DNA from: an uncultured Clostridia bacterium
GTDB lineage: Bacteria > Bacillota > Clostridia > Christensenellales > UBA1242
NCBI GenBank assembly: GCA_934747765.1
Contig: CAKVGZ010000001.1
Coordinates: 204,442 to 268,441 of the forward strand
Length of the DNA: 64,000 nt
Direction of reading: 5' to 3'
In this document: one piece after another, positions 1 through 64,000 of the stretch
How positions within the stretch are numbered: position 1 is the stretch's first letter
Layout of the letters: each line of letters begins with the position of its first letter
Position numbers and translations under genes: made by a program
The notes under the pieces: generated by a model
Databases searched by the model: none
What the model was told of the DNA's origin: nothing
What the model saw: the letters and a program-made list of their open reading frames with translations, nothing else

Positions 1-127
1 TCGCAACAAACAATCCGCTGTATTTTTTGTAGAAAGGAATCAACTTCCTAAGCCCCTTGTATCCTTTAAGTTTGCTCGCTTCTTTTGTTTTCTTTGCTTT
101 TTTCTTTTCTAGTTTTTCTTTCGTCAC
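1..127 (-). CDS. ABC exporter (MsbA-like permease/ATPase) N-terminus, partial; runs off the window
   Basis: The reverse strand has GGAGAAAAAGCTT, then GTG (127..125), then VTKEKLEKKKAKKTKEASKLKGYKGLRKLIPFYKKYSGLFVA. A basic leader followed by 'LxxLIPYxKKYxxLxxxA' is typical of type-1 ABC exporter N-termini. Only 42 codons are visible. Confidence 0.35.
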   Translation of the reverse strand, partial: MTKEKLEKKKAKKTKEASKLKGYKGLRKLIPFYKKYSGLFVA

Positions 128-170
128 AAGCTTTTTCTCCTTTTGTTAGATTTTTGGTTGATTCATTATT

Positions 171-269
171 AACCTTGGTAGGTTTAATTAAATTCATTTG
201 TTAAACCTAGGTTGGTTTAAATAAATTTATCTGTTAAACATTGGTTGGACTAAATAAATATGTTTAGAC
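171..269. repeat. Three imperfect tandem 33-bp direct repeats (consensus AACmTwGGTwGGtTTAAwTAAATtyATyTGTTA), with a partial fourth copy upstream (~143-170)
   Basis: Read directly: 171-203 aaccttggtaggtttaattaaattcatttgtta; 204-236 aacctaggttggtttaaataaatttatctgtta; 237-269 aacattggttggactaaataaatatgtttagac. They lie between the divergent ABC exporter gene and the GNAT gene. Confidence 0.85.
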
Positions 270-505
270 ATAATACAACAACTAGTCCGCACTGTCAATA
301 TTGATGAGTAAAAAACATAAAAGTTCTGCAAGACCGACCATGTGAAGAAAACATATTAAGTGAATTCTATGGTGAAAGAATAGAGTTAAGATTAAAGCTA
401 TAAATTTTTTTAAGCCGCAAATGAGAAAAAGATTTTGAAATGTAGTATGGTTGTAAAGATTTTAATTTTATGTTACAATAAAAATATAAAATTTAGGAGA
501 AACTG

Positions 506-991
506 ATGATAGTATATAGACAAGCAACATTTGAGGATTTAGAGAAAATATGGAATAAGGATATAGAAAAAAATAATAATGAAGAATGTTGGGTTCGTTG
601 GAAACATCAATACATAGATTATAATAAAACTGGCAAAGCCAAAACTTTTGTTGTGCTAGATGACAATAACCTTATTGGACAAATAACTATTCTCTTTTCA
701 ACAGAGTGCTCAGCAGTTAAAAATCGACCAATGCTTTGTGATGGAAAATCCATAGCAAACATGAATGCATTTAGAATAGACGAAAAATATGAGGGTAAAG
801 GATACATATCTAAACTTGTAAAAATGGCTGAACAATATGCAAAAGAAAAAGGAATGAAATTTTTGACGATTGGTAGCGAAGCAAAAGAAAGCAGAAATCT
901 AGCGATATATTTGCATTTTGGCTATACAAAGTTTATAACAAGTTTTGTTGAAGATAATGAACTAGTTCTGTTTTATGGCAAATATATTTAG
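506..991 (+). CDS. GNAT family N-acetyltransferase
   Basis: 161 aa. AGGAGAAACTG precedes the ATG. The acetyl-CoA pocket motif 'RIDEKYEGKGYISKLVKMAEQYAKEKG' (Q/R-x-x-G-x-G/A type) is present, and size and layout fit GNAT. Confidence 0.6.
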   Translation: MIVYRQATFEDLEKIWNKDIEKNNNEECWVRWKHQYIDYNKTGKAKTFVVLDDNNLIGQITILFSTECSAVKNRPMLCDGKSIANMNAFRIDEKYEGKGYISKLVKMAEQYAKEKGMKFLTIGSEAKESRNLAIYLHFGYTKFITSFVEDNELVLFYGKYI

Positions 992-1113
992 CCATATTAC
1001 AAGGAGAGATTATGAAACATTTTTTCAATTTACTACACCTATTGAATTTTTAACTAAAAATACAAAACGCGAGAGTAAACTACTACGAAGCGAAAGTAAA
1101 ATTGCGTAAAAAA

Positions 1114-1145
1114 AGACCGATAGTCATAAAAACAAATATCGGTCT
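1114..1145 (-). terminator. Rho-independent terminator of the minus-strand cassette
   Basis: AGACCGATA / TATCGGTCT 9-bp stem. On the minus strand it is followed by TTTTTTT, about 55 nt downstream of the stop at 1200. Confidence 0.75.
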
Positions 1146-1199
1146 AATTCTTTCGTAAACTCTCTAAAACTGGTACATTTGCTGTCAATTGCTGTCTAA

Positions 1200-1976
1200 T
1201 TATTTACATGGAATCAATTTAAATCTTTTCGAAACTTTTTTTCCATATTCTCCTATTAATTTAAATGCCAAATATGAACAACACAAATTTTTAACAGAAA
1301 AACTTGTAAAAAATTTTTCGCCAAAATTAAATTTTGTTTCTAGTAAATTTAATTTATCGTCATACCATTCTATTTTATTAGTTTTGTCACAAGTTATAGA
1401 TATGGTTCCTTCATAATTGTTAATGTTTATATCTAAAATTCTAGGTGAAAAATCACATTCATTTTTAAGCAAGTTTATTTCATTTTCTTGATATTCTGAT
1501 GTTATTAATGGTATGTAAACTTCTTTAATTTCAATGTCCTTTCCTCCAAACTTTTCTAAATTTGCTACCATTTTCCATCTATAAATTCTATTCATTTCTT
1601 CAAATTCCATTTGCGCTTTAGCTAAGTATGATACGAATTCCATTTCATTGCAATTGTTTACTTTCATAAAATGCTTTTTAGCGTTTTCGCCAAAACCTAG
1701 CCTTTGCGAATTTCTTATGTGTTTAACTCCATGGCATTTGCTACACAAAGCAATGATGTCAACTAATGTTTGAGTTTTTGTTTCTATGTTAAAATCCCAT
1801 ACCTCGTGAGCATCCAAATCATCTGTTTCGTAGCCACAAATAGCACATTTATGATTTGCTTTGTCATAGCAGGCTTGTCTTAAAACACCCCAGTCTTTTT
1901 TAGACAGAGTTCTACTAAAATCGTTTCCCCAAGCACCTTTAGGCAATAATTCAATTTTTAATTTCAAATCTTTCAT
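1200..1976 (-). CDS. HNH-like Zn-finger nuclease-domain protein with an uncharacterised ~150-aa C-terminal domain
   Basis: 258 aa. The N-terminal ~95 aa carry C-x2-C (CAICG) ... DAHEVW ... C-x2-C-H-x2-K-H (CSKCHGVKH), i.e. a beta-beta-alpha-Me/HNH-type arrangement. I do not recognise the C-terminal half. The start lies 9 nt after the stop of the upstream DUF4417 gene. Confidence 0.5.
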   Translation of the reverse strand: MKDLKLKIELLPKGAWGNDFSRTLSKKDWGVLRQACYDKANHKCAICGYETDDLDAHEVWDFNIETKTQTLVDIIALCSKCHGVKHIRNSQRLGFGENAKKHFMKVNNCNEMEFVSYLAKAQMEFEEMNRIYRWKMVANLEKFGGKDIEIKEVYIPLITSEYQENEINLLKNECDFSPRILDININNYEGTISITCDKTNKIEWYDDKLNLLETKFNFGEKFFTSFSVKNLCCSYLAFKLIGEYGKKVSKRFKLIPCK

Positions 1977-1984
1977 CCCAATAC

Positions 1985-2716
1985 CTACCTTGTCGGATAT
2001 AACTCATTAGCGAGATATTTCCTCATATAGTTGTCAAATCCCATTTTTGCAATTAACTCATATTGGTCAAATGGATTAATAACTTTAATATTGCCAGTCA
2101 TCTCGTCAAATGGTGTTCCGTAACAAATAATTCCAGCAGGTTTAATAACTTCTAACATTTTATTATAACTTTTCATAAATTCATGTTTGTATTCTTCTCT
2201 GCAATATGTAGAAACAGCAACTACAGAACCCTGTTCTATTCCATCAAAACAAAAATCATAACTATCACTGCCAGCACAGCAAACTGTAGGTATTACTTTC
2301 ATTCCATGTTTTTGGAAAAAGGCACCACACCATCTATTTTTAAATGTGCTATAAATTTGAAGAGCCCTTGGCATATCCCAATACAAACTAAACTCTGGAG
2401 ATAACACCGCGTAGTATTGTGCCAATTTTTCCATAGCCAATTCTGGTTTTTCGTAAACATTTTCAAATAACCAATCATAAGTAAAGAAGTGAATTGTTTT
2501 ATTTTTGTTATCTTCATCATTAAGTTTCGTTTTTGTGTAATTCCATAAATCAATTTTATTTAAATCTATTTCTTGTTTCCTAATTAGTGGCATATTGTAT
2601 TTGCCAACTGTTATAAATTCATTTCTCACAAGTTTAAGTTTTTTTGTTAATTTTTCCTTTTCATATTCAGTTTTTTCTTGTGTAAAATTGTTATCTACTT
2701 CATATTTTTCTTTCAT
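1985..2716 (-). CDS. DUF4417 domain protein
   Basis: 243 aa. 'IHFFTYDWLFENVYEKPE...VLSPEFSLYWDMPRALQIYSTFKNRWCGAFFQKHGMKVIPTV...DFCFDGIEQGSVVAVS' matches my memory of the DUF4417 (PF14386) signature seen in phage/plasmid contexts. AGGAG lies upstream of the ATG. Confidence 0.6.
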   Translation of the reverse strand: MKEKYEVDNNFTQEKTEYEKEKLTKKLKLVRNEFITVGKYNMPLIRKQEIDLNKIDLWNYTKTKLNDEDNKNKTIHFFTYDWLFENVYEKPELAMEKLAQYYAVLSPEFSLYWDMPRALQIYSTFKNRWCGAFFQKHGMKVIPTVCCAGSDSYDFCFDGIEQGSVVAVSTYCREEYKHEFMKSYNKMLEVIKPAGIICYGTPFDEMTGNIKVINPFDQYELIAKMGFDNYMRKYLANELYPTR

Positions 2717-2750
2717 AAAAAACTCCTTACAAAAAAATCATAGGTTAAAT

Positions 2751-3097
2751 TTAATTCAACTTATGATTTTTATAATTTTTTTCGTAATATTTTCTTGCTA
2801 AATCAATCGCTTTAAAGCAGGTATTGTCAGCATTCAGAATTTCTTCTTTATTCTCTTCCCAAAATTTCTTATATTGATTTAACTCATTTCGTTGACACCG
2901 CCCATATAATCTGGTTTTTCGTTTTGAATATCATCATCTTCCCAGCCACAAACCATGCATGTGTCGTTAATAGAGTTTATATCTCCTATGCAGCATATTT
3001 TAAATTTGTGATGGCGTGTTTCAATATTAATTCTTTTAATTGTTTTATTATTAACACTTTTCATCTTTTTATCATTTATTATTTTTAAATTTGTCAA
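2751..3097 (-). pseudogene. CPCC-family cysteine-rich protein paralog, disrupted by a 1-nt deletion
   Basis: The 72-aa ORF ends ...CGWEDDDIQNEKPDYMGGVNEMS*. The intact neighbour reads GAGTTTAAATCA here, while this copy reads GAGTTAAATCA (TTT->TT), which creates TAA. The -1 frame continues LNQYKKFWEENKEEILNADNTCFKAIDLARKYYEKNYKNHKLN* to 2751. Confidence 0.65.
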
Positions 3098-3371
3098 AAT
3101 ATTCTTGAGATTTTTCTATTGCATAAAATCTATTGTTTTTAAGATTTGCCAATATTTCTTCTTTATTCTCTTCCCAAAATTTCTTATATTGATTTAAACT
3201 CATTTCGTTGGCACCGCCCATATAATCTGGTTTTTCGTTTTGAATATCATCATCTTCCCAGCCACAATATGGACAAATGTCATATGAATTCTCAATATCT
3301 CTCATACCGCACACTTTACATTTGTATGGTGGATAATCTATTTCATTTTTATTTTTTATATTATTAATCAT
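3072..3371 (-). CDS. Cysteine-rich CPCC-family protein (Zn-ribbon-like)
   Basis: Signature 'CKVCG...CPYCGWEDDDIQ...PDYMGGANEMSLNQYKKFW' (PF14206-like). The start is taken at MINNIKN because AAAGGAGAAAAT precedes that ATG. The track's upstream extension overlaps the previous gene. Confidence 0.7.
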   Translation of the reverse strand: MINNIKNKNEIDYPPYKCKVCGMRDIENSYDICPYCGWEDDDIQNEKPDYMGGANEMSLNQYKKFWEENKEEILANLKNNRFYAIEKSQEYFDKFKNNK

Positions 3372-3382
3372 ATTTTCTCCTT

Positions 3383-3715
3383 TTAATTCCAATGGGCTCC
3401 CCACTTTTCATATTGTTCATAAAAATACTCTATTCCATCTTTCGGTGGGAAATATGTTACTATTTTACCATCTCTAGAAATTATCATAAATTCATTTGTT
3501 TCTTTATTGTACTTATACGTTGAATAATGTTTTAATTCATTTGCAGTAAAAGATATTATATTGTCATTTTCTTCCATTGCGAATTCTTTTGCTTTTTTTG
3601 AATAGCTCTGAATATTATTTTCAAACCCCATTTGCTTGCCATGTCTTTTATAATGGTCAACTTCAGCATATTCGCTTGTCCAGTATTCGGCATAAGTACT
3701 AGGACCTTTCTCCAT
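3383..3715 (-). CDS. Hypothetical 110-aa alpha+beta protein, possibly a stand-alone RNase-toxin-like (BECR-type) domain
   Basis: The ORF has no competing frame. 'DHYKRHGKQMGF..SYSKKAKEF' is followed by 'TNEFMIISRDGKIVTYFPPKDGIEYF', which resembles C-terminal nuclease modules of polymorphic/MuF toxins as I remember them. The functional call is weak. Confidence 0.4.
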   Translation of the reverse strand: MEKGPSTYAEYWTSEYAEVDHYKRHGKQMGFENNIQSYSKKAKEFAMEENDNIISFTANELKHYSTYKYNKETNEFMIISRDGKIVTYFPPKDGIEYFYEQYEKWGAHWN

Positions 3716-3745
3716 TTATTATATCATACCCCCTTTTAGAATGCA

Positions 3746-3780
3746 AAAGGTTGAAGAAACAAAATATTTCTTCAACCTTT
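3746..3780. terminator. Perfect 14-bp stem hairpin, bidirectional terminator-like, with no obvious gene to terminate
   Basis: AAAGGTTGAAGAAA-caaaata-TTTCTTCAACCTTT, flanked by A-run and T-run. It sits 31 nt upstream of the 3715 start codon. Confidence 0.6.
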
Positions 3781-3822
3781 TTACTTGCAGTCTAACTTAA
3801 GATTTTTCAAAGTCAATATTTG

Positions 3823-3838
3823 TGTGACACTTTTCACA
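3823..3838. promoter_or_regulatory. Perfect CRP/FNR-family consensus box TGTGA-N6-TCACA
   Basis: Read directly: tgtga cacttt tcaca in the divergent intergenic region. Confidence 0.5.
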
Positions 3839-3914
3839 TCTCAAAATCCTTTTCTTGTTTGCGTTCTTGCAAAAAATTTGGTGCAAAATTTTTGCAAAAA
3901 GTGTTAATTTTATT

Positions 3915-3942
3915 TTGACTTCGGGGGGGGGTAGGTTATTCT
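3915..3942 (+). promoter_or_regulatory. Candidate sigma-A promoter of the SPFH operon with a G9 homopolymer inside the spacer
   Basis: TTGACT (3915-3920), then a 16-nt spacer tcGGGGGGGGGtaggt, then TATTCT (3937-3942). AAAGGAGG and ATG 3968 lie downstream. Confidence 0.4.
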
Positions 3943-3967
3943 TTCATTGTAGATAAAGGAGGAAATA

Positions 3968-4411
3968 ATGTTTTTATTAGGGAATGTTGCTGAATTTTTC
4001 ACAAACAAAGATAATATATGGCTGATAGTAGGAATTGGATTGGCAATTTTGTTGGTGATTGTTTGTTTGATTATATTCATAGCAAAACGCAGAAAAATCA
4101 AAAGAACTGGCATAAAAGAAGTTGGTGGAGTGAGATATTCGGCAGAAAGCGACGTGCAAAATGACGACGGCAGTGTTAACATGACCTATCAAAAAGGCGA
4201 CGTGATGATTGCACGAAACGTGACAGAAGTTGCGGGCATAAAGAACAAAGTCAAACCGGGCAAATACACAATTCTTTCAACCAACGAGGTTATGGACAAG
4301 ATAAATGTGCGCATTGGCACATATGTTCGTGAGGTGGAACATGGCGGACAAATAGTGTTGGCAGAAGGTGAGAGCATTACGCCAGTGAGCAACGCAATAA
4401 TTTTGAGATAA
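3968..4411 (+). CDS. Single-pass membrane protein, YdjH-like partner of the SPFH protein
   Basis: 147 aa. One N-terminal TM (IWLIVGIGLAILLVIVCLIIFI), then a basic stop-transfer and a beta-rich soluble domain. Strong RBS. First gene of a 3-gene operon with 10-21 nt gaps. Confidence 0.5.
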   Translation: MFLLGNVAEFFTNKDNIWLIVGIGLAILLVIVCLIIFIAKRRKIKRTGIKEVGGVRYSAESDVQNDDGSVNMTYQKGDVMIARNVTEVAGIKNKVKPGKYTILSTNEVMDKINVRIGTYVREVEHGGQIVLAEGESITPVSNAIILR

Positions 4412-4421
4412 GGAGAAAATA

Positions 4422-5468
4422 ATGGGATTATTTAGTTTTTTGAAAAACAACACCTTAAAAGTGATTGAATGGTTGGATGACAGCAAAAACACAATAGTGT
4501 ATCGTTATCCAATGGATGGCAGACGTATAATGTTTGGAAGCAAACTGACAGTTCGTGCTAGCCAAATTGCAGTTTTTGTTAACAAGGGCAAAGTGGCGGA
4601 CGTGTTCCAACCTGGAATATACACTTTGGCAACATCAAACTTGCCAATTTTGACTCAGCTTTTATCCTTTCCATATGGCTTTAAGTCGCCTTTTTACAGC
4701 GAAGTTTATTTCATAAACACAAAGCAATTTGCAAACCAAAAATGGGGAACAAGCAATCCGATTGCTATGCGCGATAAAGAGTTTGGAAATATTCGAATTA
4801 GGGCTTTTGGAAAATTTTCATTTAAGGTTGACAATGCGGAAATATTTTTAAACGAATTGTTTGGCACAAACTCAACGTTTGTCACTGAAGACATCACAAA
4901 TTATCTAAAAAGCATGCTTGTGTCGGGCATCAGCGACACAATTGCCGAGTCAAAAGTGTCGGCGCTTGACCTTGCTTGCAATTTATCAGAGTTTAATGAG
5001 GTTGTGAAAGCAAGTCTTTCAGAAAAATTTGCGGAACTTGGTTTGAAACTTGCAAATCTTGTTATCGAAAACATTTCTTTCCCAGAGGAAATTGAGAAAG
5101 CTCTTGACACACGTAGCAGTATGGGCATTCTTAGCGACAAGATGGACACGTATGTCAAATATCAAACGGCCAATGCAATGAGAGATGCTGCAAACAATCC
5201 GAATGGTGGCTTTGTTAATGCCGGAGTGGGAATTGGTGCTGGATTTGCCATAAACAACATGATGAAAGATAGCCTTTCTCAAAACAATGAACCAAACATG
5301 GCAAAAAAACATTGCACAAATTGTGGGGCAGAAATGAAAAAGGGAGCAAAATTCTGTCCAGAATGTGGCGAAAAACAAATGTCTGCTGAAGGAGTTTGTC
5401 CAGAATGTGGCAACAAAGTGTCACCAAAAGCTAAATTCTGTGGAAACTGCGGGGCAAAATTAAAATAA
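4422..5468 (+). CDS. SPFH/band-7 domain protein (COG4260 'virion core protein'-like, YdjI-like) fused to C-terminal zinc ribbons
   Basis: 348 aa. The N-terminus 'GLFSFLKN..LKVIEW.D....IVYRYPMDG..I..GSKLTVRASQIAVFV.KGK' is typical of YdjI-type SPFH proteins. The C-terminus has three C-x2-C...C-x2-C ribbons (CTNCG..CPECG; CPECG..CGNCG). Confidence 0.8.
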   Translation: MGLFSFLKNNTLKVIEWLDDSKNTIVYRYPMDGRRIMFGSKLTVRASQIAVFVNKGKVADVFQPGIYTLATSNLPILTQLLSFPYGFKSPFYSEVYFINTKQFANQKWGTSNPIAMRDKEFGNIRIRAFGKFSFKVDNAEIFLNELFGTNSTFVTEDITNYLKSMLVSGISDTIAESKVSALDLACNLSEFNEVVKASLSEKFAELGLKLANLVIENISFPEEIEKALDTRSSMGILSDKMDTYVKYQTANAMRDAANNPNGGFVNAGVGIGAGFAINNMMKDSLSQNNEPNMAKKHCTNCGAEMKKGAKFCPECGEKQMSAEGVCPECGNKVSPKAKFCGNCGAKLK

Positions 5469-5489
5469 ACTACGGAGCAAGATTGAATA

Positions 5490-6515
5490 ATGTCAAAATT
5501 TATTAAGTGTGAGAACTGCGGAAACAGTTTTAGTTATGCGCCTGATTTAAACTGTCTTGTGTGTGAGCATTGTGGCTCCAAAGCCTCTTTTGAACAATCC
5601 ACATTTGGTGGCAAAAAACCACTCGACACAACCATTTCAAATAGTTTGGGTGGGGTAAGAGTGTGTCCTGTGTGCGGAGCAAAAGACACGTTTGAAGAAA
5701 ATAATGTGTCGGCGAACTGTGCCTATTGTGGCACACCGCTTGTTGTGGAAAGTTTTAAAAACAATATTGACGCAATAATTCCTTTTTCAATTACAAAAAA
5801 AGGTGCTGTTGATAGTTATAAAAAGTGGCTTCATGGTCGCATTTGGGCGCCAAAGGCACTCAAAAAACTTGCAAAAACTGGTGATTTTGAAGGATATTAT
5901 TTGCCAGTGTGGGCGTATGATGCAGATGTGAACACATCTTATTCTGGCATGATGGTGGAAGCTGGTGAAACATTTATGCCAAACAATTATGCAAATGCGG
6001 GCTTGAAGACAAATGCAAAAAGGCGACCTGTGCATGGAAACCGAAGTGACAAATTTGTTAACACAATTGTGGCAGGGAACAATAATTTGTCTAATAAAAT
6101 TCTTCAAGATTTAGAACCATTTGACTATTCGCGCCTGAGAGTATACAGAGATGAATACATATTTGGACTTCATGTCGACAATTTTACTTACAGTGCAACT
6201 GAAGGTTTTAATATGGCGCAAGATGAAATGAAATCTGCCATTCGTGACCGAATTGTTCGAACACATTCCACACCCAAAGAGCATCTTGAAGGTCTTGAGA
6301 TGTTCCACAGTTTTGAAAATGTGAAACAAGCAAGATATTTGCTTCCTATGTGGAGTGCTTATTACACTTACAAAAGCAAAAAATATATGATTAATGTCAA
6401 TGGGAGCACAGGTAAAATTAAAGGAAAGGCTCCTGTTTCAAAATGGAAAGTGTTCTTTGCAGTTATGTTTGGTTTGGCAATTATTGGCTTGATTGCTTGG
6501 CTTATATTAAAATGA
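5490..6515 (+). CDS. Zinc-ribbon protein with C-terminal TM anchor (YdjG-like)
   Basis: 341 aa. Two N-terminal ribbons (CENCG..CEHCG; CPVCG..CAYCG) and the C-terminal TM 'VFFAVMFGLAIIGLIAWLIL'. Operonic with the SPFH gene. Confidence 0.6.
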   Translation: MSKFIKCENCGNSFSYAPDLNCLVCEHCGSKASFEQSTFGGKKPLDTTISNSLGGVRVCPVCGAKDTFEENNVSANCAYCGTPLVVESFKNNIDAIIPFSITKKGAVDSYKKWLHGRIWAPKALKKLAKTGDFEGYYLPVWAYDADVNTSYSGMMVEAGETFMPNNYANAGLKTNAKRRPVHGNRSDKFVNTIVAGNNNLSNKILQDLEPFDYSRLRVYRDEYIFGLHVDNFTYSATEGFNMAQDEMKSAIRDRIVRTHSTPKEHLEGLEMFHSFENVKQARYLLPMWSAYYTYKSKKYMINVNGSTGKIKGKAPVSKWKVFFAVMFGLAIIGLIAWLILK

Positions 6516-6520
6516 ATTTA

Positions 6521-6546
6521 AAAAATCCCGTCAGGGATTTTTTTTC
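6521..6546 (+). terminator. Rho-independent terminator of the SPFH operon
   Basis: AAAAATCCC-gtca-GGGATTTTT plus a T-run. Confidence 0.8.
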
Positions 6547-6643
6547 TCCACAAAGTTTTGCCTTTAGAAAAATGTTTATTCAATAAAACACTTTTTTTGT
6601 TGTGAGGGAATATTATGATTTAGACTTACAAAGGAGGGAAAAT

Positions 6644-7204
6644 ATGTTTTGTTTTAATTCTTGCGGATGCAACAGAAATTTTTGTTGCGGAGGCAATTGG
6701 AGCAATGGGGTTGTTGTTAGAAATCCATTAACAGGCCCAACAGGTCCAACCGGCCCAACTGGCCCAACTGGCGCAACAGGTCCAACCGGCCCAACGGGAC
6801 CAACGGGTGTGCTTTCAAACATTAATGCAACCGTTGTTGAAACTGCTGCACAAGCGCTAACCACTGGCACAGCATTGACACTTGGAACAACAGTGACAAA
6901 CAACGGAATGGTTGTTGGTGGAAATTCAATCACCATTCCATCGACGGGAACCTATTTGGTCAGTTTTGGAACCAACACGGCAACTGCTGCTGCAGGAGCA
7001 GATAATGTTGGAATTGGTGTTAATGGAGTTGTTGATGCAAACACAAGACGAACTTTAACAACAACGCAAGGAACATCTGGGACTTATGTTCTTGACTTGA
7101 CTGCTGACGATGAGCTGACACTTGTTCCAACTGTCACTTCGGCAACAAATCTTGGTGGAACAGGTGGACCTAGTGCATTCTTGACTGCAGTTAAAATAGG
7201 CTAA
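6644..7204 (+). CDS. Collagen-like (GxT repeat) spore-surface/exosporium BclA-like glycoprotein
   Basis: AAGGAGGG RBS before ATG 6644. There are eight G-P/A-T triplets ([25 protein letters not shown]), then a ~135-aa T/G/V-rich beta domain like the BclA C1q/TNF-like C-terminus. The N-terminus is Cys-rich ([15 protein letters not shown]). Confidence 0.75.
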
Positions 7205-7205
7205 C

Positions 7206-7240
7206 AAAAATTCTCCAACTCTAAGTTGGAGAATTTTTCT
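7206..7240 (+). terminator. Rho-independent terminator
   Basis: AAAAATTCTCCAACT-cta-AGTTGGAGAATTTTT. Confidence 0.85.
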
Positions 7241-7290
7241 TTTATTTTTCAGACAGATGGTGTATAATGATTGAAAACAAAGGAGAAAAG

Positions 7291-7872
7291 ATGGATTACA
7301 AAGAAGAGTTTTTGAAAATCTACAAAGAAAACATCAAAAGAGAAGGTGCAGACAAACTTTTGGAATGGCTTGAAAAAAGTGATTTTTTTTGCGCTCCAGC
7401 TTCAACAAGGTTTCACAGTTGTCACGAAGGTGGACTTTGTGAGCACTCGGTGAAAGTTTATAATCGTTTTTTGAATATTATTAAATCGGAATATGGCGAA
7501 AATTTTTCCGAAAAAGTGTCGCCAGAAACAATTGCTCTTGTTGCGCTTTTGCACGACGTATGCAAGGTCAACACCTATAAGGTTGAAATGAGGAATGTGA
7601 AAGAAGACGGTGTTTGGGTTCAAAAACCTTATTTCACTGTTGACGACCATCTTCCATACGGGCACGGAGAAAAATCTGTTTATATAATAAACGGCTTCAC
7701 AAGATTAACTCGCGAAGAAGCAATTGCTATAAACTGGCACATGGGTGGATTTGACACGAGAGTTCAAGGTGGGTCATATTCACTAAAAGATGCTTTCACA
7801 AATTTCCCTTTGGCATTGCTTTTTCACATTGCTGACGTGGAGGCAACATATTTGGATGAAACTCAAAATTAA
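7291..7872 (+). CDS. HD-domain phosphohydrolase
   Basis: The H...HD motif 'ALLHDVCK' is present, plus downstream His residues. Start set at ATG 7291 (AAAGGAGAAAAG RBS). An extended -10 TGTATAAT at 7261-7268 overlaps the track's upstream ATG. Confidence 0.7.
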   Translation: MDYKEEFLKIYKENIKREGADKLLEWLEKSDFFCAPASTRFHSCHEGGLCEHSVKVYNRFLNIIKSEYGENFSEKVSPETIALVALLHDVCKVNTYKVEMRNVKEDGVWVQKPYFTVDDHLPYGHGEKSVYIINGFTRLTREEAIAINWHMGGFDTRVQGGSYSLKDAFTNFPLALLFHIADVEATYLDETQN

Positions 7873-7930
7873 TTTGAGTTTTTTTATGTAAAGTATTTCC
7901 AAAAATAAAAATTGATGATATAATATCTTT

Positions 7931-8854
7931 ATGAAATTTGTTAGGCGACACAAAAAAATGATTATTATTTTGTCAGTTTTGCTGGCTCTTTTAATCACGG
8001 TTGTTATTTTGATGTTCACCTTGTTTTCGCTTAAAAATGTTGAGTTAAATTTCAAGACTGAAACACTTAATGTGTCTGAAGGCATGAAAGATGAAATTCA
8101 GGCTGAAGTTTTAAAAACTGGTGGGTCTGTTTTGTTTGTTGGAAAAGAAAAAATCATAAAAGACCTTGAAAAAAAGTTTCCATACATAAAAATTGTTAAC
8201 ATAGAAACTCAAATTCCAAACAAGTTTGTTGTTCATTGTGTTGAACGCGAAGAACTTTTTGCAGTTCAATCTCAAGGAAAAACATATTTTCTTGACGAAG
8301 AATTTAAGATTTTGAGAATTGAATCTTCATCCTATGAAAGTCAAGAAGGCATGCCTGTTGTGCTGGAATTTGAAAACCTTATGTATGACGAAAGTGATCC
8401 AACAACAATAAAACCTTACACATTAGAACTAAATTTGGGTGCGAGTGAAGAAGGACAATTTTTAACTTTGAAATCTTCCAGCGAAGCAGGTGCATATTTT
8501 GCCGAAAAACTTGAATCAATTTCCAAATCCATTTTAACGTCTTTTGAAGAAAATAACCGTGGAATTGCAGACGTTCGTTCAATGTATAAAAAGTTCAAAA
8601 TTTTCTATTATGAAGAAGTCGTTGAAACGAGTTCATATTGGCATTTGTGTTTGAGGCTTGTTGGCAAAGATGGATATGTTTGTGAAATTAGAGATGCAGA
8701 CAACCATTTGCCTGAAAAATTTCAAATTATGTTTCAGGCTTTTTCCGAAGTTCAAAAAGAAAATTTGACCTATTTGAAAAACTCAAAATTGATTGTTTAC
8801 AAAAACGGCTCTAACTACAAATACTTTTTTGAAAAAATTACGGAGGGAACATGA
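7931..8854 (+). CDS. Cell division protein FtsQ/DivIB-like (TM + POTRA)
   Basis: Basic N-terminus, one TM, and a POTRA-like segment 'LKNVELNF...VLFVGKEKIIKDLEKKFPYIKIVNIETQIPNKFVVHCVEREELFAV'. It sits upstream of ftsA-ftsZ. Confidence 0.6.
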   Translation: MKFVRRHKKMIIILSVLLALLITVVILMFTLFSLKNVELNFKTETLNVSEGMKDEIQAEVLKTGGSVLFVGKEKIIKDLEKKFPYIKIVNIETQIPNKFVVHCVEREELFAVQSQGKTYFLDEEFKILRIESSSYESQEGMPVVLEFENLMYDESDPTTIKPYTLELNLGASEEGQFLTLKSSSEAGAYFAEKLESISKSILTSFEENNRGIADVRSMYKKFKIFYYEEVVETSSYWHLCLRLVGKDGYVCEIRDADNHLPEKFQIMFQAFSEVQKENLTYLKNSKLIVYKNGSNYKYFFEKITEGT

Positions 8855-9522
8855 AAAGAATTGGATTATCGATATTATCATTTATTTTTGCTGGGATAAT
8901 GGGACTTGCTGTTTTTTGTCCACTTGCAAGTTTCCAAGTTATCAACTCAAGCACAAAAGCAAAAGAGCAAGATATTGGCCAAAAGGCAACAACACTTTAT
9001 TTTGTTGAATCAATTTTTGTTGACGATGACAAATTGGCGCAGTCGAAAGCAGATTTGTTTGAAAAAACAAAAAAAATTAATCTTAGTGAGTTGTCGGCAA
9101 GTGAAAAGGAAAAAGAACTGTTAAATAGTGCAGAGTTAAATAGATACAACGTGTATAACTTTGCTAAACAAGAAAATTTGACTTCAACACATCGTGTTAA
9201 TTCAAATCTTCAAAACCAAATGAAAGTTGTTTCGGGGTTGACTTTTGCATTCTTCATTTCTGCCGGACTTGTTGCACTTTTGAGCCTTTTGGAAATTTTC
9301 TTCAAAAGCCATAAACTTCGCGGATTTGGCACATTGTTCACTTTTGTGACTTTGCTTCTTAGCATTGCAATGGTTGTCACAACTGAGTTTGTTTTGAAAA
9401 CAACAGAGGCAACTTGGGGAATTGTTGCATCTGTGAAATGGACAGCATATCTAATAATTGCCTACGTTGCGGTGTATATGATTGTTCGAATGATAATAAA
9501 CAAAAAACTCAAAAAATTGTGA
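8851..9522 (+). CDS. Hypothetical multi-pass membrane protein within the division cluster
   Basis: 223 aa. It has a 4-nt ATGA overlap with the ftsQ-like gene. It has an N-terminal TM, a charged coiled segment and three C-terminal TMs. No family recognised. Confidence 0.5.
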   Translation: MKRIGLSILSFIFAGIMGLAVFCPLASFQVINSSTKAKEQDIGQKATTLYFVESIFVDDDKLAQSKADLFEKTKKINLSELSASEKEKELLNSAELNRYNVYNFAKQENLTSTHRVNSNLQNQMKVVSGLTFAFFISAGLVALLSLLEIFFKSHKLRGFGTLFTFVTLLLSIAMVVTTEFVLKTTEATWGIVASVKWTAYLIIAYVAVYMIVRMIINKKLKKL

Positions 9523-9624
9523 TAAATATTTTTAAAAACAGTTGACAAACGTCAGCTGTTTTTTTATAATTATAGAAAAATATGTGTATTTATACAAAAG
9601 AAAATTTCAAGGAGAAAAGGAAAA

Positions 9625-10761
9625 ATGCCAAAAAAACCTGTTGCAGTGCTTGATGTTGGTTCGTCGAAAATGACTGTTCTAATTGGTGAAGAAGGCGTGA
9701 ATGGAACATTCATCATAAAAGGAAAAGGTGAAAGCGAATATTCAGGTTTTTCGGACGGTGAATTTTTTGAACCTGAAACATTGAAAATGGCAATTGGGCT
9801 TGCTCTTTCTAATGCGGAAGAACAAGCAAAAGTTCATGTTGAAACAATATATGTTGGCACTCCTGCCGAATTTTCATATTGTGATTGCAAAGAAGTTGAA
9901 GAAACTTATGATAAAAGAATTAAAATTTTGGGAGATAACATTTCAAGTTTATATTCCAAGGCTCTCAGCAAAGAATTAACCAAATCGTGCACACTTGTTT
10001 GTTGCTCATGTTTGTGGTTCAAACTTGATGACGGAAGAAAATTATATTCTGTTTTGAACATGAAAAGTGCTTCATTGCGAGCTAAAGTTAGCATGATATA
10101 CATAGAAAATGGATTCATCTCAAAGTTTAATCCCATTTTGAAAGAATTGGGAATTGAAAGTGTTGAATATGTTTCAAGTGCTGTTGCCGAAATACATTTC
10201 TTGCTCAACAATTTTGCACGTCAGCGCGGGGCAATCATTCTTGATGTTGGACATCTAACAACAAGTGTTTGTGGCGTTATTGGTGGGGGATGCGCTGGGC
10301 TCGGCTCGTTCTCACTTGGCGGAGCACACATTTCTGGAGATTTTTGTCAGGCTTTTGGAATGAAATTTTCTGATGCTCAAAAATTAAAAGACCAAATCAT
10401 TCTGTCGTTGGATGGAAAAAGAGTTCAAAATTATGAAATCGAAAGCGGTGACACTTCAATAAAAGTTCCGGTTTCGTCGGCAAATCAAATTGTTCGTGAG
10501 AGAATTGATATGATTGTGTCGCTTTTTAAAAGATCATTACAAAAATTTTCGGGTCAAAACCTAGAAAATGCCCAACTTTACTTGACAGGGGGCGGACTTT
10601 CGTATATAACTGGAAGTAAGGATTATCTTGAAAAATGTTTAGGCCGAGAGATTGTCATTCTTTCTCCAAGCACGCCTGCGCTTGATAAACCTCATCTTTC
10701 AAGTTGTTTGAGTGTTTTGAGTTATGCTCTCAAAATTCGTTCAAACAAAAATGTAGTTTAA
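9625..10761 (+). CDS. ftsA: Cell division protein FtsA (short form)
   Basis: Actin-fold phosphate-1 motif 'VAVLDVGSSKMTVLIGE', 'ILDVGHLTTSV', 'LYLTGGGLSYITG'. Located immediately upstream of ftsZ. 378 aa. Confidence 0.85.
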   Translation: MPKKPVAVLDVGSSKMTVLIGEEGVNGTFIIKGKGESEYSGFSDGEFFEPETLKMAIGLALSNAEEQAKVHVETIYVGTPAEFSYCDCKEVEETYDKRIKILGDNISSLYSKALSKELTKSCTLVCCSCLWFKLDDGRKLYSVLNMKSASLRAKVSMIYIENGFISKFNPILKELGIESVEYVSSAVAEIHFLLNNFARQRGAIILDVGHLTTSVCGVIGGGCAGLGSFSLGGAHISGDFCQAFGMKFSDAQKLKDQIILSLDGKRVQNYEIESGDTSIKVPVSSANQIVRERIDMIVSLFKRSLQKFSGQNLENAQLYLTGGGLSYITGSKDYLEKCLGREIVILSPSTPALDKPHLSSCLSVLSYALKIRSNKNVV

Positions 10762-10776
10762 TTTAAGGAGTGAATT

Positions 10777-11964
10777 ATGTACACAGAAAATAGCATAGGA
10801 CCAGTTGCAAACATCAAAGTTGTTGGAATTGGTGGGGGCGGTAACAACGCTGTTAACAGAATGATTAATGCAAACATAACCAGCGCCCAATTTGTTGCTA
10901 TAAACACAGATAAACAAGCATTGCTTATGAGCAAGGCAGATTTGCGTCTTCAAATTGGCGAAAAGTTAACTCGTGGACTTGGAGCAGGTGCTGACCCTGA
11001 AGTTGGTCAAAAAGCTGCCGAAGAAAGCAAAGCAAGCATAACAGAAATGTTGAAAGATTCAGACCTTGTTTTCATCACCGCTGGAATGGGTGGAGGAACT
11101 GGAACTGGTGCTGCTCCTGTGGTTGCTCAAATTGCAAAAGACATGGGAATTTTGACAATTGCAGTTGTGACAAAACCTTTCAATTTCGAAGGCAGAAAAA
11201 GAATGGAAAATGCTGAAAAAGGTCTTGAAAACTTGAAAAAGTATGTTGACACTTTGGTTGTTATTCCAAACGACAAACTCTTGAAACTTGTTCCAAAGGG
11301 CACTCCAATTGTTGAAGCGTTCAGATATGCAGATGACGTTTTGAGACAAGGTATTCAAGGAATTTCAGATTTGATTGTAACTCCAAGTTTGATTAACCTC
11401 GACTTTGCTGACGTTCGTTCAATTATGAAAAACAAAGGTCTTGCACACATGGGAATTGGCCGTGGAACAGGCGAAAATAAGACAATTGAAGCAGTTCGCC
11501 AAGCAGTTTCAAGCCCACTTCTTGAAACCACAATTGAAGGTGCAACAGGTGTTTTAATCAATGTTAAAGGTGGAAACGATTTGCCACTTGACGAAGTTTA
11601 TGAAGCAGTTGACCTTGTTAAAGAAGTTGTTGATGATTCTGGCAATATCATTTTCGGTGCTGCAATTGATGAAGCTATGAATGATGAAGTTGAAATAACA
11701 ATCATTGCAACTGGATTCAAAGGAGCAACCCAAGAAGAACCTGAAGTTGAAAAAGCAAGAGAAGAAGTTAAGGCGTATGGCGGATTTGACCGTGAAAAAT
11801 ATGACCAATATATACAACAAAACAATCCAAATCCATTGAACATTGGAATAAGTGAAGAAGAAGGTGATGATGAAGTTGAGGAAAGTCCTGCTCAAACTTC
11901 AAGAATTTCTATAAGAGAAGCGGATATACCTCCATTCCTTAGAAAGATAAAAAAAGATAGATAG
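10777..11964 (+). CDS. ftsZ: Cell division GTPase FtsZ
   Basis: '[18 protein letters not shown]' and the tubulin signature '[20 protein letters not shown]'. The C-terminal peptide 'DIPPFLRK' is conserved. Confidence 0.98.
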
Positions 11965-11990
11965 AAAAAAGTCCTTGCGGACTTTTTTTT
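11965..11990 (+). terminator. Rho-independent terminator after ftsZ
   Basis: AAGTCC-ttgc-GGACTT followed by T8. Confidence 0.85.
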
Positions 11991-12189
11991 GTGGCAAATA
12001 TTTTATGATTTTATCAAAGTTATGTGCTGACAGTGCTTGACAAAAGGCGTGTGAAAACCTCGTTTTACGAAGTTGTTTTGCACATCATCAAAAGCCTAGA
12101 AAACGACTTGAAAAAAACAGATTTATACTATTGGCATGAAAAACAAAGTTAAAGAAAAAACACACACTCATTTGGGTGTGTGTTTTATT

Positions 12190-14154
12190 TTATTCATTTT
12201 CTGTGACGTCTTCCACATTTTCTTTTATGCTATTTTGTGTGTTATTTTCGGAGTTCTTTTTCTTTGATTTTTTTAAATCTGCTTTTACAATTTTTTGTTC
12301 TTTCTTTTCTTGGTCTTGGCGAGATTTGATTTGTTTTTCCAAAGTGCTTTTGCGGTCATAAGATGTTTTTGTTTTGCGAGTTGTTTTTGGAAGTTTAATT
12401 TTTCTTATATAGAAGTATGCAACTCCACCAATTAAACATGCTCCGAAGAGAACAGATGGAAGAATGTAGGCGAGCATTGAAAGGTTGCTTGTTTCATCTT
12501 TTTTTGTTGACGCACTTGTGTTTGTGTTGCTGTTATTGTTAGTGTTACTATTTTCATTTTTAGGTGTTGAGTAATTGTAAACTGAAAGGCTTCTGTTTTC
12601 CAATTTTGTTTCGTCAAGTTTTTCAAGATCTTCAAAACTTATTGTTCCTTTTTTTAGATATTGTGTTTCTTCCCCATCAGTTTTCAGAACATATTTATTT
12701 TCTTCATTATTAAGCATAACTGTTGAAGCGGACGTTTTTGTTGTTAGTCTAACATCATCAATGTATGCATAACCTTTTGAATTTTCTGTTTCAGTTCCAA
12801 ATTTAATTATAAAATTCAAAGTTTGTGCTGTTTCTGTTTTTATGAACACATGGAATTGCGCCCATTCATTGTTGGCTCCGTTACTTTCTGTGTATGAAAG
12901 TACGTTTTCTTTTTTATATATTGTTTTACCAGTTTTGTCGGTTAAATAAAAACTTAATTTATTTGTTTCATCCGTGATAAATGGAGTGTTAAATTTGAAC
13001 GAAATTTCAAAATATCCATTCTTTGCAAGAATTATATCTGAACTTTTTATCGTTTGAGTTCCTGCTTCTTTGTTGTTTAGCATTAGAACATTATTGTTTG
13101 TGTCACCAGCCGAAACCCCGTCCGAATTGCCTGGATTAATTGCGCTTGCAATTCCAACTTTTGTTATCCTTGTTCCAAATGTTGTGGAGTTAGTGTTAAC
13201 AATGCCAAAATCTGTTCCCGTTGAACCTGTTTGAGTCCAATTTGCTGGGCGGAAGTCTGACAATTTTGTTGAATTTTCTACATCCCAAATTTGATTTTCA
13301 GCAATATTGAAATATCCATTGTCCACATAAATATAATTTGAGTTTTGGTCAATCAAACTAACTTCTTTTATTTTTTTACTATCAGATTTTAACTGATTAA
13401 ACTGTGCGTTTGTTGCACTATAAAGTTTTATTGTGTCAACTACGGCATATCCGATTTGATTATCGGTTTTTGAAGTTGTGTCACTTGTTTTTGTTGCATT
13501 TCCAAAAAGGAATTGGAGTTTCAAAGTTTTTTCCGTATATTCATTTCCTTGAATAAGGAATGCAAATGTTTGATATTCGTTGGAAACAGTTTGGATTTTG
13601 TCCATTGAATATATTTTGTCGCCATCAATTATTTTTGCATTTAATCCAATTTGCGAACCTGAATTTGCAAGTTTCCCAATCTTTACATTGAATGTTAAAA
13701 CGTAATTTGCTTTTGCTGGAACTGTGAATGCTTTATCGGTTTCTATTCCTGCAACACCACTTTCTTTTAATATGAACGTAAGGGCATTGTTTCCGCCATC
13801 TGGGTCGGTTCCAAGGTCACTGAATTTTGTTGTGTCGTCGTATCCAATTAAACCCGAACTTGTTAAATCCCCAATTTTATAACCGCCTTTGCCATTATCA
13901 AAAGGATCTCCTAAAATTGTTGTTCCTGCATATGCAGGGGTTTTCCAATTTGCCGAGTTGTCAAAATTTGTGTTAAAGGAAGTGTCCGGCAAAACGGTGG
14001 ACGTTATGTTTTGGTCGCTAAGTTTTGTTTTCAATCCTGCAACTGTTAATGTTTCACTTTCTTCTGCGCTGATGGTTCCAAGGTTTGCCACGGGAACCAA
14101 CACAAAAGCAAGCACAAGACAAATTGATGTTATAAGTAGACCTAGTTTTTTCAT
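12190..14154 (-). CDS. Secreted, C-terminally membrane-anchored surface protein with CBM-like beta domains
   Basis: 654 aa. It has a signal peptide (MKKLGLLITSICLVLAFVLVPVANLG), long beta-rich N/T/G-rich regions, an Asn/Thr linker, a TM (MLAYILPSVLFGACLIGGVAYFYI) and a K/E-rich cytoplasmic tail. A terminator hairpin lies at 12157-12186. Confidence 0.55.
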   Translation of the reverse strand: MKKLGLLITSICLVLAFVLVPVANLGTISAEESETLTVAGLKTKLSDQNITSTVLPDTSFNTNFDNSANWKTPAYAGTTILGDPFDNGKGGYKIGDLTSSGLIGYDDTTKFSDLGTDPDGGNNALTFILKESGVAGIETDKAFTVPAKANYVLTFNVKIGKLANSGSQIGLNAKIIDGDKIYSMDKIQTVSNEYQTFAFLIQGNEYTEKTLKLQFLFGNATKTSDTTSKTDNQIGYAVVDTIKLYSATNAQFNQLKSDSKKIKEVSLIDQNSNYIYVDNGYFNIAENQIWDVENSTKLSDFRPANWTQTGSTGTDFGIVNTNSTTFGTRITKVGIASAINPGNSDGVSAGDTNNNVLMLNNKEAGTQTIKSSDIILAKNGYFEISFKFNTPFITDETNKLSFYLTDKTGKTIYKKENVLSYTESNGANNEWAQFHVFIKTETAQTLNFIIKFGTETENSKGYAYIDDVRLTTKTSASTVMLNNEENKYVLKTDGEETQYLKKGTISFEDLEKLDETKLENRSLSVYNYSTPKNENSNTNNNSNTNTSASTKKDETSNLSMLAYILPSVLFGACLIGGVAYFYIRKIKLPKTTRKTKTSYDRKSTLEKQIKSRQDQEKKEQKIVKADLKKSKKKNSENNTQNSIKENVEDVTENE

Positions 14155-14234
14155 TTTCTATTTCCTTTTAAATATTAAATACCCTAGTAGTATATCTGAA
14201 ACTTAATTTATTTCAAAACATTTTAAATAAATTC

Positions 14235-14621
14235 TTGAAAATACAAGATAATAAAGTTGTGAAAAAGTTCAAAGATAAATTAATTTTGATTCTCAGCGGA
14301 ATTGCAATTGGAATTGCAAACGGATTTTTTGGCGGTGGAGGAGGCATGATTTGTGTTCCTCTTTTGGAAAAGGTTTTGAAAATCGACAACAAAAAATCTC
14401 ATTCAACAGCTTTGGCAGTGATGCTTCCAATTGCGCTTTTTTCAATAATTGTGTATCTAATTCGAGTTCCGCTCGACTGGGCCATGTTTGGATTTGTTGG
14501 TGGAGGATTTGTTGTTGGAGGGGCGGTTGGTGCGCTTCTTTTGAGTAAACTGAATGGAAAAATCATAAGAATAATTTTTGTTGCAGTTGTGCTTGCTGGG
14601 GGAATTAGGCTTTTGATTTAG
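14235..14621 (+). CDS. TSUP (TauE/SafE) family transporter, half-size 4-TM subunit A
   Basis: 128 aa. 'GIANGFFGGGGGMICVPLL' is the TauE N-terminal motif, and there are four hydrophobic spans. The start is uncertain (TTG 14235 or GTG 14259). Confidence 0.7.
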   Translation: MKIQDNKVVKKFKDKLILILSGIAIGIANGFFGGGGGMICVPLLEKVLKIDNKKSHSTALAVMLPIALFSIIVYLIRVPLDWAMFGFVGGGFVVGGAVGALLLSKLNGKIIRIIFVAVVLAGGIRLLI

Positions 14622-14628
14622 GGGAAAT

Positions 14629-14997
14629 ATGGAAATTTTTTTATTTATACTTTTTGGAATTTTGGGAGGAATAATTGGAGGAATGGGAATGGGTGGTGGA
14701 ACTCTTCTCATCCCTCTTTTAACAATTTTTCTTTCTGTTGAACAAAAGGTTGCTCAAGGCATAAATTTGCTTGCATTTTTGCCAATGGCAATTGTTGCCT
14801 TGATTATCCATTTTAAGAACAAAATGGTTGAAACGAAGGGAATTTTATGGATTATTATTCCTGGAATTTTGTCATCTGTTGGTTTTGCTTTTCTTGCAAG
14901 CATGCTCGATAACTCGGTGCTTAGAACTCTTTTTGGTTCATATTTGATTTTGATTGCTGTTTATGAAATTTGTTGCTTGTTCACAGAAAAAAACTGA
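14629..14997 (+). CDS. TSUP (TauE/SafE) family transporter, half-size 4-TM subunit B
   Basis: 122 aa. It has its own RBS (AGGGGAAAT-ATG) and 'GIIGGMGMGGGTLLIPLL'. It lies 7 nt after, and in a different frame from, subunit A. Confidence 0.7.
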   Translation: MEIFLFILFGILGGIIGGMGMGGGTLLIPLLTIFLSVEQKVAQGINLLAFLPMAIVALIIHFKNKMVETKGILWIIIPGILSSVGFAFLASMLDNSVLRTLFGSYLILIAVYEICCLFTEKN

Positions 14998-15065
14998 GTT
15001 AATATTGCTTTACAAATTACTTTTTGTATGTTAAAATCTTCTTGTTTATACAAAGGAGATTTTTT

Positions 15066-15236
15066 ATGGTTGACAAGAAAAAATGTATTTCATGTGGAAC
15101 ATGCGTTGACATATGTCCAGTTAATGCAATTTCGTGGGGTGATGACGGAAAAGCCCAAATTGATAAAACAAAGTGCATAAAATGTCATTCATGCGAAAGC
15201 ATGTGCCCAGTTGGTGCAATCAAAATTGAAGATTAA
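15066..15236 (+). CDS. 2x[4Fe-4S] ferredoxin
   Basis: CISCGTCVDICP and CIKCHSCESMCP motifs. AAAGGAGAT RBS before ATG 15066. Confidence 0.85.
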   Translation: MVDKKKCISCGTCVDICPVNAISWGDDGKAQIDKTKCIKCHSCESMCPVGAIKIED

Positions 15237-15247
15237 TTAGGAGAAAT

Positions 15248-16762
15248 ATGATAACAAAAAAAGCGGTAATTCACATTAACTATAACAATATCAGTTTAGT
15301 TGTTCTTGAAACAAAGGACAACTTATATTATAACGTTGTTGATGTTTTTTCAGACACAATTCCATTGGTTGAAGACATCGAGCAAAATGGAATTGTTAGA
15401 CCTGTTTTGATAAAAGAATTGTTAAAAATTTTGAAGATGTACAGGCGAATTTGCGACAACAATTCCATAACAGAAATTGCAACTTTCACAGGAAACTATT
15501 TCAGCAATGCAAAAAACAACAAGAGCATAATTGAAGAAGTGTATAACACTTGCGGATTTTCGATTGTTATCTTAACCCCAGAAGAAGAACTTAGAAACAC
15601 TTTTATTGGTGCAGTTAATGCTAGCGATGTTCCAAAGGGAATTTATTTTTATGTTGGCGAAAATTCAAGTTATCTTGTTCAATTTAACAGACGAAATATG
15701 CTTGCATCTTGCATAATTCCTTTGGGAATTTGCGAATGTGCAAAAATTCTGGAAGGAAGTGAAACATTGGAAGAAAAAATTCAAACCATTTCCAGTGCTT
15801 TCAAACAACATTTCGACAATATAGACTTTGTTCAAAACTTGGACGAAGAAGTTGAATTCATGACAAGTGGCAATTTGATGTTGTCAATTGGCAAAATTGC
15901 CAGAAAAGCAACAAGATATCCTCTCGACCTTGAAAACAACTATGTTCTAACATCTGAAAATTTTGATAAAGTTTTTTCGCTTATCGAAACTGTTGGTGTT
16001 GACAAAACAAAAAAAATCAAGGGAATCAGTTCTGAATCGGCAGACCGAATTTTTGCTGGCGCAATCTTGGCAAAACTTTTCATTGAAAACCTTAATGCAA
16101 ATCATGTTTCAATAAGTTCAGATTCAATATTGGACGGATTTATTGCAACCACTGTTCTTCCTGAAATAATTGAAAAACCACTCAGCGACATGTTTATTTA
16201 TAGTTTGGAAAATATCAGTTCTTTCTTGTCGAATTCAAATTCGAACAATTGCAAGGTTTATGAACTTTGCATCAATGTTTTCAAACAACTTAAAGTCATT
16301 CACAAATTGCCTCGTCCATACATAAAGCCTATGAGAATTGCAGGTTATTTGTATGATTGTGGAAAGAGAATTAATTTTGACAATTATGTTAAAAATTCTT
16401 TCGAAGTTATCCTAAATTCAAAAATTAAAGGTGTTTCCCAAAAAGAAATTCTGCTTGCTGCTTTTGCATGCAAACTTCAAGACTTGGATAATTTCAATTT
16501 GGCAGACTGGGTCAAATACTCTTCAATTGTTTCAGAAGAAGATTCGGATGCAGTCAAAAAAATTGGTGTTCTGGTTCAACTTGCTGCTTCGTTGGATGCA
16601 AGCAAGAGTGGAGCAGTTGATGACTTGACTTGCGACATCTTGGGGGATTCAATCATTATGAAAACAATTGTTAATAAAGATGCCGATTTTGAAATTAAAG
16701 AAGCAATGAAAGTTAACTCAAACTTCAAAAAAGTTTTTACCAAATTCATTGAAGTGATTTAA
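15248..16762 (+). CDS. Ppx/GppA-family phosphatase (exopolyphosphatase-like) with C-terminal helical/HD-like region
   Basis: 504 aa. The length and layout fit Ppx/GppA (N-terminal actin-like ATPase fold with alternating beta/alpha). The sequence is divergent, so the call is moderate. Confidence 0.5.
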   Translation: MITKKAVIHINYNNISLVVLETKDNLYYNVVDVFSDTIPLVEDIEQNGIVRPVLIKELLKILKMYRRICDNNSITEIATFTGNYFSNAKNNKSIIEEVYNTCGFSIVILTPEEELRNTFIGAVNASDVPKGIYFYVGENSSYLVQFNRRNMLASCIIPLGICECAKILEGSETLEEKIQTISSAFKQHFDNIDFVQNLDEEVEFMTSGNLMLSIGKIARKATRYPLDLENNYVLTSENFDKVFSLIETVGVDKTKKIKGISSESADRIFAGAILAKLFIENLNANHVSISSDSILDGFIATTVLPEIIEKPLSDMFIYSLENISSFLSNSNSNNCKVYELCINVFKQLKVIHKLPRPYIKPMRIAGYLYDCGKRINFDNYVKNSFEVILNSKIKGVSQKEILLAAFACKLQDLDNFNLADWVKYSSIVSEEDSDAVKKIGVLVQLAASLDASKSGAVDDLTCDILGDSIIMKTIVNKDADFEIKEAMKVNSNFKKVFTKFIEVI

Positions 16763-16775
16763 TGTTGGAGAAAAT

Positions 16776-17996
16776 ATGAAAAAGAAAAAAGGATTCGTTG
16801 GCATTTTTGCATTATTGTGCTGTTGTGCATTCATCTTTGCAGGATGTACAACGCCTTTTTCATTTATAAACAATCAAAAAAATGGGGTGTATGAATACAC
16901 TTCTTCTTCATATTCAGAAAACACAACAATTAAAACAAAAGATGACGCAACAGAAAGTGAAATTGCGCAAAGTTATATAGACATATCGTTCACTGTTTGC
17001 ATAACCAGAAAAGTTGTTACAGTGGAAAAGAATGAAAAAAACGAAACTGTTGCAACAACAACCAGTGAAGATTTGTATAGCTATGGAAGTGGATTTGTTG
17101 TGCGCTCTGGTGGATTTATTTTAACGAATGAACACGTTGTTTCATCTGCACTTGGTGACCCTGAAACAATAAAAATTGGGAATAAAGAAATAACAACTTC
17201 CTACTTGATTTATGTTAGTCAAGATGGAGGAACAACAAAATATCCGGCAAAACTTTTGTGGGAAAATTCTCAAATTGACATGGCAATAATTGTGTGTGAA
17301 AATTTTGCAAATTTGCCTTCAGCGAAATTAAAAGATAGAAGTGTTCTTTGCTCTAGCACCGAAAAACTTCAACTTTTGGAACGTGTGATAACAGTTGGAA
17401 ATCAAAAAACATACTATGCTTCGGCAACAACTGGAGAAATAACTTCAACTTTGCCTCGCGTTGCAGTTTCTGAAACAAACATTTATGAACATCTCATTCA
17501 GCACAATGCATCCATAAATCACGGAAACAGTGGTGGAGCACTGATAGACACAGATGGATATGTTGTTGGATTGAACACTCTTGGAGATGACGACGCAAAT
17601 TCACTTTTCTTTGCAGTGCCAATTTATCCTGCAATGGTTATTCTCGACAAAGTTGTTGAAAATTATTTAACAACAAAATCTGCAACCAAAGAAATCTTGC
17701 TTGGAATTTCAGCTTATGATTCGATAAGAAGTTCTCTAATCAATGATGGAACCGAAAAATTTACTGAAAAAGGTGTTAAGGTTGACACAGTTGACAGTTC
17801 ATGCATCATAAACGACCTGAAAAAGGGTGACATAATTGTTGGAGTTGTGATTGAAACTTCAAAAGGAATTTTGAATTTTAATGTCGATGACAGCGATATG
17901 TTGGTGTATGCAAGAATGAACATGATTTATGCACAAAACGCAACATTCAAAGTTAAAAGAGGAGGAGTAATTGTTAATTTAACAATTAATATATAG
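16776..17996 (+). CDS. Trypsin-like serine protease (S1C, HtrA/DegP-like) lipoprotein with PDZ-like C-terminus
   Basis: Lipobox 'IFAGC'. Catalytic motifs 'GSGFVV..GFILTNEHVV' (His) and 'NHGNSGGALID' (Ser). Confidence 0.8.
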   Translation: MKKKKGFVGIFALLCCCAFIFAGCTTPFSFINNQKNGVYEYTSSSYSENTTIKTKDDATESEIAQSYIDISFTVCITRKVVTVEKNEKNETVATTTSEDLYSYGSGFVVRSGGFILTNEHVVSSALGDPETIKIGNKEITTSYLIYVSQDGGTTKYPAKLLWENSQIDMAIIVCENFANLPSAKLKDRSVLCSSTEKLQLLERVITVGNQKTYYASATTGEITSTLPRVAVSETNIYEHLIQHNASINHGNSGGALIDTDGYVVGLNTLGDDDANSLFFAVPIYPAMVILDKVVENYLTTKSATKEILLGISAYDSIRSSLINDGTEKFTEKGVKVDTVDSSCIINDLKKGDIIVGVVIETSKGILNFNVDDSDMLVYARMNMIYAQNATFKVKRGGVIVNLTINI

Positions 17997-17998
17997 AA

Positions 17999-19000
17999 AT
18001 GAAATTTAATTTGGCAATCGAACTTGGCGGAGTTAACACTTGCATATATAGAAGAAATCAAGGTTTGGTTTTGAAAGAACCAAGCCTTATTTGCGCTTCT
18101 TGCGTTGGCGACCAATATGAAATTAAAGCAATTGGATTTGATGCTGAAAAACTTCAAGGAAAAACAAATGACACAACCTATATTTTCAGTCCAATTTCTG
18201 GTGGAGAAGTTAAAAGTGTTGAATATGCAACTGAGATGTTGAAAGAATATCTTGGAAAAGTTGAATTGAAAAAATTTCCGAAAGAAAATGCAATCTTTTT
18301 GACCCCAGCAGGAATTTCAGAGGAATCAAAAGAAGATTTGAAAAAGGTTGGAAAATTGTGTGGGCTTGGAAAGGTTGAAGTTGTTCCAAGCATAATTTTT
18401 TCAGCTTACACATCAAACTTGCCAATGGAAGTTGGAAAAACAATTTTGGCTGTGCATATGGGCGGGTCGCTGACGGACGTTGCAACAATAAATATGAATT
18501 CAATTTTGAAAGGTTCTTCGGTTGAACTTGGTGGAAGATTTTTGGATGTTGAAATTGCCGAAAATGTTGCAAAAAAACACAAAATTGAAATTAGTGTGGC
18601 AACGGCAAAAAAAATTAAGGAAGAAATTTCAACCTTAATTGAAGGCGACATTCGAACAACTCAAATTGTTGGAATAGACGAAAATTCTGGGAAACCTAAA
18701 AAAACAACAATTTCAAGTGAAGAAATTTATCCAATCTTGAACAATTTTATAAACGAACTTGTTGTTGCAATTGAAACAACGATAAATCTTTGCCCACCAG
18801 ATGTTTCCAGCGACATAACAGCGGATGGCATTTTTGTGACAGGGGGACTGACAAAAATTCCTGGACTTGGAAAATTTTTGGAGAAGAAACTTCAAATGAA
18901 AGTTAATGTTGTTAAGGATGGTGAACTGGCTCCAATTATGATGGCAGGGAAATTGCTTTCCGACTCATCGCTTATTGAAGAAATGATTGAAAACTTTTAA
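17999..19000 (+). CDS. MreB/Mbl-like actin homolog (divergent)
   Basis: 'AIELGGVNTCIY..QGLVLKEPSLI', 'LAVHMGGSLTDVA', 'IFVTGGLTKIPGLGKFLEKKL'. The order of motifs and the 333-aa length match MreB. Confidence 0.75.
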   Translation: MKFNLAIELGGVNTCIYRRNQGLVLKEPSLICASCVGDQYEIKAIGFDAEKLQGKTNDTTYIFSPISGGEVKSVEYATEMLKEYLGKVELKKFPKENAIFLTPAGISEESKEDLKKVGKLCGLGKVEVVPSIIFSAYTSNLPMEVGKTILAVHMGGSLTDVATINMNSILKGSSVELGGRFLDVEIAENVAKKHKIEISVATAKKIKEEISTLIEGDIRTTQIVGIDENSGKPKKTTISSEEIYPILNNFINELVVAIETTINLCPPDVSSDITADGIFVTGGLTKIPGLGKFLEKKLQMKVNVVKDGELAPIMMAGKLLSDSSLIEEMIENF

Positions 19001-19029
19001 AAAAACATGCTTTTTTGCATGTTTTTTTA

Positions 19030-20607
19030 TTAATTATTAGCACCAACATATTCTTCATACGAACATTTTTTGTCAACAAACGTATTTTCATCAACAATGT
19101 CTATGATTCTGTTTGCAACTGTTTCAACAATTTCTTGGTCGTGAGATGCAAAAATCATGACGCCTTTGAAATTTATCATTCCTTTGTTCAAAGAAGTTAT
19201 GCTTTCAAGGTCGAGGTGGTTGGTTGGCTCATCCAGAAGAACAACGTTTCCGCCTTCAAGCATCATTTTTGCCATCATACATCTAACTTTTTCACCACCT
19301 GAAAGAACGTTTGCTTCTTTAAGAGCTTCTTCTCCTGAAAAAAGCATTCTTCCAAGCCAGCTTCGAATGTAAGTTTCTGTTTGGTCTTTTGAAAATTGTC
19401 GTAACCAGTCAACAAGTGAAAGTTTGCAGTTTTCAAAATATTTTCTGTTGTCTTGAGGCAAATACGTCACTTTGGTTGTTTTTCCCCAAGTCACTTTTCC
19501 GCTGTCTGGAGCTTCTAGCCCCATGAGTATGTTGAACAATGTTGTGACAGCCAAACCATTCGAACACAAAATTGCAATTTTATCATCATGGCCAACAGTG
19601 AAAGAAAGGTTTTTGAACATTCCTTTTTTTGTTAAATTCTCAACTTTCAAAATTTCTTTTCCAAGGTCTTGAGTCATTTCAAAATTGATGTAAGGATATT
19701 TTCTTGAAGAAGGTTTGAAATCTTCAATTGTAAGTTTTTCAAGTTCTTTTTTTCTTGAAGTTGCTTGCTTAGATTTTGAAGCATTTGCCGAGAAGCGAGC
19801 AATGAAATCTTTCAATTCCTTTGCACGTTGTTCCGCTTTTTTGTTTTGTTCTTTTGCTTGGCGCGCCATAAGTTGGCTTGTTTCGTACCAGAAATCATAG
19901 TTCCCAAGATACATGTTAATTTGACCAAAATCAACGTCGCATGTGTGTGTGCAAACCTTATTTAGGAAGTGACGGTTGTGTGAAACGATAATAACTGTGT
20001 TTTCAAAATTCAAAAGATAATTCTCAAGCCATCTTGTTGTTTTGAAGTCCAAGTTGTTTGTTGGTTCATCCAAAATCAAAATGTCGGGCGAAAGGAACAA
20101 TGCTTGAGCAAGAAGAACTTTAACTTTCTGTTTAGGGTCAATTTCACTCATCAAAGTGTCAAACAAATTTTCTGGAATGCCTATTCCTGAAAGGAGAGTT
20201 TTGGCTTCACTTTCTGCTTCCCAGCCACCAAGTTCTGCAAATTCTGTTTCAAGTTCGCCTGCCAAAATGCCGTCTTGTTCTGAGAAATCTGGCTTCATGT
20301 ATAGTTCATCTTTTTGCTTTTGAACCTCCATCAAACGTTTGTGTCCAAGAAGAACTGTTTCCAAAACTGTTTTATCGTCAAACTTGTTTTGATTTTGTTC
20401 CAAAACTGACATTCTTTCATTTTTATCGATGAGAACTTCGCCTTTGTTTGGTTCAAGTTCGCCAGTTAATATTTTTAAAAATGTTGATTTTCCTGCGCCA
20501 TTTGCGCCAATTATTCCATAGCAATTGCCTTTGGAAAATTTCAGGTTAACATCTTTGAACAAAATTCGTCCACCGAATTGCAACGAAACATTTGAAACTT
20601 GTATCAT
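19030..20607 (-). CDS. ABC-F family ATPase (two ABC domains, no TM; translation factor type)
   Basis: Walker A 'GANGAGKSTF' and a second NBD, signature 'LSGGEKVR', and an inter-domain K/E-rich linker. The leader is short with no attenuator. Confidence 0.9.
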   Translation of the reverse strand: MIQVSNVSLQFGGRILFKDVNLKFSKGNCYGIIGANGAGKSTFLKILTGELEPNKGEVLIDKNERMSVLEQNQNKFDDKTVLETVLLGHKRLMEVQKQKDELYMKPDFSEQDGILAGELETEFAELGGWEAESEAKTLLSGIGIPENLFDTLMSEIDPKQKVKVLLAQALFLSPDILILDEPTNNLDFKTTRWLENYLLNFENTVIIVSHNRHFLNKVCTHTCDVDFGQINMYLGNYDFWYETSQLMARQAKEQNKKAEQRAKELKDFIARFSANASKSKQATSRKKELEKLTIEDFKPSSRKYPYINFEMTQDLGKEILKVENLTKKGMFKNLSFTVGHDDKIAILCSNGLAVTTLFNILMGLEAPDSGKVTWGKTTKVTYLPQDNRKYFENCKLSLVDWLRQFSKDQTETYIRSWLGRMLFSGEEALKEANVLSGGEKVRCMMAKMMLEGGNVVLLDEPTNHLDLESITSLNKGMINFKGVMIFASHDQEIVETVANRIIDIVDENTFVDKKCSYEEYVGANN

Positions 20608-20732
20608 AAAATTTTTCCTTTTAATTGTTTTTCACGCACGATTATAACATGTTTTAATTTTTAAAACAAGTGTATTCAATCTTGTTTACTTTTTATTTTC
20701 TTTGTGATATTATTCTCTCATAAGGAGTTTGT

Positions 20733-21041
20733 ATGGAAAATTTAGAAGAAACCCAAGAAAGAGAAATTGATTATGACAAATATTTCAATGAGATAAAAAA
20801 ACTTGCAAACGATATGATGACGGAAATTGACTATTCAACAAAAATAAAAAGCGAAATCCGTGAAGATGCCTATATCATTTTGGATGCAATTGTTAATGCC
20901 TGCGAAATTAGTAATTTGAGAATTTTGAATGGACTTATTGTTGGCTTTGATTTTATTGCTTCAAGCATAAAACCAATAAAATTTTTGTATAAAGAAATGA
21001 AAAACATTCTTGTAGATTTTTATGAAAAAATTCAAGAATAG
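20733..21041 (+). CDS. Hypothetical protein
   Basis: 102 aa with AAGGAG RBS. No recognisable motif. Confidence 0.4.
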   Translation: MENLEETQEREIDYDKYFNEIKKLANDMMTEIDYSTKIKSEIREDAYIILDAIVNACEISNLRILNGLIVGFDFIASSIKPIKFLYKEMKNILVDFYEKIQE

Positions 21042-21080
21042 GGCAACGAAAACGCCCTTTCTTTTTTGTGTGGAGAAAAA

Positions 21081-21851
21081 ATGAACGAATTTAATTTGAA
21101 TGAAATTGACAAAACTTTTGTGAATTACAAAGATAAAAAACTTCATGAGGGAATTGTTTTTGCAATTCAGCCTGAAGGCATTGTTTTTAATCTTGGAGGA
21201 AAAGTTGATGCTTTTATTCCAAAAGATGAGATTGAAAATTTTGGTGAAAGAAAAATTGGTGAAAGATTTTCTGTTATGCTTTTGGGTGGAAAAAATGAAG
21301 ATGGTCTTTTTTTGGCTTCTCAAAAAAGAGCAGAGAAAATTGAAGTTGAAAACCAAAACGCAAAATCCATAAAATTGGGATGCAGTTTCACCTGCGTCAT
21401 TGATTCGATAAAAAACAATTGCCTTGTTTCGCACCTCGGAGATTACACAATAGAAATCCCTGAAGCAGAAATTTCAATCAGAAAAATCAATCCAAAATTT
21501 TTATTGCACAAAAAAGTTGATGCAATTGCAATTGAAATAAATTCTGAAACAAAGAATATAAAAGGGTCAATCAGAATTTTGGAAGAAAAAGAAAAACAGG
21601 CAAACGAAGAAATTTTCTGGAGGACAAATTTTGTTAATAAAGTTGTTGATGGAAAAGTGAAAAATTTCACCACTTATGGGGCATTTGTGGATGTTGGGGG
21701 AGTTAACTGCCTTGCGCACATCTCAAATCTTTCAAACAAAAAATTGCAATCTCCAAGCGAAGTTTTGGAAATTGGCAAAACATATAAATTTAGAATTTTG
21801 GAAATGAACAAAAACACAAAACGTGTTTCACTTGGAATAAAACAACTATAA
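21081..21851 (+). CDS. S1 RNA-binding domain protein (multiple S1/OB repeats)
   Basis: 'VVDGKVKNFTTYGAFVDVGGVNCLAHISNLS...GKTYKFRILEMNKNTKRVSLG' is a classic S1 motif, and earlier degenerate repeats are present. GGAGAAAAA-ATG start. Confidence 0.75.
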   Translation: MNEFNLNEIDKTFVNYKDKKLHEGIVFAIQPEGIVFNLGGKVDAFIPKDEIENFGERKIGERFSVMLLGGKNEDGLFLASQKRAEKIEVENQNAKSIKLGCSFTCVIDSIKNNCLVSHLGDYTIEIPEAEISIRKINPKFLLHKKVDAIAIEINSETKNIKGSIRILEEKEKQANEEIFWRTNFVNKVVDGKVKNFTTYGAFVDVGGVNCLAHISNLSNKKLQSPSEVLEIGKTYKFRILEMNKNTKRVSLGIKQL

Positions 21852-21877
21852 AAAAATCAGCATGATTGCTGATTTTT

Positions 21878-22369
21878 TTATGTTAATGTGATTGTGTTTT
21901 CATCTTTTAATTTTTTTCCACGTTCTTCTTCCAACTCTTTTTTAGTTTTGTATCCTGCTTTTTCTTTTTGAGCTTCAATATCTTTCAACCAACTTTGAGC
22001 AAGATTGAAAACATCGTAGAATGGTTCTTCTTCAGTTGGTTCGTGCTCACAGTGAGGATTAAGAGTTTGTTCAACGCGCTGAACAAGCGCTTGGCTTTCT
22101 CTGATTCTTTTTTCCTCTTTTGCTTTTGCTCTTTCTTCTTTTTGTTGTTGTTTCAATTTGAGCTTTTCTTCCCTTATTTTCTTATTTTCTTCGCTCTTCA
22201 CTTTTCTTTCAGCTTTAGCCGTTTCAAAATCTTCTTTAATTTGTTTCAAGTTATTTATAAATTCTTCCTTATTCTTTTTATTTTGTTCTTTTAGGTTTTC
22301 AAAAACTTTTTTAGCAGAAAATTTCTTTTTCTCTTTTGTTTTATCAGTTAATTTTTTGTTTTCTTCCAT
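21878..22369 (-). CDS. Hypothetical Lys/Glu-rich protein
   Basis: 163 aa. Charged low-complexity N-terminal two thirds and a short conserved-looking C-terminus. AAGGAGAAT RBS. Confidence 0.45.
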   Translation of the reverse strand: MEENKKLTDKTKEKKKFSAKKVFENLKEQNKKNKEEFINNLKQIKEDFETAKAERKVKSEENKKIREEKLKLKQQQKEERAKAKEEKRIRESQALVQRVEQTLNPHCEHEPTEEEPFYDVFNLAQSWLKDIEAQKEKAGYKTKKELEEERGKKLKDENTITLT

Positions 22370-22496
22370 AAAATTCTCCTTGTGAACTTATTATATCACA
22401 AAAAACAAAGAAATCAACAGAAAAATAAAATTTAGTAACTTTATTTTTTCATTTACAATTTTTTTAAAAATTTTGCAACCTTTTTACTAAGTTTAG

Positions 22497-22572
<76 letters not shown>

Positions 22573-22723
22573 ATTCGAGGGTAGGATAGCATAGTTTTTT
22601 TTGTTTGTCAAAAATATTCTCACTTTTTCAATTTTTAATTTCAAATCGTTTTGAAATATCTTTTCTCTGGTGTAATATTTTTTTGGTGAAGTAAACACTT
22701 AAATTTTTTTTGAAGGAGAAAGT

Positions 22724-25357
22724 ATGGCAAAAAACAAATATGTTTACCTCTTTTCAGAGGGAAACGCAAAGATGAAAAATCTATTAGGGGGTAAAGGTGC
22801 TAACCTTGCAGAAATGACAAACATTGGTCTTCCTGTTCCACAAGGTTTCACAGTTTCAACTGAAGCTTGTTGCAGATATTATTCTGACGGCAAAATGCTT
22901 GCTGATGACATCATCAAGCAAATTATGGACGGACTTGCAAAAATGGAAAAAGTCACTGGCAAAAAATTTGGTGACAAAACAAATCCACTTTTGGTTTCTG
23001 TTAGAAGTGGTGCAAGAGTTTCCATGCCTGGAATGATGGACACAATTTTGAATCTTGGTCTTAACAGCGAAGTTGTTGAAGGATTGGCAGAACTGACAAA
23101 CAATCCACGTTTCGCTTATGACAGTTATAGAAGATTTATTCAAATGTTCTCAGACGTTGCTTTGGGACTTGACAAATCTAATTTTGAAAAAATTATTGAC
23201 AAAATGAAAGAAGAAAAGGGTGTTAAACTTGACACTGAACTTGATGCAAACGACCTTAAAGAAATGGTTAAAAAATTCAAGGCCCTTTTCAAAAAAGAAA
23301 TGAAATATGATTTCCCAGAAGAACCAAAAATGCAACTTTTGGAAGCTGTTAAAGCAGTTTTCCGCTCATGGGACAATCCTCGTGCAGTATATTACAGAAG
23401 AGTTAACGAAATTCCTTCATCTTGGGGAACTGCAGTTAACATTCAATCTATGGTTTTTGGAAATATGGGTGAGCAGAGCGGAACTGGTGTTGCTTTCACC
23501 CGTGACCCAGCAACTGGCGAAAAGAAATTATATGGCGAATATTTGATGAATGCTCAAGGCGAAGATGTTGTTGCAGGAATCAGAACTCCACAACCTATTT
23601 CTCATCTTAAAGAGCAAAATGAAAATTTATATAATCAATTTGTTGCAATTGCAAACAAACTTGAAAAACATTATCGCGATATGCAAGACATGGAGTTCAC
23701 CATTGAAAATGGAAAGCTTTATATGCTTCAAACAAGAAACGGAAAAAGAACAGCAAAAGCTGCTTTGAAAATTGCTGTTGACCTTGTTAAAGAAGGAATG
23801 TTGTCTGAAAAAGATGCACTTTTAAAACTTGAACCAAAACAACTTGACGCTCTTTTGCACCCACAATTTGACGCTGATGCGTTGAAAAAGGCAAAGCCAA
23901 TTGGCAAAGCTCTTCCAGCATCCCCAGGCGCTGCAAGCGGTGTTGTTGCATTCACTGCTGAAAGAGCAATTGAACTTCATAAGGAAGGCAAAAAAGTTGT
24001 CCTTGTTCGTTTGGAAACTTCTCCAGAAGACATTGAAGGAATGGCTGTCAGTGAGGGAATTTTGACTGCACGTGGCGGAAGAACTTCTCATGCTGCTGTT
24101 GTTGCAAGAGGAATGGGAACTGCTTGCGTTGCAGGATGTCAAGAACTTCTTGTTGACGAAGAAGCAAAGAAATTTAAACTTGACGGAAAAACCTTCAAAG
24201 AAGGTGATTCAATTTCAATTGACGGCTCAACAGGATTTATCTATGGCGAGGCTGTTAAAACTGTTCCTGCATCAATTTCCGGAGATTTCGGAACAATTAT
24301 GAGTTGGGCAGACAAATATCGCGTTCTTCAAGTTAGAACAAATGCCGACACTCCAAATGATGCAAAAACTGCATTTAATTTTGGAGCAGAAGGAATTGGT
24401 CTTTGCAGAACTGAACATATGTTCTTTGACGCAGATAGAATTCCAGCAGTTCGCGAAATGATTGTTTCAAAAACTGTTGAAGAAAGAAAACGTGCACTCA
24501 AAAAACTTCTTCCAATGCAAAAGAAAGACTTCATTGGTCTTTATAAAGCAATGCAAGGAAAACCTGTTACTATTCGTTTCTTGGATCCACCTCTACACGA
24601 ATTCTTGCCTCATGAAGATGCTGAAATAAAAGCCCTTGCAAAAGAAATGGGCTTGACTTTTGAAGAGTTGAAAGAAACAGTTGAAGGGCTTCATGAAGTT
24701 AACCCAATGATGGGACACAGAGGTCTTAGACTTGCTGTGACATATCCTGAAATTGCAGAAATGCAAACTCGCGCAGTTATAGAAGCTGCAATTAAAGTTA
24801 AAGAAGAAGGCAAATTTGATGTTATTCCAGAAATTATGATTCCTTTAACTTGCGACAGCAAAGAATTCAATTTTGTTCGCGACATAGTTGCACGTGTTGC
24901 AGATGAAATCATCGAAAGCAAAGGTGTTAAATTGACTTACAAAATTGGAACCATGATTGAAATTCCACGCGCTGCATTAACAGCCGATGAAATTGCAAAA
25001 ACAGCCCAATTCTTCTCATTTGGAACAAACGATTTGACTCAAATGACCTATGGCTTTAGTCGTGATGATGCAGGAAAATTCTTGGATATTTATTATGAAA
25101 GAAAAATATTCGAAAATGACCCATTTGCAAGACTTGACCAAAATGGTGTTGGAAAATTAATCAAAATTGCAGCCGACCTTGGAAAGTCCACAAGAAAAGA
25201 CATCAAACTTGGAATTTGTGGCGAACATGGTGGAGACCCAAGCAGTGTTGAATTCTGCCATAACATTGGTCTAACATACGTTTCTTGCTCACCATTCCGT
25301 GTTCCAATTGCACGTCTTTCGGCAGCTCAAGCAAACATCAAGAACCCTAGAAAATAA
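22724..25357 (+). CDS. ppdK: Pyruvate, phosphate dikinase
   Basis: 877 aa. 'GGKGANLAEM', the phospho-His region 'GGRTSHAAVVARGMG', and the PEP-utilising C-terminus 'FFSFGTNDLTQM'. Confidence 0.97.
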   Translation: MAKNKYVYLFSEGNAKMKNLLGGKGANLAEMTNIGLPVPQGFTVSTEACCRYYSDGKMLADDIIKQIMDGLAKMEKVTGKKFGDKTNPLLVSVRSGARVSMPGMMDTILNLGLNSEVVEGLAELTNNPRFAYDSYRRFIQMFSDVALGLDKSNFEKIIDKMKEEKGVKLDTELDANDLKEMVKKFKALFKKEMKYDFPEEPKMQLLEAVKAVFRSWDNPRAVYYRRVNEIPSSWGTAVNIQSMVFGNMGEQSGTGVAFTRDPATGEKKLYGEYLMNAQGEDVVAGIRTPQPISHLKEQNENLYNQFVAIANKLEKHYRDMQDMEFTIENGKLYMLQTRNGKRTAKAALKIAVDLVKEGMLSEKDALLKLEPKQLDALLHPQFDADALKKAKPIGKALPASPGAASGVVAFTAERAIELHKEGKKVVLVRLETSPEDIEGMAVSEGILTARGGRTSHAAVVARGMGTACVAGCQELLVDEEAKKFKLDGKTFKEGDSISIDGSTGFIYGEAVKTVPASISGDFGTIMSWADKYRVLQVRTNADTPNDAKTAFNFGAEGIGLCRTEHMFFDADRIPAVREMIVSKTVEERKRALKKLLPMQKKDFIGLYKAMQGKPVTIRFLDPPLHEFLPHEDAEIKALAKEMGLTFEELKETVEGLHEVNPMMGHRGLRLAVTYPEIAEMQTRAVIEAAIKVKEEGKFDVIPEIMIPLTCDSKEFNFVRDIVARVADEIIESKGVKLTYKIGTMIEIPRAALTADEIAKTAQFFSFGTNDLTQMTYGFSRDDAGKFLDIYYERKIFENDPFARLDQNGVGKLIKIAADLGKSTRKDIKLGICGEHGGDPSSVEFCHNIGLTYVSCSPFRVPIARLSAAQANIKNPRK

Positions 25358-25474
25358 CAAAAAAAGGACATTTGATTGTCCTTATTTTTAATATGTAACA
25401 AATTTTGAAATATAATTTTGACTTTTCAATTTTTTCTGATATTCTTAATTATAATATATTTTTTTGGAGGAAAA

Positions 25475-26491
25475 ATGAAAGTTGTTATCGACACACTTGG
25501 GGGGGATTATGCGCCTTATGAAATAATAAAAGGGGCAATTGATGCGCAAAACAAACATGATGACCTTTCAATTATTTTTTGCGGAAAAGAAGATGAAATT
25601 TCCAGTTGTTTAGGAAAACTTAAATATGACAAAGAGAGAACAGAGATTGTTGATGCTCCAGACATGATTTCAAACAACGAAGTTCCAACTGTTGCAATTA
25701 AAGAAAAAAAGAATTCTTCACTTGCTGTTGCGTTTGACATTTTGAAAAAAAATGACGACGTTGTTGGTCTTGTTTCTGCCGGGAGCACTGGAGCAATTTT
25801 GGCGGGCGGATTTTTGAAAATTGGCCGAATTAAGGGTGTTTCTCGCCCTACATTATGTCCATTTTTGCCAACAAAAAAAGGTGGATATGTTCTTGTTGCC
25901 GATTGTGGAGCGAATGTTGATTGCAAGCCAATCAATCTTTGTCATTTTGCACTTATGGCAAACGAATATTATAAAGAACGTTTCGGAAAACAAAATCCAA
26001 GGGTGGCACTTTTGAGCGTTGGAACTGAGGACCACAAGGGAAACGACCTTTGCCATCAAGTTTTTCCACTTATGAAACAACTTGACATAAATTTTGTTGG
26101 AAACATGGAAGCCAGAGATGTTATGAGCGGAGATTATGATGTTGTCATCGCCGACGGATTTGCGGGCAATGTTTTGTTGAAGTCAACAGAAGGTGCGCTT
26201 AAAATCATGATGAGTGAACTTAAAAAATCGATAAAATCAAATTTCTTTTCAAAAATGGCTTCTGTTTTTATGCTTGGTGCATTCAAGAATTTGAAAAAAA
26301 CTTATGACTTCAATTCCTATGGCGGATCACCATTTTTAGGATGTAAAAAATTGATAATAAAATCACACGGCTCAAGCAAGGCAAAGGCAATTGAAGTTTC
26401 AATTGACGAAATAATAACTTTGAAAAACAAGAATCTCAACTATCGCATCGAAAAAGCAATTGAAAATGCAAAAATCAACATTGAAGAGTGA
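25475..26491 (+). CDS. plsX: Phosphate acyltransferase PlsX
   Basis: 'MKVVIDTLGGDYAP', 'SAGSTGA', 'DGFAGNVLLKSTEG'. GGAGGAAAA RBS before ATG 25475. Confidence 0.93.
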   Translation: MKVVIDTLGGDYAPYEIIKGAIDAQNKHDDLSIIFCGKEDEISSCLGKLKYDKERTEIVDAPDMISNNEVPTVAIKEKKNSSLAVAFDILKKNDDVVGLVSAGSTGAILAGGFLKIGRIKGVSRPTLCPFLPTKKGGYVLVADCGANVDCKPINLCHFALMANEYYKERFGKQNPRVALLSVGTEDHKGNDLCHQVFPLMKQLDINFVGNMEARDVMSGDYDVVIADGFAGNVLLKSTEGALKIMMSELKKSIKSNFFSKMASVFMLGAFKNLKKTYDFNSYGGSPFLGCKKLIIKSHGSSKAKAIEVSIDEIITLKNKNLNYRIEKAIENAKINIEE

Positions 26492-26636
26492 ACAATTTTG
26501 TTCATTCTTTTTTATTTCCTTTCGACATTAAAAATGGGTTTTTGCTTGCAATGTATATTTTTTTATGCTAAAATAAAACAGCAAAAAAGCCGTGCATATT
26601 TTTTTTGTTTGGCTAAAATTTTTAAAGGACCGAAAA

Positions 26637-29600
26637 ATGAATTTTAAACAACTTGAACTTGCAGGATTTAAATCCTTTGCAGACAGAATTGAAATCAAAT
26701 TTGACAACGGTGTCACAGCAATCGTTGGTCCAAATGGTTGCGGAAAAAGTAACGTCGCAGATGCCATAAGATGGGTTTTGGGAGAACAAAGTTCAAAAAC
26801 TTTGCGTGGTTCTTCCATGCAAGATGTCATTTTTGCTGGAACAGAAAAAAGAAAAAGTTTGTCATATTGCGAAGTTACGATGACTTTTGACAACACAGAC
26901 AGATTTTTCAACTATGAATTTGATGAAATTGCAATAACAAGAAAATTGTATCGAAGTGGTGAAAGTGAATATCTTTTGAACAAACAACCTTGCAGGCTTA
27001 AAGACATCGTGAATTTGCTTTTTGATTCCGGCCTTGGCAAAGACGGATATTCAATCATTGGGCAAGACCAAGTTGGAAAAATTCTTTCGTCAAAACCTGA
27101 AGACCGCAGGTCAATTTTTGAAGACGCTGCAGGAATTTCAAAATATAAATCGAGAAAGGTTGAAGCTGAAAGGAAACTTGAAAGAACAAAAGACAATATC
27201 TTGAAGTTGCAACTTGTTATCGACGAAATTGAACGTCAACTTGGACCATTGAAAAAACAATCGGAAGATGCAAAAAGATTTTTGGAATTGAAAGAAATTT
27301 TGAAAAATTTGGAAGTTAATGCCTACATCTATCAATATGAAAATGCGTTTGATATGAAGTCCAAAATTTCAAGCAAACTTGATGCAATCAACGAAGAACT
27401 TGAACTTCGTCAACAAGAACTTGAAAGTGTGAGCGAAAATTACACAAACAACATGGCAAGCATTGAAGCAATTGACAAAACTGTTGAAAGGCTTCATGAA
27501 AACATTTTGAATTTGACTGTCAGCCTTGAAAAACAAGCAGGCGAAACAAATGTTGTTCGAGAAAGAATTAAGTTTTTGAAAGAACAAAATGCAAGGCTTG
27601 AACTTGACAAAACAAATTATGATAATCTTATAACTGCAATAAAAGAGCGAATTGTTGAGCGTGACCAGCATCTTTCGGAAACAAGTTCGGAACTTGAAAA
27701 TCTTAAGAATGGCGAAGAAGAATTATCACGCGATTATCTAAAGATTGTTGATGAACTGAATTTAAGTGAAGACGAAGCGGAAAGCAATCAGAAAGAAATG
27801 TTTGATGCGCTTGACAAACTCGCGTACATAAAATCCAATTCATCCAGACTTTCGGCAGAGCGTGAGGCAAACAAATCGTCACTTGGAGAGATTGAAGAGA
27901 GAATTAAAAACATTTCTGAAAAATTAAGTGAACAAAATTCTCTCAAAAACTCTATAACCGAAAATTTAAGTTTGCTTGAAGAACAAAACAAAGACCAACT
28001 TTCTGTTGTTATGAAAGGCAAACTTGAAACATCAAAAGTTCAAGACGAACTTTCGAGTTTGGAAAAAGAAGTTCAAAATTGCGGAACAAAAATTCAAGTT
28101 TATGAAAACAGAAAACGCATTTTGGAAGAAATGCAGGCTGAACACGAAGGTTATGCGGGAAGTGTTAAAAAACTTTTGAAAGAAAGCGAGAGAAACAGCG
28201 CGTTCAGAGAAAAAATGGTGGGTGTTTTGGCATCTCTTATTTCTGTTCCAGAGAAATTTGAAACAGCAATTGAAACTGCGCTTGGAAATGCACTTCAAAA
28301 CATTGTCACAAAAAATGAAAACGATGCAAAAAGTTTGATTGAATTTTTGAAGCAAGGTCAATTTGGCCGTGCAACATTCTTGCCAATCACTTCTATGAAA
28401 CCAAGAAATTTGTCGCAGGAAGAAAAATCTCTTCTAAAAACAAATGGATGTTTTGGAATTGCAAAAGATTTGATTTCATTTGGAGCAGAAATTGAAAATG
28501 TTGTTTCAAATTTGCTTGGAGCAACAGTCATTGTTGATACTCTTGACACAGCAATCAAAATTGCACAAAATTCAAAGTTTAGTTTCAAAATTGTAACTTT
28601 GGATGGCGATGTCATAAATCCACAAGGCTCGATGACAGGCGGAAGCAAAAAGTCTGAAGCAGTTAATTTAATCAGTCGTGATCGTGAAATAAAAACCCTT
28701 GGCGAAGAGATTGAAAAATTAAAAGAACTTTTCACAAATGGTGACGAAAAAATTAAAGCAAAAAAAGCGGAACTTGAAAATGTTTTGAAGCAATTTGAAT
28801 TTATTTCATCAAAACAAAAGCAACTTGAAGTTGAAATTGCAAAAGAAAATGAAAAATTGGCTTCTGTTTGTCAACTTGTTGATGGCTACGAAACTGAAAT
28901 TCAAAATTTGAACAATTCAAAAATAATTGTTTCTAACAAAATTGAAGTTATCACAAACGAACTTTCAAGCATCGAAGACCTTGAAAACACTGTTGGAGCA
29001 AACAAGGAAGGTGCAAACGAAGCAATTGCAAAAAGGCAATCTCGTTTTGCCGATTTAAAAGCAAAACGTGAAGAACTGAGCAAAAAATTGACGGAAATTC
29101 GTGTTAATATTGCATCGATAACAAGCGAGGTTATGGGCACAACTCAAGAACTTGAACGTCTTGATTTGCAACTTTCAGAAAATCAAACAAAGAAAAACTC
29201 TGCAGAAGAAGAATTTGAACAAAATGTTTTGAAAATCGAAGAAGCAGAGAATTTGATTGCTTGGCATATTGAAAGCAGTTCAAGCAACGAAATTCGCGAA
29301 AAACTTGCAAACTTAAAAGACGAGCAAAAACGTCTTGACGAAAACAAACTTTCGATGCAACAACAACTTAAACAATTGGAAGATAAAAGAAATTTTCTTG
29401 TTTTGGAAGTAAACAAAATTAATGAGAAAAAACTTAATGAAGAATTTAAAATTTCGAAAGTTGATTCAGATATAGATTTGATGCAAGACAAGATTTTAGA
29501 AGAATATCAGCTGGATTATGAAGGATGTTTGGCGCTTAAGGTTGAAGATTTTGACCTTAATAAAGGGCTTTCGGAAATCACAAAAATCAAGAAAGAGATT

Positions 29601-30233
29601 TCAAAACTTGGCTACATAAATGTTGGAGCCATTGAAGACTCAAAAATTCTCGGAGAAAGATATGATGCTCTTGCTGTTCAAGTTGAAGATTTGAACAAGG
29701 CGCAAGACGAACTCATTCAAATCATTCAAGAACTTTCAACCGAAATGAGAACTCGTTTCAGCGAAGAGTTTGACAAAATCAACGAAAACTTCAAAATCAC
29801 TTTCCGTGAACTTTTTGGCGGAGGAAACGCAAAACTTGAGTTGATTGGAAGTGACAACGTGTTGGAGGCAGGTGTTGAAATTTTGGCTGAGCCACCTGGC
29901 AAGAAACTCAGTTCGAACACACTTTTGAGTGGTGGTGAGAAAGCATTGACTGCAATTGCAATTTTGTTTGCAATTTTGAAACTTCGTCCAATGCCTTTCT
30001 GTTTGCTTGACGAAATTGAAGCAGCGCTTGATGAGGCAAACGTCTATCGTTTTGCTCAATATTTGAAAAAATTCTCAAGTGAAACTCAATTTATTGTCAT
30101 AACCCACAAAAAACCAACAATGGAACTTGCTGATTCGCTCTATGGGGTCACAATGGAAGAAAAAGGTGTTTCGAAAGTTGTTTCTGTTAAACTTTCTGAT
30201 GCAGTTAAATATGAGCAAAAAAGTGAAGCATAA
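26637..30233 (+). CDS. smc: Chromosome partition protein Smc
   Basis: 'LELAGFKSFADR...IVGPNGCGKSNVADAIRWVLGEQS', a long coiled coil, the hinge 'GRATFLP', and the C-terminus 'LSGGEKALTAIAILFAI...PFCLLDEIEAALD'. Confidence 0.97.
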   Translation: MNFKQLELAGFKSFADRIEIKFDNGVTAIVGPNGCGKSNVADAIRWVLGEQSSKTLRGSSMQDVIFAGTEKRKSLSYCEVTMTFDNTDRFFNYEFDEIAITRKLYRSGESEYLLNKQPCRLKDIVNLLFDSGLGKDGYSIIGQDQVGKILSSKPEDRRSIFEDAAGISKYKSRKVEAERKLERTKDNILKLQLVIDEIERQLGPLKKQSEDAKRFLELKEILKNLEVNAYIYQYENAFDMKSKISSKLDAINEELELRQQELESVSENYTNNMASIEAIDKTVERLHENILNLTVSLEKQAGETNVVRERIKFLKEQNARLELDKTNYDNLITAIKERIVERDQHLSETSSELENLKNGEEELSRDYLKIVDELNLSEDEAESNQKEMFDALDKLAYIKSNSSRLSAEREANKSSLGEIEERIKNISEKLSEQNSLKNSITENLSLLEEQNKDQLSVVMKGKLETSKVQDELSSLEKEVQNCGTKIQVYENRKRILEEMQAEHEGYAGSVKKLLKESERNSAFREKMVGVLASLISVPEKFETAIETALGNALQNIVTKNENDAKSLIEFLKQGQFGRATFLPITSMKPRNLSQEEKSLLKTNGCFGIAKDLISFGAEIENVVSNLLGATVIVDTLDTAIKIAQNSKFSFKIVTLDGDVINPQGSMTGGSKKSEAVNLISRDREIKTLGEEIEKLKELFTNGDEKIKAKKAELENVLKQFEFISSKQKQLEVEIAKENEKLASVCQLVDGYETEIQNLNNSKIIVSNKIEVITNELSSIEDLENTVGANKEGANEAIAKRQSRFADLKAKREELSKKLTEIRVNIASITSEVMGTTQELERLDLQLSENQTKKNSAEEEFEQNVLKIEEAENLIAWHIESSSSNEIREKLANLKDEQKRLDENKLSMQQQLKQLEDKRNFLVLEVNKINEKKLNEEFKISKVDSDIDLMQDKILEEYQLDYEGCLALKVEDFDLNKGLSEITKIKKEISKLGYINVGAIEDSKILGERYDALAVQVEDLNKAQDELIQIIQELSTEMRTRFSEEFDKINENFKITFRELFGGGNAKLELIGSDNVLEAGVEILAEPPGKKLSSNTLLSGGEKALTAIAILFAILKLRPMPFCLLDEIEAALDEANVYRFAQYLKKFSSETQFIVITHKKPTMELADSLYGVTMEEKGVSKVVSVKLSDAVKYEQKSEA

Positions 30234-30315
30234 AATGGAAGATAATCTTCCATTTTTTTGTTTGTATGCTTGACTACAAAAAATATTTCAAATATAATAT
30301 TGTTGTGAGGTGAAT

Positions 30316-30774
30316 ATGGGTTTTTTTAATAATAAAAAAGCAATAATAATCAGCGGTTTTGCTGGCATCGGAAAAACTGGGCTTGTGGAACACGCATCAT
30401 TTTACGACCACAAAAAAATATTTGACCTTTCTTCGTCATATTTCAGAAAAAATGATGGCTGGGAAAAAGTTTATTGTGACATTGTTGAAGCAATTGCAAA
30501 AGAATATGATTACATATTCATTTCAACTCACAAACTGGTTGTTGACGAAATGTTGAGAAGAGGAATAAAATTTTATCTCGTATATCCAATGCGTTATTGT
30601 CGTGACGAATATCTTCGCAGATTTATCGAAAGAGGAAATTCTGACGAATATATAAAGAAATTTATAAAAAATTGGGATGCTTTCATAACTGAACTCGACA
30701 ATGTTAAAACTGATTACAGGGTGAATTTAAGAAGCGGTCAATATCTTTCGGATGTTATCGACAGGCTTAGATAA
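30316..30774 (+). CDS. Hypothetical small P-loop NTPase/kinase-like protein
   Basis: Walker A-like 'ISGFAGIGKTGL' at the N-terminus. ~152 aa. No further family recognised. Confidence 0.4.
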   Translation: MGFFNNKKAIIISGFAGIGKTGLVEHASFYDHKKIFDLSSSYFRKNDGWEKVYCDIVEAIAKEYDYIFISTHKLVVDEMLRRGIKFYLVYPMRYCRDEYLRRFIERGNSDEYIKKFIKNWDAFITELDNVKTDYRVNLRSGQYLSDVIDRLR

Positions 30775-30857
30775 ACTCGACAAAGGTGGCATTTTTTCGC
30801 CATCTTTTTTTATTTTAAGTTGCCTATCAAAACTGTAAAATAAAATATAATGAATTT

Positions 30858-31733
30858 GTGGAAATTGTTGTTGAGTTTGCTCTTATCGATAATCTTGTCA
30901 TCAACTTTCTTATTTTAAAAATTTCTTCATTAATTTTGAAAAGTGATGGAAGATTTTTGCGTCTTGCACTGGCAAGCTCATTTGGCGCAATTTTTGCTCT
31001 TCTAAGTCCAATTCTTGCTTTGCCAATTTGGCTTAGCGTAACATACAAAATTCTTTTGGGGGTTGTTATGACAAGAATTGGACTAAATCCAATTGGACTT
31101 AGAAAGAACATTCTTTCTTTTGTGGTGTTCTGTCTAACAACTGCAGTTATGGGCGGAGCATGCTTTGGAATAATTTATCTCTTTTCAGGCGAAATTCAAG
31201 GCTCAGGAGTGATTTTGTTTGGGGGAGAAATCCCTGTTGGAGTTATTATCTTTGTTGTTTCATGTGTTGCGTTTTTGATTTTCAGATTGATTAAATATTT
31301 TTCCAGACGGAAACTGTTTGACAACTTCATTTTCAAAACTGAAATAGAAAACAAAGGGAAGCAAGTTTCTTTCGAATCATATCTCGACACTGGCAACAAA
31401 CTTTATGACCCAGAAACAAATGCACCTGTTATGATTGTTGAATATGCTGTTTTTTCAAAACTTTTTAATGTTCCCATAGACAAAATTTTAACTCAAAACG
31501 CAAATGAATTTGTTGATAATTCACGTTACATAGATTTTGGAACAGTGGGAAAGGGCGGAAAAATTCTTGTCACAAGTGTTGAAAAAGTTCACATAAGCAC
31601 CAAGGAAAAAAAAGTTGATTTGGAAAATGTGATTGTTGGTCTGTCTTTGTCAAGACTCAAACAAAGTTTCGATTGTGAAGCCCTATTTGGCCCAGAGATT
31701 GCAAAAGATTTTTTTAAAGGAGAAGTTGCATGA
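30858..31733 (+). CDS. spoIIGA: Sigma-E processing aspartic peptidase SpoIIGA
   Basis: N-terminal polytopic membrane domain plus the C-terminal '[21 protein letters not shown]' (DTGN/DSGN aspartic protease motif). Its 4-nt overlap with sigE is the canonical arrangement. Confidence 0.85.
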
Positions 31734-32458
31734 AAAATATATTTAAAAAAATAATCATGAAAATTAAGAGATTATTTAGAAAAATCGATTTTCTCAGCCC
31801 AAGCGACGTTGTTGCTTATGTTTGTGGAAACGAAGCACTTCCTCTTCCTCTTGAAAATGAAGAAGAACAAATCTTGCTGGAAGAACTTGCAAATGGCAAC
31901 GAAAGTGCAAAAGAAAAATTGATTGAACACAATTTGCGTCTTGTGGTTTATATTGCAAAAAAATTTGAAAACACAGGTTTAGAACTTGAAGACCTCATTT
32001 CTATTGGCGCCATTGGACTGATTAAGGCTGTTGGAACATACAAATTCGACAAACAAATCAAACTTGCCACGTATGCAAGCAGATGCATCGAAAACGAAAT
32101 TTTGATGCAACTTCGCAAAACAAGCAAAATCAAAGGCGAGATGAGTTTTGATGAACCTTTGAATTATGACGCCGAAGGCAACGAATTGCTGTTGTCGGAC
32201 GTTTTGTTCACTGAAGAAGATAGTGTTTCGAAAAATTTGGACCAAAGTGTGGAAAAACAACTGCTTTGGGAAAGCATAAAAAAACTTGGAGAAAAAGAAC
32301 AAGAAATCATGATTTTACGTTTTGGACTTATGGGAAAAGAAGAAAAAACGCAAAAAGAAGTTGCCGACATGATGGGCATTTCTCAAAGTTACATTTCTAG
32401 AATTGAAAAGAAAATTCTTTTGCGTCTGAAAAAAGAACTGCTCAAAGCGAGCAGTTAA
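31730..32458 (+). CDS. sigE: Sporulation sigma factor SigE (pro-sigma-E)
   Basis: '[24 protein letters not shown]', '[13 protein letters not shown]...[18 protein letters not shown]......[15 protein letters not shown]', and the region 4 HTH '[22 protein letters not shown]'. Confidence 0.92.
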
Positions 32459-33090
32459 CTTTCACTTGCAAGAAATTTTTTGAGTTCGTCGCGTCGTCGA
32501 TATGCCGTTGCAACAGCTTCTTGGTGAGCCTCATCAACTCGTTTTGTTCCATGTGTTTTGCTGTTAAGAAAATGTATGCACGTGTGGCCATCCATGTTGT
32601 TGTCTTCTATCAAAGTGTAACTGTGTGGCATCCCATTGATTGACCCAGCAACATAACTTCCGTTAATCTCAACCCAAACAGGTCGTCGCGCCCAGCTCCA
32701 CTGACCATTATAGATGCTTTTCATGATTGCTGTGTTTGTTGCATCAATTGGCTGAACGTCGGCATGATTATATCCGCCAACTCTTTTCACATAATAGGAT
32801 TTTTTGGTGTTAACGTCGATAACGCGTGCAACTAGAGTGTATTTTGTGAAAAAATTATTGACAACATCGAACCAATCCAAATTTGAAACATTTGACGTTT
32901 TTGTTAGCAATTGATTATATTCTTGGGCATAAAAGTCATTCTCAATTTCGTATGCGTCATTATACAATGCTTTTTCATGTTTACTCAGCGCATCATATCC
33001 AACACGTTTTGTTGGCATAGGAAACGCGCACACGAAAAAACCCATGAACAAAAGAGTTATTGTGAAATAATAAACAATTTTTGAACTCAT
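32455..33090 (-). CDS. Hypothetical exported/membrane-anchored protein
   Basis: 211 aa. N-terminal signal/anchor. The His-rich C-terminus (MPHSY...[13 protein letters not shown]) suggests a metal site. Family not recognised. Confidence 0.4.
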
Positions 33091-33160
33091 GAGATTAGTT
33101 TGTTAAATTTTAGAAAAATTATGAGGTCATATAAAAAGAAATAAATTAATAAATTAAATT

Positions 33161-34219
33161 GTGGAGAACTTCAAAATAATTTTCAAGTTCACAATGCTTG
33201 TTGTTGGAACAATTGTTGGAGCAGGACTTGCTTCTGGCCAAGAAATTGTTGTTTTTTTTGCGCAATATGGATTTGTTAGTTTGTTTTTTGTTGTTGCAGT
33301 TTTTTTGATTTTTTTCTTTGGACTCAGAAATTTTTTGTTCTTTGGAAAATGTAATTATGAAAATGATTTTGAAAAGAAAAAAATAACCAACATTTTTGAC
33401 ACAATTTCAATTGGAATTTTTGCAATTATTGGCTCGGCAATGCTTGCTGGAGCAAGCCAATTGCTTTCTACCTATGTGTGTGATTTTTCTTTTCCACTTT
33501 GGGAAATCATTTTGATATTAATTTCATCATTTGTTTGCATTTTTGGAATCAAAGCGCTTTTAAATTTGAGCATATATCTTGTTCCAATTGTCATTTTGGG
33601 AATTATATATGTTTGTATAAAAGGTGCAACAATTTCAACTCTTTCTCCGCCAACTTTTTCAACAGACATTTCAACTGTTTCAATTTTGACCTTGTCTTCT
33701 ATAAGTTATTGTTGTTGCAATTTGGTCACGGCAAGCAAAGTTATTTTTGATCTTGGAAAAACCTTAACAAGAAAACAAGCCACGCGCGTGGCGCTCTATT
33801 CCGCGCTGATTTTGTCAGTGATAATTGGAACTATAATTGTTTCAATCTTAATTAACGACAAAATGATTTTGTTTGCCGATTTGCCTCTTGTTTTTCTTGC
33901 AAACATAATATCAAAACCTGTGGGAATTGGGTTCACAGTGCTCATTCTTGCAAGCATAATAACAACACTTTTTGCAACACAATATTCTTTTATCAATTTA
34001 TTGCATGAAAAAATGAATAAAAGGAAGAAAATTCTCCCTTTTATGATTTCAATAATTTTGTTTTTCACAGTAAGTTTGTTTGGATTTGGCGATATAATCA
34101 AATACTTCTATCCGCTGATTGGGGCATTTGGCTTTGTGATGATTTTCCTACTAAGAAATCTAACGTTTAAACCTTGCCTCAATTCTACTAACAACAAAGT
34201 ACATTCCTCCCGCAAGTAA
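33161..34219 (+). CDS. YkvI-family membrane protein (transporter-like)
   Basis: 'VVGTIVGAGLASGQEIVVFF' is the YkvI-type N-terminal motif, with ~10-11 hydrophobic spans. GTG start. Confidence 0.6.
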   Translation: MENFKIIFKFTMLVVGTIVGAGLASGQEIVVFFAQYGFVSLFFVVAVFLIFFFGLRNFLFFGKCNYENDFEKKKITNIFDTISIGIFAIIGSAMLAGASQLLSTYVCDFSFPLWEIILILISSFVCIFGIKALLNLSIYLVPIVILGIIYVCIKGATISTLSPPTFSTDISTVSILTLSSISYCCCNLVTASKVIFDLGKTLTRKQATRVALYSALILSVIIGTIIVSILINDKMILFADLPLVFLANIISKPVGIGFTVLILASIITTLFATQYSFINLLHEKMNKRKKILPFMISIILFFTVSLFGFGDIIKYFYPLIGAFGFVMIFLLRNLTFKPCLNSTNNKVHSSRK

Positions 34220-34978
34220 ACACAATATGACTGTGCTTGTCATAACCAAGTCGAGTTTAAACACAGTTCCGCCATAGACAATCAAATAGCCAAGTCCCGC
34301 TTTGCTGACAAGATATTCACCCATAATGGTTCCAACCCAGCTCATTCCAACATTAATTTTCAAAACTGAAATGAAGTCGGGCATTGAATTTGGCACTATC
34401 AATTTGAAAAATATTTGATATTTTTTTGCTTTCATAGATTTCATAAGCAAGATTTTGTCTTTGTCACACGACAGGAACGACCCAAGGACGCTCAGTGTTG
34501 TTATAATGACGCATATTAATATGCACATAACAATAATTGCACTTGTTCCCGCTCCAAACCAAATTATGATTAATGGTCCAAGAGCAATTTTTGGAAGACT
34601 GTTCAACACAACAATATATGGGTCAAAAATTTTTCTAAGTCGTTCGCTCCACCAAAGAATAACAGCTATGATATATCCGATTGCAGTTGCCAGAATAAAT
34701 CCGATAACTGTTTCATAAAGCGTTATACCAATGTGTTTAAACAATTCGCCTGAGTTGTACAAATCGGATATCGTTTTAATCATTCGTGATGGGGAACTTA
34801 TGAAGAATGGGTCAAGAATGTAATATTTTGTCAGCACTTCCCAAAGCACAAAGATAAGTGCCAAAATCAAAACCTGAATAAGTCTGATAATCCATTTTTC
34901 ACATGTCAGTTTTCTAACATAAAGTTTGTGTTCTTTTGAGTAATTTAATTTCTTTTGTTTTCGATTAAATAATTTCAT
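34160..34978 (-). CDS. ABC transporter permease (NitT/TauT, SsuC-like)
   Basis: BPD_transp_1-type layout, and the EAA-like region 'SMKAKKYQIFFKLIVPNSMPDFISVLKINVGMSWVGTIMGE'. Confidence 0.8.
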   Translation of the reverse strand: MKLFNRKQKKLNYSKEHKLYVRKLTCEKWIIRLIQVLILALIFVLWEVLTKYYILDPFFISSPSRMIKTISDLYNSGELFKHIGITLYETVIGFILATAIGYIIAVILWWSERLRKIFDPYIVVLNSLPKIALGPLIIIWFGAGTSAIIVMCILICVIITTLSVLGSFLSCDKDKILLMKSMKAKKYQIFFKLIVPNSMPDFISVLKINVGMSWVGTIMGEYLVSKAGLGYLIVYGGTVFKLDLVMTSTVILCLLAGGMYFVVSRIEARFKR

Positions 34979-35811
34979 GTTTCAACCTCCGTCTGTTCGA
35001 GATTGTAAACTATTAAGTCTTTCCAAATTTCATCAAACATTTTTCGTGCAACTTCGCTTTCACGGCGTTTTATTGGTGCACCAAGATGTTTAAGGTCAAC
35101 ATCAACAATCTTTTTTACCGTTCCAGGGCGTGTTGTTAAGATAATGATTCTGTCCGCCATACTAATTGCTTCGGCAATGTCGTGGGTCACCAAAATGGCC
35201 GTTTTTTGCTCTTCTGAAATGATTTCCGAAACACTGTCGCACACGCTCAGCCGTGTTTGAAAATCTAGCGCCGAAAAGGGTTCGTCCAAAAGCAACAGTT
35301 TTGGTTCAAGGGCAAGAGTTCGAATTAGGGCAACTCTTTGACGCATCCCGCCAGAAAGTTGGGTTGGTTTTTTATTTTTAAATTGTCCAAGCCCATATTT
35401 GGACAATAGATTGTCAATTTTTTCAATGAGTTGTTTATCTTTTTTCTTTCCCTGAATTTCCAGTCCAAGAGTAACATTTTTCCAAATTGTTCGCCAATCG
35501 AACAAATGGTCGCGTTGAAACATGTATCCAATTTCTGAATTTAAATTTTTGTCTTTTGTTTTTTTATCGCCTGTAATTTCTCTTCCGTCAATAAAAATTT
35601 TCCCGCCACTTGGCTTCAAAATGCCAGATATTAGACTCAAAAGAGTTGTTTTTCCGCATCCACTTGGACCAACAATGGCAACAAATTCACCTTCATAAAT
35701 GGTGAAGTTAACATCATTAAGTGCGGTTATTTCGTCATCTTTTGTGTGATAGGTTAAACAAACGTTTTCGAATTTCAGTATTTCTTTTCTTTCGCTCTCC
35801 ATTTTTTTCAT
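34975..35811 (-). CDS. ABC transporter ATP-binding protein (NitT/TauT, SsuB-like)
   Basis: Walker A 'GPSGCGKTTL', signature 'LSGGMRQRVALIR', Walker B 'LLLDEPFSALD'. 4-nt overlap with the permease gene. Confidence 0.9.
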   Translation of the reverse strand: MKKMESERKEILKFENVCLTYHTKDDEITALNDVNFTIYEGEFVAIVGPSGCGKTTLLSLISGILKPSGGKIFIDGREITGDKKTKDKNLNSEIGYMFQRDHLFDWRTIWKNVTLGLEIQGKKKDKQLIEKIDNLLSKYGLGQFKNKKPTQLSGGMRQRVALIRTLALEPKLLLLDEPFSALDFQTRLSVCDSVSEIISEEQKTAILVTHDIAEAISMADRIIILTTRPGTVKKIVDVDLKHLGAPIKRRESEVARKMFDEIWKDLIVYNLEQTEVET

Positions 35812-36069
35812 CCATGTTTAGATTTTAATCATTTTTTCTTTAGCAAAGCAGCATGTTGCTATTCCATTCTATAAATGTGGAAACAAAAAAGTTCGTAACA
35901 AAATATTCTTTTTTTTCATAACATATCATAAAAAGAGGTAACTATGAAAATTTTTTGTTTTAAAGCACCAAAGTTTTTGTCCTTTTTGTTAAAACCTTTC
36001 GTTAAAAAACAAGAAGAAGAAACACAAGAAAACTAGTTTTAAAAAAGTACATAAGGCAATCATTATAGC

Positions 36070-37464
36070 ATGACGTTTTCTGTTGTGGTTGTTGCGCTGT
36101 CTGTTTTGTTTTCATTTTGTGTTTGTTTGAAAATATTTTCTTCTATACAATTTGTGTTAAAAAAAGAAAAACTTTTTGAGCAAACAGTTTTTGTCAACAA
36201 AAAAAATGAATATATTTTGAAGAAGGCTTACGTTTTGCAACGCATTTTTTATGACAATCTTCAATCGTCATCATTTTTCTTCAAAAATCTTTACACAAAA
36301 GAATTTAACAAAGTTTGCTTTAAAACGAAATTTTTGATTGATAGAATTTATAGACGACTGCTAAAAAATGTTTGCTTGTTCAACTTTGACATTCATTTTG
36401 AAAAGTTAAAATCGTGTGGTTTGTTGGTTGATAAACCTGTTTTTTTGATTAAAGCACCCAAAATAAAAGAAGAATTTTTGCGCCAAATTTATGCTTGCGA
36501 AGTTGTTTCCAAATATGTTTCTTTCAGCCCGATTTTTGTGTTTGACAATTATGACGAAATGTTTGAATGTAAAAACAAAGTTGTTCTTTCCGAAGTGAAT
36601 CCATTGTTATTTCAAGAACTTTGCAAACTGAATTTGAATTATGACGAAAAATTCAATTGTAAATATAAAATTGGAAGTGACGTGGAATGTGATGAAAACG
36701 TCAAAGTGGAAAGACATTTTTTTGAAGAAAATTTGAGAGATGTTTCATACATGTTGTTGTCGAGTTCAAATGAACGTGTTAGCCTTTATTTGAAACAAAA
36801 CGAATTTTATTACAACGTTAAAAGTATTGAAAATGGAATTGAAATTGTCACAAATGAAGAAAGAATAAAATATTTTTCAACTGGAAAAATTCTAGATTTT
36901 TCGCCAATAAATTATTTAGGAATTAATTATTTAAAAATTAATTTAAAAATAAAAAAAGGCAAAAATTTGTTTTTATCAACAAATAATTTTGAAAATTACA
37001 AAAATTTATGCTTAAAAGAACGATTTTATTTGGAAAATTTATTTAATTTAAAAATTTATATAAAAAATAATTATTTTAATAATTTTTTCAATCATGATTT
37101 AAAAAAGAAAATATTAGTTGAAATTTATGAAAAAAATTATGTTAAACCAAAAAAGCAAATTGCAATAAACAAAAATCTTTTTTGCAATTTGTTAGGAATT
37201 GAATACAAAAAAATTGTGGAAAACTCTTTTTCATATTTAGATTTTTACAACTTTCTTGTTAACGAAGTTTTTGGAATTGAAATTAAAAACACAAAACTAA
37301 AAGTTCAACCCAAAACATTTCAAAGTTTCAAAATTTGCCTAAATGGAAAAAGTGTGGCTGTTGTTCAAAATGGAGGAGAAACAAAAGTTGATGGAATTGT
37401 GCTTTCCAACTTCAAGTTCATTGACCTTGGACTTGTTGAGAAAAATGCAGTTATAAATTTGTGA
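36070..37464 (+). CDS. Hypothetical membrane-anchored protein with an extremely AT-rich internal segment
   Basis: 464 aa. It has an N-terminal TM. The sequence is N/K/F/Y-rich, and the C-terminal beta-rich end is not assignable. Confidence 0.4.
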   Translation: MTFSVVVVALSVLFSFCVCLKIFSSIQFVLKKEKLFEQTVFVNKKNEYILKKAYVLQRIFYDNLQSSSFFFKNLYTKEFNKVCFKTKFLIDRIYRRLLKNVCLFNFDIHFEKLKSCGLLVDKPVFLIKAPKIKEEFLRQIYACEVVSKYVSFSPIFVFDNYDEMFECKNKVVLSEVNPLLFQELCKLNLNYDEKFNCKYKIGSDVECDENVKVERHFFEENLRDVSYMLLSSSNERVSLYLKQNEFYYNVKSIENGIEIVTNEERIKYFSTGKILDFSPINYLGINYLKINLKIKKGKNLFLSTNNFENYKNLCLKERFYLENLFNLKIYIKNNYFNNFFNHDLKKKILVEIYEKNYVKPKKQIAINKNLFCNLLGIEYKKIVENSFSYLDFYNFLVNEVFGIEIKNTKLKVQPKTFQSFKICLNGKSVAVVQNGGETKVDGIVLSNFKFIDLGLVEKNAVINL

Positions 37465-37493
37465 AAAACATTCAGTTGTGATATAATAAGTCT

Positions 37494-38747
37494 ATGTTTG
37501 AAGAAAAAAGAATTCCGCTTGCGGAAAAGATGAGACCAAAGACATTTGATGAATTTGTTGGGCAAGAGCACATTGCAAAAAAGGGCTCATTGTTTCGTCG
37601 TGCAATTGAAAGTGGAACGCTTGGCAGTGCTATTTTTTTTGGTCCACCTGGAACAGGCAAATCAACCCTTGCCAACATAATTGCAAATTTGGATAATGGA
37701 GTTTTCAAGAGATTGAATGCAGTTTCGAGCGGAGTTGCAGACGTAAAAAAAATTATTGACGAAGCACGAAAAGACAAAAGTTTGTTTTCAAGACAAACAT
37801 ATCTGTTGCTTGACGAATGCCACAGATGGAGCAAGGCGCAAAGTGACAGCATATTGCCAGCAGTGGAAGATGGAACAATTGTTTTTATTGGAACAACAAC
37901 CGAAAATCCCTATTATTCCATGACTCCAGCAATTGTTTCAAGATGCAAAATTTTTGAATTTAAACCTCTTGAAAAAAAAGATATAATAGAAGCATTGAAG
38001 CGCGCGATAACAAGCGAAGAAGGATTGGGAGAATACAAAATTGAAATATCTGATGAAGCGCTTGACCATTTTGCGTGGGTGAGTGGGGGTGATTTGCGTT
38101 CGGCTTTGAATGCTCTTGAACTTGCTTTTTTGACAACTGAAAAAGATGAAAACGGCATTGTCAAAATCACTCTTGAAATTGCTGAAAATTGCATTCAGAA
38201 AAAGGCGCTTTCGGTTGACGAAAATAAGTTCTATGATTTGCTAAGTGCCTTTTGCAAGAGCATTCGCGGAAGTGACCCTGACGCAGGATTGTTTTATTGT
38301 CAAAGGCTGATTAAAGCCGGATGTGACCCACTTATCATTGCAAGAAGACTCATTGCTCATTGTAGCGAAGACATAGGTATGGCCGACAGCAACGCTCTTT
38401 TGCTTGCAAATTGTGCTCACTACACACTCAAAAACCTTGGTCTGCCAGAAGGGCTTCTTGCTCTTTCGCATGCAATCATTTATGCTTGCACTGCAGAAAA
38501 ATCGAATTCGGTTTATCTTGCCATGGCAAAAGCGGGAGAGATGGCAGAAAAATATGCGGACGCACAGGTTCCTTTTCATTTGCGAAATCATCCATCAACA
38601 AATGACACAAAAAAAGTAAAATATAAATATCCTCATGATTTTGGAGGTTATGTTAAACAACAGTATTTGCCAGACGAAATAAAAAATGAAAGATTTTATT
38701 TCCCAAAGCAAAATGGTCGTGAAAAAAATATTACACTAAAAAAATAA
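37494..38747 (+). CDS. rarA: Replication-associated recombination protein A (RarA/MgsA AAA+ ATPase)
   Basis: 'PLAEKMRPKTFDEFVGQEHI', 'FFGPPGTGKSTLA', 'LLLDECHRWSKAQSD', and the C-terminal MgsA domain 'DPDAGLFYCQRLIKAGCDP'. Confidence 0.93.
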   Translation: MFEEKRIPLAEKMRPKTFDEFVGQEHIAKKGSLFRRAIESGTLGSAIFFGPPGTGKSTLANIIANLDNGVFKRLNAVSSGVADVKKIIDEARKDKSLFSRQTYLLLDECHRWSKAQSDSILPAVEDGTIVFIGTTTENPYYSMTPAIVSRCKIFEFKPLEKKDIIEALKRAITSEEGLGEYKIEISDEALDHFAWVSGGDLRSALNALELAFLTTEKDENGIVKITLEIAENCIQKKALSVDENKFYDLLSAFCKSIRGSDPDAGLFYCQRLIKAGCDPLIIARRLIAHCSEDIGMADSNALLLANCAHYTLKNLGLPEGLLALSHAIIYACTAEKSNSVYLAMAKAGEMAEKYADAQVPFHLRNHPSTNDTKKVKYKYPHDFGGYVKQQYLPDEIKNERFYFPKQNGREKNITLKK

Positions 38748-38762
38748 ACGCCATGTGGCGTT

Positions 38763-39437
38763 TTATTTTGAATAATCTCTTGGTGCGTGTTTCTTTGGTG
38801 TTAAAATTCTAAATTGAGAAATCCCTTTGGCTTCTTCTGGATATTTTTGTTCAAATTTCTTAACAACTTCATGAATTAATTTTTTGTTTTTAAAATCATT
38901 ATCGAAAGTCATAAGAGATGTGCCTCTAAAAATACTTTCGGCAAAAATTCTGGCGTCATGGTCATGATTTTTGTTATGGTTGCCATCAAAAGGGGCTTGC
39001 TTTTTGCCATTGTAAAATTTTGGTTCAAGAAGTTTTTTTGTTAACTCATCTATTAGCATCTTTTGTCGTTCAGTGAATATAACATGTTCAACACAATTGT
39101 CCAAGAAGAATTTGTTGGGTTTGTTATCTCTTAAATTGATTCTTCCGTCAAAAATTTCATCAAGAACAGTTGGAAGAATAACAATTCTAATTATTTTTTT
39201 CAAAGACAATTTTAAAACTAGCAACAAGTTTGATAGTGTTTTTTTGTGGTTTTCATCAGGATATTTGTCTGGATAAAGTTTTTCCAGTGTAACATCATCG
39301 ACAGAGCAACCGGGATTTTTTTCCAGATATTGTTGAAATTTGTAGTTGAGTCCAGTTATTCCGCAGACCACATTATTATCTATTGATATGTGCATTTGTT
39401 CTTTATTGTCTATTGGTATGTGTATTTGTTTTTTCAT
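38763..39437 (-). CDS. PIN-like domain protein (putative ribonuclease), orphan
   Basis: Four acidic motifs occur in PIN order: 'ISIDNNVV', 'TVLDEI', 'DHDARIFAES', 'LMTFDNDF'. There is no adjacent antitoxin-sized ORF. The start is ambiguous because of a 5' tandem duplication. Confidence 0.45.
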   Translation of the reverse strand: MKKQIHIPIDNKEQMHISIDNNVVCGITGLNYKFQQYLEKNPGCSVDDVTLEKLYPDKYPDENHKKTLSNLLLVLKLSLKKIIRIVILPTVLDEIFDGRINLRDNKPNKFFLDNCVEHVIFTERQKMLIDELTKKLLEPKFYNGKKQAPFDGNHNKNHDHDARIFAESIFRGTSLMTFDNDFKNKKLIHEVVKKFEQKYPEEAKGISQFRILTPKKHAPRDYSK

Positions 39438-39501
39438 GCTCTTAGTATAATACAGATTAAATCATTTGTCAATAGTCAAAAAAAACCGCGTTCATAAGCG
39501 G

Positions 39502-40227
39502 TTAGATTTTTGGAATAAAGTTTTCGAAGATGATGTTGTCACAATATTTCACAACTCTCATATATTCTTCCTGAGAACGAATTGTCCAAGCAAGAAGTGG
39601 AAGAGTGTTATATTTTCTAACAAATCTGTTTGGGAGATTCTGGGCATTATATGCAATGAAATTTGGTTGAGCAACACTGTTTAGCATAAGTTTTTTCAGA
39701 ATGAATTTTTTCAAAAACGACAATTTTTCATTTTTAAAGAATGAAGAAAGTTGACCGCGAAGAATTTCTGGGGCATTATCTTTAAACCATTTCAAAATGT
39801 ATGGATTGAATGCCATAATTGCAAATTCACCTTTATATTTTCTGAGCATTTCAAGAACTTGTGATTCCAATTTTCCTGGTTTGGAATTATTTTTGATTTC
39901 CACAATCACTGGTGTTCTTCCATTAATCAATTTCAAGGTTTCTTCAAATGTTGGAATTGTTTCTTTTGTTCCGCCAAGAAAACAACTTTTAAGGTCTTCT
40001 TTTGTGAGATATCTCACATATCCATCTTGACCTGTCATTCTCGACAAACTGCTGTCATGGAAAACAACAACTGTTCCGTCTGATATTTGTTGGACGTCCA
40101 GTTCTATCACATAACCTTTTTCAATTGCTTTTTCAAATGCAGAAAGAGAATTTTCAGCAGATTGGTTATCATGGAGCCCGCGATGAGCAACATACTTTTC
40201 AACAAGCCAAGTTTTGAAAATATCCAT
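39502..40227 (-). CDS. Glycerophosphodiester phosphodiesterase
   Basis: 'VAHRGLHD...ENSLSAFEKAIEKGYVIELDVQ...DGTVVVFHD'. Terminator AACCGCTTATGAACGCGGTT+T8 on the minus strand at ~39478-39503. Confidence 0.85.
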   Translation of the reverse strand: MDIFKTWLVEKYVAHRGLHDNQSAENSLSAFEKAIEKGYVIELDVQQISDGTVVVFHDSSLSRMTGQDGYVRYLTKEDLKSCFLGGTKETIPTFEETLKLINGRTPVIVEIKNNSKPGKLESQVLEMLRKYKGEFAIMAFNPYILKWFKDNAPEILRGQLSSFFKNEKLSFLKKFILKKLMLNSVAQPNFIAYNAQNLPNRFVRKYNTLPLLAWTIRSQEEYMRVVKYCDNIIFENFIPKI

Positions 40228-40347
40228 TTTAATCTCCTAATCTATATTATATACCCATATTATCATAAAAGATTAATAATTTAAAACATTTTTTAAAATT
40301 TTTGAAAAAAACTTGCTCTTTAATCTGTGATAATTTATAATAACTTC

Positions 40348-42153
40348 ATGAATTCAAGAATGGAAAAAATCCGCAACTTTTCAATTGTTGCACACATAGA
40401 TCATGGCAAAAGCACACTGGCAGACAGATTGCTTGAAGAAACAAACACAGTGGCAAAACGTGACATGGAAAGCCAACTTCTCGACAGCATGGATTTGGAA
40501 CGCGAAAGAGGAATCACAATCAAACTTACGCCAACGAAAATGAAATATGTTAAAGATGGCGTTGAATATACTTTGAACTTGATTGACACTCCAGGTCATG
40601 TTGACTTCACATACGAAGTTTCGCGTTCTTTGGCTGCATGCGAAGGCGCAATTTTGATTGTTGACGCAGGGCAAGGGGTGGAAGCACAAACGCTTGCAAA
40701 TTGCTATTTGGCATTGGACAACAATTTGGAGATTTTGCCTGTTATAAACAAAATTGACCTTCCAAGTGCCGATGTTCCAAGAACACGTCAAGAAATTGAA
40801 GATGTGATTGGACTTGACGCTTCAGATGCCCCTGCAATTTCGGCAAAAGAGGGAACAAACATAAAAGCAGTGTTGGACATGATTGTTGACAAAGTTCCTT
40901 CACCAAAAGGTGACGAAGACGCGCCACTTAAAGCACTTATTTTCGACAGCGTTTATGACAATTTTAAAGGAGCAATTTGCATTGTTCGAATTGTTGATGG
41001 AAGTGTTAAAGTTGGAACAAAAATTCAGATGATGGAAACAAAAAATGTTTTCGATGTCACAGAAGTTGGATTTTTCACTCCACAAATGCAACCTGCAGAA
41101 GTTTTGAAAGCAGGTGATGTTGGCTACATAACTGCAAGCATCAAAAACGTTTCCGAAACGAAAGTTGGTGACACAATAACAGATTTCAACAATCCTTCAG
41201 CCGAAGCACTCCCAGGCTACAAGGCAGTTCAGCCAGTTGTTTTCAGCGGGATATTTCTTGTGGATGGCTCTCGCTATGGCGACCTTAAAGATGCTCTTGA
41301 AAAATTGAAGCTCAACGATGCTTCGTTGTCGTTCACTCCCGAAAATTCCACAGCACTTGGATTTGGTTTCAGGTGCGGATTTCTTGGGCTTTTGCACATG
41401 GAAATCATAACTGAAAGACTTGAACGTGAATTTAATTTGGACCTTATAACAACTGCGCCAGGCGTGGCTTATGATGTCTATAAAACAAACGGCGAAAAAA
41501 TTTCTGTTTCGAATCCGTCGCTTCTTCCAAAGCCAACCGACATCGACCACATTGAAGAACCTGTTGTTAAAGTCAATGTTTTAACTCCGCCAGAATATGT
41601 TGGAGCAATTATGGAACTTTGCCAAGACAAAAGGGGTATATATCTTGACATGCAATATCTAGACAAAAACAGAGTTCGACTTGTCTACAAGCTTCCTCTA
41701 AACGAAATGATATATGATTTTTTTGACAGTTTGAAATCTCGCACTCGCGGATATGCAAGTTTGGACTATGAATTTGTTGGATTTGAAACCAGTGACCTTG
41801 TTAAGTTGGACATTATGCTCAACGGCGAAGTTTGTGACGCACTCAGTTTGATTGTTCACAAAGACAAAGCCTATGCTCGTGGTCGTGCGATTGCAGAAAA
41901 ACTTAAAAATGTTATTCCTCGTCAACTTTTCGAAATTCCAATTCAAGCATCAATTGGAAACAAAGTTATTGCAAGAGAAACAGTTAAAGCAATGCGAAAA
42001 GATGTGCTTGCAAAATGTTATGGAGGAGATATCTCAAGAAAACGAAAACTTCTTGAAAAACAAAAAGCAGGAAAGAAAAAAATGAGGCAAATTGGCTCTG
42101 TTGAACTTCCAAGTGAAGCATTTATGTCAATTTTGAAATTAGATGAAAACTAA
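40348..42153 (+). CDS. lepA: Elongation factor 4 (LepA)
   Basis: '[22 protein letters not shown]', '[10 protein letters not shown]', 'NKIDL', and the C-terminal LepA domain. The start is ATG 40348 or 40360. Confidence 0.97.
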
Positions 42154-43294
42154 AGACCTTTCAATTTATGTTCACATTCCTTTTTGCAATGGCAAATGTT
42201 ATTACTGCAATTTTTGTTCGAGTGTGGAAAATGAAACAACAAAAAAAGAATATGTTGAATGTTTGATTAACGAAATAAATTCAAGCAAACTCAGAAATTA
42301 TGTTGTGAAAACAATATATTTTGGAGGGGGAACACCGTCAATATTGAATGTGGAAGAGCTTCAAAAAATTTTGAAAGCCATAAGAAAAAAATTTGTTGTG
42401 GATGAAGATGCAGAGATAACAATTGAAGGAAATCCAAATTCTCTTTCAAAAGAAAAATTGCAAAAGTTAAAAAATTTTGGATTTAATCGATTAAGCATTG
42501 GCGTTCAAACATTCAACAAAAAATCGCTTGAATTTGTTGGTCGAGTTGAAAAAGAAAACTTGAAAACCTACAAACGTAAAGTTTTGCAAGTTTTGAAACA
42601 AGCGCGTGAAGTTGGATTTGAAAATGTTTCTGGCGATTTCATTTTGGGATTGCCTTTTCAAACCTGTTTTCAAGTTGAACGTTTCATAAAATGTCTTTCG
42701 AAATACGTTGACCATTTTTCATGTTATATGCTTCAAATTGAAGAAGGAACAAAGCTTTTTGAAATTTTAAAAAATAAAAATATGGACGAGCAAATTGCAA
42801 AACAATATGAAAAAGCAGTGAAAAAACTTGAAAAACTTGGCTTTTTACGATATGAAATTTCAAATTTTGCAAAAAAGGGCTTTGAGTCAAAACATAACAG
42901 CGCATATTGGGAGCGCAAAGATTATTTGGGATTTGGGCTTTCTGCGCATTCATTAATTGAAAAGAACAGGTTCTTTAACACCTCAAATTTGAAAAAATAT
43001 CTGTCATTTTGGAAAACAAAAAACAGTTTTGAAAGCTCGATTGAAGCTGATGTTCGAAACACAGAAAAATTAAGTCACAATGATGAAAAAGAAGAAACAA
43101 TTATGCTATCTTTGAGAACAAAAAAAGGAATTTGTCTTTCGCAGTTCGAAAAAGATTTTTGTGACATTAGAAAAAACAAAAATTATAAATTTCTTTTAGA
43201 AAACAAATTCATAAAAGAAGAAAATGGATTTGTTTCGCTTTCAAGCAAGGGAGTTCTTTTGGCAAATGAAATTATTGTGAAACTTATGGACTAA
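42143..43294 (+). CDS. hemW: Radical SAM heme chaperone HemW (HemN-like)
   Basis: '[17 protein letters not shown]' (CxxxCxxC). It overlaps the lepA stop, which is the conserved lepA-hemW synteny. Confidence 0.9.
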
Positions 43295-43326
43295 AAAAAA
43301 GTTGTTTAAGCAAACAACTTTTTTTA

Positions 43327-44697
43327 TTATTCAACAATTGATTTAATGTGCGCTTTAAGTTCTGAAATTGGAAGCCTGATTTGTTCCATGGTGTCACGGT
43401 CACGAACAGTCACACAATTATCGTCCAGTGTTTCATAGTCAATTGTGACACAAAGAGGAGTTCCAATTTGGTCTTGACGGCGATAACGTTTGCCAATTGA
43501 ACCTGTTTCATCATACGCTGTTCTGAAATCTTTGGCAAGGTCTGCAAAAAGTTCATGCGCTTTTTCTGCAAGGTCCTTTTTTATCAAAGGAAGAACTGCA
43601 ACTTTGAACGGGGCAAGTTTTGGGGAAATTCTCATAATTTCTCTTTCATCTCCATCTGGAAGTTTTTCGCGGTCATAACTGTTGCAAATAACTGCCAATA
43701 TTGCACGGTCAAGCCCATAAGAATTTTCGATTACATACGGAATGAATTTTTCGTTTGTGATTGGGTCAAGATAGAGCATAGACTTTCCACTATATTCTTG
43801 GTGACGGGTCAAATCATAATTTGTTCTGTTATGTATTCCATTAACTTCGTCCCAGCCAAATGGAAATTCATAATAGACATCGCATGCGGCTTTTGCATAG
43901 AATGCAAGTTTGTCATGGTCATGAAATTTCAGTTTGTTTTCTGGAATTCCAAGTGCCATGAAAAATTCTTTCGATTTTTGTTTGAATTCTTGATAATATT
44001 TTTCATCTTCACCCTCGTGGCAAAAGAATTGATATTCCATTTGTTCAAATTCAATTTGGCGGAAAGTGAAATTTCCTGGAGTGATTTCATTTCTGAACGC
44101 TTTTCCAATTTGTCCAATCCCAAAAGGAACTTTTGCACGCATTGTTCTTTGAACATTCAAGAAATTGACATATTCGCCTTGTGCTGTTTCTGGGCGAAGA
44201 TAGATGTCTTGTTGACTTTCTTTTGTGACTCCACGATGAGTTTGGAAAAGAAGATTGAATTCACGAATTGGTGTGAAATTTGATTTTTTGCAAAGAGGGC
44301 ATGGAACTTTGTTCTCGTCCAAATATTTGCTCATTTCTTCTCTTGTCATAAGGTCTGGATTTGCAGTGTGATTTGAAAAATCTGAAATCAAATTGTCTGC
44401 CCTGAAACGTGCCTTACATTCTTTGCAATCAACAAGTGGGTCCGAAAATGATGCAACATGACCGCTTGCTTCCCAAACGCGAGGATTCATTAAAATTGCG
44501 CAATCGATTCCATAAGAATTTTCTCTGCTTTGAACGAACTTTTCCCACCATATTTTTTTTATGTTGTTTTTAAGTTCAATTCCAAGTGGGCCATAGTCCC
44601 ATGAATTTGCAAGCCCGCCATAAATTTCACTTCCAGGGAAAATGAACCCTGTGTTTTTGCAATGTGCAACAATTTGCTCCATATTTTTTTCTGCCAT
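43327..44697 (-). CDS. glyQS: Glycine--tRNA ligase (class II, homodimeric GlyQS type)
   Basis: 456 aa. 'GFIFPGSEIYGGLANSWDYGPLG' and 'FRNEITPGNFTFRQIEFEQMEYQFF'. The promoter TTGACA-17-TG-a-TATAAT at 44720-44748 leaves a ~22-nt leader. Confidence 0.97.
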   Translation of the reverse strand: MAEKNMEQIVAHCKNTGFIFPGSEIYGGLANSWDYGPLGIELKNNIKKIWWEKFVQSRENSYGIDCAILMNPRVWEASGHVASFSDPLVDCKECKARFRADNLISDFSNHTANPDLMTREEMSKYLDENKVPCPLCKKSNFTPIREFNLLFQTHRGVTKESQQDIYLRPETAQGEYVNFLNVQRTMRAKVPFGIGQIGKAFRNEITPGNFTFRQIEFEQMEYQFFCHEGEDEKYYQEFKQKSKEFFMALGIPENKLKFHDHDKLAFYAKAACDVYYEFPFGWDEVNGIHNRTNYDLTRHQEYSGKSMLYLDPITNEKFIPYVIENSYGLDRAILAVICNSYDREKLPDGDEREIMRISPKLAPFKVAVLPLIKKDLAEKAHELFADLAKDFRTAYDETGSIGKRYRRQDQIGTPLCVTIDYETLDDNCVTVRDRDTMEQIRLPISELKAHIKSIVE

Positions 44698-44862
44698 AAA
44701 TTTCTCCTAAACAAGCGAAATTATATCACTCTGAATTTGTTATGTCAAAGAGAAAAGCAAGGATATATCATTTTGTTTGGAATTTTTTTGTTTTTGTGAT
44801 ATATTCTCAAAAGATTTTTAAAAGGGGGAAACAAAAAATTTATTCTTTGAATAAATAACTTT

Positions 44863-45426
44863 ATGGAAAAAATTATTATAAGCAAAACTGCAAGTGTTGG
44901 GGATAATGTTAGACTTGCGGGAAATGTTGTTGTTGAAGACAATGTTAAAATTGTTGGCGATTGTTTTATCGAAAATGCGGTCATTAAAGCTGGGGCTGTT
45001 GTTGAATCAAGTTACATAACCGACAGCACAGTTGGAGAAGGAACAACTGTTGGGCCTTTTGCGCACATCAAATTGAACAGCAAAATTGGAAGCAATTGCC
45101 GAATAGGAAATTTTGTGGAAATCAAAAATTCAAATTTTGGGAATAACTCAAAGTGTGCTCATCTCACATACATTGGTGATGCCGATGTTGGTCAGGGAGT
45201 CAATCTTGGATGCGGAGTTGTTTTTGCAAATTATGACGGAAAAGAAAAACACAGAAGTAAAGTTGGCGACGATGTGTTCATTGGGTGCAATTGCAACATA
45301 ATTGCTCCTTGCGAAATTGAAAGTGGATGTTTCATTGCCGCTGGAACAACAATAACAAAAAATCTTCCAACAAATTCATTTTGTGTTGGAAGAGTTAAGC
45401 AAGAAGTTAAGCCAAAGAGAAATTAA
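44863..45426 (+). CDS. Left-handed beta-helix acetyltransferase equivalent to the C-terminal domain of GlmU only
   Basis: 187 aa. 'GPFAHIKLNSKIGSNCRIGNFVEIKNSNFGNNSKCAHLTYIGDADVGQGVNLGCGVVFANYDGKEKHRSKVGDDVFIGCNCNIIAP' aligns by eye with the GlmU acetyltransferase domain. No N-terminal uridylyltransferase domain is present. Confidence 0.75.
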   Translation: MEKIIISKTASVGDNVRLAGNVVVEDNVKIVGDCFIENAVIKAGAVVESSYITDSTVGEGTTVGPFAHIKLNSKIGSNCRIGNFVEIKNSNFGNNSKCAHLTYIGDADVGQGVNLGCGVVFANYDGKEKHRSKVGDDVFIGCNCNIIAPCEIESGCFIAAGTTITKNLPTNSFCVGRVKQEVKPKRN

Positions 45427-45869
45427 AGATAGGTTTTTAATGTTTCTATATTATTCTCTTCAAGTTTCATAAGTTTATTTAATAAATTCATAATTTCTTC
45501 ATCGGCGCCTGCATGGTCGCTTTGGTCTTTTATGCATTGAAGAGTTCCCATAAAAGTTCCAAGAAGAAGCATTTCGGCAATGTGCGTTGTTGACTTATCG
45601 GTCAAAGTTGACATTTTTATTGAACTCCAAAGACGAATTTTTTCGAAAACGTTGTTGTCCTTTATGTTAATTCCATCCGCTTTTGCAATAACTTCGCATT
45701 CTTCTGAAATTATGTTATATTCGCCTTCTTGACGAGATATTTCGCTGGCAAGAGCGTCACATTTCACGCTTGGCATGATGTTGTCCAAAGATTGAAGGGC
45801 TGTTTGAACATTTTGATAGATTGATGTTAAAAGGAATTCGTTTTTGTTGATTTCTTTATTTTCTTCCAT
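45423..45869 (-). CDS. Hypothetical helical protein
   Basis: Start taken at MEENKEINK (GGAGAAAAAA RBS). ~148 aa. No motif recognised. Confidence 0.45.
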   Translation of the reverse strand: MEENKEINKNEFLLTSIYQNVQTALQSLDNIMPSVKCDALASEISRQEGEYNIISEECEVIAKADGINIKDNNVFEKIRLWSSIKMSTLTDKSTTHIAEMLLLGTFMGTLQCIKDQSDHAGADEEIMNLLNKLMKLEENNIETLKTYL

Positions 45870-45981
45870 TTTTTTCTCCTTGCAATTAGTATCTGCCAAC
45901 AATTGTTTTTTATGCAAACAAACATTTGCATAAAAATTTTTATTATAGAATAATTTTTTTTTGTTAGCGCAAGATATTTTC

Positions 45982-46674
45982 ATGAAAACATCAACAAAAG
46001 TTTGGTTAATGCTAACAATTGTTTCAAACGTTGCTTTGTTCTATTTTTTTAGACCAATGATTGATTCAATCAAATTTGGTGCAGAGGGATTGTATTTTGA
46101 GTTCACTTGGGAAAGTTATGTTGGAATTGCAATGTTCATTTTGGCAAACATTGCAGGCACAATTTGTTTTGTGAGGTTCATCCGAAGTCAGCCACTAAAT
46201 CGCCAAATATTCTTTTCAACAATTCCTCCAACTGTAACATTTGTTATGCTTATGCTGTTCTTCTTCACAATAACAATTCGTGAACAAACAGACATTGTGA
46301 CTGCTGTTCGCGCAGGTCTTGGAATTGCGGACAAAAATGCAAGTTATATTTGGATGATTGTTGTTGTTCTTGTTTATTCAATTTTCTTGTATTTGACCTA
46401 CACAAACCTTGCAAAACCTGTTAGAAAAATTGAAAGGGCAGTTGAAGTTTTGAGAAATGGGAAAACAAAAAAGCCAATTAAGGTTGGAAACACAAAGCAG
46501 TTCCAAGGAATTGAATATGACCTTAATCAAATCAACGAAAACTATAAACAACAAGAAAAAATTTTGAAAGAACTTATGCCCGAAAAAGAGGAAATTGCTG
46601 TTGAAGAAAACAAAGTTGTTGAAACAGTAAATCCAAAAAAAGAGCGAAAACGCTCTTTAAAGAAAACTAATTAA
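45982..46674 (+). CDS. Hypothetical membrane protein with HAMP-like juxtamembrane helix and K/E-rich tail
   Basis: Five hydrophobic spans, followed by 'AKPVRKIERAVEVLRNG'. Confidence 0.45.
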   Translation: MKTSTKVWLMLTIVSNVALFYFFRPMIDSIKFGAEGLYFEFTWESYVGIAMFILANIAGTICFVRFIRSQPLNRQIFFSTIPPTVTFVMLMLFFFTITIREQTDIVTAVRAGLGIADKNASYIWMIVVVLVYSIFLYLTYTNLAKPVRKIERAVEVLRNGKTKKPIKVGNTKQFQGIEYDLNQINENYKQQEKILKELMPEKEEIAVEENKVVETVNPKKERKRSLKKTN

Positions 46675-47008
46675 CAATGCAAATTGCAGTTGCAATTGTT
46701 TTGGAATGGGAAATCGAAATGTCGATTTCCTTATATTTTTTATCAAACCATTCTTTTGTTTTTCCTCTAAGAATTGCAAAAGGTCGGCCATTTTTTTGAT
46801 GGCAAATTTCAATTTCATGATGCACCAAACTGTCCATGTCAAGCGCTTTGAAAATTGCTTCTTTTGCACAGAAGAAGCCTGCAATTCGTTCTTTTTTGTT
46901 CACAAAACGATTGATATATTCAATTTCGTTCTCTGTTAAGAATCTTTTCAAAAAATTTTTATCTTCGTCAATTCTATCAATTTCAATTGTGTCAATCCCA
47001 ACTTTCAT
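46667..47008 (-). CDS. acpS: Holo-[acyl-carrier-protein] synthase
   Basis: 'MKVGIDTIEIDRI', 'FCAKEAIFKAL', 'GRPF'. GGAGAAGACA precedes ATG 47008. Confidence 0.85.
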   Translation of the reverse strand: MKVGIDTIEIDRIDEDKNFLKRFLTENEIEYINRFVNKKERIAGFFCAKEAIFKALDMDSLVHHEIEICHQKNGRPFAILRGKTKEWFDKKYKEIDISISHSKTIATAICIVN

Positions 47009-47615
47009 TGTCTTCTCCAAAATCAATTAATTTTTTTATCACAGGATTTATTTCATCAAAAGAAAAACCTTTGCTGAAGAGATGTTGAGCAAGTTTTGCC
47101 ATTGTTTTTTTGTCACGTGGTTTTGATTTAAGAAATTTTTCAGAAAGATTTATCAGGTCATCTTCATTTGAAATATATTTTTCAAGTGAGTTTCTTATTT
47201 TATCATCAGAAATTCCTTTTGACTTAAGTTCAAAGTCCAAAAGACGTTTTCCTTTCTTATAGCTGTAGGATTTCACATACAAGTCTGCAAATGCTTGGTC
47301 ATCCAAATAATTGTATTCTTCAAGTTTTGCAATGCAATAGTCAACGGTTTTTGTTGTGTAACCTTTTGAATAAAGATAGTCTTTAACTTGTTTTTTGGAT
47401 TTTGGAACAGCCAAAAGTTTCAAGCATCTGTCAAACGCCACAAGTTTTTCGTTTTCAATTTGAGCAGTTTCAATTTCTTCTTCGCAAACTTCGTTGCCAA
47501 CTTTAAATCCATGTTTAACAATTGTTTCGGCATTCAACTTGCAAAAAAACATTCCATCAAGGAATATTGAATATGTTTCTTTTCCATGTTGAACAATGCC
47601 TGTAATTTCGCTCAT
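46992..47615 (-). CDS. recX: Recombination regulator RecX
   Basis: 207 aa with three-helix repeats. 'AFDRCLKLLAVPKSKKQVKDYLYSKGY....VDYCIAKLEEYNYLDDQAFA..YV' is typical RecX. Confidence 0.8.
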   Translation of the reverse strand: MSEITGIVQHGKETYSIFLDGMFFCKLNAETIVKHGFKVGNEVCEEEIETAQIENEKLVAFDRCLKLLAVPKSKKQVKDYLYSKGYTTKTVDYCIAKLEEYNYLDDQAFADLYVKSYSYKKGKRLLDFELKSKGISDDKIRNSLEKYISNEDDLINLSEKFLKSKPRDKKTMAKLAQHLFSKGFSFDEINPVIKKLIDFGEDNESWD

Positions 47616-47693
47616 CGATTTTCATTATATCACACCTTTTTATTTGACAAAAATGTTTTTTTATTCTAATCTTAAAATCATTGAGGAGAAAAA

Positions 47694-48956
47694 ATGAAAG
47701 AAGTCAAAATCACGAAAGAAAATTTGTTTGAACATTTAAAAGAAAGAGGATTTATTTATCAAACAACAAACGAGGAAGAAATAAAGAAAATTTGCTTAAA
47801 CAAAAATTCAACTGTTTATGTGGGAATTGACCCAACAGCCGACAGTTTGCATATTGGTCACTTTTTTTCGCTTTTAATGCTTCGAAAATTCCAACAAGCT
47901 GGCCACAAGGTCATTGTTCTTCTTGGCGGAGCAACGGCAATGATTGGTGACCCAAGCGGACGAAATGATATGCGAAACATGGTCACTGCAAATTTTGTTG
48001 AAGACAACTTTGAAAAAATCAAAAGCACAATTGGAAAGGCCGTTAAACTTGACGGAGAAAATCCGGCAATAATTGTTAATAATGCCGATTGGATTCGTGG
48101 ATACGACTATGTGGACTTCATGCGTGACATTGGTCAACATTTCAATGTGGCTCACATGCTTGCCTCGGAGTCTTGCCAAAGCAGAATGAAAGCGGGCGGG
48201 TTAACTTTCTTTGAAATGGGATATATGCTCATTCAAGCGTATGATTTTGTTAAACTTAACAGAGATTATGGGTGCCAACTTGAAATTGGTGGAAGCGACC
48301 AATGGGGAAACATTATTGCTGGAGTTGAACTTGGAAGAAAACTTAATTTCTTGGAAGGAAAAGACCCAGATTCATTCCAAGGTTTAACAAGCCCACTTTT
48401 GACAGACGCAAATGGAAAAAAGATGGGCAAAACTTCAAAAGGTGCACTTTGGATTTCTAAAGAAAAAACTTCACCTTATGAGTTCTATCAATATTTTGTT
48501 AATGTTGATGACAGGGATGTTTTGAAACTTCTTAAACTTTTCACAAATTATGAAATAAAAGACCTTGAAGACCTTGTTCAAAGCGACATAATTTCTGCCA
48601 AAAAACTCATGGCCTTTGAAGTGACAAAACTGATTCATGGGGAAGAGGACGCAAAAGAAGCGCAAACTGCCTCTGAAGCTCTTTTTGGAGGCGGGGCAGA
48701 CCTTTCAAACGCTCCAACTTTTGAACTAGCAAAAGCTGATTATGAAAAAGGAATTCGTGTTTTGGAAGTTGCGCTTTCTTCAAAACTGATTTCAAGCATT
48801 TCTGAAGGCAGACGTTTAGTTTTGCAAAATGCAATAACGTTGAACGACGAGAAAATTTCTGACCCAAATTATGTCCTTTCCGAAAAAGATTTTGAAAACG
48901 GATTTGCACTTTTGAAAAAAGGCAAAAAGAACTTTGTTAAAATAAATTTAGTGTAA
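47694..48956 (+). CDS. tyrS: Tyrosine--tRNA ligase
   Basis: HIGH motif 'ADSLHIGH', KMSKS variant 'KMGKTS', and the S4-like C-terminus. The leader is ~30 nt after TTGACA-17-TAATCT. Confidence 0.97.
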   Translation: MKEVKITKENLFEHLKERGFIYQTTNEEEIKKICLNKNSTVYVGIDPTADSLHIGHFFSLLMLRKFQQAGHKVIVLLGGATAMIGDPSGRNDMRNMVTANFVEDNFEKIKSTIGKAVKLDGENPAIIVNNADWIRGYDYVDFMRDIGQHFNVAHMLASESCQSRMKAGGLTFFEMGYMLIQAYDFVKLNRDYGCQLEIGGSDQWGNIIAGVELGRKLNFLEGKDPDSFQGLTSPLLTDANGKKMGKTSKGALWISKEKTSPYEFYQYFVNVDDRDVLKLLKLFTNYEIKDLEDLVQSDIISAKKLMAFEVTKLIHGEEDAKEAQTASEALFGGGADLSNAPTFELAKADYEKGIRVLEVALSSKLISSISEGRRLVLQNAITLNDEKISDPNYVLSEKDFENGFALLKKGKKNFVKINLV

Positions 48957-48960
48957 TAAA

Positions 48961-49308
48961 ATGGAAATTGAAATAAAAAAATCAAAATTTATTGGCCAAA
49001 AATTTAACGTTTCTTCAATTGATGATGTCAACAGAATTTTGGCAGATATAAAAAAAGAACACAAAAAAGCAACGCATGTGTGCTATGCCTATCGAATTCT
49101 TGGAAAGGAATATCTTGAAAAAGCATTTGATGACGGGGAACCAAGTGGAACTGCAGGAAAACCAATTCTTAATGTAATTCAAAAACAAGACTTAAAAAAC
49201 GTGCTTGTTGTGGTTGTCAGATATTTTGGAGGAATAAAACTTGGCGCGGGCGGACTTTTGCGTGCCTATTCAAAAACTGCAAGTGAAACATTAAAAAACG
49301 GCAATTAG
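48961..49308 (+). CDS. IMPACT/YigZ family protein, N-terminal (UPF0029) domain only
   Basis: 'IKKSKFIG', 'HVCYAYRI', 'DDGEPSGTAGKPIL', 'VVVVRYFGGIKLGAGGLLRAY'. 115 aa. Confidence 0.7.
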   Translation: MEIEIKKSKFIGQKFNVSSIDDVNRILADIKKEHKKATHVCYAYRILGKEYLEKAFDDGEPSGTAGKPILNVIQKQDLKNVLVVVVRYFGGIKLGAGGLLRAYSKTASETLKNGN

Positions 49309-49316
49309 CCGTTTTT

Positions 49317-51584
49317 TTAAATATACCAATTTTTTTGAGATATTGGTTTTGATGTGTTTGCTTTTGAGCCTATGAATTCAAGTATGTTGGATTTTTCGCT
49401 TGTTAGTTCTTGATTTGTTGAATGATTTTTTATTTTTGTTATCAAATAGAACTTTGTTTTATTTTCATTTTGAGGGATTGTGAACGAAACTTTTCCGCTT
49501 TCACCATTAAAAGTTTTTATTAATGTGTCGCGTTTGTCATCAATTCGATACAACTCATAGGATAGATAACTTTCAGCTTCAAATTCGATAATAATATTTG
49601 AATTTTCAACTCTTCCGCCAAGTTTTGCAGGCAAAATTTCCAAGAAATTTGTTGATTTTTCTTTTGGAAGATTGAATCTCGAGAACACTTCCGAAACTTT
49701 GTAGCGAAGGGGAGTGTAGTCGTTTGCTTTCAAAACCAAGTTGTTCTTTTCAAGTTCAATGGCGTCGAGTTCAACTTCGGTCACGCTTGAAGGAACTGAA
49801 AAATCTTTTGGAGTTGATTTTTTGTAGATTGATGCAAAATATGTTTTAATGGCAGATGTTGGCTGATTTCCTCCAGTCAGTGTTCCAATGTCGTTTGCTT
49901 TAAGGTCGCCAATCCAAATTGCAACTGTGTCGTCTGATGTTAGTGCGATGCTGTATGCGTCGGAATTGTTGAGATTTTTTCCAACTGTTCCAGTTTTTGC
50001 ACCAATTTGATATGGAAGTGACGAAAGTTTTCTTGCTGTTCCTTCTTTGGCAGTTGACACAAGTGTTGAAAGGGTTAGATAGTTTGAATCTTCTCTGAAA
50101 ACCTGATCGGGAACATTCAAAGGTTCATAAATTGTTTTGCCTGTTTTGTCAACAATTTTTTTCACAAATGAAGGTTCAACAAAATTTCCGTTATTGGCAA
50201 AAGTTGTGTAGGCACCTGCAAGGCTTTTCAAGTCTGTTCCATAGGTCATTCCGCCAAGGGCAAGAGCATAACCATTGTCGCTTTTGTCAAAATTAATTCC
50301 AAGCCTTGAACAATATCTTTTTGCCTTATCGACGCCAAGATATGACAGGGTTTTGACAGCAGGGATATTGACAGATTTTTTCATTGCGTCACGAACACTT
50401 ATATAACCTGAATATGTTTTTGAAAAATTTTTTGGTGAATATCCGTTGATATTAATTTCGTCATCTAAAATTCTTGTTGCAGGAGAAATTATGTTTTCGT
50501 TCATCGCTGGGGCATAAACCAAAAGTGGTTTTATTGTTGAGCCCGGCTGACGTTTAGATTTTAGAATTGAATATGTGCTTTTTCCATAAAACGCTTCAAC
50601 CCCGTGGGTTTTGTTATTGATTGAAATTCCGGCTTGGTCGAAAAGCAAACCTTCGTTTTCCAGTGCACCTTTAAGTGCAGATTGTTTGTCTGGGTCGAAA
50701 TATGTGTGTATTTTGTAGCCACCAAGAGCAATTTGTTTGGCAGGAAGTTTCAAAATTTTTGATGCCTCTTCAATGGCGCACTGAGAATATGAATTTTGAC
50801 CGCGGTCGAAATTTTCATTTATGGCTAGCGAAATTGGGGTTGCAACGGCATTTTCGAGTTCTTCTTTTGAAATTTTTCCATCTTTTTCCATTTCCCTCAA
50901 AACAAGATTTCGACGTTTAAGGCACTTGTCCGGATTGTTTATTGGGCAATAGTTGCCAGGGGATTTTATGATGCCCGCAAGGAGGGCGCTTTGGTCGAGT
51001 GAAAGATTGCTTGCCGACTTTGAAAAATAGAATTGCGATGCATTTTCAATTCCATAAATGTTGTTTCCATAATAGATTACATTCAAATAGTTTTCCAAAA
51101 TTTCATTTTTAGAAAGTTGCTTTTCCATTTGAAGAGTCAAAGCAATTTCTTTGATTTTTCGCGAATATGTTTTTTCGCTTGAAAGGTGAGTGTTTTTTAT
51201 CAGTTGTTGAGAAATTGTTGAAGCCCCTTCAACCGCTTTTCCTTTAGACAAATTTTTCAAAAGTGCCTTCGAAATTCGCTTTACATTTATTCCATTATGC
51301 GAATAAAAATTTTTGTCTTCAATGGATGTGAAAGCATCAAGAGTGTAATCGTTTAATTTTGAAATTTTTATGTATTGATTATTAAACATATTTTTGTCTG
51401 AAATTGTGTTGCCCGAGTTGTCGAAGACATCAATTTTTAGGTCTGTGCTGATGAGTTTTTCACGCTCGAAGGTTTGCTTTTTCGAAATAGAAAAAATTAT
51501 TGCGAGTCCAGTTGACGCAATCAAAAAAACAAGCGATAACAAGCTTACAAAAACTATTAAACTAATTTTTTTCGCCTTTTTCAT
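49317..51584 (-). CDS. Class A penicillin-binding protein (PBP1A; glycosyltransferase + transpeptidase)
   Basis: GT51 motifs 'SIEDKNFYSHNGIN' and 'GASTISQQL'. TPase motifs 'GSTIKP' (SxxK) and 'KTGT'. There is an N-terminal TM and an extra C-terminal beta domain. Confidence 0.93.
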   Translation of the reverse strand: MKKAKKISLIVFVSLLSLVFLIASTGLAIIFSISKKQTFEREKLISTDLKIDVFDNSGNTISDKNMFNNQYIKISKLNDYTLDAFTSIEDKNFYSHNGINVKRISKALLKNLSKGKAVEGASTISQQLIKNTHLSSEKTYSRKIKEIALTLQMEKQLSKNEILENYLNVIYYGNNIYGIENASQFYFSKSASNLSLDQSALLAGIIKSPGNYCPINNPDKCLKRRNLVLREMEKDGKISKEELENAVATPISLAINENFDRGQNSYSQCAIEEASKILKLPAKQIALGGYKIHTYFDPDKQSALKGALENEGLLFDQAGISINNKTHGVEAFYGKSTYSILKSKRQPGSTIKPLLVYAPAMNENIISPATRILDDEININGYSPKNFSKTYSGYISVRDAMKKSVNIPAVKTLSYLGVDKAKRYCSRLGINFDKSDNGYALALGGMTYGTDLKSLAGAYTTFANNGNFVEPSFVKKIVDKTGKTIYEPLNVPDQVFREDSNYLTLSTLVSTAKEGTARKLSSLPYQIGAKTGTVGKNLNNSDAYSIALTSDDTVAIWIGDLKANDIGTLTGGNQPTSAIKTYFASIYKKSTPKDFSVPSSVTEVELDAIELEKNNLVLKANDYTPLRYKVSEVFSRFNLPKEKSTNFLEILPAKLGGRVENSNIIIEFEAESYLSYELYRIDDKRDTLIKTFNGESGKVSFTIPQNENKTKFYLITKIKNHSTNQELTSEKSNILEFIGSKANTSKPISQKNWYI

Positions 51585-51665
51585 TGAAAATATTATTTGT
51601 CATTATCAAAAATATATTATTTAAGTTAAATATTTGTTAAAAAAATTTTTCTTTCCTAAAAATTT

Positions 51666-52823
51666 ATGATATTCTCTTTTTTGATGGTTGTTTATGACGA
51701 AAATGAAAAAGCACTTATCCTGCTAAGCTTGTTTGATTTATCTCTTCAGAAGGAAAGAGAAATTTTGTCACTTTTCGATTCTCCGAAAGACGTTTTCAAA
51801 AATTTTGACCTGTTTGAAAATGACATTAATAATATTTTAATAAGAGGAATGAAAAGTGAATCTCAAGAAAAAAATGTTGGATATAAGCGCCACAAACTTG
51901 TTTCCGAAATCAAAGAAGCAATTTTGCAAGACCGTGTTTCGGACTTTATTGCCGACTTAAACAAAAAAAACATACGTGTTGTGACGCTATGTTCAAATTT
52001 ATATCCAAAAAAACTTTTAGACCTTGAATTTCCACCATACACTCTTTTTTGCATAGGTGACCTTTCACTATTTGAAACTGATTCAATTGGAATTGTTGGA
52101 ACAAGAACTCCAACACCTTATGGAAAAATTATAACAGAAAAATTTGCAAAAGGATTGACCGAAAATGGTTTTACAATTGTGAGTGGGCTTGCTTGTGGGA
52201 TTGACACAGTTTCTCACAAAACAACGCTTGATAACAATGGAAAAACCATTGCAGTTTTGGGTGGAGGGTTTGAACATATATTCCCTTCTTTTAACATTAA
52301 TCTTGCAAGGCAGATTTCTGATGTGGGGCTTTTGGTGTCGGAATATCGTCCAGATTTAAAGCCCGCATTATACACTTTCCCACAACGAAACAGAATCATT
52401 GCAGGATTGTCGCTTGGAATTTTGATAACAGAAGCAGGGGAGAAAAGTGGCGCGCTTCACACAAAAGAATATGCACTTGACCTTGGCAGAGAAATTTTTG
52501 TTGTGCCAGGCAACATAACAAGTCCAATGAGCAAAGGAACAAACAGACTTATCCGAAGTGCTCAAGGCGCTTGTGTTTTGGATTATGAAGACATTGTTTG
52601 CGTTTTTAGAGAAAAAGTTGTAAAATCCGTTTCAACGCTTCCAAAACAGTTGTCTTTTGAAGAAACAGCAGTTGTTAAAGAACTTGAAACAGGAGATAAA
52701 ACTTTTGAGGAATTGATTGAACTAACAAAAATGGAAACAAAAAATTTGAATCCACTTTTGACAATGCTTGAAATTAAAGGAATAATAAGACAACTTCCAG
52801 GAAACAGATACATGGTTATTTAG
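51666..52823 (+). CDS. dprA: DNA processing protein DprA (Smf)
   Basis: 'GIVGTRTPTPYG', 'VSGLACGIDTVSHK', 'AVLGGG', 'FPQRNRIIAGLS', and a C-terminal winged helix. The exact start is uncertain. Confidence 0.88.
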   Translation: MIFSFLMVVYDENEKALILLSLFDLSLQKEREILSLFDSPKDVFKNFDLFENDINNILIRGMKSESQEKNVGYKRHKLVSEIKEAILQDRVSDFIADLNKKNIRVVTLCSNLYPKKLLDLEFPPYTLFCIGDLSLFETDSIGIVGTRTPTPYGKIITEKFAKGLTENGFTIVSGLACGIDTVSHKTTLDNNGKTIAVLGGGFEHIFPSFNINLARQISDVGLLVSEYRPDLKPALYTFPQRNRIIAGLSLGILITEAGEKSGALHTKEYALDLGREIFVVPGNITSPMSKGTNRLIRSAQGACVLDYEDIVCVFREKVVKSVSTLPKQLSFEETAVVKELETGDKTFEELIELTKMETKNLNPLLTMLEIKGIIRQLPGNRYMVI

Positions 52824-52832
52824 GAGATGAAA

Positions 52833-54827
52833 ATGAAACTTGTTATAATCGAAGGACCAGGAAAAAGAGAAACCTTAAAAAAATATTTGGGCGCGGGATT
52901 TGACGTTTTTGCAACAAAAGGTCACGTTCGTGATTTGCCAACCAAAACTTTTTCTGTTGACCTAAAAAACATGACTCCAAGTTATGAAGTTATGGCAGAC
53001 AAAAAAGAACTCATTGATGAACTCAAGAAAAAAGCAAAAAAAGCTGAAGAAGTTCTCATTGCAACCGACCCGGACCGCGAAGGAGAAGCAATTGCTTGGC
53101 ATATAACACACATTTTGGAAATTGACCCAAATTCAAATTGCAGAATTGTGTTCAATGAAATTTCAAAAAAAGCAGTTAATGAAGCGCTTAAACATCCAAG
53201 ACCAATTGATATGAATCTTGTTGATGCTCAACAAACCAGAAGAATTATGGACAGAATTGTTGGCTACAAATTGTCGCCAATCATTTGCAAACGCATAAAA
53301 CCAAAATTGAGTGCAGGTCGAGTTCAATCGGTTGCGCTGAAACTTGTTGTTGACAGAGAAAAAGAAATTGAAGCGTTTATTCCAGAAGAATATTGGAACA
53401 TTTCGGCTCAACTTGAGAAAATAGAAGATAAATTCAAGTTCAAAGCAAGTTTGAACACAAAAGACGGAAAGAAAATCAAAGTTGTTTGTAAAGAAGAAGC
53501 AGAGCAGGTTAAAAGCGACCTTGTTGGGGCAGATTATGTGGTTAACAACATAAAAAAATCACAGACAAAAAGTCATGCTCCAGCACCTTTCACAACAAGC
53601 ACAATGCAACAAGACGCTCTTAACAAACTTGGCATGAATCTTAAGAAAACATCTTTTTGTGCTCAACAACTTTATGAAGGTGTTGAACTTGAAGGTGAAG
53701 GAAAAGTTGCCCTCATAACCTACATAAGGTCAGATAGCACCAGAGTTTCTGTTGACGCTCAAAATCAGGCATTGGAATATATTGGCAAACAATTTGGAGA
53801 AAAATATGTTCCAGAAAAACCTAATATATACAAAACAAAAGAAACAGCCCAAGATGCTCACGAAGCAATCAGACCAATTTCGATTGAACGAACTCCAGCA
53901 AGTGTTATGAGTTCGCTTTCGCCAGATAATTTCAAATTGTACAAACTCATTTACGAAAGATTTTTGGCAAGTCAAATGGCTGATGCAATATACAACAACG
54001 TTAATGTTGACATAAATGCAAAAAATTATGGATTTAAGGCAACGGGAAAAACTGTTGAATTTTTGGGCTATACTGCAGTTTACAAAAGTTATGTGGAAAA
54101 AGAAGACGACCCATCAAAACTTCCTGTTTTGGAAGTTGGTGAAAAATTGGGATTCAATGAACTGTTGATGGAACAAAAGTTCACAAAGCCACCTGCTCGT
54201 TACACCGAAGCAAGCTTGGTTAAAGAAATGGAAGAAAAGGGAATTGGACGTCCTGCAACTTATGCCATGACAATAACAACTCTCGACACACGTGGCTACA
54301 CTGCACACGAAGGAAAGTCACTTTATCCAACAGAACTTGGGAAAGCGGTTGACCAATATTTGGGCAACAACTTCAGACAAGTTATCAATGTCAAATTCAC
54401 GGCCGACATGGAAAACAGACTGGATGAAATTGCAGAAAGTGGAAAAAATTGGCAAGATGTTGCAAAAAGTTTTTGGGGAAGTTTCTCTGAACTGTTAACA
54501 AAAGCAGGGGGAAACTACGAACGCATCAAAATTGAGCCTCAAAAAACTGATGTTGTCTGCGATAAATGTGGCGCGCCAATGGTTGTTAGAGAAGGAAGAT
54601 ATGGAAAATTTTTGGGATGCAGTGCTTTCCCAAAATGCAATAACATCATGAAACTCAATTCTGACAAGCCAAAGTATGAACCAAAAATAATTGGAAAATG
54701 TCCTGAATGTTCAGATGGAAACATTTCTGTCAGACGAAGTAAAGCTGGAAAAATTTATTATGCTTGCGACAAATGTAAATTCTACACATTTGTTAATCCA
54801 ATGAAAAATGTTAACGAAAATAAATAG
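52833..54827 (+). CDS. topA: DNA topoisomerase I
   Basis: Toprim 'LVIIEGPGK' and 'ATDPDREGEAI'. Catalytic region 'ITYIRSDS'. C-terminal C4 zinc ribbons. AGGAG RBS favours ATG 52833. Confidence 0.97.
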   Translation: MKLVIIEGPGKRETLKKYLGAGFDVFATKGHVRDLPTKTFSVDLKNMTPSYEVMADKKELIDELKKKAKKAEEVLIATDPDREGEAIAWHITHILEIDPNSNCRIVFNEISKKAVNEALKHPRPIDMNLVDAQQTRRIMDRIVGYKLSPIICKRIKPKLSAGRVQSVALKLVVDREKEIEAFIPEEYWNISAQLEKIEDKFKFKASLNTKDGKKIKVVCKEEAEQVKSDLVGADYVVNNIKKSQTKSHAPAPFTTSTMQQDALNKLGMNLKKTSFCAQQLYEGVELEGEGKVALITYIRSDSTRVSVDAQNQALEYIGKQFGEKYVPEKPNIYKTKETAQDAHEAIRPISIERTPASVMSSLSPDNFKLYKLIYERFLASQMADAIYNNVNVDINAKNYGFKATGKTVEFLGYTAVYKSYVEKEDDPSKLPVLEVGEKLGFNELLMEQKFTKPPARYTEASLVKEMEEKGIGRPATYAMTITTLDTRGYTAHEGKSLYPTELGKAVDQYLGNNFRQVINVKFTADMENRLDEIAESGKNWQDVAKSFWGSFSELLTKAGGNYERIKIEPQKTDVVCDKCGAPMVVREGRYGKFLGCSAFPKCNNIMKLNSDKPKYEPKIIGKCPECSDGNISVRRSKAGKIYYACDKCKFYTFVNPMKNVNENK

Positions 54828-54839
54828 AAGGAGAAATTT

Positions 54840-55373
54840 ATGGAACTTAGAGGAACAACGATTTGCGCTGTTAAGAAAGATGGAAAAATTGCTATCGCTG
54901 GAGATGGCCAAGTGACAATGCAGAACAGTGTCATTTTCAAAGACAACGCTGTTAAAGTCAGAAGAATTTATAACGACAAAGTTGTTGTTGGCTTTGCTGG
55001 AAGCGTTGCTGATGCATTCAGTTTGTGTGAAAGATTTGAAGAAATGCTCAACAAATTCTCGGGAAATTTGATGAGAAGTGCTGTTGAACTTGCACAACTT
55101 TGGAGAGGTGACAAAGTTTTGAGAAAACTTGAAGCAATGATGATTGTTGCCGACAGTGAACAAATTTTAATTCTTTCGGGAATGGGAGATGTCATCGAAC
55201 CAACCGACGGAGTTTGTGCAATTGGCTCAGGCGGAAATTATGCACTTGCTGCTGCAAAAGCACTTATCAACAACACCAACTTAAGCGCAAAAGAAATTGC
55301 AAAAAAAGCGCTTGAAATTGCTGGTCAAATTTGTGTTTTCACAAACGGAAATTTGACAATTGAAGAGTTATAG
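54840..55373 (+). CDS. hslV: ATP-dependent protease subunit HslV (ClpQ)
   Basis: '[22 protein letters not shown]' and '[14 protein letters not shown]'. Confidence 0.95.
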
Positions 55374-55382
55374 GAGGAAACT

Positions 55383-56693
55383 ATGAACTTAACACCAAAA
55401 CAAATTGTTGATGAATTAAATCAATATATCATTGGGCAAGACGAGGCGAAAAAAGCAGTGGCTGTTGCCCTCAGAAATCGCTATCGAAGAAGCAAACTCT
55501 CAAAAGAAATGAGAGATGAAATAACGCCAAAAAACATCATTATGAAAGGCCCAACTGGAGTTGGAAAAACTGAAATTGCAAGAAGGCTTGCAAAACTTGT
55601 TAAGGCACCTTTCATAAAAATTGAAGCAACAAAATACACTGAAGTGGGTTATGTTGGTCGTGACGTTGAAAGCATGGTTCGTGACCTTGTTGAAACTTCT
55701 GTGAGAATGGTTAAAGACGAAAAACAACATGAAGTTGAAAAGAAAGCAAAAGAAATTGTTGACAAAATTTTGATTGATGCAATTGTTAAGGCTCAACTTT
55801 TGAAAAAACCTGATGCAAATGCTGATGAACTTAAAGAAATTGTTAAAGAATCATACAACAGCGGTAGATATGACGAAGAAATTGTTGAAGTTGAAATAAA
55901 AGACACTCCAAAACCTCTTGACCTTTCGGGCGGTGTTGCTGAAATTAACATTGGAAATATTATGGGAGGAATTTTCCCTCAAAAGAAAAAGAAAAGAAGA
56001 ATTAATGTTAAAGAAGCGCGTGAACTGTTGATATCTGAAGAAAGCGAAAAAATGATTGACATGGACAGTGTTAACAGTGAGGCAATCAAACGCGCTGAAG
56101 AAAACGGAATTATTTTCATTGACGAAATGGACAAAATAATTGGCAAAAGTGCTTCGGCAAATGGACCTGACGTTTCTCGTGAAGGTGTTCAAAGAGATAT
56201 TTTGCCAATTGTTGAAGGTTCAACTGTTTCAACAAAATATGGAAATGTGAAAACAGACTACATTTTGTTCATTGCTTCTGGAGCATTCCATGTTTCAAAA
56301 ATTGAAGACATGATTCCAGAACTTCAAGGAAGATTTCCAATAAAAGTTGAGTTGAAAAACCTGACTAAAGATGATTTCTATAAGATTTTAAGTGAAACAA
56401 AGGCGTCAATCATAACCCAATATGCAGAGTTGCTTAAAGTTGATAACATAGATTTGAAATTCACTGATGATGCACTTATCGAAATTTCTGAAATGGCAGA
56501 AGTTGAAAATGAAACAAGCGAAAACATTGGCGCAAGAAGACTTCATTCAATCATCGAAAAGGTTTTGGAAGACATATCGTTTAATGCAACTGGCGACCAT
56601 CCTATGCTTGAAGTTAAGATTGACAAAGCTTATGTTCAAAACGCATTTGGCGAAAAACGCAAAAAATATGATTTAAAGAAATATGTTTTATAA
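55383..56693 (+). CDS. hslU: ATP-dependent protease ATPase subunit HslU (ClpY)
   Basis: 'TPKQIVDELNQYIIGQDEAKKAVAVALRNRYRR', 'GPTGVGKTEIARRLA', 'IIFIDEMDKI'. Confidence 0.97.
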   Translation: MNLTPKQIVDELNQYIIGQDEAKKAVAVALRNRYRRSKLSKEMRDEITPKNIIMKGPTGVGKTEIARRLAKLVKAPFIKIEATKYTEVGYVGRDVESMVRDLVETSVRMVKDEKQHEVEKKAKEIVDKILIDAIVKAQLLKKPDANADELKEIVKESYNSGRYDEEIVEVEIKDTPKPLDLSGGVAEINIGNIMGGIFPQKKKKRRINVKEARELLISEESEKMIDMDSVNSEAIKRAEENGIIFIDEMDKIIGKSASANGPDVSREGVQRDILPIVEGSTVSTKYGNVKTDYILFIASGAFHVSKIEDMIPELQGRFPIKVELKNLTKDDFYKILSETKASIITQYAELLKVDNIDLKFTDDALIEISEMAEVENETSENIGARRLHSIIEKVLEDISFNATGDHPMLEVKIDKAYVQNAFGEKRKKYDLKKYVL

Positions 56694-57373
56694 TGGAAGA
56701 ATTTAGAAGAACAGAAATTTTGATTGGAAAAGAAAATATGGACATTTTATCAAATGCCCATGTTTTGGTTGTTGGCGTTGGAGGCGTTGGAGGATATGTT
56801 GTTGAAATGCTTGCAAGAAGTGGAGTTGGAGAATTGACAATTGTTGATTTTGACCGTGTTGCAACAAGCAACATAAATAGACAAATCATTGCGCTTTCGT
56901 CAACTGTTGGGATGCCAAAAGTTGAAGTAATGAAAAAACGTATTTTGGAAATAAATCCTTCTTGCAAGGTTAATTCAATTTTCGAAAAATTTACGTCGCA
57001 AAATGCAAACAAAATATTAGACGGCAAAATAGATTTTGTGGTTGATGCAATTGACAATCTCGAAAACAAAGTTTTGCTGGTTAAAGAATCTAAATTGCGC
57101 AATCTCAACATAATTTCTGCAATGGGCGCAGGGAACAGAGTTGGCGTCCCAAAATTTGAAATTTGTGATGTTTTCAAAACCTACAACGATGGGCTTGCAC
57201 GAAAATTCAGAAAAATGTTAAAAGACAACAGCATCTCCAATTTGACGGTTGCTTTTTCAAGCGAAATTGCACTCAAAACATCCGAAAATGTTGTTGGAAG
57301 CACCAGTTATGGCCCTGCAATGTGTGGGGCAACAATTTCAGGATATGTGATAAATTGCCTTATAAATGTTTGA
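56693..57373 (+). CDS. tcdA: tRNA threonylcarbamoyladenosine dehydratase (TcdA; ThiF/E1-like)
   Basis: 'VLVVGVGGVGGYVVEMLARSGVGELTIVDFDRVATSNINRQ'. Confidence 0.85.
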   Translation: MEEFRRTEILIGKENMDILSNAHVLVVGVGGVGGYVVEMLARSGVGELTIVDFDRVATSNINRQIIALSSTVGMPKVEVMKKRILEINPSCKVNSIFEKFTSQNANKILDGKIDFVVDAIDNLENKVLLVKESKLRNLNIISAMGAGNRVGVPKFEICDVFKTYNDGLARKFRKMLKDNSISNLTVAFSSEIALKTSENVVGSTSYGPAMCGATISGYVINCLINV

Positions 57374-57414
57374 AAAATGTTATTTTTGTGATAAATTAAT
57401 GATGAGGGGGAAAT

Positions 57415-57726
57415 ATGAGAGTTATTCAAAGCGAAGAATTTAATGACATAATAAAAAGCGAAAAACCAACAATTGTTGATTTCTTTGCAACATGGTGCGG
57501 ACCTTGTAAAATGTTGTCGCCAATTTTGGAACAAGTTGATGCCAGTTCCAATGGTGAATATAACGTTGTTAAGGTTGATGTTGACGAAAGCTATGACATT
57601 GCAAAACAATTCGGAATTATGAGCGTTCCAACAATGATAGTTTTCAAAAACGGCGAAGAAAAGGAAAAAATGATTGGTTTAAGACAAAAAACACAAATTG
57701 AAGAGTGTGTTAAAAAATATATTTAA
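57415..57726 (+). CDS. trxA: Thioredoxin
   Basis: 'VDFFATWCGPCKMLSP'. 103 aa. Terminator ACAAGCGA-tttt-TCGCTTGT+T6 at 57754-57779. Confidence 0.93.
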   Translation: MRVIQSEEFNDIIKSEKPTIVDFFATWCGPCKMLSPILEQVDASSNGEYNVVKVDVDESYDIAKQFGIMSVPTMIVFKNGEEKEKMIGLRQKTQIEECVKKYI

Positions 57727-57805
57727 TTGTCGATAAAGAAAATTTAACTTTTTACAAGCGATTTTTCGCTTGTTTTTTGTTTTGTATGGGTATATAATAT
57801 AAAAC

Positions 57806-58516
57806 ATGATTTATGTTCTTATCGGAGCAGTTGTTATATTTTTGTTGTTTGCTCTTGCAATTGCAACCTATTCAACAGCCCAACTTGAAGACACATTTGA
57901 AAAATGCAATAACGTTCCTTGCAATCGAAAGATAACAGGGGGCGAGTTTGCACTCCAACTCACAAACAATAATTTTAATTCACAAATTAATGTTGGTCGA
58001 ACAAAAGGTTATTTGAATGACGGATACAGCTCGAAATCTCGTATGGTTGTTTTGTCGGACGCAACATGTGACACTTCAAGTGTGGGAGCTTTGACGGTGG
58101 TTGCTCACGAATTTGGTCATGCAGAGCAAGATTTGACAAATTCAAAAAAATTCAAACTTAACAAAACGCTCTCAAAAGTTGTTAAAATCATAGGATATTT
58201 CATGTTTCCTTTTGCGATTGTTGGACTGTTTTTGTTTCTTGTTTTTCCCGAAATGTATTACATAGGGCTTTCATTCTTGGGAGTTTCACTTGCAATTTTC
58301 TTGCTTGCTGTTGCCTTAAAACTTGCAACAATTCCGCTTGAAAAAGACGCATCAAAGCGGGGGATTCGACTGCTGGAGGAAACGGGAACGTTTGATGAAG
58401 AAGAATTGAAACTTGCAAAAGAACTCCTCAGCAGTGCACTTTTAACTTATGTTGGTGACTTTTTGAGGTCGATTTTGTGGTGGACGTTCTTAACAAAAAA
58501 ATCTAAACTTTTCTAG
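57806..58516 (+). CDS. YugP-type membrane Zn-metallopeptidase (PF04298-like), paralog 1
   Basis: 'VVAHEFGHAEQD' (HExxH), an N-terminal TM, two C-terminal TMs and 'PLEKDASKRG'. Confidence 0.8.
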   Translation: MIYVLIGAVVIFLLFALAIATYSTAQLEDTFEKCNNVPCNRKITGGEFALQLTNNNFNSQINVGRTKGYLNDGYSSKSRMVVLSDATCDTSSVGALTVVAHEFGHAEQDLTNSKKFKLNKTLSKVVKIIGYFMFPFAIVGLFLFLVFPEMYYIGLSFLGVSLAIFLLAVALKLATIPLEKDASKRGIRLLEETGTFDEEELKLAKELLSSALLTYVGDFLRSILWWTFLTKKSKLF

Positions 58517-58525
58517 GAGAAAAAT

Positions 58526-59242
58526 ATGTATTATTGGGAATATATTTTGATTGGTCTTATCTTGTTGCCGGGGATTATTATTGCATCAATTGCCCAAGCA
58601 AAAGTTTCGTCGGCTTACAACTATTATGGAAAAGTCAAGGCGAAAAGCGGGATTATTGCAAAGGATGCAGCGCGCATGGTGCTTGACGGAGCAAGTTTGG
58701 AAAAAGTTAAGATTGGACAGGTTAAAGGCAATTTAACAGATAATTTCAATCCCAAAACCAACGTTGTTTCACTTTCAGAAGGTGTTGTTGAATCCGATTC
58801 CATAGCAGCGCTGGGAATTGCTCTTCACGAAGTTGGTCACGCAATTCAACATAACAAAGGTTATTATCCTGCAAAACTTAGAACCAGAGTGGTTGTTTTT
58901 TCAAATGCAGTTTCATTTTTTCTTTGGCCTTTGGTGTTTTTGGGATTAATGTTCAATTTTGTTTGGCTAGACGGTCTTTTGGGTAGTATATTTTTATGGA
59001 GCGGAATTGGTTTTTTTGGACTTTCTGTTCTTCTCAATCTCGTAACTTTGCCTGTTGAATACAACGCATCGAACAGAGCATTGAAAATTTTGGAACAAAC
59101 AGGAATTTTGGATAGCAGTGAAATTCCTGGGTGCAAAAAAGTTTTGAGAGCAGCTGGGCTCACTTATGTTGCTTCGCTTATTATGTCGATACTGATTTTG
59201 CTGAGATTTGTTCTCGTTGCTTTTGCAGGACGCAGAAAATAA
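58526..59242 (+). CDS. YugP-type membrane Zn-metallopeptidase (PF04298-like), paralog 2
   Basis: 'ALHEVGHAIQH' (HExxH) and 'PVEYNASNRA'. It has the same architecture as the upstream paralog. Confidence 0.8.
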   Translation: MYYWEYILIGLILLPGIIIASIAQAKVSSAYNYYGKVKAKSGIIAKDAARMVLDGASLEKVKIGQVKGNLTDNFNPKTNVVSLSEGVVESDSIAALGIALHEVGHAIQHNKGYYPAKLRTRVVVFSNAVSFFLWPLVFLGLMFNFVWLDGLLGSIFLWSGIGFFGLSVLLNLVTLPVEYNASNRALKILEQTGILDSSEIPGCKKVLRAAGLTYVASLIMSILILLRFVLVAFAGRRK

Positions 59243-59253
59243 AAGGAATTACA

Positions 59254-61053
59254 ATGGAAAAAATGACAAGTAAAGAATTAAGAAAAAAATGGTTAGATTT
59301 TTATAAAAGTAAAGGCCACCAAGACATTGGCTCTGTTTCACTTATTGGTGACGGTGAAACAGGAGTTATGTTCAATGTCGCAGGAATGCAATCATTAATG
59401 CCATATCTTTTGGGCAAAAAAGAACACGAAAAAGGAAAACGTCTTTGCAATGTTCAAGGTTGCGTCAGAACTGTGGATATAGACAATGTTGGTGACGAGA
59501 CTCATTTGACATTCTTTGAAATGATGGGAAATTGGAGCATTGGTGATTACTTCAAAAAAGAAAAAACACAGTGGTCGTTCGAACTCTTAACAAAGGAATT
59601 TGGTCTTGATCCAAACAAAATTTGCGCAACTGTTTTTGCTGGAAACAAAAATGTTGAAAGGGATGAAGAAACAGCCAAACTTTTGGAAGAGGTTGGAGTT
59701 AAAAAGGAAAATATTTTCTTTTTGGAAGACAATTGGTGGAATTTGGAAGGAACTGTTGGAACTCCTTGCGGGCCAGACAATGAATGGTTCTATCCAAAAC
59801 ACGACAATAAATGTTGCGACGCTTGTGACGTGAATTGCTCATGCGGAAGATATGTTGAAATTGGAAATGATGTCTACATGCAATTTGAACAACTTGGAAA
59901 TGGGGAATATAGAGAACTTAAACAAAAAAATGTTGACACTGGATTTGGCTTTGAAAGAAATCTTGCTTTCCTGTGTGGAACAACAGATTGCTACAAAACA
60001 GACCTTTTTTCAAAAGCTATTTCAGAAATTGAAAAACGTTGCAATGTGGAATATGGAAAAAATGAAGAAACAACCAAGGCAATCAGAATTGTTTGTGACC
60101 ATATAAGAACTGCAGTTATGCTAATTGGCGACGTGAAAGGAATTTTGCCAAGTAACGTTGGAGCGGGATACATCCTAAGACGTTTGCTCCGAAGAGCAAT
60201 TCGCTATGTCAGAAAACTGGGCGGAGATGTTGAACTGATTGAAAACATTGCTTTGACTTACATTGACGATGTTTATGCCGAGGCATATCCACTTTTGAGT
60301 GAAAAACGCGAATATATAATTTCAGAGTTAAAGAAAGAAGTTTTGAAGTTTGAAAAAACTTTGGAACAAGGAATGAAAGAATTCGACAAATTGATAACAA
60401 GTTTAAAAACGTATGCACCAGATGTCAAAACAATTGCTGGGCAAAAAGCATTTAGGTTGTTTGACACTTTTGGATTCCCAATTGAATTAACAACAGAACT
60501 TGCAAAAGAAAATGGCTATGAAGTTGACATTGAGGGGTTCAAAAAAGCGTTTGAAAACCACCAAGAGCAAAGCAGAAGTGCAGGTGCTGGAGTGTTTAAA
60601 GGCGGTATTGCTGAAAGAAACGAGACAACCGCTCATCTTCACACTGCCACCCATCTTTTGTTGGCGTCATTAAAGAAAAATTTAAGTGGAGATATTCACC
60701 AATGTGGTTCAAACATAACACCTGAAAGATTGAGATTTGACTTTAACTTCGACCGAAAAGTTCTTCCTGAAGAGCTTCAAAAAATTGAAGATGAAGTGAA
60801 CAAAAACATAAATGCATCAATAAACGTTATTTGCGAAGAAATGAGTTTGGAAGATGCAAAAAACAGTGGTGCAACTGGTATATTTGACAGCAAATATGGA
60901 GAAAGAGTGACTGTTTACACAATTGGAGATGTAAGCAAAGAAATTTGCGGAGGTCCTCATGCAAAAAACACAAAAGACCTTGGAAAATTCAAGATTGTGA
61001 AGGAAGAAAGTTGCGGAGCAGGGCTCAGAAGAATTAAAGCGATTTTGGAATAA
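59254..61053 (+). CDS. alaS: Alanine--tRNA ligase, short form (599 aa; no C-Ala/DHHA1 domain)
   Basis: 'LRKKWLDFYKSKGH', 'THLTFFEMMGNWSIGDYFK', and the editing-domain Zn motifs 'HTATHLL' and 'CGGPH'. The protein ends ~25 aa after the latter. Start at ATG 59254, because the track's upstream extension overlaps the previous gene. Confidence 0.9.
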   Translation: MEKMTSKELRKKWLDFYKSKGHQDIGSVSLIGDGETGVMFNVAGMQSLMPYLLGKKEHEKGKRLCNVQGCVRTVDIDNVGDETHLTFFEMMGNWSIGDYFKKEKTQWSFELLTKEFGLDPNKICATVFAGNKNVERDEETAKLLEEVGVKKENIFFLEDNWWNLEGTVGTPCGPDNEWFYPKHDNKCCDACDVNCSCGRYVEIGNDVYMQFEQLGNGEYRELKQKNVDTGFGFERNLAFLCGTTDCYKTDLFSKAISEIEKRCNVEYGKNEETTKAIRIVCDHIRTAVMLIGDVKGILPSNVGAGYILRRLLRRAIRYVRKLGGDVELIENIALTYIDDVYAEAYPLLSEKREYIISELKKEVLKFEKTLEQGMKEFDKLITSLKTYAPDVKTIAGQKAFRLFDTFGFPIELTTELAKENGYEVDIEGFKKAFENHQEQSRSAGAGVFKGGIAERNETTAHLHTATHLLLASLKKNLSGDIHQCGSNITPERLRFDFNFDRKVLPEELQKIEDEVNKNINASINVICEEMSLEDAKNSGATGIFDSKYGERVTVYTIGDVSKEICGGPHAKNTKDLGKFKIVKEESCGAGLRRIKAILE

Positions 61054-61062
61054 AAAACTTGC

Positions 61063-61103
61063 CAAAAAAAAGAACATAACGATGTGTTATGTTCTTATTT
61101 TTT
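61063..61103. terminator. Bidirectional terminator between alaS and rpmB
   Basis: AAGAACATAAC-gatgt-GTTATGTTCTT, flanked by A8 and T-run. Confidence 0.85.
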
Positions 61104-61109
61104 ATGTCA

Positions 61110-61292
61110 TTAAGCTTTCTTTTGTGTTTTGATGCATTTTGCACAAGCTTTAACAGTTTTTTCTTTTCCGTCAACTTCAACAGTTGTTTTTTGTAAGTTG
61201 AGGTCCCAAGTTCTATTAGATTTTCTGTTACTATGACTTACGGTTTTTCCGCTCATTTTGCCTCTTCCGCAAATTTCACAAACTTTACTCAT
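61110..61292 (-). CDS. rpmB: 50S ribosomal protein L28
   Basis: 'MSKVCEICGRGKMSGKTVSHSNRKSNRTWDLNLQ'. Confidence 0.95.
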   Translation of the reverse strand: MSKVCEICGRGKMSGKTVSHSNRKSNRTWDLNLQKTTVEVDGKEKTVKACAKCIKTQKKA

Positions 61293-61481
61293 ACTTTTCC
61301 TCCGAATTTAATTAACTTTGAAAGTGTATCACACAGCAAATCAAAAAGCAAGCAAAATTTGATATTTTTTTATTATTTGGTGAATAATTTAAAAAATATT
61401 ATGGTTAATTTAGATAAATTTGTTGCATAAAATATTTTAATGTAGTATAGTTATAAAGAAGAATTTTGGGTAAGGGTAAAA

Positions 61482-61832
61482 ATGACGGTTGACACAAAAA
61501 ATTTCTATGGGAAAATAACAATCTCCGATGAGAGCATTGCAATTGTTGCGGGTTATACAGCGCTTGATTGTTATGGCGTTGTTGACCTTGTTGCAAATTC
61601 TTTGAAAGATAACATAAAAGAACTTTTCAAAAAACAGCCTTATGATAAGGGTGTTAAAATTTCTAGTGTTGATAACAGAATTTTTATTGACATATTTTGC
61701 ATTCTAAAATATGGCGTTTCTGTTAGTGCAGTTGCTGAAAGTTTGAAAAGTGCAGTTAAATATAGTGTTGAAAATTTCACGGGGATGATTGTGGACACAG
61801 TTAATGTCCACGTTGTCGGCGTCCGTGTATAA
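61482..61832 (+). CDS. Asp23/Gls24 family envelope stress protein (YloU-like)
   Basis: 'GKITISDESIAIVAGYTALDCYGVV' and 'VNVHVVGV'. It follows the conserved rpmB / yloU-yloV synteny. Confidence 0.9.
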   Translation: MTVDTKNFYGKITISDESIAIVAGYTALDCYGVVDLVANSLKDNIKELFKKQPYDKGVKISSVDNRIFIDIFCILKYGVSVSAVAESLKSAVKYSVENFTGMIVDTVNVHVVGVRV

Positions 61833-61843
61833 TATAGGGTGAT

Positions 61844-63481
61844 ATGATGCAAAAAACAATTAATGGGTCTATTTTTCGAAAAATGATTATGGCAGGTGCA
61901 AGTCTGCTTGAACAAAACAAAAAGTTGGTTGACGCGCTTAATGTGTTCCCAGTTCCAGATGGTGACACAGGAACAAACATGTTCCTCACAATTAAGTCCG
62001 CTTCGGCTGAAGTTAACAATTGTATTAACAACAGCATGGATTCTCTTTGCGAAGCTTATTCAAAGGGAGCTCTCCGTGGGGCAAGAGGAAACAGTGGAGT
62101 TATCACTTCTCAGATTGTGAAAGGCTTAACAAGTGTTCTTGGGCAAGCTCCTGAAATCACAACAAAAGTTTTTGCAAAAGCAATTCAAGAAGGCGCAAAT
62201 GTTGCTTATAAGGCGGTCACAAAGCCAAAAGAAGGAACAATTTTGACTGTTATAAGAACCATGGCTGAATCGGCAATTGAAGTTGCTAAAAAACACGCAG
62301 ATTTTGAAGAGTTTTTCAAATTAGTTTTGGACCGTGGAGAAGAAATCCTTCAACAAACACCAGAAATGCTTCCAGTTTTGAAAAAAGCAGGGGTTGTTGA
62401 TGCCGGTGGAAGAGGTTTGATTGTTCTTTTCACTGGATATTACAAAGCAATTTGTGGCGATGAAACATTAACTTTCAATTTTGATGACCCAAAACCTGTT
62501 CAATCTGTTGACGATGTTATTGCTGATATCAACAATCTTGCAGACATTGAGTTTGGATATTGCACAGAATTTATGATAATTCACATGCTTAAAAAGACCA
62601 CTGAAGCAGACATTGACAGATTGCGTGAAAAACTGATGGAAATTGGAGATTCTGTTCTTTGCATTGGCGATTTGAACCTTGTTAAAGTTCACGTTCACAC
62701 AAATGAACCAAACAGAGCGCTTGGATTTGCTCTTGAACTTGGCGAAATTTGGAACATAAAAATTGAAAATATGCTTGAACAAAACCGTGAACTTAAAAAG
62801 AACATGAAGAAAGTTGAGGAACTTAAACCACTTGGAATGGTTGCTGTTGCACCTGGCGAAGGTCTTGCGAACTTGTTCACAGATTTGACTGTTGACCAAA
62901 TTATTGCAGGTGGTCAAACAATGAACCCAAGCGCTGCCGACATTGCCAATGCAGTTGCAAAAGTCCCTGCAGAAAATGTTTTTGTGTTCCCAAACAACAA
63001 AAATATCATTCTGGCAGCTGAGCAAGCAAAAGCACTTTCAGAGAAGGTTATTCATGTCATTCCAACAAGAAACGTTCCAGAAGGAATTGCAGCATCACTT
63101 GCATTTAATCCTGAAGCATCTGTTGAAGAAAACATCGAAAACATGACTGCATCAATTGAAAACGTTAAAGCAGGCTCTGTGACTTATGCTGTTCGTGCAA
63201 CTCATGTTGATGGATTTGACCTTTCAGTTGGAGAAATAATTGGTTTGGATGACAAAGCCATTTTGGCAAAAGGTGCTGAAGTTTCGGCAACAACTGAAGA
63301 TTTGATTGAAAAAATGGTCGACGAAAACAGCGTTAACATAACACTTTTCTTTGGCGAAGACATAACAGAAGAAGATGCTGAAAAACTTAGAGAAAGATTA
63401 AGCGCAAAGTATCCTGAATGTGAAGTAACTGCAATATTTGGCGGTCAACCTGTTTATTATTACATCATATCAGTAGAATAA
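61844..63481 (+). CDS. DAK2 domain fusion protein YloV
   Basis: 'LNVFPVPDGDTGTNM' and 'RGNSGVI' (Dak2 phosphatase domain), plus a DegV-like C-terminal half. Confidence 0.9.
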   Translation: MMQKTINGSIFRKMIMAGASLLEQNKKLVDALNVFPVPDGDTGTNMFLTIKSASAEVNNCINNSMDSLCEAYSKGALRGARGNSGVITSQIVKGLTSVLGQAPEITTKVFAKAIQEGANVAYKAVTKPKEGTILTVIRTMAESAIEVAKKHADFEEFFKLVLDRGEEILQQTPEMLPVLKKAGVVDAGGRGLIVLFTGYYKAICGDETLTFNFDDPKPVQSVDDVIADINNLADIEFGYCTEFMIIHMLKKTTEADIDRLREKLMEIGDSVLCIGDLNLVKVHVHTNEPNRALGFALELGEIWNIKIENMLEQNRELKKNMKKVEELKPLGMVAVAPGEGLANLFTDLTVDQIIAGGQTMNPSAADIANAVAKVPAENVFVFPNNKNIILAAEQAKALSEKVIHVIPTRNVPEGIAASLAFNPEASVEENIENMTASIENVKAGSVTYAVRATHVDGFDLSVGEIIGLDDKAILAKGAEVSATTEDLIEKMVDENSVNITLFFGEDITEEDAEKLRERLSAKYPECEVTAIFGGQPVYYYIISVE

Positions 63482-63566
63482 AAAAAACGACTAACTTAGT
63501 CACTAACTTTTGAAACTAGTGTAATAATTAAGAGAATTAGAAAATAAATCTACTTCTCTTTTTTCT

Positions 63567-63740
63567 TGGCTACTTTATGCCGTGAAAGGTATTTGACAAG
63601 AGAAGAAATGAAAACACAATACAAAAAGGCAGAGAAACGAAAAACAAAGTGTAAGCACAAATATCGTTTCTCTGGCTTAACCAGCAAAAGAAAAACTCAT
63701 TTCGGAGACTCTTGTCAAGTACCATGGAATAAATTAGCCA
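63567..63740. ncRNA. Candidate structured RNA (6S-like rod), or alternatively an inverted-repeat-bounded element; strand undetermined
   Basis: Three nested helices were read directly. P1 pairs 63567-72 with 63735-40 (6 bp). P2 pairs 63588-602 with 63709-23 (15 bp including one G-U). P3 pairs 63630-40 with 63664-74 (11 bp perfect). Large asymmetric internal loops separate them, and a terminator hairpin follows. Confidence 0.3.
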
Positions 63741-63754
63741 TTGTATAGAACATC

Positions 63755-63797
63755 AAAAAGCGAAAGTGTGTTACGTTTACCAACACTTTCGCTTTTT
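63755..63797. terminator. Bidirectional rho-independent terminator
   Basis: AAAAAGCGAAAGTGT-13 nt loop-ACACTTTCGCTTTTT. Confidence 0.75.
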
Positions 63798-63820
63798 GTC
63801 TGCTTTAATTTAGTTGTTTT

Positions 63821-63875
63821 CGTGTGCTTGTCTGGTGGAGCGAAGCGACACCACTTGTATCATGACAAGCACACG
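63821..63875. repeat. Long hairpin / inverted repeat (12-bp perfect stem, 31-nt structured loop)
   Basis: CGTGTGCTTGTC ... GACAAGCACACG. It is GC-richer than its surroundings and lies 27 nt downstream of the SDR gene stop. Confidence 0.7.
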
Positions 63876-63902
63876 TCTAACTGCCAAATTGTAAGGTAAC
63901 TA

Positions 63903-64000
63903 TTAACAATAACCTCCATCAATAGTAATTATTTCGCCATTGATATAACTTGATTTTTCGCTTGATAAGAAGAATATTGTCTCAGCAATTTGTTCAGGCT
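63903..64000 (-). CDS. Short-chain dehydrogenase/reductase (SDR, FabG-like) C-terminus, partial
   Basis: The reverse translation ...PEQIAETIFFLSSEKSSYINGEIITIDGGYC* is the canonical SDR C-terminal motif. Confidence 0.75.
   Translation of the reverse strand, partial: PEQIAETIFFLSSEKSSYINGEIITIDGGYC

Follow-up and report, generated by a model that had tools for sequence, protein, structure and literature searches.

Does the length of a single guanine homopolymer set how strongly an SPFH operon of three genes is transcribed in an uncultured Clostridia bacterium of the gut? A run of nine G raises this question. It lies in the window (the whole 64-kb stretch of DNA analysed here), and a preliminary description had proposed it as a slipped-strand switch in the spacer of the operon promoter. 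The nearest genomes are uncultured Clostridia MAGs from gut metagenomes, and several contigs of the species come from Hadza gut samples.

A G tract between predicted promoter elements

The stretch 3915-3942 reads TTGACT-TC-GGGGGGGGG-TAGGT-TATTCT, with 16 nt between the -35 and -10 hexamers. Both this direct reading and a promoter scan confirm that the G9 run lies between TTGACT and TATTCT with a 16-nt spacer, as first described. The features of the region are:

3837-3967, + strand, conserved regulatory block, near invariant from 3837 in a six-strain alignment
3864-3900, no strand assigned, 37-bp imperfect palindrome, TTCTTGCAAAAAATTTG / CAAAATTTTTGCAAAAA, with 17-nt arms that are 88% complementary and a 3-nt gap
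3915-3920, + strand, predicted -35 box TTGACT, 5/6 consensus matches in promoter scans, invariant in all strains of the species
3923-3931, + strand, poly-G tract, G9 in the window and G6 to G11 elsewhere, with a G5 remnant at the L031 deletion junction
3932-3936, + strand, '-16' element, TATG-T (TRTG) in every other assembly and TAGG-T in the window
3937-3942, + strand, predicted -10 box TATTCT, 4/6 matches, with T1, A2 and T6 present

No other G or C run in the 64-kb window reaches 8 nt, and no C run exceeds 5 nt. About 0.016 G runs of at least 9 nt are expected there under both iid and first-order Markov models (34.6% G+C), and we therefore regard the tract as a real and unusual feature. It has the repeat length of a contingency locus (about 8 or more G/C, an outlier in its genome). 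The next longest G run is G7 at 25499-25505. It was overlooked in the preliminary description, which had seen no other G or C run longer than five. This run lies in the coding region of a plsX-like gene and was rejected as a second switch, since it encodes the Gly-Gly of an LGGD motif.

We predict a sigma-A-type promoter around the tract. The scan of the window gives TTGACT-16-TATTCT with 9/12 matches, and the scan of L028, which carries a G10 allele, gives TTGACT-17-TATTCT; a TG before the second hexamer is recorded for L028 and not for the window. The TTGACT/TATTCT pair is the sole one upstream of gene 1 (block from 3837 to the ATG) that passes the sigma-A scan criteria, and the tract sits between the best -35 and -10 motifs of this predicted promoter. 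The transcription start would be near 3949-3951, judging from the position of the -10 box.

The assignment of TATTCT as the -10 box is supported by a positional match in three species, 23-25 nt from the ATG. In the window, 25 nt separate the end of TATTCT from the ATG of gene 1. The corresponding distance is 23 nt for TG-a-TATTAT in front of the gene-1 homologue of the sister species (89% SPFH identity), and 25 nt in L015/L016, where the arrangement is TTGAAA-17-TAATAT preceded by TATGT. The initial placement of the tract in the spacer of a predicted operon promoter is thus supported, with this pair as the best sigma-A-type promoter by scan and its -10 box conserved in relatives.

All assemblies of the species except the window carry a TG-extended -10, TATGTTATTCT (TATG-T-TATTCT), which we take to match the Gram-positive '-16 TRTG' extended -10 motif. 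The window has G at position 3934 (TAGG) where all other assemblies have T (TATG), and the TG is thereby broken. L024, L011 and L042, which belong to the same clone as the window, also have T at 3934, and their tract is given as G10 or G11. We therefore read the G in the window as a very recent change or as an error of base calling or assembly beside the homopolymer, and the pairing of G9 with TAGG as one state of an unstable site or possibly a misread of it.

Other readings of the upstream region

The preliminary description named TGTAGATAA (~3948) as an alternative -10. We consider this unlikely, because the conserved -10 of the relatives aligns with TATTCT and the start site would lie inside the RBS; in the relatives this element occupies a leader position. 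A sigma-B-like reading (GTTTAA-N12-15-GGGTAT) has the wrong spacing, 17-21 nt by eye, and an ECF-like reading (TGCAAA...CGT) has, also by eye, either the wrong spacing or no -10 motif; both were rejected. An antisense ORF on the minus strand (3910-4182), in which the tract would encode prolines, was set aside as well: all of it runs antisense to gene 1, and its end would move with any tract change other than a multiple of three.

Another promoter may be in use, such as the weak TG-extended TAATTT at 3902-3910 or one dependent on the palindrome. The tract would in that case be part of the transcript or adjoin its start site, and would exert its influence via the 5' leader or the phasing of an activator with the -10 box rather than via -35/-10 spacing. 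The sequence TGtTAATTT is present with its TG conserved, and the 37-bp palindrome with its TGCAAAA repeats lies upstream. The activator version has a parallel in the Bordetella fim promoters, where length tunes expression through activator phasing. However, the 3902-3910 candidate is below the scan threshold (3/6 and 3/6 matches) and is degraded in the sister species (TGTTTATTT), and the position of TATTCT is common to the clear -10 boxes of the relatives. For the leader version, an Rfam search of 3600-4100 returned sub-threshold hairpin noise only, with no family, and the leader RNA fold is unremarkable (z = -1.6, not significant); we dropped the RNA-element reading on these two results. We give little credence to a different promoter and continue with the TTGACT/TATTCT pair.

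The palindrome may be the binding site of a regulator. It holds three TGCAAAA copies, with its centre about 67 nt upstream of the predicted start site, and is conserved only in part: the third copy is TTCAAAA in lineages F, G and H, which also counts against a promoter that depends on it.

The block from 3837 to the ATG, conserved in all strains of the species, has a sharp left edge. Upstream of 3836 the sequence is strain-dependent and homology is lost, and BLAST matches of other lineages begin at 3836/3837. A strain-variable island occupies 1200-3836, between an acetyltransferase gene and the SPFH promoter. At 1200-1976 it encodes a protein resembling HNH endonucleases, at 1985-2716 a nuclease-like DUF4417 protein, and in addition several small, Cys-rich CPCC paralogues whose 114-nt internal repeats lie at about 2839-2951 and 3154-3267. 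In lineage B, an AP_endonuc_2 gene takes this place. The island proteins received no defence assignment in PADLOC or PHROGs. A bidirectional terminator-like hairpin at 3745-3782, made of an A-run, an 11-bp stem (GGTTGAAGAAA/TTTCTTCAACC) and a T-run, separates the last island gene from the SPFH promoter block and accounts for weak miRNA-like Rfam matches in that region.

Tract length among strains of the species

We collected contigs of the same species by exact-protein look-ups in NCBI MAGs, ENA assemblies and Logan assemblies, and defined lineages by SNP distance over 1.9 kb. The eight lineages are at most 40 SNPs (at most 2.3%) apart. Their tracts are:

Lineage A: window G9, L024 G10, L042 G11
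Lineage B: L007 G7, L008 G7, L012 G7
Lineage C: L001 G6
Lineage D: L005 G7
Lineage E: L002 G8
Lineage F: L025 G6, L026 G6
Lineage G: L027 G10
Lineage H: L028 G10, L029 G10

The preliminary description had suggested a comparison of tract length among strains, and in that comparison the length is far from invariant. Six lengths (G6 to G11) occur in the eight lineages between conserved flanks, which is the polymorphism expected of a contingency locus, and G9, G10 and G11 occur within one clone. On a neighbour-joining tree rooted on the sister species, tract length changed independently at least four to five times, with G10 on three separate branches and G6 on two. Lineages B and D, which are sisters on this tree, both have G7, so that length carries some phylogenetic signal and the tract does not change extremely fast at the consensus level.

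The tract is the sole multi-allelic indel in a 3.6 kb alignment. Among control A/T runs of 7-8 nt in these 3.6 kb, one of five varies, and does so in one lineage. The T8 run at 7383-7390 in a downstream HD-domain gene (7267-7872) is T7 in L002, which would frameshift the gene, and other lineages have a one-base indel near its start codon (window 7271).

The sister species has a non-homopolymeric spacer, TTGGGTGGC or TTGGAGAGC, of constant length in nine contigs, with no contig breaks. Taken together, these comparisons mark the tract as derived, species-specific and hypervariable. A scan of genome contigs returned only other species, at 89% identity or less, none of which has the tract. JGI metagenome contigs yielded no match from this species, either with a DNA pattern across the tract or with an SPFH protein query, and an FtsA look-up for further contigs spanning the tract found contigs that end short of it.

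Variation within one clone and contig breaks

Clone A provides the strongest result of the comparison. L042 (Hadza, 8,543 nt) differs from window positions 942-9482 by one mismatch, at 3934, and one gap, in the tract (G11). L024 differs over 3,062 nt upstream by the same two kinds of difference only, with a G10 tract. These G9, G10 and G11 calls come from metagenome assemblies, with L042 at about 5x coverage and the L024 tract 12 nt from the contig end, and the run accession ranges indicate that several lineage-A assemblies are apparently from one study and maybe not fully independent.

Three further assemblies (ERZ27286944, ERR7746113 and ERR7738253) match the window without a single difference over 3.3-4.5 kb, and each of their contigs starts 2-8 nt downstream of the tract, which marks a break there. 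In ERZ27286944, contigs of 360 kb and 74 kb meet at the tract and overlap by about 9 nt.

Such observations could arise if polymerase or base-calling errors at poly-G produced both the length differences and the breaks around a tract of fixed length. Of nine assemblies with G8 or longer, four have a break at the tract or just after it, and the seven with G7 or shorter have none, a difference that is non-significant (p = 0.07); the low coverage of L042 and the G at 3934, contradicted by three assemblies of the same clone, also fit an artefact. Within a lineage, however, independent samples and assemblers return the same length: G7 was obtained three times in lineage B (from one Logan run and two NCBI MAGs), G6 in both assemblies of lineage F and G10 in both of lineage H, which argues against random miscalls. 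The differences span five nucleotides (G6 to G11), far above typical consensus error, and G10 is read through unbroken in three assemblies. A break is no automatic result of tract length, as the G10 tracts of lineages G and H show. We consider it very improbable that the true length is fixed.

The breaks and lengths in clone A fit a tract that is heterogeneous in length in the population, to which homopolymer error at low coverage could contribute. As a practical matter, contigs of this species tend to break at the tract, and the tract length of a single assembly should not be trusted.

The three-gene SPFH operon

The predicted promoter precedes three genes and a terminator-like hairpin:

3956-3962, + strand, RBS AAGGAGG of gene 1, by direct reading, with the ATG at 3968
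3968-4411, + strand, gene 1, 147 aa, N-terminal transmembrane helix and soluble C-terminal domain, no known family matched
4422-5468, + strand, gene 2, SPFH (Band_7_1) protein, Pfam PF13421, E = 4.9e-81
5490-6515, + strand, gene 3, 341 aa, N-terminal CxxC zinc ribbons and C-terminal transmembrane anchor, from the translation
6520-6543, no strand assigned, terminator-like hairpin AAAAAATCCCGTCAGGGATTTTTT with a T run, which closes the operon and is kept in an operon-less strain

Homologues of gene 1 stand first in the operon of related species. The SPFH protein has C-terminal double zinc ribbons (Zn_Ribbon_1 and DZR, residues 298-347), and gene 3 has weak zinc-ribbon matches only in Pfam and NCBIfam. 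The operon proteins are without assignment in NCBIfam, and a PDB sequence search with the SPFH protein returned nothing. A PADLOC search of the operon proteins gave marginal matches only (E > 0.004), and a reading of the operon as a defence system was rejected, as no catalogued family in PADLOC or NCBIfam was matched. No PspA domain was found in ten neighbouring ORFs tested.

Just past the operon terminator, 6602-7204 encodes a 200-aa protein with collagen-like repeats and weak PHROG matches to phage tail-fibre and collagen-like tail proteins. This protein is called at 186 aa, from another start, in other contigs including L003, L010 and L011, which are identical to the window there.

Operon decay in strains with short tracts

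Several strains with short tracts have a damaged operon. In lineage B (G7), a one-base deletion at about 4075, outside repeats, cuts gene 1 to 37 codons in three assemblies. In lineage F (G6; L025), a one-base deletion at about 5114, also outside repeats, cuts the SPFH protein to 252 aa. L031 (ERR11638675; a single Logan contig), at 2560-2710 of its reverse complement (window 3927-6470), has the promoter and five G joined to window position 6470 onwards: a deletion of about 2.5 kb, whose left breakpoint lies in the tract and which runs to window position 6469, removes genes 1-3 and leaves the last ~45 nt of gene 3 and the terminator hairpin. The genes are intact in lineages C (G6) and D (G7).

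The operon is thus disrupted in three of five short-tract lineages and in none of four with G8 or longer, which is suggestive of a link between a short tract and operon loss, at a non-significant one-sided Fisher p of 0.12. The pattern would also fit a dispensable operon that is repeatedly turned down or lost, and this is the kind of selective setting in which contingency loci occur.

A predicted effect of tract length on transcription

Spacer length equals tract length plus 7, which gives:

G6: 13 nt
G7: 14 nt
G8: 15 nt
G9: 16 nt
G10: 17 nt
G11: 18 nt

We propose that a slippage-prone G homopolymer arose in the spacer of the sigma-A-type promoter of the SPFH operon. With G9, G10 or G11 (16, 17 or 18 nt), TTGACT and TATTCT would be usable together. 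With G6 to G8 (13 to 15 nt), the -35 box would be out of register, and basal transcription would come from the TG-extended -10 alone. From this spacer arithmetic we expect expression to peak at G10, to be lower at G9 and G11, and to be basal at G8 or shorter. Replication slippage would change the length heritably and probably reversibly, and the tract would then act as a mutational volume control, a contingency locus.

The alleles of clone A give spacers of 16, 17 and 18 nt, within 17 ± 1, and those of lineages G and H exactly 17. Long alleles thus cluster on functional spacings, with G10 in three far-apart lineages; the 17-nt spacer foreseen for a G10 allele in the preliminary description exists in these three lineages. 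We lean towards the view that tract length tunes the SPFH operon promoter. Against this, a TRTG-extended -10 may have little need of a -35 box, so that length might matter little.

Strict on/off control is doubtful, since a TG-extended -10 should sustain a basal level of transcription whether or not the -35 box is in use. The presence of this motif in all other assemblies makes graded control the more likely form. The window, with its TG broken, would rely on the -35 box at 16 nt for expression.

A neutral mutational hotspot would offer a different account, in which a G-rich spacer drifted to a homopolymer, the TG-extended -10 suffices, and length has little or no effect on expression and is under no selection. 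The sister species drives the operon by an extended -10 with a poor -35 (TTTATG, 3/6 matches), TATG-T-TATTCT is kept in all strains except the window, and lineages C and D have intact genes despite G6 and G7. Drift of this kind does not sit well with the near-consensus -35 TTGACT, which the species gained, which is invariant, and which is in register only at G9 to G11. The G10 allele, whose spacer is exactly 17 nt long, has been kept in three divergent lineages although the tract is unstable, clone A varies only within 16-18 nt, and gene decay and deletion occur only where the tract is short. We consider neutrality unlikely.

The tract is a well-supported candidate for a contingency locus of the promoter-spacer type. 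The genes it would control speak against the contingency reading, as they are neither surface nor restriction-modification genes, the usual targets of phase variation. We put forward only tentatively, as possible but rather doubtful, that it is a true adaptive and reversible switch with which a gut commensal Clostridia bet-hedges a PspA-independent SPFH/zinc-ribbon membrane module. The signs of frequent, reversible switching are indirect: contig breaks at the tract and homoplasy of its lengths on the tree.

Relation to known systems

To our knowledge, repeat-driven phase variation has been studied almost wholly in pathogens (Neisseria, Haemophilus, Campylobacter, Helicobacter and mycoplasmas), with targets that are almost wholly surface or restriction-modification genes. 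The known switches of gut commensals are mostly invertible promoters.

The closest parallels are the spacer tracts of Neisseria meningitidis porA (poly-G), opc and fetA (poly-C), in which one-nucleotide slippage gives graded or on/off transcription. These tracts control surface antigens, the allele with a 17-nt spacer is the strongest, and switching rates and effects on expression have been measured. The tract described here is likewise a G/C homopolymer between -35 and -10 boxes. It differs in its host, an uncultured commensal Clostridia, in its target, a cytoplasmic or membrane SPFH operon, in being known from sequence alone, and in the TRTG-extended -10, which probably keeps a basal level of transcription. 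In Bordetella pertussis fim2/fim3, the register of the -10 box with the site of the activator BvgA depends on a poly-C tract that lies upstream of this box. Here too, a C/G tract would fix the register between upstream recognition elements and the -10, although an activator site, for which the palindrome at 3864-3900 is the candidate, is conjectural.

In Haemophilus influenzae hifA/hifB, the length of a TA repeat in the promoter spacer gives graded expression, or volume control (PMC7911514); that dinucleotide repeat is common to two divergent fimbriae promoters, whereas ours is a mononucleotide tract in one promoter. In Streptococcus pyogenes M28, the intergenic T tract between Spy1336/R28 and Spy1337 is polymorphic and one-nucleotide indels alter transcript levels, in an axis of virulence regulator and adhesin that was validated by isogenic mutants (PMC7098570). 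This is also a naturally polymorphic intergenic homopolymer in a Firmicute, but it is poly-T and is placed differently relative to the -35 and -10 boxes. The TATTT repeat of Staphylococcus aureus ica provides repeat-length control at or near a promoter (PMC7911514). In view of the S. pyogenes (PMC7098570) and S. aureus (PMC7911514) precedents, the original claim of novelty in a Firmicute was too broad. The mechanism is a textbook one, but host and target appear to be new: an uncultured gut commensal of the Clostridia in the first case and an SPFH/zinc-ribbon membrane module in the second.

The operon resembles Bacillus subtilis YdjGHI/SamGHI, in which a soluble zinc-finger SPFH protein is recruited by two membrane proteins (PMC8581546). 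As in pspA-ydjGHI (samGHI), there is a soluble Band-7/SPFH protein with a C-terminal zinc finger (PMC8581546; bioRxiv 10.64898/2026.02.06.704340), and the SPFH gene adjoins two genes with predicted transmembrane segments. The gene order differs, the ten neighbouring ORFs lack pspA, and the promoter is of sigma-A type by the promoter scans, with no promoter of the sigma-W (envelope-stress) type present. The one ground for the term 'membrane-stress module' in the preliminary description is the likeness to YdjGHI of B. subtilis.

A promoter dial of poly-G in this uncultured Clostridia species, known from human gut metagenomes, would take the mechanism into an ecological and taxonomic setting, and to a class of target, that are new for it. 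If the tract is a true switch, carrying the module would come at a cost or do harm under some conditions, for example through exploitation by phage or toxicity in some hosts, and such a burden would explain why the operon is repeatedly turned down, frameshifted or deleted. It would then also offer, as the first phase-variable SPFH system, a natural entry to the role of these widespread and poorly understood modules. The natural alleles, which run from optimal to non-functional spacing, and the lineages that have lost genes offer a route to weighing the benefit of the SPFH module against its cost.

Follow-up and report, generated by a model that had tools for sequence, protein, structure and literature searches.

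A probable plasmid-type single-strand origin at one end of small gene cassettes set in terminator loops of gut Clostridia

The segment discussed here lies in an insertion near the right end of the window, by which we mean the whole 64,000-nt (64-kb) stretch of Clostridia DNA that was analyzed. Six assemblies share exactly the same YloV protein. Two of them (L001 and L005) match the window, whereas the other four (L002–L004 and L006) lack 2.29 kb after yloV. In these empty sites, yloV is followed by 26 nt and then by a convergent aminotransferase gene, and the site forms a bidirectional terminator (AAAAACGACTAACTTAGTCGTTTTTT). In the filled sites this terminator is split after TT. Compared with the empty sites, positions 63488–63497 of the + strand hold the left half of this host terminator between yloV and the aminotransferase gene (CGACTAAC) and, after it, the common TT of the cassette junction. 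The insert begins at 63496 and runs past the window end (11655–13945 in L001). It consists of two tandem cassettes, A and B, with one TT in common. The intuition of an earlier note on this DNA that the segment belongs to mobile DNA is thus borne out by the absence of the insert from four sister assemblies.

Cassette A measures 1.28 kb, from 63498 to beyond the window end, and holds a module and a short-chain dehydrogenase (SDR) gene, with neither a recombinase nor a Rep gene. It opens with the left terminal inverted repeat AGTC-ACTAAC-TTTTGAAACTAGTGT (63498–63522, + strand), and homology between loci begins exactly here in 61 of the 61 loci that reach this end. The 3′ end of the cargo gene occupies 63903–64000 on the − strand and the gene runs beyond the window; the complete open reading frame, encoding 242 aa, is found at 12060–12788 of L001 (Pfam adh_short_C2, 2.9e-59). 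The same cassette recurs in another MAG (L030) within another terminator, as a unit of 1,282 bp that is 99.6% identical. Cassette B has no module and carries an orphan gene for 291 aa (L001 13005–13880, − strand). Its family has no Pfam match and comprises 31 clusters (P0001–P0031) in unrelated contexts, where the gene is single-gene cargo behind rplT or leuS or within accessory clusters. We considered this neighbor as a transposase and rejected it: it matches nothing in Pfam, belongs to a small orphan family, and is itself cargo in differing contexts.

The module at the left end of cassette A is non-coding, about 390 nt long, and sharply bordered. Its order is host flank, TT, left inverted repeat (AGTC-N6-TTTTGAAACTAGTGT), a first hairpin (T1), the segment of interest (hereafter the rod), a second hairpin (T2), a third hairpin (H2), and YCTAAsTGCCA, after which the loci diverge into their cargo. 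Every genome copy of the rod occupies the same position in the module. T1 (63530–63565, + strand) is a terminator-like hairpin (AAGAGAATTAGA..TCTACTTCTCTT followed by a T-run) that occurs in every copy and has a covarying stem: at least four compensatory variants, among them AGAGTTGAGAT/ATCTTAACTCT, AAGATTAGAGC/GTTCTAATCTT, and AGAGTTAGGAA/TTCCTAATTCT, keep the shape. It probably replaces, for the upstream gene, the host terminator that has been split. T2 (63754–63798) is a 16-bp perfect stem between an A-run and a T-run, i.e., a bidirectional terminator, and is kept in all copies reaching that far. H2 and its conserved tail TCTAACTGCCA extend over 63821–63886 of the + strand, and inter-cassette homology stops at 63886. 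In the hairpin proper (63821–63875), an outer stem of 12 bp encloses an inner stem that covaries around the invariant GAGCGAAGCGA, and CTTGTAT is unpaired. We regard H2 as a putative plus-strand origin or nick site, or possibly a packaging signal, as its homologues are found after rep genes of the family PF23343.

The rod covers 63567–63740, and all the helices described for it before are present. An inverted-repeat check of the window gives outer arms at 63567–63584/63723–63740, a 15-bp helix with one T.G pair at 63588–63602/63709–63723, and an inner helix at 63626–63640/63664–63678. The MFE fold adds a 7-bp helix, GAAATGA/TCATTTC, within what had been read as large internal loops of 27 and 34 nt. 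The rod folds far beyond chance: as RNA, the + strand reaches −59.8 kcal/mol (z −8.9, equaled by 0 of 200 shuffles) and the − strand −56.2 (z −6.7), and as ssDNA the + strand reaches −33.3 kcal/mol (z −6.9). Among 58 unique copies, the consensus pairs of the + strand contain 121 G.T cells vs 8 A.C cells, and two pairs are G.T in most sequences; the arms are fixed by the search pattern, which places arm covariation outside the scope of this alignment. Neither helix of the rod has further copies within the 64-kb window beyond chance, and scanning the arms against viral contigs returned 0 matches. A 60-aa open reading frame starting with TTG, already judged an unlikely protein, is indeed noncoding. 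The distance between the arms ranges from 122 to 132 nt across 64 homologues with differences that are not multiples of 3, and we reject coding in the rod because of these frame-breaking indels. The small open reading frames of the rod, looked up as called genes, are not on record.

A blastn search of PLSDB showed that 63574–63599 (TTTATGCCGTGAAAGGTATTTGACAA), comprising an RSB box and TTGACA, is 96% identical to a site in about 16 small streptococcal and enterococcal plasmids. These are pMV158, pND103, and about 14 others, sized 2.9–7 kb, in which the site is unannotated; in pMV158 it lies directly after mobM. In the rod, this stretch (63574–63598, + strand) consists of the RSB box TTTATGCCGTGAAAGG (63574–63589) followed by TATTTGACA with the −35-like TTGACA (63593–63598). 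The box sits at the loop-distal stem base and is identical to that of pMV158 over TTTATGCCGTGAAAG. The published RSB is TTATGCCGAGAAAATTT, and the published CS-6 is TAGCGT (PMC4598088). Both belong to ssoA, an origin of about 160 nt that folds when single-stranded; RNA polymerase recognizes it and makes the primer, and it functions solely in one orientation (PMC5703833, PMC4595007, PMC8860593). Within it, the polymerase needs RSB in order to bind, and the primer is terminated by CS-6 (PMC8860593).

The likeness extends to the other arm. The 3′ arm of the rod (CTCTTGTCAAGTACCATGGAATAAA; 63709–63733, + strand) is complementary to the RSB/TTGACA arm and has a homologue in TTGTCAAATAGACCATGGAATAAA, found in pMV158 and related plasmids. 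It reads TTGTCAA..CCATGGAATAAA in the rod and TTGTCAA.TA..CCATGGAATAAA in the plasmids, and a full ssoA hairpin with both arms is common to the plasmid sites. Global alignment of the rod with three plasmid ssoAs covers both arms and scores z 8.4–11.5 against shuffles, with the reverse complement of the rod at background score. An nhmmer profile of 10 plasmid ssoAs finds a single significant site in the 64-kb window, at 63573–63599 of the + strand (E 1.8e-5); in its local mode nhmmer aligns only the 5′ arm of the rod, and both arms are covered by the global alignment. Folded as ssDNA, the ssoA of pMV158 adopts the same architecture as the rod (z −6.75).

At the apex, a CS-6-like hexamer, TATCGT, lies at the 3′ edge of the apical loop (63662–63667, + strand) and aligns with the TAGCGT of pMV158 as a 5/6 match (TATCGTTTC in the rod vs TAGCGTTTC in pMV158). 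The apical mini-hairpin is GGCGAAGCC in the rod and GCCGAAAGGC in pMV158. The hexamer varies within the rod family (TATTGT, TTTAGT, and others), and the exact TAGCGT is also missing in some plasmid ssoAs with identical arms. Between the arms, the sequence of the rod shows no resemblance to the plasmid ssoAs. These share their arms, yet have two unrelated interiors among them, so the divergent interior of the rod fits the family. T2, H2, and the left end of the cassette have no match in the ssoA plasmids.

Fold statistics, arm homology, and the profile match together point to the rod as an ssoA-type single-strand (lagging- or minus-strand) origin, to which we give a probability of roughly 0.8. 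It would be a DNA signal working only when the + strand of the window is single-stranded, that strand being the active one. The + orientation of the rod equals the mob/rep coding sense of the plasmids and the rep sense of H2. While ssoA itself is a known class, its mobile context here is unusual and possibly undescribed.

To place the rod in this context, we searched one genome per species with the exact pattern of both arms. This yielded 64 rod loci in about 55 species-level MAGs, all of them gut Clostridia (including Christensenella, Christensenellales, Catabacter, Ca. Onthoplasma, and Ca. Caccovivens), with one or two copies per genome. Each cassette interrupts a different intrinsic terminator of the host, in its loop (L016–L079 and L083–L105; e.g., L016, L018, L020, L024, L037, L053, L063, and L077). 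To the left of the cassette lie an A-run and one half of the stem, to its right the complementary half and a T-run; TT is the sole sequence common to both junctions. The right ends read ..CACTAGTTTCAAAAG-N-CC/TT (the slash marks the junction), the inverse of the left repeat, 0.65–3.1 kb away. The cassettes thus delimited range from 0.7 to 3.2 kb and have 25-bp inverted repeats. As cargo they carry a single gene or a pair, oriented either way, and the range of genes is very wide: radical SAM, HD, SDR, exonuclease III, MBL-fold, and HNH proteins, a restriction-modification pair, APH with GNAT, ABC-F, an ABC transporter, and small membrane proteins. Insertion in terminator loops is a plain observation, as is recent mobility. 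In the literature searched, we found no earlier description of this cassette family.

Seeding a metagenome scan with nothing but the left end added 21 relevant loci (leaving out L085 and L087 as unrelated chance matches), about three quarters of which carry a rod. Some of these cassettes have nothing besides the left repeat, T1, and their cargo. Another contains half a rod (L088 11442–11518), which ends in the apical loop and runs directly into the cargo. Since about a quarter of the cassettes with the same left end have no rod and one has half, the rod is dispensable for insertion. The half rod is a sign that the origin is open to decay or deletion.

Crude motif scans of 455 open reading frames at about 100 loci gave nothing relevant for serine, tyrosine, IS110, or HUH recombinases, and no rep, mob, or recombinase genes were found in or near the cassettes. 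In one locus (L047 18–344), a fragment of an IS200-like (HUH, Y1) transposase lies directly left of the cassette, an adjacency that may be coincidental. The 2-bp junction and a putative 52-bp palindromic circle junction would fit a serine recombinase, an IS110-type, or an IS30-type enzyme, of which none was found. Three specific models were rejected. A bridge or guide RNA as in IS110-like elements does not agree with a rod that is nearly invariant, while the TT-adjacent cassette ends and the target stems change from copy to copy. An integron attC site is at odds with the junction, CC/TT and not G/TT, and neither an array platform nor an integrase was seen. The "inverted-repeat replacing" insertion of IS1272 (PMC5678879) differs in that the host stems are retained on both sides here.

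Other readings of the rod have to be weighed against these results. The earlier note had proposed 6S RNA, and in this reading the rod is the gene for a structured regulatory RNA, 6S-like or of another kind, transcribed across its whole length and sequestering RNA polymerase or another protein. The stem-bubble-stem architecture with TTGACA speaks for it, as do the terminator-like T1 and T2 bracketing the rod, the G.U bias in favor of the + strand fold, and an extended −10-like TGTAATAAT conserved upstream of the rod in the left end. However, neither 6S nor any other relevant Rfam family matches, whether at the gathering threshold in the window or at E ≤ 10 in 63400–64000. The arms are homologous to a plasmid DNA replication signal, and the gap between T1 and the rod is too small for a promoter. 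Moreover, the rod lies in strain-variable DNA, absent from four sisters with identical YloV and present at another locus in L030, unlike a housekeeping 6S gene. Such an RNA gene is highly improbable. What survives of the idea is the architecture: a promoter mimic bound by RNA polymerase, as in ssoA, with the difference that it consists of ssDNA and not of RNA (PMC5703833, PMC8860593, PMC4595007). The sole Rfam match at the gathering threshold in the window is an ordinary tRNA gene (22500–22572, − strand).

It is also unlikely, if less so than the other rivals, that an ordinary double-strand promoter within the rod (TTGACA-N16/18-CACAAT/yAATAT) drives an sRNA of about 170 nt comprising the inner hairpin, an A-rich tail, and T2, with the outer complementarity being incidental or the segment serving as both origin and sRNA gene. 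A promoter-like site with a score of 10/12 does lie on the + strand at 63593–63620, its −10-like yAATAT is kept across the rod family, and T2 follows at a suitable distance downstream. Yet the −35 element and the spacing are inherited from ssoA, TTGACA being present in the stem of pMV158 too, and the conserved G.T pairs of the outer helices argue that both arms fold in one strand.

The remaining alternatives take the mobile context as their starting point. In one, the rod itself is a MITE, as suggested before, or a relic, decaying and no longer functional, of an origin that the cassette took up from a plasmid. Its position within mobile DNA, the cassettes without a rod or with a truncated half, and the low number of one or two copies per genome are compatible with this. 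The rod is never alone, however: it is always fixed within the larger conserved module, 50–61 nt from the left repeat, and has no target-site duplications of its own. A relic is further countered by 86–100% identity of the rod over the 64 loci from about 55 species, loops included, while cargo and T1 stem diverge, although recent horizontal spread could mimic such conservation. We consider both variants very unlikely. The other alternative, a phase-variable inverton in which a promoter segment is flipped between inverted repeats, was prompted by the 15-bp inverted repeat with TTGACA that bounds about 106 nt. It is almost certainly wrong. The interior has the same orientation relative to the flanks in 64 genome and about 16 metagenome copies (0 of about 80 assembled copies inverted), all of which align end to end relative to the left end, T1, and T2; there is no invertase gene nearby, and flipping would leave both the nested inner helices and the ssoA homology unexplained. 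Annotating the rod as an RNA gene, 6S RNA, or a phase switch is unwarranted.

H2 and its tail match a human-gut contig deposited as unverified phage (86%, E 2e-11). In this contig, the homologue lies 144 nt after a 354-aa open reading frame that belongs to Pfam PF23343 REP_ORF2-G2P (E 1.2e-13) and contains the motifs HFHGIF, which is HUH-like, and YIMKY. The Rep family counts 3,958 matches, Christensenellales proteins among them. Five rep loci with Reps 59–100% identical were examined, and in all five an H2 homologue, 86–90% identical to H2, is located 144–148 nt past the rep stop codon on the rep strand (L114 5001–5065; L116 11186–11244; also L118, L119, and L122). There it is preceded by another long hairpin with the apex ..TAGCGG.., which is not an RSB-type ssoA, and followed after 10–25 nt by variable cargo. 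The cassette end motif is absent from the Rep-bearing loci. On sequence grounds, H2 is a conserved cis-site of G2P-type Rep elements, which the module of the window carries without rep. A role of H2 as pMV158-type oriT was considered and dropped, as there is no similarity.

The cargo of the Rep elements includes a Gabija-like pair of OLD nuclease and UvrD helicase, PAPS-reductase/DUF4007, and a YpsA-like gene. The cargo spots after H2 were located at 11424–15125 of L116, 11280–11786 of L118, 5450–8054 of L114, and from 4412 to the locus end of L119. PAPS-reductase together with DUF4007 is phosphorothioation-like, and a conserved block with PcfJ and PcfK genes follows the cargo spot in the Rep-bearing elements.

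Because H2 recurs 144–148 nt after G2P rep genes, the module looks like an origin pair without rep. It is best read as a putative minus-strand origin plus a Rep-cognate site, in a phagemid-like or satellite arrangement. A possible course of events would be as follows. The + strand of the cassette becomes single-stranded, either by Rep-driven rolling-circle copying from H2 or by transfer or packaging through a helper, and the rod folds. Host RNA polymerase would then recognize the duplex of RSB box and TTGACA at the stem base as a promoter mimic, with the −10-like yAATAT exposed in the internal loop 16–18 nt downstream of this stem. A short primer RNA would be begun on the 3′ arm and stop after about 15–20 nt at the CS-6-like TATCGT by the apical loop, and DNA polymerase would extend it, so that the ssDNA is made dsDNA. 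In this scheme, a helper element would copy and perhaps transfer the cassette as ssDNA, and the rod would restore the double strand afterward.

Extending this to the whole family, the rod may be the minus-strand origin of mobile gene cassettes that form a class not described before and occur in Christensenellales-like gut Clostridia. Such cassettes would be recombinase- and Rep-less units of 0.7–3.2 kb with 25-bp inverted repeats and a TT junction in terminator loops, equipped with their own T1 and an ssoA/H2 pair. They would spread as ssDNA via a filamentous-phage-like or ICE-like helper and serve as an integron-like shuttle for accessory and defense genes. We put this broader picture forward tentatively and with more doubt than confidence. 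The part that may be new is the cassette family around the rod, and this context is more valuable than the identity of the rod: arms near-identical to those of streptococcal plasmid ssoAs are fixed at one end of dozens of tiny cassettes, beside a hairpin that is elsewhere linked to rolling-circle Rep genes of the filamentous-phage (G2P) type. If the cassettes move via ssDNA and home to terminator loops, they would give a little-studied gut lineage a simple and abundant means of exchanging genes, and would be a natural example of insertion that spares the neighboring transcription units. The cargo observed includes restriction-modification, aminoglycoside phosphotransferase and acetyltransferase, ABC-F, and metallo-beta-lactamase-fold genes.

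Several known systems share features with these cassettes. Integron gene cassettes, MICs, and CIMEs are small units without a recombinase that have diverse single-gene cargo and conserved ends, and the rod cassettes likewise form tandem arrays with a common junction. In contrast to integron cassettes, they have 25-bp inverted repeats and a TT junction and insert one by one into terminator loops, not into attI, and neither an attC-type site nor an integrase was identified for them. The intergenic region of the Ff filamentous phages is a cluster of hairpins comprising a minus-strand origin primed by RNA polymerase and the site of the gene-II-type Rep. In phagemids, miniphages, and satellite phages, DNA with these signals alone is replicated and packaged by a helper. 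The tie of H2 to PF23343 G2P-type Rep genes recalls this arrangement. The differences are that the proposed minus-strand origin here is of the plasmid ssoA type and that the putative helper Rep elements carry another hairpin.

In 6S RNA and in Frpo of the F plasmid, too, a folded single strand mimics an open promoter, on which RNA polymerase makes a short RNA (PMC4595007 for F and the Gram-positive sso). 6S RNA differs in being a chromosomal, housekeeping RNA. For integrated elements, the ssoA of IMESag-rpsI from S. agalactiae is a precedent in a chromosomal mobilizable element (PMC5090054). Like the sso1 of ICEBs1, it is the single-strand origin of an integrated element and is thought to turn ssDNA from transfer or rolling-circle replication into dsDNA (PMC5090054, PMC4595007). 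Those elements, however, have their own relaxase and integrase and measure 9–20 kb, whereas here we deal with cargo-only cassettes of 0.7–3.2 kb.

The closest relatives remain the ssoAs (palA) of rolling-circle plasmids of the pMV158/pLS1, pT181, and pE194 types. In both, an imperfect hairpin of about 150–175 nt has RSB at the stem base, TTGACA in the stem, a small apical hairpin, and a TAGCGT-like hexamer followed by CGTTTC, and the homology holds in one orientation. On the other hand, the rod has an unrelated interior and a CS-6 matching at five of six positions. The plasmids live in Bacilli and the rod in uncultured gut Clostridia, where a chromosomal cassette with neither rep nor mob carries it in place of a plasmid. 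In several of the streptococcal plasmids, ssoA adjoins small genes annotated as Fst-type type I toxins (L107 512–610; after ssoA in L108–L112).
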